Source of the DNA: Raillietiella orientalis
Taxonomy: Eukaryota
NCBI GenBank assembly: GCA_036172245.1
Contig: JAYWIR010000062.1
Span: forward strand, 248,001-312,000
Direction: 5' to 3'
DNA: 64,000 bases
A program made the position numbers and the translations under genes. Under the pieces are notes generated by a model that worked only from the letters and a program-made list of their open reading frames with translations, was not told the DNA's origin and did no database searches. This document shows, piece after piece, positions 1-64,000 of this stretch. Positions within the stretch are counted from its first letter, which is position 1. Every line of letters starts with the position of its first letter.

Positions 1-3000
1 ACGTCCCCTGAGGAGGCGCGTTGCGAAGGAGCAGCGGGGAGTTTCCCGCTGCTCCTCCCCCGCGCGTAGCATCCGACCCTGCCCTCGGGAAAGCTCTCCT
101 CCCCCACCGAGCCGTGACCTCCGTGGCGCAGGGTAGGGGCCATCCCTGCCCTTGATTGGTTGGGACGGGCCCCCCTTTGGAAGCTCCTCTCCCCCTTTCG
201 GAGTGGATTCGGGCTCCGTACCCTAGGCTGGAGAAGAAGTGCCGCCTCCTCTGCCTGAGAGACCCTGCTACGTCTCGCCCGCCGGGCTCGTTCGTTCGCC
301 CCTCCCCGCGGGATGCTGCGGATCTGGACCGCGCGCGCGGCGGCGGCTGCATCCTCTTGCCAGTCGGTCTGGTATGCCAGGCGGCAGCCGGCCGGCAGGT
401 CCTCCCAGTCCAGGCGCGCTTCCGTCTTCCCGAGGGACTCCTCCCGACCCGGCGCCTTCCGGGATCCGCGGGTTCCCCATCCCTTCTGCGCGAGGGGCCG
501 GGACGTCTCCGGGGAGCCCTCAAAAGCCGCGGCCTCCCTTTCCACCCCTTCCCCGCCTGCCTGGGTGCTCTGCCGCGAGCTGACCCCTGTCGATCGCCAC
601 CCTCCCCCACGCGGGAAGGTGGGAAAGGAACGCAAGCGCCCCTGTCTCCTCCATTCGCGTTTCCACGGCGACCTGGGGAAGTGCCAGGAGCGCGCGCGAG
701 GGTTGCGCAGCTCCGCACCCGATGGGGTGGGGGTGAACCACCCGACTTGCTCAGCACCCCGCAGCGGAGACAGCGCCGAGCGGGTTGGCGGGCGCAGCGG
801 ATGACCCCTCCTCCTCCACCCCCCGCCTGAGTGTTGAACGCCGCGCTTCCGACCGCCTCCGCGAGAGCGCTTGGCCTTATCGATCCGCTGTCACTATTTT
901 GGTCACGGACCCGCTCCGAGGGAGGGGGTGAAGGAGGTCCCCCTCGTCGCATGCGGGGTTTTCCAGCATCCGGTGGGCGCAAGCCGGCGAGGGTGACGTC
1001 AGGATGGAGGGGGACATGGAGAGAGAGAGAGAGAGAGAGAGGAGGCCAAGAAGGGAGGGAGGGAGGAACGTTGAGGGAGTTACCGCCGACAGCGACGGAG
1101 CGCGCCAAGCGGCCATCCCTCCAACTACGCCGCCACGGCAGCAGCGGAGGCTCCCTGGACCGCGCCGCAACGGAGCGACCGCCACCCGCATCCGGTCGCG
1201 GATGAGCAGTCCCCTCCTGTCGCCGACCGCGGGAGCTCCGAAGACGGGGGCTGCAAGGGACGACCGGAGGATGCTGGGGGCGCGGACAGATGCAGCCGGG
1301 GTTCCTCGCATCGCGCGCGGCCTGCACCTCGGCTGTCGCGGGGCCACTGCGGACGGAGTCGCCTGGCAACGGGGTCTTTCCAGGGAAAACCTGATTTATC
1401 CCTGGGAGCAGATGAAACCTGATAATCTGATTTATTGGCAAAGAATCGAGGCAGCTTCCGGGACAAGCAGGAGTGGACTCGGGATAAATAATCGAGCTTC
1501 ATCCGGGAGCGGGTGAAGCTTCAGGGAGCATCTCGGAGGGGGAAAATCGGCGCCGATAGTAATTTATGGCGCTCCTCGTCCAAGCCGCTATGGACCACGC
1601 CGTGGACGGCGCAAAGTGTCGGCGCAGCGCGGTCGCGTTGGGGTAGCCGCGTGTGCATGCACGGACGGCCGACGGGGTTCACGAGGGGACGTGGCGCCCG
1701 CCGCTGGAGCCCGGGAGACGATGGAGAGACCCGTGCCGTCGCTTGGCTGTTCCCGCGGTGGAATCGCTCGACCTTGAGGGGCCGCGCGCGGATCGGCGGG
1801 AGGTTAGGGAAGACGAGGTTAGGGAGCTGACGCTTCACCGGCGAAACTCCAGGGTTTTCCTTGCTTCTTTTTTTTTTTTTTCCTCGCCTCCCCTCCCCCT
1901 CTCTCTCCCCCCATGGGCCCGTGGGAGAGGGCCAGCGAGGACGGAGACTGTGCAGGAGGCGGGGACGGTGAGGTGGCGGTCACCGAGCGCACGTTTGGCC
2001 CCGCGCGTGCGCGCGCAGCAGTCGGCGGCAGATCACGTGATCTCAGTGCTGCCGCCGCCGCGCGGCTTGTTGGAACCGCGGCGCTAGGCAACCGTCCCGT
2101 GCACGGGTCGTGTCGCCTCGGTCGCGGAGGCTTGCGGAGTCTGAGGGGCGCAGAGTGGGGGTGGCGGAGGAGGGAAGAAGCGGAAGTCGGGGAGAACCCA
2201 CCTTAGCGGGTTCCCTCCGACTTTGGGATACGCAAACCCGACGACGCGCAGAGGCGGGCGATCGTAGGCAGGGGGAGACTCCTACGTCCTCCAGGCAGGA
2301 GACAAATTGCGATGGGACGGAGAAGGGGGGGGGGAGGGGAGGTGTCGGCGTTCGGGAGCGGCACCTCCTACCTCGCCGCTCCAGCGGAACGCTCCCAAGG
2401 GCTTCGAGAGCTTTCCCGGACGATCGCGCGCGCCCCTTCGGTCGACGTGTCCGGGATCTCCGGCGCCCCCGCCAACGGGCGTGGACAGCGCCGGTTTCGC
2501 TCCGCCGCCCTCGCCTGCTGATGGCCGTCGGCGACTCCCTGTGCGGGTTGCCCTGGGCACTCTGGGCAGCCACTCTCGGTCAGGCCGAGAACGTTCCTCC
2601 TGGGGGAGGACGGTCTCGGTCAGGGGCGCGGCCATTTGGAAGGGGGAGAGGTCGTGACCCTGGTGAGGTCGTGAGCGATGCGTGGCTGTCCCTCCTCCCG
2701 GCACCTTCCTCCAGGGCCTCTCACCCTCCTTCGCATTGCTTCCGGTAGTGGCCCCGCTATGGGAGGTCACCCTACTCAGCCGCCCCTCTCCTCCTGACTG
2801 AGCGCCCGGGACCGCCTCGTACGCCTCCGCTCAGTGCCGATGACGGTGGGGGTGGGGGGAGGAAAGGGCCGGGGTTGGCGGCGTCTCATCCCGTTCGTGC
2901 CGCTGCTCTTCCTCCTGGTCGAGCGGCGGCCAGTCCGCGTCCTCCGGATCGCTAGGCCGGAGGTGTCTGAGGGCAACGGGCCCCTCCCCCGAGGTTCCGA

Positions 3001-3011
3001 GGGGCACTTAC

Positions 3012-3096
3012 ACTGCGCATATCCAGGAATGGTCGTAGTAGAATCCCCCGGAGTCCTGGATGCAGATCGCCTGAATGGTCCTTCCCAGCAGGTTCA
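3012..3096 (-). CDS. SLC4A11: SLC4A11-like next coding exon (VNLLGRTIQAICIQDSGGFYYDHSWICAV)
   Basis: 85-nt exon bounded by TTCCAG| and |GTAAGT. Its phase-1 start matches the donor at 14514. The peptide matches the SLC4A11 'L.xTIQ....GGF.YD.SWICA' motif. I found no later conserved exon in 1-3000, so the gene continues beyond the left edge. Confidence 0.85.
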
Positions 3097-6000
3097 CTGG
3101 AACAGAAAAGAGGGTGAGAAGGTGGGCCGCAGGGAGTTCGGAGGGAGGGCTAGGACGCGGGGTCCGGCGGCAACGGCGAGGTCCCGGGAGCCGGAGGAAA
3201 CGCGCGCCCTTCCTCCTCTTCCCGGCCGGAGCGTCCCGCGTTCCCCAGGGGACGAGCGCTATCGATTGGGCGCCGCTCTGCGGAACGCCCGCCAGGGAGG
3301 ACGGGAAGTCCGCGGGGAGAGGCAGGATGTGCGCCTTTGCCCACTTTTCCTCTCCCGCGGGGGAGAGGGTGCACTGCCGTCGCCTCGGGAGCGGCGGCGG
3401 GAGAGTGGAAGGGGGTGACCCTCCCATTCCGCGTGAAAGAAGGGGGGAGGGGAGATGGACGCCGCTGCAGCGGCGGCGCGCGCGCGACCCCTGGGGCCCA
3501 AGCTCGAAGGACGGAGGCGCAGCAGCGCGACGGGCTTTCCTCCTTCCACGTGGTCGGTCGTTTCCAAGGAGACCGCATGTATTCACGCTGACCGTGCGGG
3601 AAGAGTCATTAGGCGCCCACGTGTGACCAAGGCAGGGCATGACGTGCGACGAAGGGGGGCAGCGTCTGGCCTGGAGGCAGCCAAAGTCCCCTTTCGTCGC
3701 AATGAGGGCCAACGCAATGAGAAAATGTGGGGTCCTTCTGTTCCCCCATCCCCTCATCGCGTTGGCTCCGAGGGGCGGGGGAAAGGAGGGAGCTCCCCCT
3801 CTTCCCTCCGCAAAGAGCGGAGCGCCTTTGCTTGCGACGCCCTTCAGCCTCTCTCCCGCTCCCCGAGGATTTTCGGGGACCTCGGAAGTGGGAGCCTCCA
3901 CGTTTTCGAGGGTCCGCTGGAGTTCCAGATGACCTTGGACGGGCACCTGCCTTTCGGCTCCTCCCGTGGAGAGTCCAGGGAGGGGATGCGTTCCGGTGGG
4001 CGGGTTCCCCCTCCCCGGCGGCCTCTTCCACTTTTCCGAGCCCTGCGGTGACGTCCGCGGCTCCGTGAGCTGCTCCTTGCGCAGCTCTCCCCCCTCCTCC
4101 CCGTCCCTCTTCCTTTTCTCGGAGTACCCCGGATGGCGGCGGCGGGTTGATCAAGCCCCGCGCGGATGGATGGCGGCGTCCACCCCATCCTTTCTATTTC
4201 GTTTTTTTCCCGCAGCGTCCGCGTGGCTCTGGGCGGCGGAGCGAATCTCCCTCCGAGGCGACCGGGCCGCCTGCGGTGCTCTTCCGCTCCGAGTCCCTCC
4301 AGGAGGGCTCGGTCGGCCTCCTCTCTTCCCTGATTTCCTGATCTTTCCCTCAGGAATGATCGATACGTCCCACAGACAATTGTCTCCGCGGGCATGCGCG
4401 GGCGAGGGCGGCGGCGACGGAGCCGCCCACCTCCTCGCGGGCCGGCCCTCTCTGGAGGGGCTTTCCTAGCAGCCTTCTTCTCTAGCCCGGAAATCTCTTC
4501 TCCTGTTCTTTCTCCCCCCGTTCTTCCCTCTTCTTCCGCGCACGGTGGTGGTGGTGGGGGCGCAGAGGGAAGACTGGATCTGCCATCACCAACCGCGCCT
4601 CTCTCGAGGACCCCTCGGTCGGGTCGAGCGGGCCCCTCAGGGCACATCGAGGTCCAGGGGTGCGCGCGCCCGCCGAGCCGCGGTCTGTCGGACGATGTCT
4701 AGCCTTGCCCACGGCACTCCCCGCCCCTGCAGGAGCGGGGCGGAAGCTCTGCGGACGCGCGGCCCGGTGCAGGCAACGTCCCGGGAGACTGGGTTGCCCC
4801 CTCCCCTCGCGGCGCTCCTGCACCGCTCTTGATTACCTCCCGCCTTAGGTCGATCCTCTCTGGTGCTGCATCGAGGAGGAGCGCCTGAGCCCCCGGGGCG
4901 AGCAGGGGGGGCTCACAATCCCTCGAGAACTTCAAAGGCTCGCTGCCTTCCCGCGGGAGGAAGGCGAGGGCAGCCAGGAACGGAGGCGCGTGATGGCGGC
5001 GACGAAGACGCCCTCGGCCCATCCGGGGAGCGGCGGCGGAGGTCGAGGAGGACTCCTCTCTCCCCCTCCCGGTCTTGCTCCGGGTGATGATGGAAGGGAG
5101 GGAGGAGGGGCGTCTCCAAGGAAGCGGCAGGGATCGGGGGCACGAAATGGGGAGGGCAACCCCGCTCTCGCGCGCGTCGGAAGTGAGAGGGCACCCAACC
5201 GGAGTGTGAATTCCAAAAATAACACCGGAGCTTCCGGGAGTTCCTTCCTGGAACTGGGAGCGGCCCGTAAGAAGCGCGCGCACCCCCGGCAGTCGGTAGA
5301 GCCCAGCGCGCGCGAGGGGACCCGGTGGCTGCGGCGAACGGGGGGAAGGGTGTGGCGCTCGCAGGAGTCCGGGAATCCCGTCCGCCCCTCCCGGTTTTTT
5401 CACTCCCTCCATCTCTCCTCCCCCGTCCCGACATGTGGGAGTCGCGCGCTCATTTTTCCCGCCCATTCATGCTCTCCCCACCGGCGGCAGTTGGCGGAGT
5501 CACCGGTGCCCACCGCGGGGCGCGTCTAGCGGAGGTCGAGCGGGCGCCCAAGAGGCGGACGCGGCTTCCGCACGAGCACGCCCACCGCCGCAGTCGCTTC
5601 GGACGACGCGCCCTCCGCAGATGCGCTCCAGCTCCCCCCTGCCCTCCCGTCCTGCCGCGCATCTCCTCTGCAGCCGGGCGCGAAGAGTATAGCGGGGGGG
5701 GAACGAACGAACGGGAGGCGGCAGGTTCGCCCAGGGGGGACGTGTCCGTCCGCTCGCGCCCTTCGAGGCTGCTGCTGCCGAGACTGAGTGGACGGACGCA
5801 TCCCTTGGGATGGAGGTGGGGTGAGAAGAGGAAACCGCCGCCTGCAGCGCAGAGCAGAGCGTTGCTGGGTTGAAACGCGCGCGTGAGCCCCCAGCGGATG
5901 CGAGGAGTCGAGAGGGAGGTGCGCGCGCGCCCCCCAGGAGGGGGAGAGGGGGACTCTTCCACTTCTTCTTCCCGTCCGCGGGGATACGCAAGCGGTCGGC

Positions 6001-8299
6001 TATGTTCCTGCACCCTAAAGCACCGCCCCCAGAGGAGACCGCAGCACTCCCACCGAGGGACACGCGGGGGTCCCTGGCGGCCGGAGGCCGCGGCTCGCTT
6101 TCAATCAGCGGGAGGCCGACTTTCAAGCGTCCCCCATCGGCGCAGCTCCGAGGAGGAGCTTCCAGGCAAGCGGTCATGCTGCGAGGGGCTGGGAGCCCTC
6201 CGGTCCGCCCCTTAGGAGGGGCTCCTCCTCTCCTCCGAAACTCCTCGAGCGGTCGCGAGACGGCCGAGGGCGGTGCTCCTTCCGAAAGCAGCCGCGTGTC
6301 CACGGAGGACACCCGTGGATACATCGACTCTTCCGCGCCGGCATGCAGTGCCTCTATCGATCGGCCGCACTCGGTGGGATGGCAGGCGGAGTCCAGAAGC
6401 CGCCTGGGGGCTGCGGAGAGTTCCGCCTCGTGGAACGGTGACCCATGGAAGCCCCGGGCAGGTTACTGAGCAGAAGCCTTGACCCCGGAATGTCCTTCCC
6501 CTCGCCCTTTTCCTTCTCGCGACCCACGCGAACCGATGCGCGCGTGTGAAAGGGGGTCGACCTCTTCAAGGTCATCGGTGACTTCGACGGTTGCAGACCT
6601 CTTGCCCTGCCTCTTCCCCCCGGTTTTCGAGGGCGTCGGTCGGGTCGAATCGGCAGCGTTCCCTCCTTTTGCGTCCCTCTATTCTCCCGCTGAATTCCCC
6701 CTTGTCTCTGAAAGAGAGTCGCCCTCAGGGAAGCTACAGCGGCGGCTGCGAGGATTCCTCCTCCCCCTTTGTTCGTCCGAAAAAGCGAATCAGATCCCCC
6801 AGGTCAGCTGAAGTGGCCTCTCCCCCGTCCTCTCCTCTAGATCAGGGGTCCTTCTGACCCCGGCCTCCTTGTGAGCTCTCCCGTGAGCTCCCCACACTTT
6901 CCACCCCTCACGAACGCGCCAAAGAAACGACTCCATAGAAGACGCTCCGAGGAGTTCCGCGCCCGAGGCCGGGAACTGAGCCACTGCTCCCACCCCATCC
7001 CGTCCTCACGCCTGCTTAGATTCCCAAATCTCTGGAAAAGTCTTTCCCCCTGGTCCTCTCCGCGAAGATCGCCTGCGGTTATGACCCTCTGCTTCTTCCC
7101 TGGCGCAGTGCCCAAGGGAAGCCCGGTGGAGCCCCCGACGGAGCCGCGAAGGTCAAAAGGAGGCGGCCCTCATGCCTTCCTCCCCGCGTCGGTCCACCCG
7201 AGAGTAAGCACGCACGCCTGCACCTTTGCCCCTGCACGAGAACCTCACCGGTCGCCTCCCACCACCCTCCTTGTCTCAGGAGACGGCTCCGGACTGGCGC
7301 CGGAAGTCCTCATGGAGGACCTGGCCTGCCTCCGGCTGGCGGGGAAACGTAGGGACGGCTCGGAAACAAAGGTTTCCCTCTCTGCCCGCACCCTCCAGTC
7401 CTGCACTCTTCCTCCGCGCGCCGAGGGGCAGGCGGTGGGGCTGAGAAGCTCCACTGGGCCGTCAGGGACGTGAGAAGTCGCAAGGGAGGGGATCTGAAGC
7501 GTGCTCCCCATCTCAGACCAGACGGCTGACTGCCCGCGCCGCCATCTGCCCTCTCGGAGTATTCTTTCCCGGATCGGGACTCTTGCGCTCTCGCCTCCGC
7601 CTCCGGCGGCTCCTTCGCCGCGGGGCACGCGGGGGCAGCCGCCAGCCCCGCCGCCGCCACAATCGCAGACGAATGCCGCAGCGAGCGGCCGCCCCTTCGC
7701 TGAGCCTCTGCACCTCCTCCCGCCAGGCCCCAGAGTCGACTCCCCCTCCCCGTGCGTCCCTCCCGGTCATCTCCCTAGGGCGCTCGAGTCCGTCATCGGT
7801 CGCGCGCCTCCTCCGGGGTTGTCGTCGCCTTCCTCAGATCGACGGCCCCACGTCCGCGTTGCCGGAGAGCTGGCACTGAGCGGCGACGACGACCTTCGGA
7901 TCCGCTGGGGAAGAAGTGCCCTGTCGCGCCGGGAAACTTTCGACGGCCCCGACACGTGGGATGCTCGGAGGGGGAGGATTGATCGAAACAGCGGCAGGCC
8001 AGGACATCCGCAGCCAAGGAGAAAGGAGGGGGGGAGGGGGTTCTTTCCCGTCTGAGGGACTCTGCCTCTGAGAGCCCGTGCTGCCAGATGAGACGCGCCA
8101 GCATCTTTTCTGCGTGAGACTGCAAGAGTTCCGGTCCTCCTAAATCCCCTATAAATCAGGGCGTGCCAACTTCAACTTCTGAAAGAGAGAGAGAGAGAGA
8201 AGCCAGCGGGGGGCAGGAGCGAGGGGGGGGGGGGTTCTTTGGCGCTTCTCGGCATTGATTGCTTTCCACCAGGACGAGGGGAGACGCGCTTCCTGAAAA

Positions 8300-11200
8300 T
8301 CAGAGGCGCACAGCGTTTCCAGCAGGAGGACAAAGGAGTCCTCACTCGCACGGTCGAGTGGTCTCCATGGGAACGGCGCATCGGCAGGGGTGAAGCGACT
8401 CTATCGTAGCGGATGAAGTGGAGGGAATGGGGGGAGGGAGGGAGCGCCCAGATCACCCCCTTCTCCTACGGAACATCAAGTGGAGTCTCGGAGGGCAGGG
8501 CAGGGAAGGCAACAAACGGTTGGAGACTGGGAGGAGACATGCTCTTCCTCATTTCCTCCCCCGAGCATCCGGAGGGAGGATCCTCAAGAGATGAAGGGGC
8601 GCGCAGCGCTCTGCTTCGCGAGATCTATTCGGCGGGATTCCCGGATGGGCTCTCGCGGACGTCGATGGCATCCACCCACACGGTCACGCCACCGGTTTGG
8701 TTTCCTCGGCCGTCTCCGAGATGCCTGCTGTCCCTCCCCTTTCTCCATTCTCTCCCATGACTCCTCTGGAGGTGTCTTCATGGACCACCAACATCGCGAG
8801 CGTGCAATGGCATGAAAGACAGGCAGGGGACCGGACGCGCCCGCCGAGCTCAGGTGGAGTGCGCGCGTCTTGTCTCCCGCGGTGGTGGGGAGAATGGAGA
8901 AGCGACCATCCGGCTCATGCAGGTGGCCCATGGAGGCAGCTGAGAGCTGACCGGCTGGGTCGGCGCAACGGCATCGCCCAGTTCCTTTCCACGCTCCGCG
9001 CTCCTGTCGTTTCCAGAGGCTGCGTCGTGAAGACATCTTCTCGGAGGAAGCTGTTCTCTTCTCCCGCTCGCTCGCGTCCCCATACAGGGGGCTTGAAGAC
9101 GGTGACTAGTGTCTCCAACCGAAGGATTGGTTGCCCCCTACTCTTCGCTCCACTGAACACCTTGAGTTCTTCGTTGGCCACTGGGTGGTCGATCCGTGGC
9201 TTCCGGATGGAAAGCTCCTACCTTCCCTCCCTGTCTGTGCTGTTTTCCAGTAGCATAGGGGGGGGGGGTCACTTCCTCATCACTTTCTAGTAACAGCAAG
9301 CTCACACTTCCGACGGAAGCAGACAGATGGCTCTAAGAGGACCTCCCATGATAGTTCCAACCCTCACCCTCATCCCTCGAAAGCTCATCGGTTCGCTCTT
9401 ACGAGGGTACCTTCACGCAGAAACTGCCAGACGCTTCTCCCCTCTCACTGGCTGCGGGCGGGTCCCTATCGCCTAATCCTCAGCGATCGGATTTAGGGAG
9501 AGAGGGTGCGCTCCACGTAGACCGGAAGAGAGTAAACTATGGACGTACGAGGGAAGCGAGCAAGAGCACTGCTTGTGAGTGAAAAGTGCACCCTGCTCGC
9601 TGGTGTCTTTCGTTCCTTGCATTCGTCGGTAGTAGCATAGGGCCTTTTCGTTCCTCTCGAGGTCCGACGGAACATCGTGCTGAGGCGCCTCTTCTTGATG
9701 AGGGGCACGTGCGGCACCCCTGCCTTTTCATGACCACTCCCGACGGAGAAGGGGAAGAAAAAAGAGGAGAGGGAAGGTGAGCAAGTGGTGGCAGAGCACT
9801 AATTCTTTCCGTCACCGATGGCCGAGCAACATGGGTGCAGTTTCTGCCACGATTACGTCTGTTGTGAAATACAAGGCCGTACGGGTACGCGCGCATCTTG
9901 GAAGACGGTCTTGTATCAGCAACTCTTTCGCCCCAAGGGTGCGGGTCCTCCTTGCGTGCCGAAAGCGAAGATCCTAGCCATATGAGACTTCACCTGTGGG
10001 AGGGATGAGCGCCAGTGTTTTTTCCTAGTTTTTTTTTTTTTTTTTTCTGTCGAGGGTTTTGCGCACCGGGAATGCACCTGGCCCTTCGAACAAATTCCTC
10101 ATGGGGTGCGGCTGTGTACAGGCGACGGCCGTTCCAGTATCCATCTCTTCTGTTGGAGGGAGGGATGCCGGAACGCCCATGGTCTCACAAAAGACATGAG
10201 GTCTGCAGGTCTTTGATGAGGATCGGGTGGTGCGACGGGTCCAGCACCGAAGAAACGCAGGAAAAGTTCAATCCATATCAGGGTGGACCGGCTCCGCTGT
10301 GAGGAGGCTGAGTTCCATCCGAACACGAAGCCTCCTGAGGTAGGCGAGCTGCGAGTAGGCGCTTCCCTTGATGCAAAAGACACAGGGAACCGTGCTTCCG
10401 TCGGTTCTCCCGTTTCAATCCCAACCCCTTCCTTTTCGGAGAAGGACCTGTTCTAGAGGAGCGTTTCGCCTGAGGTGACGCGGGGGTAGCCTTTTCCGTA
10501 AGGTTCCATGGGAGACCTTAGAATGTACAGTAAGTGTGTGGGAGGCTCCCTGCCCAGTCCCCATGACCCGTTTCGGAGTCTTCGCTTCCCAGCTAGCGTC
10601 CAGTGTTCTGCATCTTCACGTTCCATCTTTTCCGCTGCAGGGTCTTCGAATTACGTGGGTCTCTTAGGTGGCCCTACGCAGGGCTTACGAAAGGATGTCG
10701 TTGTTTTCGTTCTGGTCACGGGTTCCTAGCGCTCATTGCGTTTCTACTTGGAGACCTCCCGTGGAGGAGAGTTCTCAGCACATTCCGTCCCTCACCGACT
10801 TTCCGTGGGCAAACGGGGCTCGCAGCCCTCCCACGGCGCTCCCGGTTGTCCAATATCTCCGACCAGCCCTCTTCCCTACTCTCCCTTCCCAGGTCAAGCT
10901 TTCTTGTTTCTGTTTTGTGCACTCTCCTGGCCTTAGGAATGGCAAATGGACTCCCCGGGGAGAGGGCGCATACGACCTTGCCGCCCTCTTCCCTGCTCGA
11001 AGGGAGGGGAGCGGAGGAGGGAAGATACAGGAGAATCCGACTTTGGGAAATAGGAGTCATTAGGGAAGACCGAGGGCTTTCTTGGGCGTGCGGGCGTCCA
11101 GAAACTACCGGTCGATCGCTCGAGACGTGAGTCTTGAGGGAAGGTGCGACGGAGGTTCCCCTGCCAGTAGCCTGCCACCCATTTATCTTCCAGTCCGATC

Positions 11201-12800
11201 GTACCCGCAAGGCACATTTCTGCTCGAGGCGATCTTACCGCTGAGCTCGCAACCTACTCCCGCCACCTTTTTTCGAAGTATCCTTCCAAGCATCTCTTTC
11301 CCAGTTGACCACAGCGCTGCTCGCAGGTGACCGCAGGCACCTCCACGGCTACCTGCAAGCCCACCCTTTTCTCCGGAATTTCTTCGTGGCAACGGACTGC
11401 TTGGAAGGGCTTGAAAACCTCGGACGAGAGACGAAGGGCTCTAGATAGGACGCGAACTCAATCCTTCATCGCGCCAAAACGATCCCAGAGATTCCCTGGA
11501 GTCCAGAGCGCCTCCTTCTTGGAGACGGCTGCCTACGCAAGAGCGTGAGCTTCACGGATTTTGCCTCCCTCCCTCCCTCCTCCTTTCAAACCAGATGAGC
11601 TTTGAGACGGAACAGCAGGCGACCTACTGAGTGATCTCTGCAGACGGTCAGGTACCCGGATACCGGAAGTGGTCCAGACTCGTATCCCGGGACCTTGCTG
11701 GTTCCCTGAGCACGCCCGGTAGATCAGCGAGATAAGAGATGTCTCTTAGTACGAGGTGACCAGGAAACAACCGCGGTACCCGTTCCTGTGTGGCAAATCC
11801 TTCGCACGATAGAGACCGCCGATTTCGACACGCCAGGGCTGCAGGGAGAGAGGGGAGGAGGGACTGCACTGTCTCGTCCGCGTCCACGGGGTGGCTCCTG
11901 AATTCCGTCCGTATCCATAGCAGCTCTTTCCCGTCTCCCAGTGATTCCGACCCCTCCCGCCACGCGGGAGATCCGAGTTCCTTTACTCTTTCTGCGGTGG
12001 ATCAAATGAGACCATTAGGGACTCTCGATCCCTGGTTTCAGGGGAGAGATTCGAGTCTCCTGCCTTGAAGGAGGAAAAGGAGATGCACCCTCCCTTCCAT
12101 GAGCCACCATCCAGCAGGAAGAGAAGGGTTCTTGCCCATTGCCTCGAATCCTCAGGATGCTCGTCTGCCTGGTTCGTGTGGTCTCTAGGGCAACCCAGGT
12201 TCCAGTGTCTCCGGGAAGGGACGGCATCACTTGGAAAAGGCTCTATGGCGTTAGACGTGCATTCTCTCCCCCTCCCTCCCCCCCCACCCCCCCAAAAAAA
12301 TAATAAAATAAAAAAAAAGTACGGCATTACGAAGACAGAATCCTGGGATTCGTGATCTCGAAATCGTCGAAATCTTTCTGGAAGCGGGAGTGGTCCAAGG
12401 GTACCATTCCCTGTTGCTCCAGGTGAAGAGAAGAGAGTCAGCCTCGCTTTCTTTGCATCTCCTACGATCGCCGAGCTTCATATCCATGGTACTGAAGGCT
12501 TAGGACTCTTCGTCGTCTTTGAAGAATTCCCTCGAAGGGCGCAGCCCGGAATAGCGAAGAAACCAGAGTGTGGGATTGGGTACGGGCTGACGGTCCTGGG
12601 ATGCCGTGACGCCACGCAGGGTTTCAGAAAGTATCCACTGAGGAGAGAAGTGAGCTGGCTCTACAGTCGGGAAAAAGTCTTGGAGGGTGGCACGAGAGCA
12701 GGAATGGAGTAAGAAGGAAGAGCGGATTGAGATGGGAAGCCTCGAGGCGGGGAATGCAGTTTCAGAATGTCGGAGGGGAGCACTAAGAGGAAGGGAAAAG
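8300..12800 (-). mobile_element. Highly decayed APE-type non-LTR retrotransposon remnants inside the SLC4A11-like intron
   Basis: Weak, interrupted motif echoes in plausible order. RT-like: EELKV, GKELGDAVAPTQPVSSQLPPWATCMSRMVAS, VDAIDVRE, DVP*EKG (~9180-8440). Endonuclease-like: ELLIQD (~9920). RNase H/C-terminal-like: CWMVAHG, LFPGHLVL...SLDHFRYP (~12500-11650). Composition is also less CpG-rich than the flanks. Confidence 0.35.
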
Positions 12801-14513
12801 TCCATGGCTCCAGCAAGTGCGTCAGCATTTCGTTCCCTTCTTCTGATTCCCCTGTGTCATAACCCGCGGCACCATCATCTCAAAAAGATGCCGAGTTTTC
12901 CCTCTGGGAGCGACGCGAAGACCTCAGGAAGGAATGATCTGTCTGATAGGAGGGACTCAGGGACGGCTCAGCTTTTTTCCTTCTTCCTGTTCTTGTTTTA
13001 CGGTTACTGATGTCCTCACCTCTCGAATATCCGAAAGAGCCCTAACACTCCTGAGAATGCGGCGCGAGGGACTTTTGTAGGTCCGCGTTAGAAGTGACGG
13101 AGGCGTTCCTAGCGGCTGATCCAGCTAGGAGCTCTCGGAAGAAACATGCCTGGAGCTGATTCGAAGTCCCCGGAGATGACTACACGGAGAACGGAACAGG
13201 AAGGGAGGATGGAAGAACGGAGGAGAGCTCATGGGAGGAGCGCAGTGTCAACGGGGGACGAAAGATGTTCCAAACCAACGAGAATTCGTTTGCGCTCTCC
13301 AGAGATAGTTGATTTCGGGACCTGGAGAAGCAGGGGGAGGTGGGCGGAAAAAGTGAGGAGATGGGGTGCGCGCATGCCAAAAGGTGACCCATAGTTGGAA
13401 GCGAGTCGTTCGGAAGCCATGGAGACGGAGCGGGAGAGCAAGCAGAGAAAAATGCGACTGGGAGATGGTCTCGGAAAGGAAAACATGGAAGCGACGCAGG
13501 AGGCCGGGAAGGCGTCGCCGCAGCGAGTTCCGCCTTGATGCTCGTTCCAGCTCCGAGGATCGCCGGACGCCTCGACGCGTGAGCAGATGGCTGCCGCCCT
13601 CATGCCTAAGGGAATGAGCGCTGGTTGGTGCTGAGTGCCGCACTAGCGACCTTTGCCAGCACTGCTGGCCACCTCCATCACTCGCGACGTGTGCAGTCGG
13701 ACGGGCGTGAGAGTCGGAAGCTTTAGGAAAACGGGAAGGAAACTGGCACTATCGGACGGTTCCTTCCCACTTCCACCTCACGGAGGAGTCAGCGAATTCG
13801 TGCATTCTCTTAGAAAGGTCACAAAGTGGACGGAAACTCTGTGGGATGCCTTCCCGCGGTCCACGCAGTGCAGTCAGTAGTGGGCGACTACCCACTACCG
13901 TGTGGGACGGAGTAAGGGCAGCTCGATCATGCCCTTTCGCAGTCCGCAACCTCCAGCGGGGTGCGCGTGCACAGCAACACAGAGACTGCCTCTCGGACCC
14001 TTCGCTTCCTGAGCCCGATGTCCCGTCCTTCACAGGAGAAGTCCCGACGACGTGCGCCCTGTGCTCGATGCACGCGCACTCGAGCGGTGACGCGCACACC
14101 TCACATCCCCTCCGTGGTCTTTTCTGCACTCGGACGCGCCCGATGGTCGCTCTCGTCCACAGGCAGCGCCACGTCCGCGATCTATGCTGCTGTCTGTGGG
14201 ACATGGATGCGACCCCCCACACGGAGGCGTTCGGTCCTGTGTGGGCTTCGAATGTGCAAGACAACTAGAAGGGAGGGAGGGGAGGGAATGGCTGGGGCAG
14301 ATTCGAGCGGAGAAGGTGAGAAAACGAGGACCTGGAATTGAGATGGCTGCGACAGGCACAACTTTCGGTGGGAAGGCGGTCATTGCCAGAAGTAAGGCAC
14401 GGCGCACGCGTCGCCGCCTTTCCAGAGCAGCAGGCTTCGACGTCCACGCGTACCCACGGACCCTCGTCCTTTTCTTCACTCTCCCTGCGTCCCTCCCAAG
14501 GTAGAGATCCTAC

Positions 14514-15819
14514 CTGACTCGTGGGTGAAGATGGCGTTCCTGGCCTCGCCAATGGAGTACAGCGGCTCAGACTCGACCTCCAGCAGTCTTTGCAGCATGA
14601 GGTCCACTACGCCGTCCAGGCTGTTCTCGGCGACATCCAGCAGCAGCACGGCCTGGTTCAGGAAACGGATGACGTCCATAGAGGCGCGCACCTCTAGCCC
14701 GAAGTCCTTCATCGGAATCTTCTGGAAAGTTTGAAAGACGATCTCAACTTCCGGATGCTCCGGGAGGCTGGGGGGACGGCGACTGCGGTCCTCAGAGCGG
14801 GGGGACGCGGAGGAGGAACGAGGGAGCGAGGACCGGTGGTCGGTGGCGGCGTTCCTGCCGCCGCTTGGAGAGAGGGCGGCTGCTCCCGTCTGAGCAACCG
14901 CCGCTCCGTCGCCACCTTCGTCGTCGCTGTCCACGCGGATGTCCGCGCAGCTCCGCAAGGGAGAGGGACAAATGACCCCTCCACTTCCCGCTTTCTCTCC
15001 ACCGCTAGGGGCGGGGACAGCATCCCCGCCCGCCCAGTTCCGTGCCCTGGAGGCCAGCTGCCAGGAGCCGTACAGACAAGGGTATGGCAGGTTCAGGGAA
15101 CACCGCCTCTTCAGGGCGTGGCAGGAGGAGGAGGAGGAGGAGGAGTTGGAAGGGGGGGCAGCTTTGGGCGGGAGGAAGTGAGGGATCACCGCGGGCCGAC
15201 CGCAGAGCTCGATGGACGGGATGTCTCTGGCGCCGACGTTGTACGAAGAGCGCCGGATCAGGTAGCGGCTTTTCTTGTCCGCGTAGCTGCTGCCTCCGCC
15301 TCCGGCGCTGCCGCGCTGGCCACCGTCTGATAGTCGCTTCAGCTGCCGCAACTCCTCGTGCGTCCGGTGGAGGGCACGTCTCTCCGAGCTCCTCCTGTCC
15401 AAGCAGCAGCCATTGCTGCGGCGGTCCCAGCAGGAGCCAGGAAAGGGTTTCCAGGAAAGGAGCACGCATTCGCACCCGAGTGGTCCCAGGCCCGGTTGCT
15501 CTGCCTCCACGCGATGGGGGTGGTGATAATGGTGGTGCGAACAGTGCTTCCTCGGGGAGGAGGAGGAGGAGGGGCAGGCGCCGCCAGTCTGGAGCGAGTC
15601 CTCGGCGGGAGCTTCCGGGGTGGTGGCGGTAGCGGTGCTAGAGGAGCGCGGTGGGCAGCTTTCCAGACCCGGCAGCGACACGGAACTGCCTCTGGTGGCG
15701 GCATCGTGGTCTGCCGAGCAGGTTTCCGGCTGAAGCTCCCGGTGGAAGCTTCTCTGCCTGTGAATCTCGCCAGATCTGTGCGCTTCCTCCCACGCTGCAG
15801 TCGTCGTCGTCGTTGTCAT
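14514..15819 (-). CDS. SLC4A11: SLC4A11/BTR1-like (sodium bicarbonate transporter-like protein 11), large N-terminal coding exon
   Basis: The C-terminal end of ORF 14476..15819 reads FQKIPMKDFGLEVRASMDVIRFLNQAVLLLDVAENSLDGVVDLMLQRLL...EARNAIFTHES, which I recognise as the start of the invertebrate SLC4A11 cytoplasmic domain. It ends at a phase-1 donor (TCAG|GTAGGA, GT at 14513-14512). The conserved core is about 14767-14514. The upstream ~350 codons are low-complexity and less certain. Confidence 0.85.
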
Positions 15820-16697
15820 CCTCCTCCGCCTCCTCCTTGTGGTTCGAGGGGGTGGTGGTGGAAAAGGGGGGACGGGGAGAGCCTTCTAGCGATCCGCTAT
15901 ACCGCCGGGCCGGAGGTCTTTCCGTGCGCGGCGGCGCACATTCCAGATGAAGGTCGGTGCGTATGTCTCTCTTCGCGGGGTAAGCGGGCCGGGGCCAGGG
16001 AGAGGAAGGGCAAAACTTGATGCTACTTTTCGAGGAGACTCGCTCCCCTCCTCTCTCTCTGCTCCTGAGCAGACGAGGAGGGAAGAGCGAGAAGTGGGGA
16101 ACGGTCAGCAGGCTTCCAGACTCAGGGAAGAGATGATCCCTTCGGTCACAGGGCCCTTTCCGGAATCTTTCCTCTCCCCGCGTTCGGGAAGGTCTAGAGG
16201 AAAGGGCGGGGTGGGGAGCGACCGCTGCGTAGACTCGCAAGCCGCAGGGCTTCCCTGAGCGCGTGCACTTCTCTGGTAGGAAGCGGACATGCTGGGGGTG
16301 CGGGAAGCTTCGCTGTTCGAAGGGAAAGGGACGGGAGGCGGAGGTACGAATACAACTGTCGGGGAGGAACGGATTTAGGAGACAAAACTCTTCTTCTTCC
16401 AGCTTCCGGACGCGCGGAGCCGCACGAAGTTGTAGGTTTTCTTCCTCCTCCTTCTCCTCCTGCTTCTTCGAGGAGAGGGGGGAGGTCGAACTCGTTGACG
16501 AGTAGTTCGAGCTTGCTCCACAAAGAGGAGGAGGAGGGGGGGAAGGAGGAGGAAGTTCCGGGGGCTGTATTCACGTTCACATCAAGGGGAGGGGGGAGAT
16601 GAACAGAGATGGGTGGGAAATGGAGGGGGTCTGCTCTCTGGTCTCCACCGAAACTGGCACGGATCTCTCGCGCGCGCACGTGGCGGCGGCCACTCAC

Positions 16698-16870
16698 AGG
16701 CTGATCCTCCTCGCGAGGCCTCGGCTCATCTCGGACTCTGCCTCATCCGAGACGGGTACTCCGGCCTCCGCCTGCCCGGCGCGACGGCCTCCCGCGCGCA
16801 GGCGCTGCCTCTGTTTCGCCCTGCTTTTCTTTTCGCGCTCCCGGGAATCAGCGACTACACTCTCTCCCAT
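16698..16870 (-). CDS. Candidate alternative first coding exon of the SLC4A11-like gene (MGESVVADS...MSRGLARRISL)
   Basis: Open frame from ATG 16870 to a consensus donor CT|GTGAGT (phase 2). The phase matches a CCCCCCAG| acceptor at 14767 just before the conserved SLC4A11 core. No homology evidence. Confidence 0.4.
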
Positions 16871-19800
16871 GTACCCTTCGTGGGGAGGAGGAAGGAAGAA
16901 GCGAAGGAATGCCTCCTAGCCGATTGGTAAATGCAGGAGGTGAAACGCCAAGGAGCCCGAATGAACCAACAGGGGGGACAGGTCACGATGGGCGCAGGTT
17001 CGCGCTTGCGCGATTTCTGCCGTGTCCGTGCACCAAGCAGGCAGGCGCCGTACACGTCTGGCGAATTCGTGCTCCTCGGTTGGCTGCAGTGGTTCTTCTG
17101 GAGGAGGAGAAGGAGGGGGGGGGGAAGGGAAGGGGAAGAGGGGGGAGGGAGGTATCAGAAGCACGCGTTATATGTACTCACTCGTGCATTCCAGGTTTTC
17201 CAGAGCTAACGTTTCTGGGTGTGCGAGCATCCTCGAGCTTCTTCAACACACACTCTTTTTCTGAACGGGGGATGGGGATGAGGGAGGAAAAATGTGAAGT
17301 CAGCGAAACGCGTAGCGGGATGTTCCCGCGCGCAAGGCAAAATGGAGGGTTCCTCGCGAGGCGAGGTTCATTGTTGGCGCGAGCCGCGCGCCACTCTGCG
17401 GGCGCTTGCGAACTTGCGTAGGCCTCTCTGCACGAGCTTCGGGGATTCCATATTCCGACGAAATTCGAAAAAAGGGAAATTCCAGAAATCGGAAGCTGCG
17501 GCTCCTTGCGCGGGGCGGGTGATGGCAGCAGAACGGCGCTTCTCCTGATGCCCGCCCGATGAGCCCCTTCGGATCGAAGCATTCATTGCCAGGGGAAGAT
17601 TCGCATTTCGACGTCGAGCGCGAAGGGAAAAAAATCGCATGCCTCCCCGCTTGAGGCCTTCCTCCCCCCCCCCCCCTCTTCTTTTTTCCTTCTTCCTCCT
17701 CTCTTCTTGTTCTTCCTATTGTTTTGCCTCTCTTCCTCCTTCTGCTTCTTTCATTTTTATTTGTGGATCCTTGGCTTTTTCGTGAACGTCTCGCCCTTGA
17801 ATTCGTGGATCGCGGTGACTTGGCACCGCTCCGTTCGTGGTGAGCGTGATTCCGCCAGGGCCCATCAAAACGCCGCTCTGCCCCACCTCAGCCACGTGCC
17901 CAACGATCCGCGCTCCCGTCGCGGGAAACGTGCAGAACCCTCACCTCGAACGGGACGCACGCCTTCGAGGGACCTTTCGGGAAACGTCGGGACGCGCTCC
18001 CCCGACTCGCTCGCGCGCGCGGGACGCGCACGAGCGCCCCTCGTCGAGACCGTTCGGCGCACAATTGCGTTTGGCACGGCTGGCGGTCTCAAGGAGGCGC
18101 GGAGGGTGCCTCCCCCCTCCCTGTTCCTCCCCCTCGCTCCCGAGTCGCCCGCCGCACCGCGCCATCGCTCTCGGGACGCGCGCCCTCTCCAGCGCGGAGG
18201 ACGGAGAGGGCAACACGCTTCCCCGCGAGGGTCCGATTGCGGGAACGAGGGACCCTTCCCCCCCCCCCCCCTTGCCCGGCAAGCCTTTCCGAGCGAAGGA
18301 CAGTCCCGCAGGCCGCCCGCGCGAGACGGAGGGGTAGCTCGGGCGGAGGGTAGCAGCGCCACCCCCTTCCCTCCCTCGCCTTCCTCCCTTGGCTTCGCAT
18401 TGCAGAGCGCAGCGGGACCGCGCAGGCTATCCGCTGCCAAAGGGCTACCTCGACGCCGAGAACGACCCCATTATTGCAAATAGAGGGTCGTCCATCAATT
18501 AGGGACAGGAGCGAAAGCTCTGATGGCGGATGAGAGTGCCGGCTCCGCTGGAGCGGATGCTGCGGCGGCCGCCAGTCGGGCAAATCGGGCGAGTCTCCCC
18601 CAATTAACGGAGGCGCGCGTCTCCATTAAGTGGAGGCTCCTCCGCTCCTGACTGCGTGCCGTTGCGCAGGGGGAAGAGGGAGGGAGGAAGGGGAAGCGGG
18701 AACGCCGGCAGCCGGGCTCCCGGATCAGGGGGGCACAAACATGCGGAAAGGGCAGGGGGGGGGGGACGGGAACGCTCTCGAAAGCTGCCCGGCAGAGAGG
18801 GAAGAGCGGGGGCCCGGGGGACGCGCGGCAAAAGCGTCGGGCGTCGGGCACCGGCCCTCCGGGGCCGGATGAAGGGAGGAGGAGATGGATGGGCGACCCC
18901 GATTCAGGAAGAGGAGGAGACCTTCTCAGGGTAGCGCGAACGCCGCCCCGGGAAGGACGGCTCCACCCGGAAGGATGACGGGGTCGACGGAGGAGCCGGC
19001 CGGAGCGCCGCCCGCGCGGGAGCCGCTGCGACTCGCTGATTCGTTCCTGCCAACGGTCGTTAACGGTGGCAAATTAAGGGAACGCTGTCCACAACTGGGC
19101 CCTGTTAGGGCTCGGGGGCTTCTCGCAGGGAATCAATTAAGGTAAGAGTCAGGAGCGGGTCTCGGCGGAAGGAGAAGAGGGGACCCTCTCTCCAGATCAC
19201 GGGATGCTGCGGGTTCCCCACGGGGCGGAGCGACTCCTCGTCAGGGGAGGGGGAGCGGAAGGAAAATCGATCCTGCATCCGGAAGGGGGGAGGAAGGGCG
19301 TGGCCGCGGGGGGCCCACATGGAGCCAGGAGCGGAGCAGATGCCAGGATGCTTTCGCGACGGTGGGGTCGGGAGGAGGGAGGGAGGATGCCAGACGGAAA
19401 TCCCGGCAGAGTCAGTGTCCCGGCTCCTGCTCTACTCCTCCCCCCTGCACATGGGGGTAGGGGGGGGTAAAGGGGAACAGTCACCGTTCGGGACCCTCCC
19501 CGGGAAGCCTGCACCCCGCCGCCTCCTACTGGAAGGGGAAAGGGGGTGGGGCGAAGGCTCGTCCACATCGGCGACGAAGAACATTCCGTGGCTCCCTCGG
19601 GAGCAACGCTGGGGACGGATCCGAACCGGGAAGGCGCATGGATGAGCCGAGAGAGGGAGCAAAGGGGAGAGGGGGGGATCGCTGAAGGGAGGTCCTGCGC
19701 GCGCATGCTGCGATTCTTCCGGAGGTAAATCGACTTGCGCCCGTCGTCTATTGAGTTGCAGAGGAAAAACGCGACCGGACAGTCGGGGGGATGGAGAGAG

Positions 19801-22800
19801 CCCCACGAACCTCGAAGGGAAGAGCATCGTGCGCCCGGGGAACCGCAGCTCGGTTGATGGCCGCATGGTCGGAAACACCGCGGGTCGAAAATGAATGTGA
19901 GGGTCGGGGGTATTTCGTGGCGAGAGATGACCGACCTAGACCCCGAAGGGAGGGTCCGCCGACTCCCTGCTGGGAGGAGTTTGCTTCACGATTACGCGCG
20001 TGAGAGCCTCCAGGATGCAAGCCATGCGTTTCGGGAACAGCCTCCTGACAGCACGCTGGCTGCAAAGAAAGCGAGTGAGCCTTCCGTTGCCATGGGGATC
20101 AGGGACGCTCCGCAGAGGCGCCTTGCTCTCCCGGTTTCTCTCTCGCTAGCTGCTCTCTCACGCACAAGTTCCGGAGCTTGAGGGAGTGGGACGGCTCGCC
20201 CTTGCTCCCTTTCATTGCCATTCCTCGGAGGGTGGATTTCGCCAGTGCACATCGCCTGCTCCGAGGGCACTTGCGAGGATGAAGGCACACACCCCTCAGC
20301 GGGCTCCGGCGCACGTTTCGGTGTGTGCGCCCCCCTTTCCTCCCCCCCCCCCTTCCCTGGCCGGTTGAACCCCTCACACCTCCCGTGGAAAGCTGGGCAG
20401 GCGCTTCCGCAGTCCGGCAATTTCCGACCGAGGTCGGCGCGGAGGAGGACGTCCCTCCGGTTCGGCGGACGCCGGCCCGGACTTGGGGCGCTTTGCCTGG
20501 TGCTGTGAATACCCCTTTCAGGGCTCCTTCAGAATTCCTCTGTACCTCTGTATCAATGCTCCTCTTAAAACCCTTGGACCCTCCCTGCCTCCTCCGAAAT
20601 AAAATGGAGAGGGAGAGACCTTGTCCTTTCTCCTCCCAATTAGTCGGCATCCTTAACAATATCCGTTCCGGGATGATGGGCGGTAATTCAAGTAATGGCA
20701 CAAAGGATCGCGTGTTTTTAAACTGTGTTAATTCGATCGGAGGAGGACTTGGACGCTGCGCCGCAGTTTTAGAAGCTTGAAATCGCATCGACCCCGCATT
20801 CTCGGAAGGCGTCACGTGATCACGCTACATTGTTGGAATTTTCCAATCACAGCGATCCCGCATTGTTGGAGGCATCCATCTTGGTTTCGTCCAGGCTCGC
20901 GCCGGCTCGTTTTGAGATGAGCGCCGACCTACTGACTGCTGGAGATCTGCCATCTGTGGAGCCATTTCAAACGGAACCGGGAATTAGTTGAGCAGACTCC
21001 GAACACAGTTTACATTAAATAGCGCTGCGATGCTGCTTTCGTACACAAATGTTATTTATGAACAGTGGGCACTCCCGGAAGAGTCATTGAGGCAGTCTGT
21101 CGAAGAAAGTGGTCTGCGTCTCCGCAGGGAGTGTATTTTCGCACGTACACTCTTACGCGTAAGCTCCGCTTAGAGCGAGACACTCTGAAGGATTGCCGTG
21201 TTTTTCCCTATCCCGGGAGCGTTTCCTCATCCTGAATGGAAACGTAGGAAGTTTAAATGGCACTCGGGCGGAACAGCATTTCCGTCTGCCCGCCTGTCAA
21301 CGGAGTTTGGCTCGCTGTTTCGGTAGAGGTCCCCGGCGACCATTTGGCGAAGACCGAGGCGCCTCCCCGTGCAACCAAACCCGTAGTGCGCTGGGGTCAC
21401 CGAGGACCGTTCCTCCAAGGACCTTGAGAGGCTCTCCAGAGTGCCCCCGTTTCGCACCCTCCCCCCGGGACGCTGCCTGAGGGTGCCTCCCGGCTGCGCC
21501 CCGCTCTCGGTCCGCGGCCGCTCGTTGCTGCGGCATGCACGCGCCGTTCCGTTCCCCCGGGACGTTGCCCGGCCAGGGTTTCCGGGACCACCCGGCGGCG
21601 AAAGCCTCCTGCGGATCGCGGGGCGACCGATTCCTGGCGCGAGTGCCGCATAGGGCGCGCCTCCTGCCCAGCGTCGCGCCTGCCAGTCCCGTCGCGCGCT
21701 AGCCGGTTTCGGAGACCGGCCCTCGAGGGGCAGAGCCTCGAGCGTGTCTTAACGGCCAGGAAGCGCTCGGGCGGGGTGTCTTCGCTGCTAACGAGGAGGT
21801 CCGTCCTCCGCTGCCTCGCCCGTCCTCTGCTCGGAAGCGCGCGCGCGGCGTGCGCTCCTCGTACTTATCGAGAAATTGCTTCCTTCGGCGACTTTATCGA
21901 TCAATGATGATGGGTAGCTGCCCAGCATGAATCATCCGTTTTTCTTCTTCCCTTCGTTCCTTCTTTTTTCTCTTTTCTTTCTTCCCTCTCCCTGCTCCTC
22001 CCCCTCTTATCAATGGCGTCATTACTTTGTTGGGACTTGATCAAATAATGAGAGGAAAATCATGTGCGTTCCCCGTGAGCTCGGGACCTCGCAAAGATTT
22101 CTTGTCGGCATTAGCTGGCATTAGGTGAGTCATCCCTCCCTTATTTTCCCAAGATTAAATACTCTGGAACAAGGACGCTAACCGGGATTGGTTTCCCTGA
22201 TATAAAATCATTATTGGACGACTAACCAGGGAGGAGAAGACGAAGAAGGAAAGCATCTCATCTAAACTTTCCGTCTAAAAAATGCAGCCCATAAATACTG
22301 CCCGATGGTACATCGGCGGCGGCCATTGCGCGGGCTGCCGGCGCTGCTCCCCGCTAGGAGGACCTCGGAGCCGCTGGTCGCGAAGTCTTGACGGACTGCC
22401 GTGAGGAATCGTTTCCCGGGTGACCGGGGCGCGACCGCCCGGGAGCCTCGCAGCATCCGTCGCGGAGGAGGAGGGAGAGGACCCGGCTCCTTCCCTCCCG
22501 CGTGCCTCCGCGCTCCCGGAGCGAATCGACGGGAGCCGTTTCTTTCGGGACGGGTGGCGCGTGGGGCATCCCCCTTTCTCCCGCTAGAGGCAAAGGAGCG
22601 CCCCTCCCCACCTTCCTCCACCTCTTCCTCCACTGAAAGGCGCCTCGTTCGCAGCGGCAGCAGCCCTCCGGCGTGTCCTGCCCCGACGAACGTGCTGACT
22701 GGTCCGGAGGGGAAGAACCCGTTTACGCCGACTCTCCCGTTGTGCCGAGACGGGAAAGCTGCACGAGGATTCTCCCGAGGGAGGAGGGGGAATTAACGAT

Positions 22801-25800
22801 GGAGCCGCGCCCGGAGAACCTGGAGCACGGGGAGCGCAAGGCGGTAGGGCGGGCCTCACGAGCTCGGGGCGCGCAAGACAGCGAGCAAACCGGTTGGGGA
22901 GGGGGGCGACCCCTCTGACGCGAGGTTGCAGCCGTTCCCCTCCACCCAGATGGTTCCGGCACGGAAGGAGGGGGGGGAAGGAGGAGGCGTTCCCGGTGCA
23001 CCGCTGATGGTGGCGGAAGACAACACTGGCGACCCCACGTTCACGTCCGGAGGGACGATCTGGCACTCGCTCTCGCTCGGAACGGGAGAGGGCAGAGGAG
23101 TTGCGCGCGCATTTTTGCCCGTCGCGCTGCAGGCGCTTCGGGTGACCCGGGATAGGGGGGGTCGCAAGGCCTGCCGGGCAGCAGCTCGAAGAACGCAGCC
23201 GCCGCCGCTGCTAGCCCGACATCGACCGTCATCCGACGACGGAGGAGGCCAGCGAGGAGGAGGGGTTGGGGTGGGGGTGGCTGTTCGACTGGCGAGGGAT
23301 GCCAAGCGGCAGCGCTTGCAAGCTGCTGCCGCCTGCCGCAGCAGCGTGCAAGTGGAGGGCGGAGTCGCGGCCGAGGCGCCCGGGCGTGGAGGGCTCGGAG
23401 AGCCGACGCTTCGGACGCGGGGCGGGGGTGGCAGCGAAGGGCACAGCTGGTGACGAAGGGAGCGCAGGAAGCCGCGCGCCGAACCGGACTGGTCGCGGAA
23501 GAGCGTCCAGGGTTGTGAAGTTCCCCCCTCTGCCGGGAGGAGGGGGGAGGACCAGGGCTTTCGGGGCAGCGAGTTCGGAGCTGGCCCAAAAGAGGGACTC
23601 CCGACCGGTGTGCTGGGCGAATCACGCGGGGGAATCGAGCGCGCCAGGCTGGATGTCCTCCAGGAGAGGACCTCCCGGGAAGGCGGTCCGGAGGCCGTTC
23701 GGGAGGCGGCGCCAGGCTTCGTTGGGATCGGAAGGGAAGCGGGGGGAGGGAGCGCGGAGACGGGCAGCGCGTATCGATTCCCCGAGAAGTCCCGCTCTCT
23801 CCCGGAGTCCCCGCCGCCTCTCGCTTCCTGGAGGATACGGGAAAGCGAACGTGTGCCGGTTCCGAGCCGGGATCTTCCAGTCGGACGCGAAGAAGGGAAG
23901 CATCGAGGCACTCCCGGAGCCAGACGGTGGCGACTTCTGCCTTTGCACTCTCGCAGAGGCCCACGAAGGCACCGACGCTTGGGGAGGAGGAGGAAGGTCC
24001 GTGGAGGGCTGCTTCTCCCCTCCCCCTTTTCTTCACACCCGTCGCGGTGAGTGAGCCGGGACCCCGGGAAAGAAGTGCCTCAAGGTCGGGCAGCGAGGGG
24101 CGCTCCAGGAGAAGGCGCTTGCACTGCCTGGGTCTGCGAGGCGAACGGAAGGAACGGCAGGGGAGGTCAGGGCGGCAGCCCGCTTATTTCTTTCGCCTTT
24201 TACTAAAGAAATCCGTGTGCGGGGGCGTCTAAAAGAGCATTCATGTAATTTTTGTTGTCCCCTGATATGGCGCAGAGCGGAGCCCTTGCTTCACGAGGGA
24301 TCCGGGAAGAAGAAGGCGCGAGGGAGCTCGCCCTCGGGAGTCGGCGGAGAGAAACGAGACCTTCGGGGTGGGGTTGGGGCTCCCGAGGGCAGCAACCTCA
24401 AAGAGGCGCCTTCCTCCTCCCTCCAGCAGCCTCATCGCCTGCCCCCACGCCGCCCTCTGGATCACGGGAAAAGGTTAGGGGGAAATCTCCGGACTGAAGA
24501 GGTCGCTTGTGTCCTTCCACCGCGTGGCTCGCGCGCGCGGGGTTCTTCCCTGCCTCCGCCTCCTTCCGGTTGCGGGCTGGTGAACTCGGGCCCAGCTGCC
24601 CCCGCCCTGCTCATACTCTTCCCGTCGTTCTTGGACTTCCCCCCTTTCCCAAGGGAGGGCTCCACGAGGTGTGCCGATGTCACCGGACATGCAGAGGATG
24701 AGGAGACAGCCGCGAAAGAGGGAAGAGAGGAGGAGGTGGGAGGAGGAGTCCCTCTGCGATCCCCGAAGGAGGAGGAAACAGCGTTCCTCGGCCCCCGCGA
24801 ACGAGGTCTCCGGGACCCATTGGTTCGGGGACAGCGGGATGTCGGGCTCCTGTACTGGCGGGAACCTCCTGGGTAGGAACTGCGGTGCTCCTCACGTGGG
24901 AATAAAAAGTACTTCCTAGAGTTTCTCGATGCTGATTGTCTCGCTGCAACACCCCGGGGTCGATCCCGGAGCCCTTCTGCCCCGAGGGGCCAGCAGTAGC
25001 TCCAGACGAGCCGGTGGTCGCCCTTTTCCGCTCCCGACACCGCGTCTACCGCCTCCGTTGCCGATTCATTCCCCTTCCCTTGCGTTCCCGACCCGTCAAG
25101 GAGGGTAGGATGCGCGCACCAGCCGCAGCTTCTGGATGCACCAGGCTCCAGAGCTGGACCGTCCCTCAAGACGCGCGGCCCCGTGGCGCCTCGGGCTCTC
25201 AAAGAGAAGGTCTACGGGACCGCGTGCCCAGGGGCTGCTCCCCGACGTCTTTCCGTCGCCACCCCAGGACGTCGCCTCTCCGCGGTGATGTGCACGGAGG
25301 GCGCACAGGAGCCTCCCGAACGCCGCTACCCAGCTGGCGTCCCCCTTGCCGAGGACTCTTTCAGCTGCGATCGCTGGAAAGGGGATAAGGCAGCAGCGTC
25401 ATATCGTTCGCGGCTGCCTTGGGGCAGCTTTTGCAGGATCACTGGTCCCGTCCAGCACCCCGCGCTCCTTTTCGGGAGGAGCCGTCCGGCATCCGGATGG
25501 CTCGCTCGCTCTCGAGCGCGACATCAGTCAGAGGAGATCCCCGGATGGTCTGCGCTCGAGGCAGGGCCCTGCGAAACAATCGCGGCAGCAGGCAGCCGGG
25601 ATCCAGGAGGAAGTGAGGAAGGGAGTGTATCTGCAGCGGCAGATACGTCTGCCGACGTCGCAGCCGCCTTCCCGCCTGTCCTTTCGTTCGCTCGCGAGTC
25701 CAAACAACAGGAGGAGGGGATGGCAGCGGGACACCAGGAACGTTTGCAAACAAGGCCAAGGAATAGCAAATCTTGCCGCCTCGAGAGGGGGGGGAGGGGT

Positions 25801-27943
25801 CGTGCCGGCAGCGTGTGGAAGACGGAGGATCCGATTCCTAAGATAACAAATGTGGGGTCCAGGAAGATCCTGGCATCGCGAATTAAATGACCGCGGGTTC
25901 CCGTAATTCGCGAACAAAGGAGGGGCGGGCGGCGGTTCCTGGGGAGAGCAAAAGGAAAAAAGGAATCAATGCGCGCGGCACCACTCCTGGGACTCGCCTC
26001 CATCATGGAACTGCTGGCGAGGGAGAGACAGGGTCGAACGCGTGCCCTGGCTGCGGGCGGGATAGGCAGCGGCACCCTCCGGTCGTCCCCGGCCTTCCCC
26101 AGCTCGGCACGGCGCGACCACGTAGGGCGAATTGGTAAAGCGATGAGGTATCGGGGGTCAGGAGGTGGTTTCCCAGTCCCTCGCTGTCCCTTCCCCTATC
26201 CGAAGGCGACGCCTGTGGACTCGCGAAACCTCCTGTCCCCGGGAAGTCGCCGAATCGGACATCCCATTGGCTCTGGCATCACCTGACGCCAACCCTGGTA
26301 ACCTCACCCACGCCGAAACTGCGATTCCGCGCCGCGGAGGCTTCCCGTGAGTCTCCCGAAGACCCGCCCCCATCCTTCGCGCTCGGGTTCCCCAGGCACG
26401 AGCACATCCTGCGTTCCCTCCCCCTCCCCGGAGGGTCTTCAGACCATGGGATCACACTTGAGCCTCCCGGAAAGGGAGACTGCCGGGGGGCGATCGATCT
26501 GCGACCAAACTGCAGCAGAATGGCCAGCGTGCGTGCTCCAGGGGGAGGAGGAGACGGGTCGCTGCTGGTCGTCCTCTCCGCCCAACGTGTCCCGAGGGCT
26601 CAGAATTGCCGGACGCCTCGGCAAGGAGGGACGATAGGGAGAGGAAGGGGGGGGGATAGAAGGAAGGAATGAGGTCCAAGAATAAGGGGAGGAGAGAGTC
26701 TTCGGCGCGGACGGGCAGGTTCTGGGGTCTGAGGGCGCTCCCCGAGGCGGAAGCGACGTGGTCACTATCGCGACTTCTTTTTCCCGAGGAGACGAACCAC
26801 CCCAGGGCACGGGCCAGCATCCTTCGCCCCACGAGGCATCCCATCCAGCTTCCCTCTTCCTCTTCGGACTCGGCTCGGAGACAGGGGAGAGGGGCGGGCG
26901 AGCCCCACTTCCGAAGAGTCGTGCCCCCCGACGCTCTCGCTCCCTGGGAAGAGCCGGGCTACGAAGGCCAACGCTGACGAGGAGCCAATGCGGCTCGGTC
27001 GGCGCGAAGGACAGCGCAGCCCTCGAGTGGGAGAGCGCTGTCCATCCCGCCGCTACCGGAGAGAACCGACACTTCCGGTAGGAGGAGCGCCGGCGTCCCA
27101 GAGTCCCCCCCCCCTGGGATGGCTCCGCAGAGCCAGCACTTGCCTCGTACTTGGAGCACATCAGCTGCACCTTGTCGCCATCATCTGGAAGGAGAGGAGG
27201 GCGCGGGTCAGTAGGTCCAGGAGAGGGGGTGGCGCGTTCGCCGCAGGAAACGCGGCAGAAGGCGGAGGTGTAGGGTTCCGGAGACCCCGTGGGAAGGCGG
27301 GGAGCCAAGTGCCACGTGTTCTCGCTTCTCTCTGGAGGGAAGGGGCGTCCTCGTGCGCCCAGGCTGGGTCCGGGGGGGGAGGGGGGATCCGGGTACGAAG
27401 GGGTTTGACCTACCACTCTCAGCTCCATCCCAACCCAATCCTCGCCGCTGCCTTGCCGCTTCCGGCCCGCGCGGAGCGAGCCGGAAGTGGTCAGCGCGGT
27501 AGGTCAAACCCCGCTGAAGGAGAGAGGCGAAGGGCGCAGCTTGGAGGTGGCGCGCCCAACTCGAGGGGAGCTGCGGCTGCCATGTACGGACGCCGCCGGT
27601 GTGCCCACGGCAGTCGCCTGACAGTGCGACAGTGCGCCTGACTCCCCTCTGATCGCTCTCCTCCTCGCCCTCCTCATCCGCCGTCCGCGGTGCTCTCTGG
27701 ACCGGAGGCTGGGACGGAAGCAAGGCGGGCACGCCCCTTCCACCGGAGTCCTCGGGGGAACTTCGGGAGAAGGGGGGTCAGCGCTACTCCGTAGGGCGCG
27801 AGCATCCCGGATCGACCGGTAGAAAGGGCGTGTAGCAAGAGGAGGGGGAAGGATAGCGCGGGAGGGAGCAGCGTCTGGCGCGCACCCGTGGCAACGACCC
27901 ATTCCCGGTCACCCCTTCCCCTCCCCATTCTCGACCCTCTCAC

Positions 27944-28058
27944 CGTATCTGAGGATCCACTCTCCGTCCTCGCAGATCCACCTCTTGGCGATGTCTTGTG
28001 GCTTCTGCAGCTTCCTCAGAGACCCCCGCAGGGAGCTCCTCAGCTTGTTGATGCTCAT
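27944..28058 (-). CDS. Candidate first coding exon (MSINKLRSSLRGSLRKLQKPQDIAKRWICEDGEWILRY), probably an SLC4A11-like isoform
   Basis: CAAC-ATG start context, 38 codons with strong GC3 bias and non-repetitive protein-like composition, and a TACG|GTGAGA phase-1 donor. Same strand as, and upstream of, the SLC4A11 exons. The assignment to that gene is inference. Confidence 0.5.
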
Positions 28059-31000
28059 GTTGCTCGGGCAACTCCTCTTGAAGAGACCACACGAGTCACT
28101 TCGGCCGAGATTTGCCGCGCCTGCGCACCGTGGCAGGTGGCAGAAGAGGCACGAAGGGGGTAGGGGAAGGAAGGAAAGCGCCGTTGTCCTCGGCAACGCG
28201 GCGCGCGCGCTGTCAGGAGCGCCAGGGACGAAGGCGAAGCGCGTGCACCGCCGCTGCCACCGCTTATCCCCCAACCACGCCCACTCCCTTGCGCTCTTGC
28301 ACGCGGTCACGGGGGGGCAGGAAGGAACTCCTTCCATCCTGCCTCCCCTGCCCCCCTCTCCTCCTCCTCAAAGGGGGACGGCACCTTCTCCGTGCGTAGA
28401 TGTCCTGCTAGCGTGCCCGGGCGCCGGAGGGGACGCAGGACGTCTTCGCAGGCGCCGGAAGGAGGCCCCCCTCCCTTTCTCCCGGTCTGCCCGGCAGGAA
28501 CCGGCAGCAAGCGCACCTACGCGGGCGACAGGGGCCCGAATTCAGCGATATGTACCTGGCCCGCCGATCAGATAGGGCCCGCCCCGCCCTCCCTCGCGCT
28601 TGCCGGTCACGTCTCATCGCCTCGATCGCCCCCTTCCGCTGTTTTTTATCTCCGCTGTTGGCCAACCCGGCACCCACCCGTGCGCACCCCGCCTGCGGGA
28701 GGGGCCACAATCAAAGGGCCCGGGACAGGTGCCGCTTGAGCGCAGGGGACCCGGTCCAGGTCCGGACGTGAAAAGACTCCCGTATCGCGCCAGGGGAGCA
28801 GCCTGCTCTCTAAAGGAAGGCTTGGTCGGAATCCGGGGAGGGTGAGCCGTGGGGACGCCCGCTCACGAAGCGACAGCCAAGAAACCCCTCGCTCGGTAGG
28901 CGGTCTCGGAGGGGCGTGCCTTCTCTCCAATTGGGGAAGGGGGGCAGCGAGGACCCGGGGAAAGGGACGCCCCCAAAGGCACGCCCGACCGCCCACCCCT
29001 GTCTCGCCTCCCGAAGGCCTAGGGAGGCTGACCCCCAGGAGAGGCTCTGCCCCCGTCGCGTTGGAGGAGAAGCGTCGGCCCTCCGCTTCAGAGGCCATAG
29101 GGGCATGACTCTCGGGACCCCTCCTCCCTCCTGCAGTTTTCCGCCGAGGGCACTCCCGGGTGGTGGAGAAGAGACGAAGGGTCCTCGGGGAAATTGGGGG
29201 AGGGAGGCGCGCGCACGTACCATGCACTCGTCCGCAGGATGCACGAGGAAGCTCCGCTGCCTGGCTCCCTCCAAGGACCTCTGACCACGCCTCGCGGGCC
29301 CTCCGGGGGAATCGCTGGTCATCTGTGGTGGCCCCTTCGAGAGGGAGCGCGCGACCTGGAAAAGGCCGGGAGAGAGAAGTTCGAGGAGAAGGCGAAGGGG
29401 AGGAGGGTCCCGCCGCCGGTAGCCTTCGGCGGGAGGGACGAACCAGGGGGGCCCTCCCTGCTCAGCGGATGCCCGATAGTGGGGGGTGATTCGGGAGGAG
29501 GGAACCAGGCTACATCCCTGCGACCCCCCCTCCCTCCCTTCTTCTCTCCTTCCTTCCCCGCTCCTCCGGATGGCCGAGAGACGCAGTCTCCATGGTAGCC
29601 CCCATTCTCGCCCGATCGGAACACATGAGCGGGGGTGCTTTCCCTTTTTCCCCCGAGGGGTGGGGGGGCTCTCCGCGAGCGAACATTTGTCCCATCAGAG
29701 CCTACCCGAGGGTGAAGACGCCAGGCAGAGCAGTAGGACACCTTGAGACGGGGGCGGGGAACCGCAGACGCCCTGGAGCGCGAAGCCACTTCCGGAGAGG
29801 ACGGCAGAGGCAGGAGGAGAAGGAGGAGGAGTGGAGGTCTCTGCCGTGACTTCGATCGGCGGAAGGCAGGGTCAGGAAAGAGGACACCGCCGCTACCACG
29901 CCCATGAGGTCGAGGTCACGCAGCGCTGATACCGACCCGCGCCGGCGGGTCACCGCCTCGACCACTGCAAGCGACCTGACCTCTCATCCCCGGGCTCTCG
30001 TCCTTCACCGGAATCTCCATCGGCTGGCTCTCCCTTCTGCCACACGGCGACCTCTTCCTTCCGAAGACCTTTTCCCGTTCCGCGCTCGTGCCCCCTTCGC
30101 CCCGGGCACGCAAGACAGGCGCGGTAGAGGGAGTGAGGGAGGAGAATAGGCGCCGCCGGCGACCATGGCGCGGGGATCCGGCGGAGAGCCGCTGCCCAGG
30201 GGGAGGGGGCACATCTGGAAGGTCAGAAATCGTCGAGGGAGAACGGGACGAGGGGATCCCTCCAGGGGAAGTCAATGGGACTCGCACCCAGGAACGGTGA
30301 AGGAGACGACCGCTCCGGGAAGGAGGAAGAGGCAAGCATTCCGAGACCGGCGGCTCGTTGGCGATGGGACAGGGAAAAAATGAGAAGAAGGGATGAGACG
30401 ACCCCTCTCCCTTCGCTCCCCACGGGGCAGGACTTTCGGATGCCGTATGAACGCCGCCGGGAACGACCGGGCACGGGGTGGTGAGGGAGGGGGGAGGGCT
30501 GCGGGAAGAAAGGCGTCTCCCGGCGACAATCGCCCGGTTGCCACGGTTTTCTTCCTTCCTTTCCTTTCCTCCTCCCTCTTCCCGTCCGGGAGCAAGCCGA
30601 AGGGATGCCAGGGACCTCCTCATCGGAGAGGGGATCGAGGCGAAGATAAGGGGGGGGGAGGCGTAATATCCGCGCTCCAGAGACTTCGATCTCTGTCAAG
30701 GCATCGCTCAGGTGCTCTCCCCGCCTGGAGAGCGTGGGAGGGGGAGGTGGGAGAGGAAACGGTCCCGACCACCAGTTGGCTTCCCTGGCCGCGAAGTGGA
30801 GGCCGAGAGGAAGGAAGTGCACAGCAGCTCCCCGTCGCCGTTCATGAAGTTGCCATGGCGAAGCGAGCGAAGAAACATACGAAGGCGAGGGACAGGTATA
30901 CCGCCCTCGGACCCCGTAAGGATAGCGACGCCCCGAACGCAGACGCACCTCTCGCGACTCCTTTCCGGCTGGGGAGCCCGTTCCGAGGAGCAGGGGACTT

Positions 31001-33199
31001 CCCGGTAACGATGCTGCATAGGGTCGATGACCGGCTCTGGGAGGAGGAGGAGGGGGATATCTTCCCCAAGAGATGCTGTGGAGCCTGGACGAGTCGGCGG
31101 TGGTCTCCTGATCCTGATCCTGATCCCGCCCCTCCCTTGTGTCCCTCTCTCCTGGAGCAGCGCGCCCGAGGCCCCGCCGTCGAGGACACGAAGGTCGATG
31201 TGGGGAGGAACGGCGAGGAGCTCCGGAACCGAGTGGGAGGTAGCAGAGTTGTCAGCTCCCGCGGGCTGAGGCAAGCAGGAGGAGGAGAAGAAGAAGAAGG
31301 GAGCAGCCGCAGCGCACTAACGGCGCCTTTCCTTCTCTTCCTGGGTCAGAGACCCCGGATCTGGCGGCCGATTCCGTCTCTTACGCTGTCGACACCGTCC
31401 CGTCCGCGAAGGGCAGCCCCACCCTCTACCGGGACGTCACGCGCGCAGGTCGTCGGCTGGAGCGGGAGGGAAAGAAAGGAGCAGCGCCGGGTCCTCGAGC
31501 TGGACCGACTAACCGGGGGATGGGTCGGCAAGAGAGAGAGAGGGGGGGGGGGAGAGGAAGACGCGGTCTCGTTGCAGACAAGAGCCCTCGCTGCGAATTT
31601 CCTCCTCACCTGATCATCTGGGAAGAGGTGGAGGCTCTTGTGAAGGAAGGGCGGCTCCAGGTGGGAGGGAAAGCGCGAGACCACGTGAACAGGGAAGGGA
31701 TCGAACCCTCGGATGCTTCCCTCCCTTCGATTCCAGCGTCACGAGAGACGTGCTTTGGAGCTGCCGATAAACGGCACCGGGCGGTGGCTCTCAGAGCATC
31801 GGCTGACGCGTGGAGGGGAGGAGCAGCCGAGGAAAGGGACAGCGCCTCCCGAATTCCGCCGCGATCGGGAGTGACAAGGGGTCTTCCGAGAGGGAGAAGA
31901 CGAAAAGATGAAAAAACATCCCTCCTGGACCTGACGTAGTCCCACCGCATCGGGGTTTCCTTGGAAACCGCTACCGCCCGATGCTACGACCCCCCCAAGA
32001 AACGAAGCACGCGGTAACCGTTGCGATCCCTTTCGTAGGAGCATGAAGGGCCTCAAGAGTTTCTTTCCGGGTCGCTGGGCCACGGATCCGCCCTTCCGCT
32101 GGACAAGCGTGAGGAGCCATCCAGAAGAGGAAGCGTCATTTCACTCCGTAAGCGCGCTGGCGCCGTCTCTCGGGCACCGTCGACCCTCCTCCCCCTCCTC
32201 CCTGCACAGCGTTCGTTGGCTGCGGTTGCGCCGTTGCTGGGCAGCCGATCCTCAAGCCATCCCAGATCCAATAGCTGCGGATACTGCTACTACCTCAAGA
32301 GGCGTCGGGCCACTCGTCCGCGCGCCAAATGTCGTCATCTGCAAGCTCTGCCCCCCCCCCCCTTCCTTCCAAGGCAGATCCGACTCTGCAGTCTCTCCCG
32401 GGAGCGCTCCGGATGCTGGGTCTCCTCGACAACGGCTCTGTTGTTTGGCTAACAGCGCGCTCTGAGTCTCTTCCCCCCAGACAGCTTCCGACCCAGACGA
32501 CTGAGCGCTCCCGGCGTGCTCCCTGCGGAGATACGTAAGCAAGGGAGCAGCGGGAGGATGCAGCGGCGGCCACTGCCGACAGTCCACGCATCTCGAGGAG
32601 TTGCATCGGAGCAGAGGCTGTGTGGGAACTCCTGAGTGACCGCGGACGGAGGGGAATTCTCTTTCCCTGGAGGAAGCACACCGGGATCGAACAGGATGCG
32701 TTGGCATCCCAGTTGCCCAGCTAGCGGCGATGCCTCAGACCCCATCGGATCATCGGAAGTGGAGGGAGAGCTGGGAGGCTGTTAGAGTCCTGTCCCTCTG
32801 GATCACGGGAAGACGAGAACAAGCAACCTCTGGCGCTCCCTGGCTGAACGCCAGCAACGAACGGCAGGCAGCGTTCCTGGGGAGCGGCGCAGGCGCACCG
32901 ACCACGCGGGTTCTTCCTCTAAGCTTAGAAGGGAGAGAGCCGTGCAAAGATCTCCCAGGGTCGCTTGTCTTTAGGGAGGCCGGTCGCTCTGCATAGAGTC
33001 ACGTCGCCCCGGGAGCGCCAAGTCAAGAGTAAGCAACCAGGTTCGCGGCATGCTGGACAGAAACCCTCCCAGGAGAGTGACCGAGGGAAGAGCGGCAAAA
33101 AGGCTGTCAAGGACTTCCGCCGTCCGCTCTCGCTTGCTGCCGGAAAAGGCGCTGAACCCTGCCGCCCTCTACCACCGCCATGGACTCTGTTGATGAGTA

Positions 33200-34300
33200 C
33201 CTCCAGAATTCCCAATTGTATGGCTGCTACTTAGCGGAAAGCGGGAGCGAGGGGGATAGAGGGTCGTCCAGAACGAATGGGCAGGAGCTCACAGAGCAAT
33301 CCACGAGGGAAGCGGTCAAGGCTGCCGACCTATCCTGCCAGCGAGGAGTCGAGGGTGGAGTCACATCCACCAGGATGAATCGGAGCAGAGAAGGGTAGAT
33401 TGCCGGTCAGGCACGCTCCTCGAGCGCTGTCCAATGAGGTGGCAGGCAGCGTCGACTCTGCTCGCCTCGCTTCGGGGGCAGCCTGCCCCCGCTCGAAGAC
33501 GCCACCTGTAGGGACTGCCGTTGCTGCTGCCGTCCCCCGCTTGTCGCGGTGGTTGAGAGGAGGGGTAAGAGGGAGAGGGGATACAAGGAAAGGCCACCTC
33601 CATCTCGGAGGATACCCACGGGGAACACTTGCGCATCCCGTAACGGGTCCATTGTGTCTTCACTCCGTGTAGGACGCGACACTGACTGTCCCCGTGGATA
33701 CGAACAGAGTTTGAGACTGCATTCCGAAGGGGATTAAAGAGGTGTTGTAGGCACTGCTCCCTTCTGGTGGGACTCGCGGCCAGACAAGGGATCGCTGTTC
33801 AGGTAAGAGCCTCCTGGAAGTGTGCAATGTCAGTGATCCACGGAAGGCCCTTCCTGGAGGCCTTAAATAAACACGGAGGGCAGAAAGGATGCACGGCACC
33901 CTTTTCTCCAGGCATCTTTCTGTGATGGAGGTCTCGATGCTGCGCATAGGTTTGTTTATTTTATTTCCCTTCGGCACGGCGTCTCCAGGGAAAGGACGAG
34001 GGTCCCTGCGCCTCTCGAGGAATTAGCAATGCGGTGACCTGAATTCCATTCGCTCGCAACTTTCCCAGGGTACGCATCCCAGGAGACCATCGAAGGGAAT
34101 TTTCTGGTAAGAGACGCAGAGCGTGGAACCCCTTCTCGATTTCCCTGGGCCTGCGCATTCCTGTTGGAACTCAAGCTCTCCTCCCTTCGCCTCTTCAGGA
34201 CCCGAAGCGAGCGGTTTTCTGGACCTCGACCTGTTTTTTTTTACCCACCGCCGTAGGGTGACTGCCTGCTTGGTGGAGCTCCGCACCTTCAGCAGGGAAG
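33200..34300 (-). mobile_element. Possible decayed APE endonuclease region of a non-LTR retrotransposon
   Basis: Echoes of EN motifs: VYLRPP, and GGSYLNSDPLSGRESHQKG (compare GDFNAxHPLWG..d.rG), across frameshifts and stops. Confidence 0.28.
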
Positions 34301-37300
34301 AGCACCGTCCTCTGCACCCGATGAGCGGAGGCATCCTTAGAGCCTTCCTGAACAAGCCGTCCGACCCTCCGGAACGCTCCCGAACTTCGCTCCTCTCCCG
34401 CCTGTTCCTTTTTCCCCCTTTGGCAGGCGTTCGCGCCTGCCCTCTTTCCCGACGATCAAGTCCGCTCGGATGCTGCTCCTTCCCTCTTCCAGGGTGAATA
34501 TACCGACGCCGGTTTCAAATCTCCCAGTCTCCGCCACTCCGCTTCGTTCCACTCGGCTCCTCTTCCTCCGCGATGTTGCCTCTTGAGGATCAACACGATG
34601 TCATCCTGTCCATCCGGCTCGATCACTTGACCGTTCTCTCCAGCGCCGGTACGGGGGGAGAAAGGTTGTCAAGGCGCACTTTCGAAACTCCGCATGTCAG
34701 GTGGGCAGGTGGGTCTCACGGGCTGTGGACCAAGAGGCAGCCTCTGCCTAGAACTGCGCTTCTCAGAAACCGCCCGTTGGGATGAAGCTGTTGCTTTCGA
34801 CAGAGCTCCCGATGTCTTTCGAGGGCGTGCCTTGGAGAGCAGCCTTATGGAGACGTCGGTCGACAGGGATCTATTTGCTTCTGGCTCATTACCTAGCTCT
34901 TCCGGGGAGTTCATACAACCGCATGGATCAGGGATCGCCAGGGAGTTTGGAAGATAGAGAAAAGAAAAGGGGGAAGAGGGATTTTTTGATTTTTTGCCGA
35001 GTTGCCAAAAAAAAAAGAAAAGAAAAGCAAAGAAAAGACCCTCCAAAACAGAGCTTTTCGCGAGGTCGCCGGACCTACGAGATAAAGAGAAGCTCCTCGT
35101 GCCATCCGGGACCCAGGGATGCGTTGCTTTCCGGCTTCTGCCACAGAACCTTCGACGAAAGCAGCAGCGTCGGAGGAGCACTCAACTCGTGTGGAAGAGA
35201 ATCAGACCATCGCTGATTGCATCGAATCACCCCCATCCTCAGCAGCAGCCTCAGCTCGCGGGGAGTTTTCGACCGTCGGAGGCAGCGACGAAAGAGCTCG
35301 ACGGCACCGGGAGGTGCTCCCGAAAGCCTCAAGGAAGATACGAAACCCGTTGGAAAGAGTGTCCGCAAACGGGCGCGCCTACTGAGCTTCCCAGTCGCAA
35401 ATCGAAGGGGAAGAAGAAGTGTTACAGAATAGCAGGAGCAGCTCGGGGAAGTAAGAACGACTCAGAAACGGGCAAAGGAAAATGACGGCGAAAAATTGCT
35501 GACTTTATGCATCCCTATTGTGTTCGATAATACTCTGTTTTTTTATAATTCTGGAAAGGTGGCTGAGCGGTTCCCAAAGCTCGGAAAGCGTGCACATGCG
35601 AAGACGTGTCGGGGGATGCTGTTGTTCATGTTGACAGGGGACACACTGTTACTGGCCAAAAAATGGTGTGCAGGACGGGAAGGATGAAAGCGGCGACCTT
35701 CACAAGGCGAAAAAGCATGGCTCTCATGAGCTTACTGAGCTTAACTACCGGAATTGTGTTCCACCAAAGAAGAAGGTACATTCACTGACGGTCTGCGTAA
35801 AAAAGGAAACCGGAACTGTGTCTCTTCTGCGGAGCTCCCGGAAACCCAAGGATAGATCATCTGCATGCGGCAAGTAAGGTGGCACCCTGATTCCCAGCCG
35901 GGAAAGTTCCAAGGTCCCTATCGGCGCCGATTGGGATTCAGAAAGCATTTCGGCTGGAAAGGGCAGATCGTTGGTATTCCAGCGGCTGCGACGCGGACGG
36001 ATACGCCAACCTTATGAATGGACTGAGCTGCTATTTCCCAACTTTCAAGCAGGAGCAGAACTTTTGAACTTTTTATTTATTTGTTTTTTTTTTTATTTTT
36101 ATGACGACGACGATGATGATGATTTTTCTTAGACCTCCTCCAAAGGAGCACGAGATACGAGGATCGTCGCTTTTTCCTTTTCAGAGTGCATCACATGGAG
36201 AAACATTCCGCATAATCGTACGCCTTTGTGCCTCACAATGTACAAAGACGATTGATATCGCAGACGATAGCGCGGAGTTGTTAATGGCCGTCCACCACTC
36301 GCAAAAGGAAAAAGGAACAAAAAAGAAAAAATGGCACACACTATGAGACCCACTTCTCGCAATGCAGTCGAAACGAACCATTAATCAAACAACTTGCTGT
36401 CCCGAACAAAAGCTCCACGTGTAAAAAAAAAAAAAAAAAAGGAAAAGAAAAAAAAGAGGGAAACGACGAAAGAGAGAGAGAGAGAAAAAAAAAACATGCA
36501 AATCCTCACAGAGTCCCTGATCCAGTTATTAGTCACGTTATGTACGTCTCCATCTATTCGTCCCCCTCTGTTTGTTTGCCCTTCATCAAATGAGGCAGTG
36601 ATGTTATTGAAAATCAAGAAGTATGCGATGGACCGAGCGCCGGATCTGTTTCCGGTCACCACGGCGACGGCTACGTGCCGACCCGCTGCGAGAGATGAGA
36701 CGGCCGAAGCGGGCCCGGCGTGGTCACCGATGAACCGGAAGAAGGAACCGCATTGCGGGATGGTTACATAAGACACTGTTCGGGGAAGCTGCGCACACTA
36801 CATACGGAACCGTGCAGTGCAAGAAGGGGGGCGACGGGGAGACAGCAGGCCGTGCGGAGCGCCCGAAACGTTGCTGACGTTCTCGAGGGAAGTGTCGTCA
36901 TGGTGCGAGCTCGCGTGGAAACGGGAACCGGTGCAGCAGCAGCCGGGACGTTTGATCGTCCCGGAGGATAACTCCCGGTGCTTTTCGCTGGACCTGGCCG
37001 GCGGGCGACCGGAAAAGGGAATCTCCATCTCTAGGTAGGCCCAGCGCGAAGGTCGTCATGCGAACTTGTTGCCAACGATGCGTAGGGGATAACGGAATCC
37101 CTCCCACGGCTCTCCCGTGCCGGAGCTGCGGATTTTTCTTCTTCTTCTTCTTCCTCTTCCCTCCCCCCGCCCCCCTGTGTTTCGAAGGAGGGGAAAGGGG
37201 GGGGGGGGGAAGAAGAAAAGAGAAGAAAAGGAAGGAAGGAGGGAAGGAAGCAAACAAAGAAAGAGAGGAATGCAAAAAGCTGGAAAGCTGTCAGCTAAGC

Positions 37301-40300
37301 AGCTGACGTTTTCTGGACAACATTCAGGTGCGATCCGGGGAGAAAACACGATACCATCACACGCTCAAAGCCCCATGGTGCCGAGGGGAAAAAAAGCGGA
37401 AAGAAAGGAGAAAACCTCCCCTCCTCGCTCATCCTCCACTCTCCGTCCCGTTTGCGTCGCCAATGAACGGGGTTCAGCATCAAAGGGCGCACACGTAGTC
37501 TCGAACGCCCCCCCCCCCTCCCCCCTTTTCCCTCCCTCCCTCCCTTCCTCATCATTCCGACTCAATCGGCGCCGGGGGACATCGAGCAAATACCCAGGCA
37601 TTTGGCAGGATTCGGAGCAGCTTCGGAGATTACCGTTGATAACAGCATCTGCCTTCCTGCATCGCCGTTGCACTCCTTACATCACTCGAGGCAAGGAGAA
37701 GGATCTGCCCAGCCCCGTCTCCCCCCTACCTCTCCCCATTTCCCTCGGACATTGCGGGCGCCGCGCGCTCGCGAACGGGGTGGGGGCCGGCGGGGTTGCT
37801 GCTGCAGGAGGGATGCAGGGGGTCGCGTGGGGGTGACTGGCTGGGACCGCCCCGATGCAGCGTTAGTCACGAAGAACCGCACTTACCACATGATTCTCGG
37901 CCACAGAACTTGGCAACCAATCAGGGAACCGTTGCCTCGCAACTACGGCCGAGCGCAGCCTCTCGACGGGGAAGAGCCCGCGAGAGGCGTTTTATTTTTG
38001 AATGGTTGTTTATAGGCTCACGCCGCGTTCCTATTGGGGCCTCGGGAGACGCACCCGAGGGAAGTCGCTACTCCGCATCCAAGGGGAGATCCCCAACCAC
38101 CAGCGACCCCCCCCCCCCCCACCTCTCCCGTCTCCCTCCCTTAGCTCCCTTTTCCTGCATTTTCCTTTTGCTACTGGAATGCTGAGCGATCGATCGTAGT
38201 CATGCCAACGGACGGAAGCTGATCGGTCTCTGGTAGATCCCGCCGTCGAAAAGGCCGCCTCATCCCCCCCCCCTTCCTCCCTCCCCCTCCACTCCCTCCT
38301 TCCTTCCTTCCCCGACTTCGGGAGGATCGCGTCGGGCGGTCGAAGGCGCCGGAATAAGATCTCCGGCGCATGCGCGCGACGACGCGCGGCGCGCCGCCGC
38401 CGCCGCCGCCGCCGGTGAGCGCGGCCTTCAGCAGCGCCTCCGCGAAACGGCGTCGACAGTGATCAGAGGCGACTTCCTTCCCCTCTCCCCCCCTCAATCC
38501 CAGTTCGCCGAGACGGCTCCGAGGGAGGTGGGCGTCGCCAGCTTGCGCAAAGGAAGAACCCCTCCCCCCCTTCGTTCCCTCCTGGCCCTGTGGAACTCGC
38601 ACTCTTCTCTCGGGGGCAACGGGGAAGCTATTGCTCATGCTGCTGCCTTTCCCCCCTCCCGTCCGTCCTCCGTCGGCCGTCGGAATCGCCTCCCTGCCCC
38701 GGCCTCTGCTGCTGCCATAACAACCTGTGCTGCCGCCGCCGCTCTCGCTCTTTGGGTTTCGCGAGCGGGCGGCAGCCCCATCTGGCGCGCACGGTAGTCA
38801 CGCATTGCTTACCAAAGAAACCGAGGTGGGCGGGCGGGGAAGGGGGGGAAGGGGTAGGAGGAGAGAGGAAGGAAACTGGGAAGAGGCGCGAGAGGCGGCA
38901 CGAAGTGGGGAAGGGGGAGAAATGGAGGAAGCATCGAGGTCTTGAGAGGGGCAGACCCCGGACCTGAGACTGGCGACGACGAACGGTCCTGAGAAACAGC
39001 TGCTGTCGCTGGTGGAGGTGGCGAAGCTCCATGGCGATCCTCTTCCTCCTGGGGTGGTTTCGAGCCCCAGAGAGCTTTCCCTTCCGTCGACAGGGGAGGC
39101 GCTCGAACGGGCGGATGACCGATGACCTCCGGGATGGTATCGTGGAACTCGACGCCCTCGACGCGGCCAGTGGAAGGAAGGAGGAAACGGGGGCGGAGAG
39201 ACCCATTCCTTGGCGGAACGGCGGGCCGCAGAGGGGTGGCTCTCTGCTGCTTACCCACGCCTCGTGCGGTGCTCCGGAGGCTCAGAAAGAGTCTGCCCTG
39301 AGGGGTCGGCCTCGGTCGAATCACGTTCGGTAAGAGAGCGGGGCAGACTGCGGCCCCTACCGGGTTTGGCTCGGGAACAGTGCGGGTGGCGCCGCGCTGC
39401 CTCCTTGGCAGGGAAGGACGGACGCTCCTCCTGGAGACGCGTGCGAGGTTCCCCCCCGCGCGCCTCTCCTGGGAGGGTGAGGAGTCTTCCCACACACCAC
39501 CCCCGCGGACCTACCGGCGCGGCGGCAACCGAAAAGACCCAAAGCAGCGCAGGGGAGGGCGAGGAGAAAAGCCTCGGGCGAATCCAGGGGAGGTCACTGA
39601 GGCCCCAGGCCCCCTCGCGCAGAAGAGGCTCCTGGTTCGCACCCGGAGCCGCCGGCGCGCTGCGCTCCTGCGGAAGAGGGGGAGGTGCAGGAACCTCTCT
39701 GCCTCTTCCAGTCGCCCTCCTCCCTCAGCCTAGCAACGGGGGAAGATACGGGGTCGCCTCCCGTGGAGGTGCCCCCCTCCGGACCTTGCGAGAGGCTGAC
39801 GCAGGGGAGGAAGTCGCATCCACTCGCGGACACCGTTCCCCCCCCCCCCCGCCCCTCCTTCAGTGAGGGTGAGTTCTCGGGATCCCTACTGAGTGCCAGG
39901 AGGGAGGGAGGGGACCCCCGTTCCGCCGGCCTGCAGGATGAAGGGGGAGGCGCCTCGCTCGAGGCGTCGCCATGGCGACGGGAGCGTCTCCTGGCGCCTG
40001 GGAGCCACTCTGCATCGGAGAAGGGCGAGAGGCAGGGGCGTGGGGTGCAGATTGAAGGGAGGCTTCCTACGGGCAGCCCTTCCCCAGGGACTGCCAGGCA
40101 GACGGGGAGGTAGGAGAAGGGGAAGACCTGCTGGGTCGTTCCCGAAAGCCTCTCGAGGCTTCCTCTTCGAGAGCTTTTCCGGTCCGTCCCCGAGGCCCCA
40201 GTCCGGCAGCCATTCCCCTCCTGGCGGATCGGGGACCGGCCGGCTCTCCCGCCCCCTCCTTTCCTTGAGGAAAGGCGCTCGCGTTACCCCTTCTAGGAGC

Positions 40301-41836
40301 CGCGCGCTCCGGCCACCGCCCGCCTCTCTCGCTTTTCCGCGATCCTCCCTTCTCGCGGGGAGCGAAGGATTCCCTTCCGTCGGCTGCTGCTTTCCCTCGT
40401 CAGAGCGGCCCTCCTGCCTCCGCGGATCGATATCCTTAACGTCGCCTCCGGACCAACTTCCTTTTCTCCCCTCCCCTCCCCTCCCCCCCCCCCCCCCATC
40501 AGGCGGTTTCCTCCCACGCGCGCGCGAAAAGACGGTCCGGCTGCTTTCCCCGTCCGCACGCGCTGCCGCCGCCGCCGTCGTCGCCGCCTCGCGCTCGCCC
40601 GCGCGCGACTTCGGCCGGGAGCCTCCGCGAGCTCTCTTCCCCGAATCGGGGAAGCGAAGGAGCGATGGGCGGAGGGTCCCGGCGAGCGTGGCCGGGCGCT
40701 CGTCGCGACGAGCTGCGCCACTCGCGGGAGGGCGCGTCCGGCGGGAGGAGCCCGCGAGCACGAGGCAGCGGCGGGAAAACCGCAGCTGGGGAGGGGGGGA
40801 GGGCGAGGGCCTCGGGAAACACGTGGAGTCTGGCAGGAAAACGAGGAAGGAAGGGATCCCAAGTGGGATGGGGACGCTCGGCTCCCGGTTCAACCAGGAA
40901 GATCGATGCTTGTCTGTCACTCCTCGCTCGGGGGGACCCGGCGGGATTCCGGGGTGCTAACGAGAAGGGGCGAAACGCACGCACGCACCGCGGAATACCG
41001 GTAGGTCCGCTTCGCCAATCAAACGTTGGTCGCGCGCGCGCGTCCCCTCCCCCCCCCCCCCCGCAAAAGCAAAAACGCAAAGATAGCTAAAAATAAAAAC
41101 GAAGTGGACGGAAGGGGGGGGGGGAGACGCATCCATTGTTGCCCGCGATTCGGAACTTTCGAGACGCTTCGAGAACTTCCGCTGCCGAATCGACGGCCGG
41201 GTATTTTTAGAGGAATGGGGAGGTGGGGGGGGGGGGAAGAGTCCTGCTGAAAGCGGGAAGCTCTACGGAAGGCGGGCGCGCCGCTGCCCGAGTTCCCGCC
41301 GTGCCTTTCGGTGGTGCGTCGAGGGATGCCTCCCGGCGCGCGCGCGCGTCCCCGAGGACTCTCGGCTGCTCGGATGCCCCGAACCGCAGTCTCCGAAGGT
41401 GGAAGCTCATCCCAGGTTGTTGTTGTTGTTGTTTCAGTCTCCCTCTCTCCCTTCCCCCCCCCCCCCCTTTTCTCCTTCTCCCCCCTCCGGCGCAGTCCTC
41501 GGCGATTATGAGGACCGTGCTCTCCGGCTGTTTGATCCGAGCTCATCCCCATCCGGGGTGTGCGGGCACCGATTGTTCTTGCAGAACAATAAACAATAAC
41601 TGCCTTTTATGACGCGCGTGCAGCTCGCCAGAAGGACGACGAGAAGAGGAGCAGTAAAAAGATTAGTGATAAACAGTAATTTTTTTTTCCTTTTTTCTTT
41701 TTTTGAATTGCAGCTCGGCTGCCATGAACTCGGGAAATGAAATTATCGAATATTAAAACGGGCTAATTACGCCGAAGTCTCGTGTGCATGGGTGGGGAGG
41801 GAGAGGACTGCTCCTCAGCATCGCCTTCTGGAGTTG

Positions 41837-41995
41837 CCGGGGGCACGGCCACGTTGCCCTCTCCGGGGGCACGGCCACGTTGCCCTCGCCGGGGGCACGG
41901 CCACGTTGCCCTCTCCGGGGGCACGGCCACGTTGCCCTCGCCGGGGGCACGGCCACGTTGCCCTCTCAGGGGGCACGGCCACGTTGCCCTCGCCG
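41837..41995. repeat. Minisatellite: 6 x 26 bp CCGGGGGCACGGCCACGTTGCCCTC(T/G)
   Basis: Read directly. Units start at 41837, 41863, 41889, 41915, 41941 and 41967. The last base alternates T,G,T,G,T,G. Unit 6 has one C>A change. Confidence 0.97.
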
Positions 41996-43559
41996 ACCCA
42001 GCCGGGCTGCGTACTCCGCACCCCGACCGGGAAGGCGGGCGCTGGTCCGGGATAGCTCTCCCCTCTCCCTCTTTGGCCCAGGGCACTGCTTTTGCACGCC
42101 GTTGTCCCAGCCAGGGACAACGGAGCAGCAGCTCTTCCGCGTTCTGCGGGATCTCCGCGATGCCTTCCGGGAAAGCGCCCCGGGCGTGGATAGCGAACGC
42201 TTTCGTAATAAATGCTGCAGATTTACATCTGAGCGCGATTTCTTCCGGACCACACTGCTGCTTCTTCCCTCGGATGATGATGATTCTTCCGTTGCTGTTG
42301 TTAAAAAAAAGGGAGGGTGGATCGGGCGGCGGGGCGGGGAAGAAGAGGACGAAAGTGCTGCTTCGCTCGCATTTCACCAAACATCCCTTTTCGAATTCAG
42401 CGTGCAGGGATTCCGCGAAGGGAGATCAGCAGCAGGAATTACCCGAGGACTTCGCAGATAACGAAAACAAACGCTTTCTTCCTCTTCGGATGGACTCTTC
42501 AGCCGGCGAAAGGCAAGCAGAGGGTTCCCACGACGCCTTCAGCACACAAAAGGACGCGCGCGTATATTAACTGCCCGTTCGTTCGAAGACGTGAAGAGCG
42601 AGCAGTGGGCGCCGCTGGAACGTGGAATTGCGGCTCTTATCGAGGCGTGCCCAATTCCACAAACTTCCTTCCTTCTATTTTGCCTGAGGCCTCTCTTCCT
42701 CTGCTCCGGCGGCAGGGAGGCACCGCGAGCGTCGGCCTGGCAGACGGAGGTTCGCCAGCCCGGCGCTAATAAAATGATTTGCTTCCGAGGAGGGGGGCCC
42801 AGCGGTTCCCACGTGGAACGGAAGTCGGGGGTCTCCGAGTGCCCTGTCGCTCACGTAAAGGGTGAAGGGAGTTTGACGGCTTGCCATTCCGGACAAGATG
42901 ACGTGCAGCACCTCAATGATTACCGTTATTTAAGCAGAGTTCCCTCCCTCTCTCCTTCTTCCTGTCCTGATCTGCGTCCCGGGAACCGGATGGACGGATT
43001 GATGAAGACGCTGGAAAGCGGATGAAAGAGATTGCCCTCTCGCCGTGGAAGGCGTCGGGCGGCTCCAGCGGCTGTGATCGTGATGGCAGGGCTTTCGGTT
43101 GGCCGACCCGCACCGGGCGGCGTCGCTTCGGAAGACGCTTCGGATCACCCGGGAGGAATATCTCATCTCCGGGAATCAGTGCGCTTCCGACTACAGAACG
43201 TGCCGGGAAGTGGAGGAAAGGTCGTGTCCACACGTCCCACCGAGTTCCGTACCGAGGCGCACATTCTTTTACTTGCTTTTCTTTAAAAAAAAAAAAGCGA
43301 TCCGGGATGCCGTGTACTCTTGCAGATCAATAAAATGTACTTGCTGTACTTTTGGCTCGCAAACAAACGAACTGTGAACATTCCAGATTTCCTTTCAGCT
43401 GTAGATAGTCCTCGCTCGAGGCAGCTGGCGGGCAGACCCCTCCGCGGCAATCTCCGCGACGGGGGGTTCGTGGCGGATCACCCGGGGTGTTCACCCACCC
43501 ACCCGCTCTTTCTGCCGGAGATGGACCAAACAGCGTGACGTCCCTGCACGGGGATGCCC

Positions 43560-44100
43560 CGGCGGTGTCATCTTCGAATGCATCCAAGTTGGCCCCTGGC
43601 CCTTGCTCGTTCGACGGCCGATGCGGCGCAGCTTCCCGATGAGCTTGAATGGGCCGAGAAATAGGGAGGCACGGAAGCGATGGGAGAGGGAAGATCGGGA
43701 TTCGAGGCGAAAGCAATGGGAATGCGTTGGTGCCTTCCTGCAGTGATGGCCGGCGAGCCCTATCCGCTTCGAAGGCATGCTGGTCTCCAGGATTCTCCAT
43801 CTCGCCCGAGAGCATCGGGCAGGGAACCAGTAGGTGGCGGCGCATGATGGCGGCGCCAGAAGACAGCCTGCATTTCTTTTCGACAAGCAAGCGCGCGTTC
43901 CTCAGGATGTTTGAGCCTTCCCGTTTCCCGTGTATTTGTGGTTCAGCATCAGATGAGTTCTATTTTGGGGCACTTGGATAGAGATACATTCGAAACGGCG
44001 CCGGAGCCACGCCGTCCGCATCCGGGATGTCTTCTTCGCCCCGAGCAGATTTTTAAACGCTTTTCAACAGAGGAGTCAGCATCCTCCCTCCTCCGAGGTA
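43560..44100 (-). mobile_element. Possible decayed Ty3/Gypsy integrase C-terminal fragment
   Basis: In order on the minus strand: CPKIELI..TTNTRETG (compare LP.VEFAYNT..H.STG), EADRARRPSLQEG (compare D..RR...F..GD), and LFLGPFKLIGKL...WMHSKMTP (GPY/F motif). Confidence 0.3.
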
Positions 44101-47100
44101 GCGAGATGACACTATGGGGGGGGGGGGAGGACGGCGGATCTCCCTTCCAGGGACTGTATTGATGCCTCGATCCTCCGGATCCTCGCGAGGGTAATACGAG
44201 AATATTTTCGTTTTCGAAGACAGCATGGATAAACAAAACCCAAAAATAAATCAGAAAGAAAAATGTGTTCTCTGCGTACGAAAATGATGGCACCTCAATT
44301 AGGATAAAAGCATTTGTCCGATGATGACGAATATTGATGGTACCTGCGACATGATATTTTCTGGAAAACGTGCTTCGCCACCAGATAAGAAGTTCGGGAG
44401 AGTGGAATTTACCGGAAAGGGAGAACAGAAGTGGGAATTCGCCACCTCATCGAGCGTGGAAAAGGTGCTGCCAGGCGAGAAGGACGGCTTTCCGTTTCGT
44501 TGTCTTTTGCAGCCGCCAAGACCACGCGCCGTTCCCCTGACGAGAGTCAGCCATCACGAAACACTGCCTGCTGCCACTTTGTTCTCACCGAAAACGTGCA
44601 CGGAACACACACACACACACACACACAAAGGAAAAAGAAAACGAAAGCAGAGAAAGGAAAAGCCAAGAACGAGGCGGCAGCATCCCTGGCATTCGGCAAG
44701 GCGGAATGGGGGGCTCTTCGTGGCGGATCTCAGCTTACCAACTTTGCTGGACGGTGTCCCTTTGCTGCCGCCGCGTCCCGCCGGCTGCCGGAAGTTTGTC
44801 CGCTGGACATAATAGAATCCCATAGATTTTCGTCCAGCTGGCAGCCGTGACGCTGTGTCTTACATTCAGATGTGCGCTTTGCGCATTATTCGCATTCGCT
44901 CGCCGAAGCGACTTTGCAGCTCACAGCTCCCTTCGTTTACACTTTAGCGTTTTTTTTTCGTTTTTGGAAGAAAAGAAAAGAAAAAAAAACCGTTATGCTC
45001 AGCCAAGAGATCGAACATGATTTGATGGGAAACTGGGCCGAAGAATTTTACCATGGTTGCCGAAAATCAGTGGAGGGCTGCCGATCCGTGTCTTTGGCAC
45101 GAAACTACTTCCGGGCTTGCCTGGGCCTCGACAGCAGAAGGATGCGCCTTTTTTTTTGACGCACCGAATCGGGAGGTGGCGGTCCGCGATCGAAAGGGGT
45201 GCGGATCGGCCGGCGGTCCATTCCAGCGTCTCCTAGATCGAACGCATGCTCCACGTGATTCTGCTGCTGCCTCCTCGAACGAATCCTCGAATCCAATGTG
45301 CTTTCGAAGCAGTTCGGAGCAACACCTCGTCGAGAGGTCGATCCTTCCTCCTCCTCCCTCCCCAACTTGAAAGGGCTCTCTTCGATTTTTTTTTTTTTTT
45401 TTTTGTTTTCCCCTCTCCCCCACCTCCCTCCACCACCACCAGCCCCCACTTTTCATATTTAAGTAAAAAGATCGTATCGTATGGCTAGAGGCTACTGGAT
45501 CGCACCGGCTGCCATCTCTGGCGAAAAGAGAACCCCTCGAAACAAAGGCCACGTTACCTTCATCCGGCGTTTCGCAGTCCTCCTTTCAGTCCTCGTCCTT
45601 TCCTTGGGCGCCTGCGTTTCCTTGGTGCTTCCTCGGAGGATGCGAATCGGAAACGGCAGCTGAAACCTAAACGTGGGGAACGCTGACACGGGATTCCAGG
45701 CAGCGCGAATCCCTAATCTGAAATCGAAAGTTTCCTCCCTGCTGCCAACTTTCCACACCACCAGACGACAAGACCGTTCTGTTACTCAGCTTTTTACGTA
45801 GAAAAGAGTGCAACTCTCACCTCTGTTTTTAGCGCTTCGGGTAAACTTTCCTGCCTCTATAAATGAGATTGCCGATCTGGTCTTCTGCTTTTATTGCCGG
45901 AGGAAGCCTTGAAAGTCATAGTTGAAATCTTGGATTTGAGGGACCAGTTCCAGCGCTGCCGTATCTTCAAGCGCCCGGAATTCCTTATTCGCCACGCGTT
46001 CCCATCGTGCAGCCTTAGTGTGCCGTGCACGTCTGCAGGTTGGAATTTCTTAGGATATACTTTTACACTGCCTGAGCCGTAATCAGTGCGGATCGGAAAA
46101 GGTGAAAACACGTCATGCAGAAAACAGCCTCGTGTGGCATGCGCGAATGATGACTTGGGAAGATTGCACCGAGGAATCGCGAGGCACCTGTTCCAGTAAA
46201 TAAGTGTTCGCTCGGTGCACAAGTACAGTACGGAGGACGTGCTGTAGGCCCTGGGAGGGAAATAAACGCCCTGGAAGACGTGTGCCCGCTTTTCCAATGC
46301 CTCTCTCGTTTGGCTGTGGAATTGTCCTCCGAAGCAAGAAATGAACCCCCTCCCCCCCCCCCCCCATAAAGGGCAGGAAAGAGGAGAAGAAAAAAAGAGA
46401 GAGAGAGAGAGAAGAGAAAAAAGCTGCGTCTTCGTAACCGTTGATTGGGGGAGCCCAACCACTGACTCCACGGTTAAAATCACGGGGATACGGCAACCGT
46501 TCTGCTCTGGAACACGCAGGAGAGGCGATTAATTGACACGGAATGCTTCGGAGACACGGCATAATCCCTTGGACGAGGAAATTGCTTCTTTCTTCAAGTG
46601 TTATGAGCAAACAACAGAGTCACGCAGAGGGACATCTTGCCCGTGTCCACGAGGCCTCTCGCTTCCTGGAAAGCGAAGTCGGATCCAGCAGCGCGTCGGC
46701 TCCGGGATGCACGCCGGGAAGTCTCGGACGTCTCCAAAACACCCTTCCGAAAACGGCGGCCGTCGGAACCTCGGCTTGCTCTTGGCACTGACCACCTTCG
46801 GCTGAAACGCCTGGAGCGAGGTTCGTCCACAGGGATTTCGCCGTTCTCTCGAGCCGCGAAGCGATGCTCCCTTAGCGTCCCGCTTTCTCTGCAGATCACA
46901 CAGTCAACCCTCAGATGGGGTTGGGGCTGCTCTTCCTCCGGGGCAGCTCCGGAAACGGTAGGACACGTGCTCGGCTGGAGGGCTTCCTTTCCCTTCGATC
47001 GCAACCCCCGCGCAGCATCTCCTGACTGCGCTTACACGTTGACCAGGGGGGAAGCTGCCTTCTGCCCTACGAAAGATGGCGTCCGCCTCGCAGGTGCCAA

Positions 47101-50100
47101 CCGCTCACTTGTGGTATCTGACAGTGCCATTACCGCCGAGGAAAAAAAGAGCGGCGATTTCCCGCGTTTCCGGTTGGGAAGCACTCGCAAGACCTGGGGC
47201 ATCCAGATGCCGGCGCAGAAATCAGGCTTTGGCTACGCCAAGCGGGCGCCACCGAGCATCCCCAAGGTCAGCTGACGCTGTGGTCTCCTGCGAGCACGCC
47301 GCTTTGGTCACCCGGAGCAGTGGTCCTCTCTGCCTACACACCCCACCCGCAGTTTCTTGGGCGACGGTTCGGTCTTCAGTACTTCAGGACTCCAAATGCT
47401 CGTCATCCTCCGTTCTGATGAGCTTGAGGTTTCTTGGCATAAGATGCGTTTTCGCGCAAAGTTTAAATGTTTATTGTCTCTTCGTCGACCCAAGCTTGGG
47501 CCTGCCCCAACAGAAACATGCATTTCCTACCAAACGTGGTTCCCATGCGGGATGCACGGCTTAGAAAGCTTACGCTCTCCCGTATTCCGTGCGGAGATTA
47601 ATATCATTATTATTATTTTTTTTTCCCCCCCCCCCCCTTCTCCCTTTTGCATTGAGCGAGCAGAAAAGTCCGTCCACACGTTTTCTTTTTTTTTTTTTGT
47701 ATTGAGTTCCAGATGCTTCCTTGTTGTTCCTTGCTCCTCCCCAATGAATGCCTCGATGCTCCACTCGTGCATTCATGTGGTCCACAATGCCACTCAGCCT
47801 CCTCCCACGACACTGGATCCGCTTCTGCTCTCTGAATTGCGAAATGTCCCGCTACGTCATCTCCACCCTTTGCGCTCTGACTTACCGTTCCCGAAGACTC
47901 CCTATTCAAGGCTGCCGAGAATACAATGGAGGCGTCAGCCTTCCTCCCAGCGCCTGTGTTACGTTTCCGGTTCCCAGCCTCTGGCCTCTTTCTTTAGCAA
48001 GCGCCTATGCGAAACCCAATCGCCTGAGTAAGAGATGAATTCCAGGACTCCGCTTTTCTGCGGTCAGTCATGACCGAAAGAGAGGCCCAAGGCTCGCCCT
48101 CGATTGTTTTCCACTCAAAAGCTCTCTTCGTTTCATCTCACCTTTTCTACGTCGCCTCCGCTCATGGTTGGTTCTTCACGTTCGCGCGTCTTCCGCTCTT
48201 GAGATGAACGCCTGACGTGGAAACCGGTCCATCGGAATCACTCCGCAACCACTCGGCTCCTTCCGCAAGCCTCCGACTTCGCGGCCGCAGCCAACCTGCT
48301 CGCTGCAAACCCCATGCGCTCCCTACCGACGACACCTTGCGCACGTCTCTTACTGGCGGCTGCTCGACTCGCGCTTCCGTCCCACGACGCGCGGCCAGGA
48401 GAGCTCAGGCGGGCGATGTGCGAGCGAGCAAGCTGACCCCGCATGCTCTCAAGTAGGTCACGGGTCCGTTTGCGGCTGCTTCCTCCCGTCCGGAAGCCTT
48501 CCAAGAGAAGGAAGGCGCCATCACGACGGAGCAGTCGGCGGCTCCTGGGTCCCCTTTTTCGCATTCCGGGCGAGCCGCGGGGCGCACAGGCAAGCGACGC
48601 GCCCTTCGGGGAACGACCCTTCTTTCCAAAGATCGCTTCCTCTTCTTTCGCTGCCTTCGTTCACGGAGACTTGGGAACGCAGGAGGCGCGTTTCTTGGGT
48701 GACTGGAAAAATCGCGTTCTTGGACTCGGCTCGGGAAGCACCGCCTGCCTTCCGCAAGCAGCAGCAGACTCCCACACAGCAGTCTCCTACGCTCGCTGGG
48801 GGGGAACGCCGCGCAAGCCAGGAGGTTTGGTCACGAGTCCGGAAGGTGGCAGGGAGCTCCGGATTTCCAGGCGAGGTCGGCACGTGGGGAAGGCGGCGGC
48901 GGTGCTCCTGTGGCCGAAAGCGTCTCTCCTCCGTAAACTCAACGAGCGGCTGGCGCGGGGACGAACATACTTTGCTGGTGGCCTCGGCAGCTCGGACCCC
49001 CTCTCTTGACCACCCTTCGCGTCGAACGTTGGGGGCGAAGAGGGGGGAGGGGGGTGGGATCGCGCGCGTGGAGGCGTGCTGCTCTGCCGTTCCTCCCGTC
49101 GCTGTCTCCTGTTCCGACGGCGCCGCGTCGGAGGAAGGGCGAAGACGAACTCTGGCACCCAGCTCCGCCCTCGGCTCTGCGCGCTTCCGCTCGGCCGGCC
49201 GGCCGGCCAGTGGTAGCCTCCCTTCTCCCTGCGTCCGCCAACGAGGGGCGCGCCGGGCTTTCGTTTCTGCGGGCGGACGGACGCGCGCCCTTGGCCTCTC
49301 CGCTCCTACCATCCGGACGCAGAATCCCCGCTCCCCACCCCGGGCTGCGAATCGCGTCTCGCCGATCGGAGGCGCAGCTAACGGGAACGCGCGCTCTCAG
49401 GGCGGGGCGCAACCGATGGGAGGAGTGCTGGCTGGTCGAGCAGCCAGAGGGCGTGCCCTCTCTCGCCTCTGCTTCTTCCAACCGGTCCATCCTACGCCGT
49501 GCCCACCTGCAGCTTCGGCCTTCCCTTGGAATCCAGCATCCCGCGCGCGTGCCCGTCGAGGGGGAAGGCGGGGGATTTGCGGGATTGCTTTTAATCCTTC
49601 GCGCTTGCGTTCGGATGGTCATCGAACGGGCGCATCGGGTCGGGAAGATGGCAGTCCGGTCGGGAGCACGAGGATGTCACCGACCATGTGCTCCTGACCG
49701 TGTGCGTGGGCGCGGAGAAGTAGGAGTTGGGACGGGTCACCCGCATTCTTCCTCGAACGGAAGTGCTCGGGATGCCCTGAGGCGCATGCGCAGGCTAAGT
49801 CCGACTACTCGCTGCGTGGGGGAGGGCAAGCAGCTGCATCTGGAGAGGCACGTGGACTTTGCGGGCTTTTTTTCTAGCACGGGAAGAGGTCGGCCAGGAG
49901 GAGGGGGAAGGGGAGGCGGAAGAGACAGGGAGCTTCGCAGGCGCGGTCGAGCGGCAGGGGGTGGAGCGTCTCGGTGGAGTCACCTCCAGGGGCAGAACGG
50001 ACCCTGCGGCAGAGCTGGAGGAAGGAAGAAAGGATGTACTTTCCCTTTTCCCCTGGCCCTTTCCCTCAGGACGGGATTCCTGACCTCGCTGGGGTGAATC

Positions 50101-53100
50101 CAGCCAGCTGCTTCTCTGTCCGGAGGCAGCGCTCCCGTTTCCCGATAAACCAATGACGGGAAGCGGGTGGATGGTGCGGAGGAAATCCCGAGGGCAAGGG
50201 CAGGAGAAACGGACGCGCGGGGCCCGATGGCGGTAAAGCGCGAGGACGACCTCTTCCAAGATGCCCTTAGGGGGAGCACCAGCATCCCGCCGACGACCTC
50301 GGCGGGACGCTCGCAGGAAGGCCGAGCTCCTTCGCCGGGCACGAGCGGACGGAGGGCGAGGCGCGCGCTCCACTCTCCGGCGTCCCGGGGAGCGCGCGCG
50401 CCATTCCGAAGGAACGCTCGCTGACGTCCCGCTCCCCAAGCCGTGGGTGGCGCACTCCAAGAAAGGATCCCCACCGCACCACGCTTCCCCGGGAATGTAT
50501 CCCTGGCGACGCTTCCGAGGCAGCGCGGGGCAGATTTGCCGCCGCCAGTCGAGACGGATTCGTGGATGGGGCCCTTCCCGTTCACCGAAGGGCAACAGTG
50601 CACCGAGCTCGGACGACGGGGCGGGGGCTGCGATGCCTGCCGCACAGCCGGGAATCACCGCCGCGGTTCAAGGAAAGACCAAGGAACGAACGGGGAGCTC
50701 CAGCTTCCCCTGCGCCCCGCTTCATCCTCTGGCTGACTCGCAGGCAAGAAACACCTCGGAAGGAGGTCCTCCCGGAAGAGATTCTAAGCTCGGAAGACAT
50801 GAGCGACGTCTGGAAAGGAAACCCCGCAAAGCAGGGAGCCCACGCCCCTCGACTTTGTTTCCCTTCCCAAGGCCCTTCCCCCCCGAGGCGACGAAGAGCT
50901 GCGAAGGCTAGTTCTCTTCGCACGCCATCTCTAGCTCCTCTCCTGCTCCACTCTCAGCGAGGGGAACTTTTCCCATCTCGGTGCGGGTCCTTCCTCATCC
51001 ACCAAATCCTTCCTCGGTCGCTCATCCTCACCGAGCCACCAGCCTTCCTTCCTCGGAAAAGGGAAAAAAAAAAAAAGAAGAGAAGTGGAACGAGAAAGAA
51101 CGTGGCGCGAACTCCTCTGCAGCGCATCTTCAAACAACACCGCCGCGGGATCGACTCGGCAGCCATCGAAGCTGCGCGGAGACGAACCAACCAAATAGCT
51201 TGCTTGGTCCTTTTCTTCATTCGAGGACCACGCGACCCCTGAAGCCAGGAAAGGGGATCGCATCGAGATGCAGGTTCGCGATGCAATTGGAGCGGAAGAA
51301 ATTGCCGCGTGCCTTTCGGTGCAGCTGCCCTGCAAGATGCAAAGAGGAAGATGGGGAAAAGAAGAAGAAGAAGAAAAAAGGAAAGCACGAATACATCTCG
51401 TGCGAGAAATCTGGAAGAAACACACAAATCAAAGTGCATGCTCCACAACTGTCCTTGCGACGACGTTACCATGACGACGAAACGGTCGGAATCCGGCCAT
51501 CTCGTAATATCGGAGAAGGATTTCGAGATCTGGTTTAGACCCTGATTCTTCTACCTCTCCAGTTTATAGTACGGAATGTACTATAAAGTACAGTACATTG
51601 ATAATCGTCTCGAGCCTGTAAGGGCACGGCACGACCCCTCCAAAGGATTGGTCGCCAGCAGCCATCGGGAAGAGACACATGGGCGGCGATGTGGCTGGCT
51701 CACCAAAAACGCCGTGGTACCTGCTGCTCCCTCTGTGTGGAATCCCGACTTCCTGAGGGGTGATGCTCACTTGGACCTGTGCCTTCCCTAGAGAGAACCT
51801 GTAAAGTTCCCGTCCCTTTGCCCAGATTAGCAGGATTTAAAACTCGAAATGGGAAACTCGATCGCTGGCTTTGCCGAAAATCATGTCGCGGAGGAGCAGG
51901 AACATTCTGCTCCTGATACCCGCTGCGAGTTCTTTGCGCGGAAGAATCCAGGAGCATCCTGCTTACACGAGGGAAAGCATGGGATCGAGGCTGCGAAAGT
52001 TCTCCTCTAACGAAATCCTCCCGTTTAGCAAGCTCATTTTCCACAGGGATTGAAAATCGTTAAAAAAAACTACAATAAACCATAATAGAGGTCGCTTTCA
52101 AACGAAAGAAATCCTCGAAGAATGACCGAAAGCAGAAGATCCTCCAGAAAAATGATGGCCTTAATGAATCACTGACCACTATTTGCCTTTCCAAAACTCT
52201 CCAGAGAACAACTGTAAGGGTCATTTCTGACGAACAAGGTAAGTCCAAACAAGCAATCAGTTGGTCATTTGTGCAATGGAATGTGCATATGCTGCTTCAT
52301 TCCCAAATCTCAGATTATTATCTTTAGCGTCCGTATCGTTAAGATTAATTTTGACTTGGCACTTCCGCCATCATGATTCCCGGGTGCTCCAGATCCCGCT
52401 CGTTCGCTATCAATCAAGCACAATTCAGGTAGAATCCATTGAATTAAACCAATAACTGAATAAAATCAGTGCTCAACTTATCATTCCAATAAATTCGGTT
52501 CAAAAGGCATTCGTATCCCTGAAGGATTCGCAAACTCATTAGAATTTGCTCTACAGGACAGAACAAAAAGCTTAATCAGCTTCCATGCTGCAAAGTAAAA
52601 CGAAACGAAACTGAAGCTGAAGGCTTCGCGTAGAGGTTCTTTATAAGAACAGAAAGATAACCAATCGTCCTCAATTACTCAGCATTAGAAACGAACAAAG
52701 GAATTTTGAGAGTACAGCAGCTGTGGAATTGTGGAAACCAAAATCATAAGGAACATTCGAGTCTCAGCATCTTATGGCGCTGTGGTAGACTGACAAGAAA
52801 TTGGTCGTGCGAGCATATCTCACCATAGAATTCGTGGGTATTGGGTTGTGGGGGTTACTGGCGCTGCAGACTGGAGGGGGGGGGGGGGGGAGGGGTGCGA
52901 CCGGGCAAAAATACCAATGGATTTTGATTCCGAATTTTGATTGTTTTTGCTGATGTTTATCATTGACATGGTGTGCAGATATTTTTAAAAGAAATTTCAC
53001 GTCACGTATTCCTACTTTCCGATGATCATCTCTTTAGACGTATTCCTATTCAAAAGTATTTTCACATTTTTTACTCACATTGGAGAACATATAATAGATA

Positions 53101-53949
53101 GTCTGCTTTGGGGTACAAAAACACCTTTTACCTGCAAATTTTCAAGTTTGACAATGGTTCAGGAAGCTGTCGGTTCATTCATCTCATTCGATTACAAGGA
53201 ATGCTTTATGCAAACAGTAAGTTTGTATAAAGCATGTTGCAGTTTCTCACCATAAAAACAGTACGGATGCAAAAGGATTTGCATTATCCCTAAGGAAATG
53301 ATATCCTCAATTGCCCAATTGAAGCTATTGTGATTGGGTAACGAAGTCAATTTAATTTAGCATGCTAATTTATCTCATTGGATATTATTTCCTTTCCGGG
53401 AGAAGGTATCGAAGGAAATCACCACAAATTTCCAAGTTTCATATTTCATTTTAATATCGTCAAATTGGTTTCGTCCTCTTTTGCCATCCATGTCTTTTAA
53501 GTGTTTTGTTTTTTTCTCTTTTACCATTCGGAAGAACAACTTGATTTAATCACCACACAGCTACTCATGGTGAGAACTTCGGAGCTTTCTTGGCTTTGAA
53601 TTCTTCGTGGATTCTATTTTCTGCATGTTAGCCGATTCGAGAATTTCGAGAAAGTGACATTGGTTGCCTTCACTGAGTGGTTGAGAATTTTTTCGAAATC
53701 TATGCTAAGTGAACTTATCCTTTGACTTTTGTATGAAGTAACTTTTCAAAATCCGGAATGCACCTTACCTTTTTCCATTTGTTTTATTATGACTGTTTCC
53801 TCCCATCAAATATTATGCACTGTTTGATCACAGGTAGCACATTGGCTATTAATTATGTGTTCCACCAAACCATAAAATAACGTTCAATTACGCGGTCATC
53901 TGGAAGGAGTCCTTCGATGTTGGCATCACTTGCTGTTGCCATTTCAAAC

Positions 53950-54283
53950 TGGTCCTGGTGGTCGACAAAGTCTCCATGTTTTTGTTTGCTCCCACGGTTT
54001 TAGGGCGATGATCGCTCGCGCCTCGTTAATGTGTATTAAAAACTGACACGAAAGCTTCCACGCAAGTTTTTCGAGCAGCACGAAATGTTCTTGGCATTGC
54101 TTGCTTTAGGCCACGGAGTCACCCAGTCGCTCTTATCCAAAGATGGTTTCTTCTTTGTCATTAAAACGATCCCCCCTCCCCTCCCCTCTGCTCTCCCAGG
54201 ATGTTCCGTGAAGAGTTCCCTCACCGAGCTTTGAGCTTTGAGCTTTGAACCTGGTTCTGTATCGATGCTTTGAAAATGATGGC

Positions 54284-54314
<31 letters not shown>

Positions 54315-54780
54315 TGCTTGCGGGTGCCTGAATCTGCTTTCATGCTTCCATAAGAATTGCCTCCTGCTGACATTTCTTAATCCTGTACCGTGGTTGATTG
54401 CACTGATTGCTTTATTAAGAGTGAAACTTTTGTGTTTGGAATGCAGCTCGAAAGCTTCTGTGCATATTAATGTATTCTGTAAGCAAGGTATCGGCCATTT
54501 GTGCACTAAAGCGAGGTGTACGTCAAGTTACCAACCGCAATGTCTCCCCCAAGGACATTGTCTTTTGAAGAAGGATTTCAAACGGGGAAGTACGGTGTGC
54601 TTTTAAGGGTGTTCGTAATATCCGAAAGTTAATGTCGACTTCGTCTGATTTGTGATCCTGGATGCTATCCTGAATTGTTGTTGTTGATAAAGGTTTGAAG
54701 ATTATTCATCCATCCGTGCTTGGTAACCGTAGTGTTTTGTTTGCATAAAGAGTTCGTGTTTTTTCATCGGAGAAAATGTG
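53950..54780. promoter_or_regulatory. Probable (possibly bidirectional) promoter and non-coding leader exon for PITPNC1/ORC5
   Basis: CpG-retaining island upstream of the CpG-poor PITPNC1-ORC5 body. Candidate + strand donor TTG|GTAACC at 54722/54723. Minus-strand exon-like segments begin just to its left. Confidence 0.4.
54285..54311. repeat. (TG)n microsatellite
   Basis: Read directly. Similar tracts: (GA)n ~1019-1041, (GCC)n ~38391-38413, (CA)n ~44605-44627, and (TG)n ~60164-60182 within ORC5 intron 9. Confidence 0.9.
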
Positions 54781-55180
54781 CGTATATCCCTTAACCCGTT
54801 TGTTGGCGTTTTTCGCATTCCCAATTAGTACATGACAGACTTATAAGTTGCAAGATAAAAAAAAAATGCTTTCTCCACTTTTAGATTTCTCCACTTACTT
54901 ATCTTTCAATAAGTAAACATGCATTCTGTAATTAGTAAAGTAGCTTTGATAATCCAATGCTGTGGAAACATGGCAAAGCAGTGAAAATTTAAATGTCAGG
55001 GTAGTCAAAGTGCCATTATAAAGACATATGAAGAATATGTACAATTTTGCACAGTATTGTTAGATGGTATTCTGTTGTCTGAAGTACTGAGTGTGTATAC
55101 TTTTCACCAATTTATAAACTGAATATTTGGTTACTTGTGATAACTCTTCAAGTGGCCTCAGTCAGTCTCAAGCTTTGATA

Positions 55181-55933
55181 ATGGTTATCAAAGAGTATCG
55201 CATTTGCTTACCAATGTCAATTGAAGAATATAGAATAGGCCAGTTATATATGATTGCAAAGCATAGTTTCGAGCAGTCAGATAAAGGTGAAGGTGTGGAA
55301 GTTGTTGTGAATGAACCTTGCAATCATGCTGAATTTGGCAGTGGACAGTATACTGAGAAACGAATTCATTTATCCAGTAAGTTACCAAAGTGGATTCAAA
55401 ATATCTTGCCTCGAATTTTTTACATAACTGAAAAAGCATGGAATTATTATCCCTACACAGAAACCGTGTATAGTTGTTCTTTTATTCCAAGATGCATAGT
55501 GACTATTAAGACCAAATTCAAAAGTGATAATGGCCAGACCTCAAACGTCTTTTCCCTAAGCAGTGATCAGTTAGGATGTGAAGTTGATTTTGTTGATATT
55601 GTGACTGACCCCTACCCTGAAAAACATTACAGAGCTTCGGAAGATTTAAAAATCTTTCATTCCGAAAAAACTTCACGTGGACCGTTATCAGAAAATTGGC
55701 TGACATATCACCAACCAATTATGTGTTCATATAAGCTTGTTGATGTTAAATTTGAAATTTGGGGGTTACAGGATAAAGTAGAGAACTTTGTTCATTCAGC
55801 TATAAGGGATGTGTTGCTTGTGGCTCATCGTCAAGCATTTGCATGGATTGATGAATGGTATGAAATGACCATAGATGATGTTAGATTGTATGAAAAGAAT
55901 ATGCACGAAATGACAAATCAGAAAGTGCTGTGA
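55181..55933 (+). CDS. PITPNC1: Cytoplasmic phosphatidylinositol transfer protein 1 (rdgB-beta, class IIB PITP), 250 aa, intronless CDS
   Basis: Uninterrupted ORF MVIKEYRICLPMSIEEYRIGQLYMIAKHS...GQYTEKRIHL...YITEKAWNYYPYT...HRQAFAWIDEWY. The PITP inositol-binding T/K (YTEK) and E/N (EKAWN) residues are intact. The first ATG is at 55181; the ORF track starts at an upstream non-ATG codon. Confidence 0.96.
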   Translation: MVIKEYRICLPMSIEEYRIGQLYMIAKHSFEQSDKGEGVEVVVNEPCNHAEFGSGQYTEKRIHLSSKLPKWIQNILPRIFYITEKAWNYYPYTETVYSCSFIPRCIVTIKTKFKSDNGQTSNVFSLSSDQLGCEVDFVDIVTDPYPEKHYRASEDLKIFHSEKTSRGPLSENWLTYHQPIMCSYKLVDVKFEIWGLQDKVENFVHSAIRDVLLVAHRQAFAWIDEWYEMTIDDVRLYEKNMHEMTNQKVL

Positions 55934-56185
55934 TTGATAGGGGAATTTTCTAGATGAATGGAAAATATTTTATACAATGTTCATCTGTTACAAATGTTGT
56001 TATTGTTGCATTTGCGATGTATGTTATTTTACTTTACTCTCATTTTGTAGAGTTTTTTTGGTATCAGTTAGTTGCATGTGTGATGAAATATACATCATTA
56101 TTTTAAAATTGGACTAGTATGTTTTATTAAGAAATTAATTTGAGCATACAATACATTGTTTTTGTTTTTTGTTTTTGCTTATCAA

Positions 56186-59100
56186 ATGAAAGATAAAGTA
56201 CTGAAAAAACTGAAAAAGAAAATTAAACATAGAGATGAAGAACTAAATATCATTTTACAATTGATGGGAGAGGTGAGATGTTTTAAGTGGCTGTCTGTGT
56301 CTTTCTTGTTATGTTTTTGAAAACGGTATTTTTTCTGTTTCATCACCTGCAGTCATGTTTGCTCATATCTAGCATATGAAATGACATTTGAAAGTGCAGT
56401 TATAGTTGTGAGAATTCAAAGAATGTAAGACAGAATAATGGCAACATATTTTCAGCCAGATTCAAAATCTCCCCCTTGTATATTTGTCTTTGGTCCACCA
56501 TCAACAGGAAAAACATTTGTTATTCAGCGCATTTTTAAGAGAGTTAAATATCCTTGCATCTTTATCAATTGCTTTCAACATTATCATTCCAGACTGTTGT
56601 ATCAGGAAATCCTATACAAATGTGCAGGTAGGGTGAAATTGTTTTCATGGAAACCCTTGTTTTTATTTTACGCCTCACGTACTTTGCTTTTGTATTTTGT
56701 TTATGTATTTAGTTTCATCTAAGACTATTTTCATCAACCACACTAGAAAAAATTTGTATGCGCTTTTCCAACAAAAAATAATGCATCAGTTGTTGAGCAT
56801 TTGATTGCTTTGCCCATATCAAATGCATAGTTGAGGATTTAAAAATCTTTCATTTGTTTAACACGGATTATGTACTGAGCAGATGTATTCAAAAGTTGTG
56901 GTCATCTCAGGTCTTATTGGAGATCATGAATATGTGGAAAAGTGTTCAAATGCAAGTGATTTCCTTTTCAAATTAACTCACCTTCTCAAAGCCAGCAAAT
57001 TGTGTGAACAAACAGTCTTTGTGGTAAGGCAGATGTTACTAGAATGTTTTTTCATTTTGACTAGGTTTTAGATAATGCAGAAAAATTGAGGTGTCTTGAT
57101 GGAAATATGATTTCTGTATTTGTAAAGTTGCAAGAATGGACAAATCTTAATGTTTCAGTTATATTAATAAGCAAGATTGTTTGGGAGAAATTCCGAAGTG
57201 GGATCCGAGTTGATGATCCTATAACAGTGAAGTTTTCACAGTATGCTAAAGGTAAGTATGTATTCATTGATGGGAATCACAACTAGTGAATTTGGTACTA
57301 GATCAAGTGCTGACTATTTTGAATTTGGAAAAGCAAGATGGCTACCAGAAAGAGTTCTTTTTGAATTTCTTGCGAATAATTTTGAATGTTTTCTTTGTAA
57401 TATCCAGAGATATTAAGGAACTGAAGCACTTGGTGAGCAGAAATTCCTATGTTTGTTTTTGTGTGGTGATTGACTCTGTGCTTTTCTGTGATCAGTAGCA
57501 ACTTTTTTAAAATGAAAATAAGAATTTTGCTTCAAATGTGCTTTATCAGAAATGGAAGTGCTATGTCATTAGTTGTTGAATCAGGTTAACCTTAGAATGT
57601 TCTTGGTGACCAAAATAAGTAATGGTTATATGAATTTCTGCAGTCCTGTCAGTTCCGTTTATTAATTAAAGTGAGTTTGAATTTTGCCCTGAGACATTTA
57701 AGCAACTGAAACATCTGAATAGCATCTTGTATTGCTGTATGGAAAGTAGTGAAAAAGAAAATATTTGTAATTTTCCATGGTTTATGATGCCAGTGAATTA
57801 ATATTTCTGTATGCATGAACTTTTTAGAAATCACTTTGTGGTGTTACATATGCCTTTCTTTCTTTCAAAGGTACGATTAAGTTTCTCCAAATATTGTGAG
57901 CCTGTGCAGTCAGGAGAAATACATCCAGATGATATCGGTAAATTGTGGAAGAGAATGGAACCGTATTTTAAACAGACTTTGCATGAAGTATATCCAGGAC
58001 AAGTAAACAGGTACTAGATAATCGTAACGTTTTCAATGGAACTCTTGTTTTAAAGTCACAAGTGGAATTTGATCAATGTCAGACAACCAACACTAGAAGA
58101 GGCTTGGCATTGCTGTGTTGAGTTGCCCTTTTATACTAAATTTTTGCTTATTGCCTCATATTTGGCCTCATATAATTCAGCATCGTTGGATCAACGCCTG
58201 TACTTAAAGGTATCCTACAAAAGCGGAATATTTGGAAGCATTTTCGAAATAGCTACTGAAGGAAACTTATTCAATTTAAATTTAGTATTTATTTTTAAAG
58301 ATGTAATTGAATATGTATGTATTGCATGTCTTTTGCATACTACTTATTCAGGCCAGCATGTGAACCATAGGTTTGTTTACAAGAGTTTCTGCTAAGAATA
58401 CTTCAACTTCAAACCCTCGATAATTGTGAATCTAATTGCGTTGTTAATTGCTTAAATTTAATTTAATCAGTTGTCATCCTTCAAGTCAGGATTAAGTAAT
58501 TATGAAGTTACGCATTAAATCAAAAGGTGAGTGAGCTTATTAAATAAGGTGATAATAAAGACGATGCTCTGTGAAGCAAAGAATTTCATAACCACATGAA
58601 CTTAGTGGAGCATAAGTGTAGAATACTGAACTTAAAAAAAGATTGCTTTTAATGGTAGATTTAAATGCAGAGCCATTCCAAAATAATCTTATGGTAATGA
58701 CAAGAAGATATTTTTATTTCGAGCGTCAGTTGACACACAAAAAGCCATTTTCACATTCATTCCTTGATTTAGCGCCAGTAAAAAAAAAAAAAAATAGCTC
58801 ATGTATTTACAACTGGATAGGATGGAAACTGGCACCATCCAAGTTTCTGTTCAATATGTTGAAGATCCGTTTCTACGGAAGTGTTTCTCGAGGAGAGTAT
58901 TCTCGATCAGGCTAAGTGATTTTATGTAATCACAAGACAGAAAGTTTTCAAATATGTAATGAGTAAACAAATTGAGTGCACTGATGACTACTAGTCAGTT
59001 TGACACAAAAAGTGGTATGTGTTGCCATGTCGATGTCAAGCACCAGCTCCCCCGAGTTGTAGTCTCTTCTGGAATCTGCAGTTTTCTTCATCTTTTGGCA

Positions 59101-60411
59101 TGTTGCTTTCCTTTTTATCTGTTTTTAAAGCCTCCAAGTTCTTGCTGCATTCTTGATATTCAGCTTCTAAGGAATGATATCAAGGTTCTTCTTGCCTTGG
59201 TGTCACGTTCCTTTTCTATCTGCTTCCGGCAGGATGCAGGATAACCGTGCCATTGCCTTTCCGAGTGTCATGTTCCCAAAATGTATTCGGTTTTTCTGAT
59301 GTGGCTGTGACAAATGTCTGAGTATATCAGCGCTTTCTGCTCATAGTTCAATCCTATTGGTATTCACTTGGCTGCAGTTTTTTGAGTAACCAAGTCAACT
59401 GACAGCTGCTCTGAAAATGCCAATAATACCCCAAACTTTTGAAGGTATGTCGACTCATCAGTGAATGCTTTTCATCTCCCCCTTTCCTCGTTCACTTGAT
59501 GCACTCTAGATTTCTGGATCTAGTCTTACAAGTTTTTGAGTTAATTACTTCCACCTTTGGGAGAATTACTTTCTGAGTGCATTTGCGTCCGCATTCTCAG
59601 TGCAGAAGTGCAGCAGCAGCCCCCTGAGATGGGAGCTTGTTGCTATGGCCATTTTGGCCATTCAAGTAGCAGGTGATGGCTGCAACCATGTAGATAGGAA
59701 TCGTGGCTCTTTTCACTATTGACCAGGTCCTCCATTTCATCTGCTTGATTGCCCTGTTAATTTAAATGAAATGATTGTTTTGTTCAGTCAGGTTTTTTTT
59801 TTTATCCGTATTATTGAGCAAACCCATCATGTGCACTATTGTGTTGATATCATTTGGATAATAATAGATTAGCTGAATGATTTGAGCAAGAATTCTATGT
59901 AATTGAATGACCAGTTCCCTTTATTTTCCTTGTTTATTGATTGCCTTTTGGTTTCAGAAATGTGAACCCCAGTCCAAACGAAGAACAAAACGCAAAAAGG
60001 TTAAGTTATTTTCCAGTCATAATGTTTGTTCATTTTCCTTTGTAGACGTGCACTCAATTCAAAGGCCCCAGAATGTTTCCATTGCACCGTCTCCTCGCCA
60101 TATTCCATTCCATCGTCGATGAGAAAGTTCCTTCTTATGTCCAAATCCTTCCTCAAGTATATTTTGTGTGTGTGTGTGTGTGTTTTCCTAAATCTCTTGA
60201 ACATTTTTCCAGATAAGCTTACTGGTAAAATTATCCATGCTTTACCGGTCATGCAACAAGGACAGCTTGAAAATGCCGAGGTTTCGTTGCCTTGTCACCC
60301 TCCCGTTCCTGACTTCTGTTGCCAGGTATTTCAGGTGGGAATTCCAACAGCTGGACTGAATCTTTCAGAACCGTAAATTTCCCCGTCGATGGTTACCTAC
60401 TGGATTCTTAG
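56186..60411 (+). CDS. ORC5: Origin recognition complex subunit 5, 11 exons: 56186-56272, 56456-56627, 56911-57023, 57065-57251, 57302-57432, 57871-58010, 58056-58209, 59958-59999, 60046-60156, 60213-60325, 60369-60411
   Basis: All introns are GT-AG and phase-consistent. The joined CDS is 1293 nt (430 aa + TAG). Motifs: Walker A GPPSTGKT, VLDNAEKLR, IVWEKF, RDIKELKHL, KYCEPV, VELPFYTKFLLIASYLASYN, GPRMFPLHRLLAIF, and C-terminal ARTVNFPVDGYLLDS*. These are colinear with animal ORC5. Confidence 0.95.
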
Positions 60412-60999
60412 GAATTCTCAGTTGCCGGAAATTGGAACTCATCTTTATCAATATTCTCTCATCATTTTTGCAAATACATTTTATATTATTTTTTCAGCAT
60501 TTCTGAATCTGTCACGGAGCTGAATTTAATGTGCTATGCATGCATTTGGTGTATTAGAAACAATGCATTGTATGGGTTTAGAGGATTGCTGGAGTTTGCT
60601 AAGACGTGCAACCCGAATTTTTTCTACTGTTTGGTGGAACATCGCACGTGAATTTAGTTATCAATGCGAAGATGTGTGCCAACTTCAGATGTTTTCGGCC
60701 AATTCGCGTGCCCTCACGTGCCCACGTCCCGGGGTCGTGCCGCAGTGCAGATTCGAAAATGAGTTCCCACCAGGAGCCAAGAAAACCGTTAATGGTGGCT
60801 CTACAGCTGGCAGGCCCCAGGCGTGGGAGCACAAGTCGACCAACTTGAGACTTCCCCGATCCCACCGGGGTGGGGGAGTTGCATTTCTTTTTGCATTCAC
60901 TCTGCAGACTCTTTCGTTCCACTCCGAACAAAGTTCAGTATTATTTTTCCCATTGAAGTTTACTTCGGGAGCTCACTGCACTAAGGTTCCGCACTTGGG

Positions 61000-63900
61000 T
61001 GCACAAGGTTTTTTTTTTTTTGGGGGGGGGGGGGGACATTGTCCCCGATCCTTTTCAGGATGTATCGGTATGTCCATGGCCTGGCTCTCTGACACCACAG
61101 TTCCGTGTGCCGATCTCTCTTCGGGTAATTCCTTCCAGGATGACTTCCGTGGGAGATACGGCCGTTCCACCGGTCCTCATCTTCCACCGTCTGATTAGGA
61201 TGGCCGTAATAAGCAGGGCAATGGTCGTCCTAAGCATGGGATCGTACTAAGGGACGTTACCGCTTCCTTGAAACATCTTGGCCGGGGCTTCCGTCGGCGG
61301 ATGGTTCTGCAGCCCTCTGACCCTTTGCAGAGTCTGCCAGTCTTGATGCACTGAGGGGCAGATCACGAAGAAGTCTCGAACCCGCAGCCCTCGTCTCCTC
61401 TTGCGCCTGTGAAGTATTTCATCCTGGACCCGCGCGGGGTTCCGCCACTACAGAACATCGGGAGGTTTTCCTGGGCGTCCGGCGGTAGGTCACTCTTCCG
61501 GAGCACCAACGTCGCGATCGCCAACAGGTTGACTGTGTCGGCCCCGTAGCGATGAACAGCTTCTTGGAGGGCACTGATGTCTTTGTCTTGTTCCCCTATG
61601 ATGCGGCGTAAAGTTCGTTTGTTCACCCTGGGACCACGCGTAGCTGCTGTGGTTCTTCCACACTTCACGGGTCCTGCGGGTGCACCTCCCCGTCATCTTG
61701 TCGATACATTGAAGTATCCTGGAGTGGTGCAGGAAACCACTCCTTCTCGATTGCATTCTCTGTAGGGTGGCTCGAGCCTCTGCTACAAGGAACATCCGAA
61801 GAGATCTCGGCACGGGAGGGAAGTGATGGTGAAGAAGGATTCTTTGGCAACTTGAGCGACATCGTTGGAAGTCCCACTGAAGAGGAAGACAACATCGCAG
61901 AAGTACAACGAGTACCCATGCCAAACGAAACTACAGAATCCGGTGCAAATCTCCTCTTCCTAAGAATACTCACTATATATCCAAAAGAATGAGGAAGGAA
62001 AAGGAAAAAGTGCTGGTTCAAAATAGCCTAATCCCGACCGATCAGGATGATGATTAAAACGGAAGGAAACCTCGATGAAGAACCTCATCATCCCTCGGAA
62101 GCAGAACGTAAGTTGGCTGAGGAGGAAGAGTCGGTAAATGAAGAAAACGTTGAAGGACAAAAGGTAGAAACTGAAATACTCAGAATGGCGCGGGCACGAA
62201 GGACTAAGGAAAGTTAGTCCTTCGGGGACGGCGGCGACCACTCCACGAAACTACCAATAGAAAGAGAGCATTTCCAAGCCATCTACCAATCGGAGAACAC
62301 ACGCGACTTTGAAGTGGCGCGTACGGAAATCGCATATCTAAAGTAAAAACCATCCTAAAAATAAAAGAAACGAAACCGTTGAAGAGGGAGCTGCTGATAA
62401 AGTTGAATGTTGCATAATTTTCGAGTTTCCTTTTCATTTAGAAACAGAAAAACCAACATGAACCGAAGAAGAGCGATAAGAACGACATTCGGACACAAAA
62501 ACAGCGTGCGCTCCCTCGACACCCGAAAAATAGAGGACTCCTTTCAGCCCTACTTTTCCAGGAGCTGGAAATCTCCAGAGCAGCGGATGGAAACCTGATG
62601 GGAAACACCCCACTCGGAAGGAGACAAGGGACCCCTCCCCTCCTTGAATATGACTCCCTTCTCCACCAAAGAGGTAGCAGAAAAAACTTCAGCTCAGGAA
62701 CGGATGGAATCACACACACGCAGGATGGAGAAAAGTGACTGCGATGTGATTACCCCCATACTTGGCATTCTATCGAAAACGATGAGAATAATTCCCCTGC
62801 TGGAAGTGCGCGAAAACCATCCTGCTCCCGAAACCAGGAAGAACGCTTCAGGAATTGGCAGATTGGGGACGGATCTCCATTGGTAACAGCATATACAGAT
62901 TGTACGCGAAACGCCTTTCCTCAAGAATTAAAGAGAAATGGACAATGAAATGATAAGCCCTCAGGAGAAAGGTTCCATGCCATTTTATGGAGTCCTGGAT
63001 CAAAATTCCATCCTGCAAACGCGTTTGGATCACGCGAGAAGATGTAGCAAAGATCTACGACCAGCCTTCCTTGATCTTACAAACGCATTTGGAAATATCT
63101 CTCACGAGTTTGTGTTAGGAGCTCTTAGAGGAACAGGATTGGGTGAGCAGTTCGTTACCCTCGTCAAAGACCTGCATGAGGACAGCACGACGTTCATCCA
63201 AGCGGAGTCCGCGGTCGCAGAACTGCTACAATTAGGAGGAGAGGGGTAAAAAAAGGATGCCCTCTGAGCTCCTTGCTCTTCGTGTGGTCCTTAGAGCCAG
63301 CAATTAGGACAATGAAAGAATCCTACGGGGAAGGCAGCGCACTGGCCTACGCAGATGATTTGGTGATCCCTGCTGACCCCAGGAAGAACTGAAAAAACGA
63401 ATGGTCCACTGTTGGAGTCGCTGTTGGGAAGAATTGGACTCACCGTCAACCCCACAAAGTGCGCAACACTGTTCTACCTTGGAAGAACACCAAAAGGCCT
63501 GAAACACATGGAGGTCCAACTCAAAAATGGTTGCATTCCGAACATGGAACTTTCGGAAGCCTACAAGTTCCTTGGAACGCCATCCGGAATGGAGATCTTC
63601 AACAAGCAACCTACAAAAGAAGATATCTTTCTAAAAACAGAAAAAGTTCTATCATCCGGAATGTCACCGGGGCAGAAGTCGGATGCACTTCAAGTATTCT
63701 TCTTCCCTAACCTCATCTACTCCGAGAGGGTAGGGATGCATCCGAAATCGTATCGGGAATATCCAGATATAAGGCTGCTACTCAAGGAAATACTGCGCCT
63801 CCCTCCGACTTCCGCGAACGAATATATATCTACGGTGACAAGAAAAAAAGTTGCCTTAGGCTCTTGAGCCTATCCGATGAGGCTGACACCTTCATCGTGG

Positions 63901-64000
63901 CTTGTTGTTTCAAGCTTTGAACATCGGCACACAAAATTGTAAGAAGTCTCGCCGGAGAATCCTTGCGTGAGGTGGTAGCAAAGAAAACACTTCAACCACC
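61000..64000 (+). mobile_element. Degenerate Utopia-like (R2-group, RLE-type) non-LTR retrotransposon, running off the right edge
   Basis: Frameshifted RT motifs in order: NRRRAIR (~62460), GTDGIT (~62700), WKCAKTILLPK...DWGRISIGNSIYRLYAKRL (~62800-62930), ISPQEKGSMPFYG...FLDLTNAFG (62950-63095), GVKKGCPLSSLLF (~63245), ALAYADDLVI (~63340), GLTVNPTKC, YKFLG, SPGQKSDALQVFFFP, LRLPPTSANEY. The 5' boundary is approximate; a CPWPGS zinc-finger-like remnant lies near 61070. Confidence 0.88.

What the first reader, a model, noticed from the sequence alone, without database searches (positions are those of the whole stretch)
54600..56272. Intronless PITPNC1 sits 252 bp ahead of ORC5: nested retrogene, shared leader exon or dicistronic/operon-like unit
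Seen: the PITPNC1 stop (55933) and ORC5 ATG (56186) are on the same strand with a 252-nt, very AT-rich gap. The gap has no AATAAA and no evident promoter. It does contain a strong acceptor (TTTACTTTACTCTCATTTTGTAG| at 56050), variant polyA hexamers (AATATA 56087, AATACA 56150) and a U/GU-rich tract (56156-56180). The same AATACA follows the ORC5 stop at 60473. The only promoter-like CpG-retaining stretch is upstream of both genes, with a donor at 54722/3 and candidate acceptors just before PITPNC1 (55152, 55161). Inference: one promoter probably drives both genes. Either (a) a shared non-coding exon splices to PITPNC1 or skips it to reach ORC5, (b) a dicistronic mRNA is made, or (c) an operon is resolved by polyadenylation plus trans-splicing. 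Any of these would couple a lipid-transfer protein to a replication-origin factor, a pairing I do not know to be described.
Basis: partly seen in the sequence, partly recalled or inferred. Interest (0 to 1): 0.75.

Follow-up and report, generated by a model that had tools for sequence, protein, structure and literature searches.

The report
Tight PITPNC1-ORC5 tandem gene pair
An intact, intron-free lipid-transfer gene sits 252 bases in front of a replication-origin gene in a small isolated two-gene island; they may share one promoter, but without RNA data this remains an unproven tight gene pair.

Summary
An intact, intronless 250-aa PITPNC1-type ORF (55181-55933) ends 252 nt before the ATG (56186) of a complete 11-exon, 425-aa ORC5 gene on the same strand. 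The spacer is 75% A+T and has no AATAAA or ATTAAA. All named motifs lie where stated.

New here:
- The two genes form a 5.8-kb CpG-depleted block (54815-60600).
- No CpG-retaining stretch lies between them. The only one is upstream, at 54000-54814.
- The rest of the window shows no other recognisable gene apart from one reverse-transcriptase fragment.

This fits one shared promoter, but only indirectly. No RNA run was listed, no genome is held, and relatives gave no synteny information, so none of the three proposed mechanisms could be tested.

Points against each mechanism:
- Simple dicistronic translation: the spacer holds 9 ATGs.
- Leader splicing just before the start codon: no AG occurs in the 41 nt before the ORC5 ATG.
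- The better acceptors (56050, 56067) leave 3 upstream ATGs.

"Retrogene" is inference. No poly(A) or target-site duplication remains, and the protein keeps 70 of 73 invariant family positions.

The scan has already flagged similar operon-like pairs elsewhere in this genome, but not this pair. Modest interest.

The parts
54000..54814 (+). CpG-retaining, promoter-like stretch upstream of both genes; contains the donor-like CTTG|GTAACC at 54722/54723
   Evidence: 35 CpG, o/e 0.88. CpG positions are listed. The donor scores 5.7 bits in a local matrix, within the leave-one-out range of the true ORC5 donors (3.3-8.5). Seven other GTs in 54000-54800 score 3.7-7.6, two of them higher.
54815..55180 (+). 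CpG-free segment just upstream of the PITP ATG (candidate 5' UTR or leader intron); TATAAA at 55017 and 55113; acceptor-like AGs ending at 55152 and 55161
   Evidence: 0 CpG against 9.7 expected. TATAAA positions. Acceptor scores are 8.7 (55152) and 3.4 (55161).
55181..55933 (+). Intronless PITPNC1-type (class IIB PITP, rdgB-beta-like) coding sequence, 250 aa plus TGA
   Evidence: IP_trans E=2.1e-108; 53-65% identity to the 120 listed relatives, whose source names are almost all PITPNC1; 70 of 73 invariant columns kept.
55934..56185 (+). 252-nt spacer: 75% A+T, 9 ATGs, 1 CpG, no AATAAA or ATTAAA
   Evidence: RNA fold z-score -2.04, with 6 of 200 shuffles folding at least as well.
56028..56067 (+). 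Two acceptor-like sites in the spacer (AG ending at 56050 and at 56067), 135 and 118 nt before the ORC5 ATG
   Evidence: sequence; 56050 scores 1.9 and 56067 scores 8.8 in a matrix made from ten ORC5 acceptors. Three ATGs (56076, 56083, 56119) lie between them and the ORC5 ATG.
56087..56180 (+). Variant poly(A)-like hexamers AATATA (56087) and AATACA (56150), followed by a T/GT-rich tract at 56156-56180
   Evidence: AATACA is also the only one of 13 hexamers tested that occurs within 360 nt after the ORC5 stop (60473; the next, AAGAAA, is at 60779).
56186..56272 (+). ORC5 exon 1 (start codon, 29 codons)
   Evidence: The N-terminus aligns with the conserved R-[DE]-x-[QE]-[IL]-x-x-L-x-x-L motif region of 8 ORC5 proteins.
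56456..56627 (+). ORC5 exon 2 (Walker A, GPPSTGKT)
   Evidence: (AAA_16, AAA_22).
56911..57023 (+). ORC5 exon 3
57065..57251 (+). ORC5 exon 4
   Evidence: 91 proteins with E<=0.001, the best at 50-55% identity..
57302..57432 (+). ORC5 exon 5 (lid domain, first part)
   Evidence: (ORC5_lid).
57871..58002 (+). ORC5 exon 6 (lid domain, second part). An alternative donor after 58010, paired with the acceptor ending at 58055, is equally in frame.
58063..58209 (+). ORC5 exon 7 (start of ORC5_C)
   Evidence: ORC5_C, E=7.4e-9.
59958..59999 (+). ORC5 exon 8 (14 basic codons), after a 1748-nt intron
60046..60156 (+). ORC5 exon 9
   Evidence: ORC5_C, E=6.1e-6.
60213..60325 (+). ORC5 exon 10
60369..60411 (+). 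ORC5 exon 11 with stop TAG at 60409-60411
60473..60478 (+). AATACA, 62 nt after the ORC5 stop (candidate poly(A) signal)

Best explanation
An intact, selectively maintained, intronless PITPNC1-type gene and a complete 11-exon ORC5 gene form one head-to-tail unit inside a 5.8-kb AT-rich, CpG-depleted island. I think both are most likely transcribed from the single CpG-retaining promoter region at about 54.0-54.8 kb. Two separate messengers would then be made by RNA processing. The PITP messenger would end at weak variant poly(A) signals in the spacer. The ORC5 messenger would get its 5' end by splicing onto an acceptor in the spacer (56050 or 56067). That splice could come in cis from a shared non-coding leader exon, the layout of the cholinergic VAChT/ChAT locus. 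Or it could come in trans from a spliced leader, as in an operon.

Shown: gene identities, intactness, spacing, the CpG pattern and the isolation of the pair. Inferred: shared transcription, the processing sites, and an origin of the PITP gene by retroposition.
For: (1) CpG o/e is 0.79 in 52000-53999 and 0.88 in 54000-54814. It then falls to 0 of 9.7 expected in 54815-55180. It is 0.51 in the PITP CDS, 1 of 3.5 expected in the spacer, 0.26 in the short ORC5 introns and 0.53 in the ORC5 CDS. It returns to 0.84 in 60600-62000.
(2) Across the spacer, ORC5 exon 1 and intron 1 (55934-56455) there are 2 CpG against 9.2 expected. By my own Poisson arithmetic P is about 0.005. So no CpG-retaining, promoter-like stretch marks the ORC5 5' end.
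(3) CpG depletion of gene bodies is read as a trace of past gene-body methylation in crustaceans (PMC11706791, passages of sections 9 and 14 seen).
(4) Spacer composition (T 0.47, A 0.28, G 0.17, C 0.08) is skewed the same way as the ORC5 introns (T 0.39, A 0.28, G 0.19, C 0.13).
(5) AATAAA occurs once on the sense strand of the block (inside ORC5 intron 7) against 8 antisense. Local expectations are 5.7 and 9.6.
(6) The pair is isolated. 0 of 116 ORFs of 170 aa or more in 1-50 kb have a Pfam domain at E<=1e-4. Of 109 ORFs of 55 aa or more in 50.5-64 kb, only the PITP ORF, five ORC5 pieces and one RVT_1 fragment hit. The closeness is therefore not general genome compaction.
(7) Acceptor-like sites exist before each ORF: 55152 scores 8.7 and 56067 scores 8.8.
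(8) Precedents exist. Two messengers with a common first exon are made at the cholinergic locus, and operons are expected where trans-splicing exists (PMC2776167, section 14 passages). Retrocopies inside host genes are expressed with the host's upstream exons (PMC4772013, section 6 passages).
(9) Unchecked lead: earlier notes of this scan list many tight same-strand pairs in this genome, one of them with RNA-shown leader splicing.
Against: - There is no RNA evidence of any kind.
- The CpG argument assumes that promoters in this genome retain CpG. In the spacer alone it rests on 1 observed against 3.5 expected, which is not significant.
- No AG occurs in the 41 nt before the ORC5 ATG. Splicing at 56050 or 56067 would leave a 118-135-nt leader with 3 upstream ATGs (56076, 56083, 56119).
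- The 56050 acceptor is undistinguished: 63 of 345 AGs score as high. The matrix, built from ten sites, is noisy; leave-one-out scores of the true sites run from -4.3 to 9.8.
- The spacer holds TATA-like and Inr-like words: TTTAAA at 56102, TCAGT at 56064, TCATT at 56095. 252 nt is room enough for a core promoter.
- The last 64 nt before the ATG carry no ATG, as an ordinary short leader would.
- A TATAAA at 55017 could be a separate PITP promoter inside the CpG-depleted part.
- No relative shows the pairing. 0 of 38 longer PITP-bearing proteins carry an ORC5 domain. 0 of 80 PITP-encoding environmental loci carry ORC5. The one long ORC5 (P0178, 686 aa) has no PITP domain. Most of those loci are short and look like cDNA, so this says little.
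Confidence: 0.45

Rival explanations
1. Two ordinary, independently transcribed neighbours. ORC5 has its own AT-rich, CpG-poor core promoter inside the 252-nt spacer (overlapping the PITP 3' UTR). PITP has its own promoter upstream.
For: The spacer holds TATA-like and Inr-like words. The final 64 nt before the ORC5 ATG are free of ATG. Variant poly(A) hexamers plus a T-rich tract could end PITP transcripts at about 56165-56175. No acceptor lies close to the ORC5 ATG. Same-strand neighbours a few hundred bases apart are common in arthropods (general knowledge, not tested here).
Against: No CpG-retaining stretch lies at the ORC5 5' end (2 against 9.2 expected), while the upstream stretch has o/e 0.88. 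The pair is isolated in a window with no other recognisable gene apart from one reverse-transcriptase fragment, so compaction does not explain the spacing. The promoter-like words are short and expected by chance in 75% A+T sequence.
Confidence: 0.4
2. A mature dicistronic messenger carries both ORFs. ORC5 is translated from it by reinitiation, leaky scanning or internal entry, as in Drosophila Adh-Adhr or stoned.
For: Same strand, no canonical poly(A) signal in the spacer. There is an arthropod precedent for directly translated dicistronic messengers (PMC2776167, section 14 passages). The spacer RNA folds slightly better than shuffles (z -2.04).
Against: The spacer holds 9 ATGs (shuffles 5.5 +/- 2.1), so scanning ribosomes would rarely reach 56186. 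The fold signal is weak: 6 of 200 shuffles fold at least as well.
Confidence: 0.07
3. A PITP-ORC5 fusion protein is made by splicing from a GT at 55925 (phase 0, just before the PITP stop) to ORC5 exon 2 (phase 0).
For: Both sites are in phase 0, so the frame would be kept (read).
Against: The GT at 55925 scores under 3 bits, below all ten ORC5 donors. ORC5 exon 1 encodes the conserved N-terminal motif and would be skipped. No fused PITP-ORC5 protein appears among 38 longer PITP hits or 91 ORC5 hits.
Confidence: 0.02

Closest known systems
Cholinergic gene locus (VAChT inside the first intron of ChAT, shared first exon)
   Same: An ORF lies on the same strand between a possible non-coding leader exon and the first coding exon of a multi-exon gene. 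Two messengers could arise by alternative splicing from one promoter (PMC2776167, Fig. 11 legend passage).
   Different: The shared exon here is hypothetical. The two products (lipid transfer, origin recognition) have no known common pathway. No conservation of the arrangement could be shown.
Spliced-leader-resolved operons (C. elegans SL2 type; Ciona, Oikopleura and chaetognath type)
   Same: Unrelated housekeeping genes lie head to tail on one strand with a short spacer lacking a canonical promoter mark. A U-rich tract follows a poly(A)-like hexamer.
   Different: The spacer is 252 nt, longer than the ~100 nt recalled as typical of C. elegans operons. No AG occurs within 41 nt of the downstream ATG. 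No leader sequence or RNA data are available. A 2021 paper states that operons have not been reported in copepods or amphipods although they trans-splice (PMC7986045, Background passage).
Retrocopies that piggyback on a host gene's promoter and upstream exons (e.g. mouse Taf9 in Ak6)
   Same: An intronless copy of a normally multi-exon gene lies next to, or inside, the 5' part of an intron-rich gene in the same orientation (PMC4772013, section 6 passages).
   Different: No poly(A) remnant, target-site duplication or parental copy could be shown. The gene may be the organism's only PITPNC1 orthologue.
Drosophila dicistronic units (Adh-Adhr, stoned) and the llz/CheB42a type
   Same: An arthropod same-strand pair with a spacer of a few hundred bases and no evident second promoter (PMC2776167, section 14 passages).
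   Different: The Drosophila pairs mostly hold related genes. Here the spacer is rich in ATGs and nothing shows a mature two-ORF messenger.

Membership tests
Class IIB phosphatidylinositol transfer protein (PITPNC1 / rdgB-beta) | Full-length PITP (IP_trans) domain | tested here: met
   PF02121, E=2.1e-108, residues 1-242 on profile positions 1-245 of 246.
Class IIB phosphatidylinositol transfer protein (PITPNC1 / rdgB-beta) | Closer to PITPNC1 than to class I (PITP alpha/beta) or class IIA (PITPNM) | tested here: met
   The 120 listed hits are 53-65% identical at 355-466 bits, and almost all with a source name are called PITPNC1. PITP alpha and beta structures score 191-203 bits. Most PITPNM hits are 36-47% identical.
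Class IIB phosphatidylinositol transfer protein (PITPNC1 / rdgB-beta) | Family-invariant residues kept (protein under constraint) | tested here: met
   70 of 73 columns invariant in 29 orthologues are kept; the changes are M>L, V>I and G>A. 101 of 108 columns at 90% or more are kept. The YTEK and EKAWN stretches match PITP alpha in the printed alignment. Their role in inositol-head binding is recalled.
Class IIB phosphatidylinositol transfer protein (PITPNC1 / rdgB-beta) | C-terminal extension of the long isoform | tested here: not met
   The ORF stops 8 residues after the domain, like the short forms of 253-255 aa. This is an isoform trait, not a family-defining one.
ORC5 | AAA+ N-domain with Walker A, ORC5 lid and ORC5 C-terminal domain, in order | tested here: met
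   AAA_16 and AAA_22 at 56429-56719; ORC5_lid at 57271-57495 and 57802-58014; ORC5_C at 58054-58392 and 60046-60213. The single-exon scores are partly below Pfam's whole-protein cut-offs because each query is one exon.
ORC5 | Full-length collinear similarity to known ORC5 proteins | tested here: met
   The 425-aa model has 33-39% identity over 401-424 aligned positions with 8 ORC5 proteins. tblastn hits fall on the model's exons.
Processed retrogene | No introns in a gene whose relatives have them, in an intron-rich genome | tested here: inconclusive
   The PITP ORF is uninterrupted while the neighbouring ORC5 has 10 introns. That PITPNC1 orthologues elsewhere have introns is recalled, not checked.
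Processed retrogene | Poly(A) remnant and target-site duplication | tested here: not met
   No A-run follows the ORF. The 14 short direct-repeat families in 54700-56300 are all imperfect or wrongly placed. Old retrogenes lose these marks.
Processed retrogene | Intron-bearing parental copy elsewhere in the genome | not testable with these tools
   No genome is held for this window.
Spliced-leader-resolved operon | Same strand, short spacer, no separate promoter mark | tested here: inconclusive
   252 nt on the same strand, with CpG 2 against 9.2 expected over 55934-56455. Promoter absence cannot be proven from sequence.
Spliced-leader-resolved operon | Trans-splice acceptor just upstream of the downstream start codon | tested here: inconclusive
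   No AG in 56145-56185. Candidate acceptors end at 56050, 56067 and 56071, 114-135 nt upstream.
Spliced-leader-resolved operon | Leader sequence on the downstream messenger; polycistronic precursor | not testable with these tools
   No RNA run was listed, so read laying could not be used.
Dicistronic messenger translated directly | Spacer that lets ribosomes reach the second ORF (few or no AUGs, or an internal entry element) | tested here: not met
   9 ATGs in 252 nt against 5.5 +/- 2.1 in 2000 shuffles. The fold z-score is only -2.04.

The most novel reading that the evidence does not exclude
The pair is a true operon of a crustacean-like arthropod. One precursor RNA from the promoter at about 54.0-54.8 kb is resolved by spliced-leader trans-splicing. 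The unit was born when a PITPNC1 retrocopy landed in the 5' leader of ORC5. This would show both that operons exist in a group where they have not been reported and that retroposition can create them.
Probability: 0.15. Interest if true: 0.65.

Novelty: new member of a known kind. Interest (0 to 1): 0.33.

Why it matters
If the two genes share a transcript, this locus would be one more case of polycistronic transcription in an arthropod lineage where a 2021 paper says operons have not been reported (PMC7986045, Background passage). It would also be a concrete example of an intronless gene gaining expression by sitting in another gene's leader.

It would tie the level of a lipid-transfer protein to that of a replication-licensing factor, a pairing with no known functional logic. 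By itself, without RNA data, it is an ordinary-looking tight pair. Its value lies mainly in adding to the set of such pairs that this scan has flagged in the same genome. It also adds the CpG-depletion-block argument, which can be applied to all of them.

Tried and rejected
RNA and genome access:
- RNA runs: none was listed for window:54600-60600. The tool advised asking with one gene, which the cap no longer allowed, so read laying was never used.
- Own genome: none is held.

Searches for the pairing in relatives:
- A word-based search with ORC5 exon 4 against longer proteins found nothing.
- A full HMMER search with the same exon found 91 ORC5 relatives but no close one, the best being 50-55% identical. 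Of the ten looked up, the named ones are cricket, brachiopod, stick insect and a fungus; six are unnamed. This gives no help on taxon.
- Fused PITP-ORC5 predictions as a proxy for synteny: 0 of 38 longer PITP hits. P0178 (686 aa) has an N-terminal extension of the right length but no PITP domain.
- Environmental loci: 0 of 80 carry ORC5.
- Earlier findings searched by sequence and by relatives: nothing.

Sequence-level tests:
- The local splice-site matrix, built from ten sites, is too noisy to rank candidates.
- Target-site duplication search: only chance-level repeats. A 20-nt pair at 54840 and 56178 is 80% identical, but the A-run and T-run beside it lie on the wrong sides for a retro-insertion in either orientation.
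- Spacer RNA fold: z -2.04, not compelling.
- Rfam: nothing in or near the pair.
- Self-comparison: the island and its flanks are not repeated in the window.

Readings rejected:
- Trans-splicing at the AG ending at 56192, behind the T-rich tract. It would remove the ATG at 56186, and the next in-frame ATG (codon 27) would delete the conserved N-terminal motif.
- Placement of the organism by the PITP tree: unresolved. The branch is long (0.75 against a median of 0.24) and no well-supported clade holds it.

Full report
OBSERVATION

The region was read directly and the coordinates were checked by script.
- A 250-codon ORF runs from ATG 55181 to TGA 55931-55933 on the + strand.
- The next ATG that opens a recognisable gene is at 56186. 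The spacer 55934-56185 is 252 nt and 75% A+T, with no AATAAA or ATTAAA.
These are the acceptor-like tract ending at 56050, AATATA at 56087, AATACA at 56150, the T/GT-rich tract at 56156-56180, and the donor-like CTTG|GTAACC at 54722/54723. AGs end at 55152 and 55161, and AATACA lies at 60473.
- The ORC5 stop itself is TAG 60409-60411, so 60473 is the position of the hexamer, 62 nt downstream.

THE TWO GENES

PITP gene:
- The upstream ORF is a full-length PITP domain (Pfam IP_trans, E=2.1e-108).
- Among 1234 relatives with E<=0.001, the 120 listed are 53-65% identical, and almost all that carry a source name are called PITPNC1.
- Solved PITP alpha and beta structures score only 191-203 bits. 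Most PITPNM proteins are 36-47% identical. So it is a class IIB PITP.
- It keeps 70 of 73 columns that are invariant in 29 orthologues from eleven animal groups, and 101 of 108 columns conserved at 90% or more.
- Its median identity to those orthologues is 62%, against 67% among them.
- In a tree of 30 rows its end branch is 0.75 against a median of 0.24, and no well-supported clade holds it.
- It is therefore an intact, constrained, somewhat fast-evolving PITPNC1-type protein, not a decaying copy.
- It stops 8 residues after the domain, so it lacks the C-terminal extension of the long isoforms.

ORC5 gene:
- ORFs that carry its exons hit AAA_16/AAA_22, ORC5_lid (twice) and ORC5_C (twice).
- I built an 11-exon model by hand from three-frame translations. 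All introns are GT-AG, the frame is continuous, and it gives 425 aa.
- Eight database ORC5 proteins, found with exon 4, align with the model at 33-39% identity over 401-424 positions. Their tblastn hits fall on the model's exons.
- The N-terminus from ATG 56186 aligns with the conserved motif region and is as long as the shortest orthologues. The in-frame stop at 56141-56143 excludes an upstream coding exon in the same ORF.
- Six of the ten introns are 41-60 nt and three are 183-438 nt. One is 1748 nt.

SURROUNDINGS
- The two genes lie in an AT-rich island (about 33% G+C) inside otherwise 53-70% G+C DNA.
- Of 109 ORFs of 55 aa or more in 50.5-64 kb, only the PITP ORF, five ORC5 pieces and one reverse-transcriptase fragment (63180-63389) have Pfam hits.
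- 0 of 116 ORFs of 170 aa or more in 1-50 kb have any at E<=1e-4.
- The window has no internal repeats apart from one 26-nt tandem array.
- So the closeness of the two genes is not the result of local gene crowding.

NEW INDIRECT EVIDENCE ON TRANSCRIPTION

CpG observed/expected, by segment:
- 52000-53999: 0.79
- 54000-54814: 0.88
- 54815-55180: 0 of 9.7 expected
- PITP coding sequence: 0.51
- spacer: 1 of 3.5 expected
- short ORC5 introns: 0.26
- ORC5 coding sequence: 0.53
- 60412-60600: 0.38
- 60600-62000: 0.84

Over the spacer plus ORC5 exon 1 and intron 1 there are 2 CpG against 9.2 expected. The two genes and the spacer thus form one CpG-depleted block with sharp edges. The only CpG-retaining stretch lies upstream of both.

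In crustaceans, CpG depletion of gene bodies is read as the trace of past gene-body methylation (PMC11706791, passages of sections 9 and 14). Two further papers on arthropod and crayfish methylomes (PMC7343188, PMC6172769) were seen only as search listings with abstract starts.

Two further observations point the same way:
- The spacer has the same strand skew as the ORC5 introns (T>A, G>C).
- AATAAA occurs once on the sense strand of the block against eight times on the antisense strand. Local expectations are 5.7 and 9.6.

All this fits one transcribed domain that starts near 54.8 kb. None of it proves it. The spacer alone is too short for the CpG count to be significant, and I do not know that promoters in this genome always retain CpG.

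THE THREE PROPOSED MECHANISMS
- Dicistronic translation is weakened. The spacer holds 9 ATGs, against 5.5 +/- 2.1 in 2000 shuffles. Its RNA fold is only mildly better than shuffles (z -2.04; 6 of 200 fold as well).
- An operon with an acceptor right at the start codon does not fit. This is the layout the earlier notes describe for several pairs in this genome. Here there is no AG in the 41 nt before the ORC5 ATG.
- Acceptor-like sites do exist at 56050, 56067 and 56071. Using them, in cis or in trans, leaves a 114-135-nt leader with three short upstream ORFs starting at 56076, 56083 and 56119.
- With a matrix built from the ten ORC5 acceptors, 56067 scores 8.8 and 55152 scores 8.7. The matrix is noisy: the true sites score -4.3 to 9.8 when left out.
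- The donor at 54723 scores 5.7, within the range of true donors, but so do several neighbours.
- An independent ORC5 promoter cannot be excluded. The spacer holds TATA-like and initiator-like words, and its last 64 nt lack ATG.

RETROGENE QUESTION
- The PITP ORF has no intron while its neighbour has ten. This favours an RNA-mediated origin.
- But no poly(A) remnant or convincing target-site duplication remains.
- No genome is held in which to look for a parental copy.
- That PITPNC1 orthologues elsewhere carry introns is recalled, not checked.
- It may be the organism's only PITPNC1 gene.

RELATIVES AND LITERATURE
- No relative gave synteny information. 0 of 38 longer PITP-bearing proteins carry an ORC5 domain. 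Of nine ORC5 hits picked for their length or match position, none has a PITP domain. 0 of 80 PITP-encoding environmental loci carry ORC5, and the 29 with a contiguous near-full-length match are short and look like cDNA.
- One search for papers holding both gene names gave 6. By their titles and abstract starts all are expression or signature studies; I read none of them.
- A 2021 methods paper states that copepods and amphipods trans-splice but that operons have not been reported in them (PMC7986045, Background passage).
- A review describes the known eukaryotic solutions: leader-resolved operons, a shared first exon at the cholinergic locus, and Drosophila dicistronic messengers (PMC2776167, section 14 passages).
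- Retrocopies expressed with a host gene's upstream exons are documented in mammals (PMC4772013, section 6 passages).

EARLIER NOTES OF THIS SCAN
These are unchecked leads. They call this genome crustacean-like. They list many tight same-strand pairs in it, one with RNA-shown leader splicing. I did not test these. They raise my prior for shared transcription somewhat. This particular pair was not noted before.

VERDICT
- Shared promoter with two processed messengers: about 0.45.
- Independent ORC5 promoter: about 0.40.
- Dicistronic translation: about 0.07.
- Fusion protein: about 0.02.

This is a new member of known kinds of arrangement, of modest interest until RNA data exist.

Noticed in passing
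window 24163-24274 (+): A U5 spliceosomal snRNA match (Rfam RF00020, 47.8 bits against a gathering score of 40, full model length) lies inside the GC-rich, otherwise featureless flank.
   Followed up: no
window 1-51500 and 60600-64000: About 50 kb of 53-70% G+C DNA has CpG o/e near 1. 0 of 116 long ORFs have a Pfam domain, and there are no internal repeats apart from one tandem array. It switches sharply to the 33% G+C gene island at about 51.5-52 kb and back at about 60.6 kb. It is unique, GC-rich and apparently non-coding; its nature is unexplained.
   Followed up: partly
L005:188-1897 (environmental contig): A Ribosomal_L1-family ORF (188-913, E=9.7e-49) is followed after an 83-nt AT-rich spacer by a PITPNC1-type ORF (ATG 1001, 62% identical to the window's). 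An AG sits directly before its ATG. This looks like a dicistronic transcript or an operon junction in some other organism, or it is a chimeric assembly.
   Followed up: partly
window 58210-59957: ORC5 intron 7 is 1748 nt, while six of the other nine are 41-60 nt (the remaining three 183-438 nt). It holds an A15 run at 58780-58794 and a GC-richer part (0.39-0.43), which suggests an old insertion of a mobile element.
   Followed up: no
window 41836-41995: Tandem array of a 26-nt GC-rich unit, 6.2 copies, 94% matches.
   Followed up: no
window 63180-63389 (+): Reverse-transcriptase fragment (RVT_1, E=1.1e-5). It is the only mobile-element protein signal found in the window.
   Followed up: no
P0178 (cricket ORC5, 686 aa): An annotated Gryllus ORC5 carries an N-terminal extension of about 253 residues with no Pfam domain. 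A 444-aa form of the same cluster lacks it. This is possibly a gene-model artefact or a fused upstream ORF.
   Followed up: partly
window 58002/58063 versus 58010/58056: Two equally in-frame donor/acceptor pairs are available for ORC5 intron 6. They differ by five codons (VNSHK), so this is either possible alternative splicing or an unresolved model choice.
   Followed up: no
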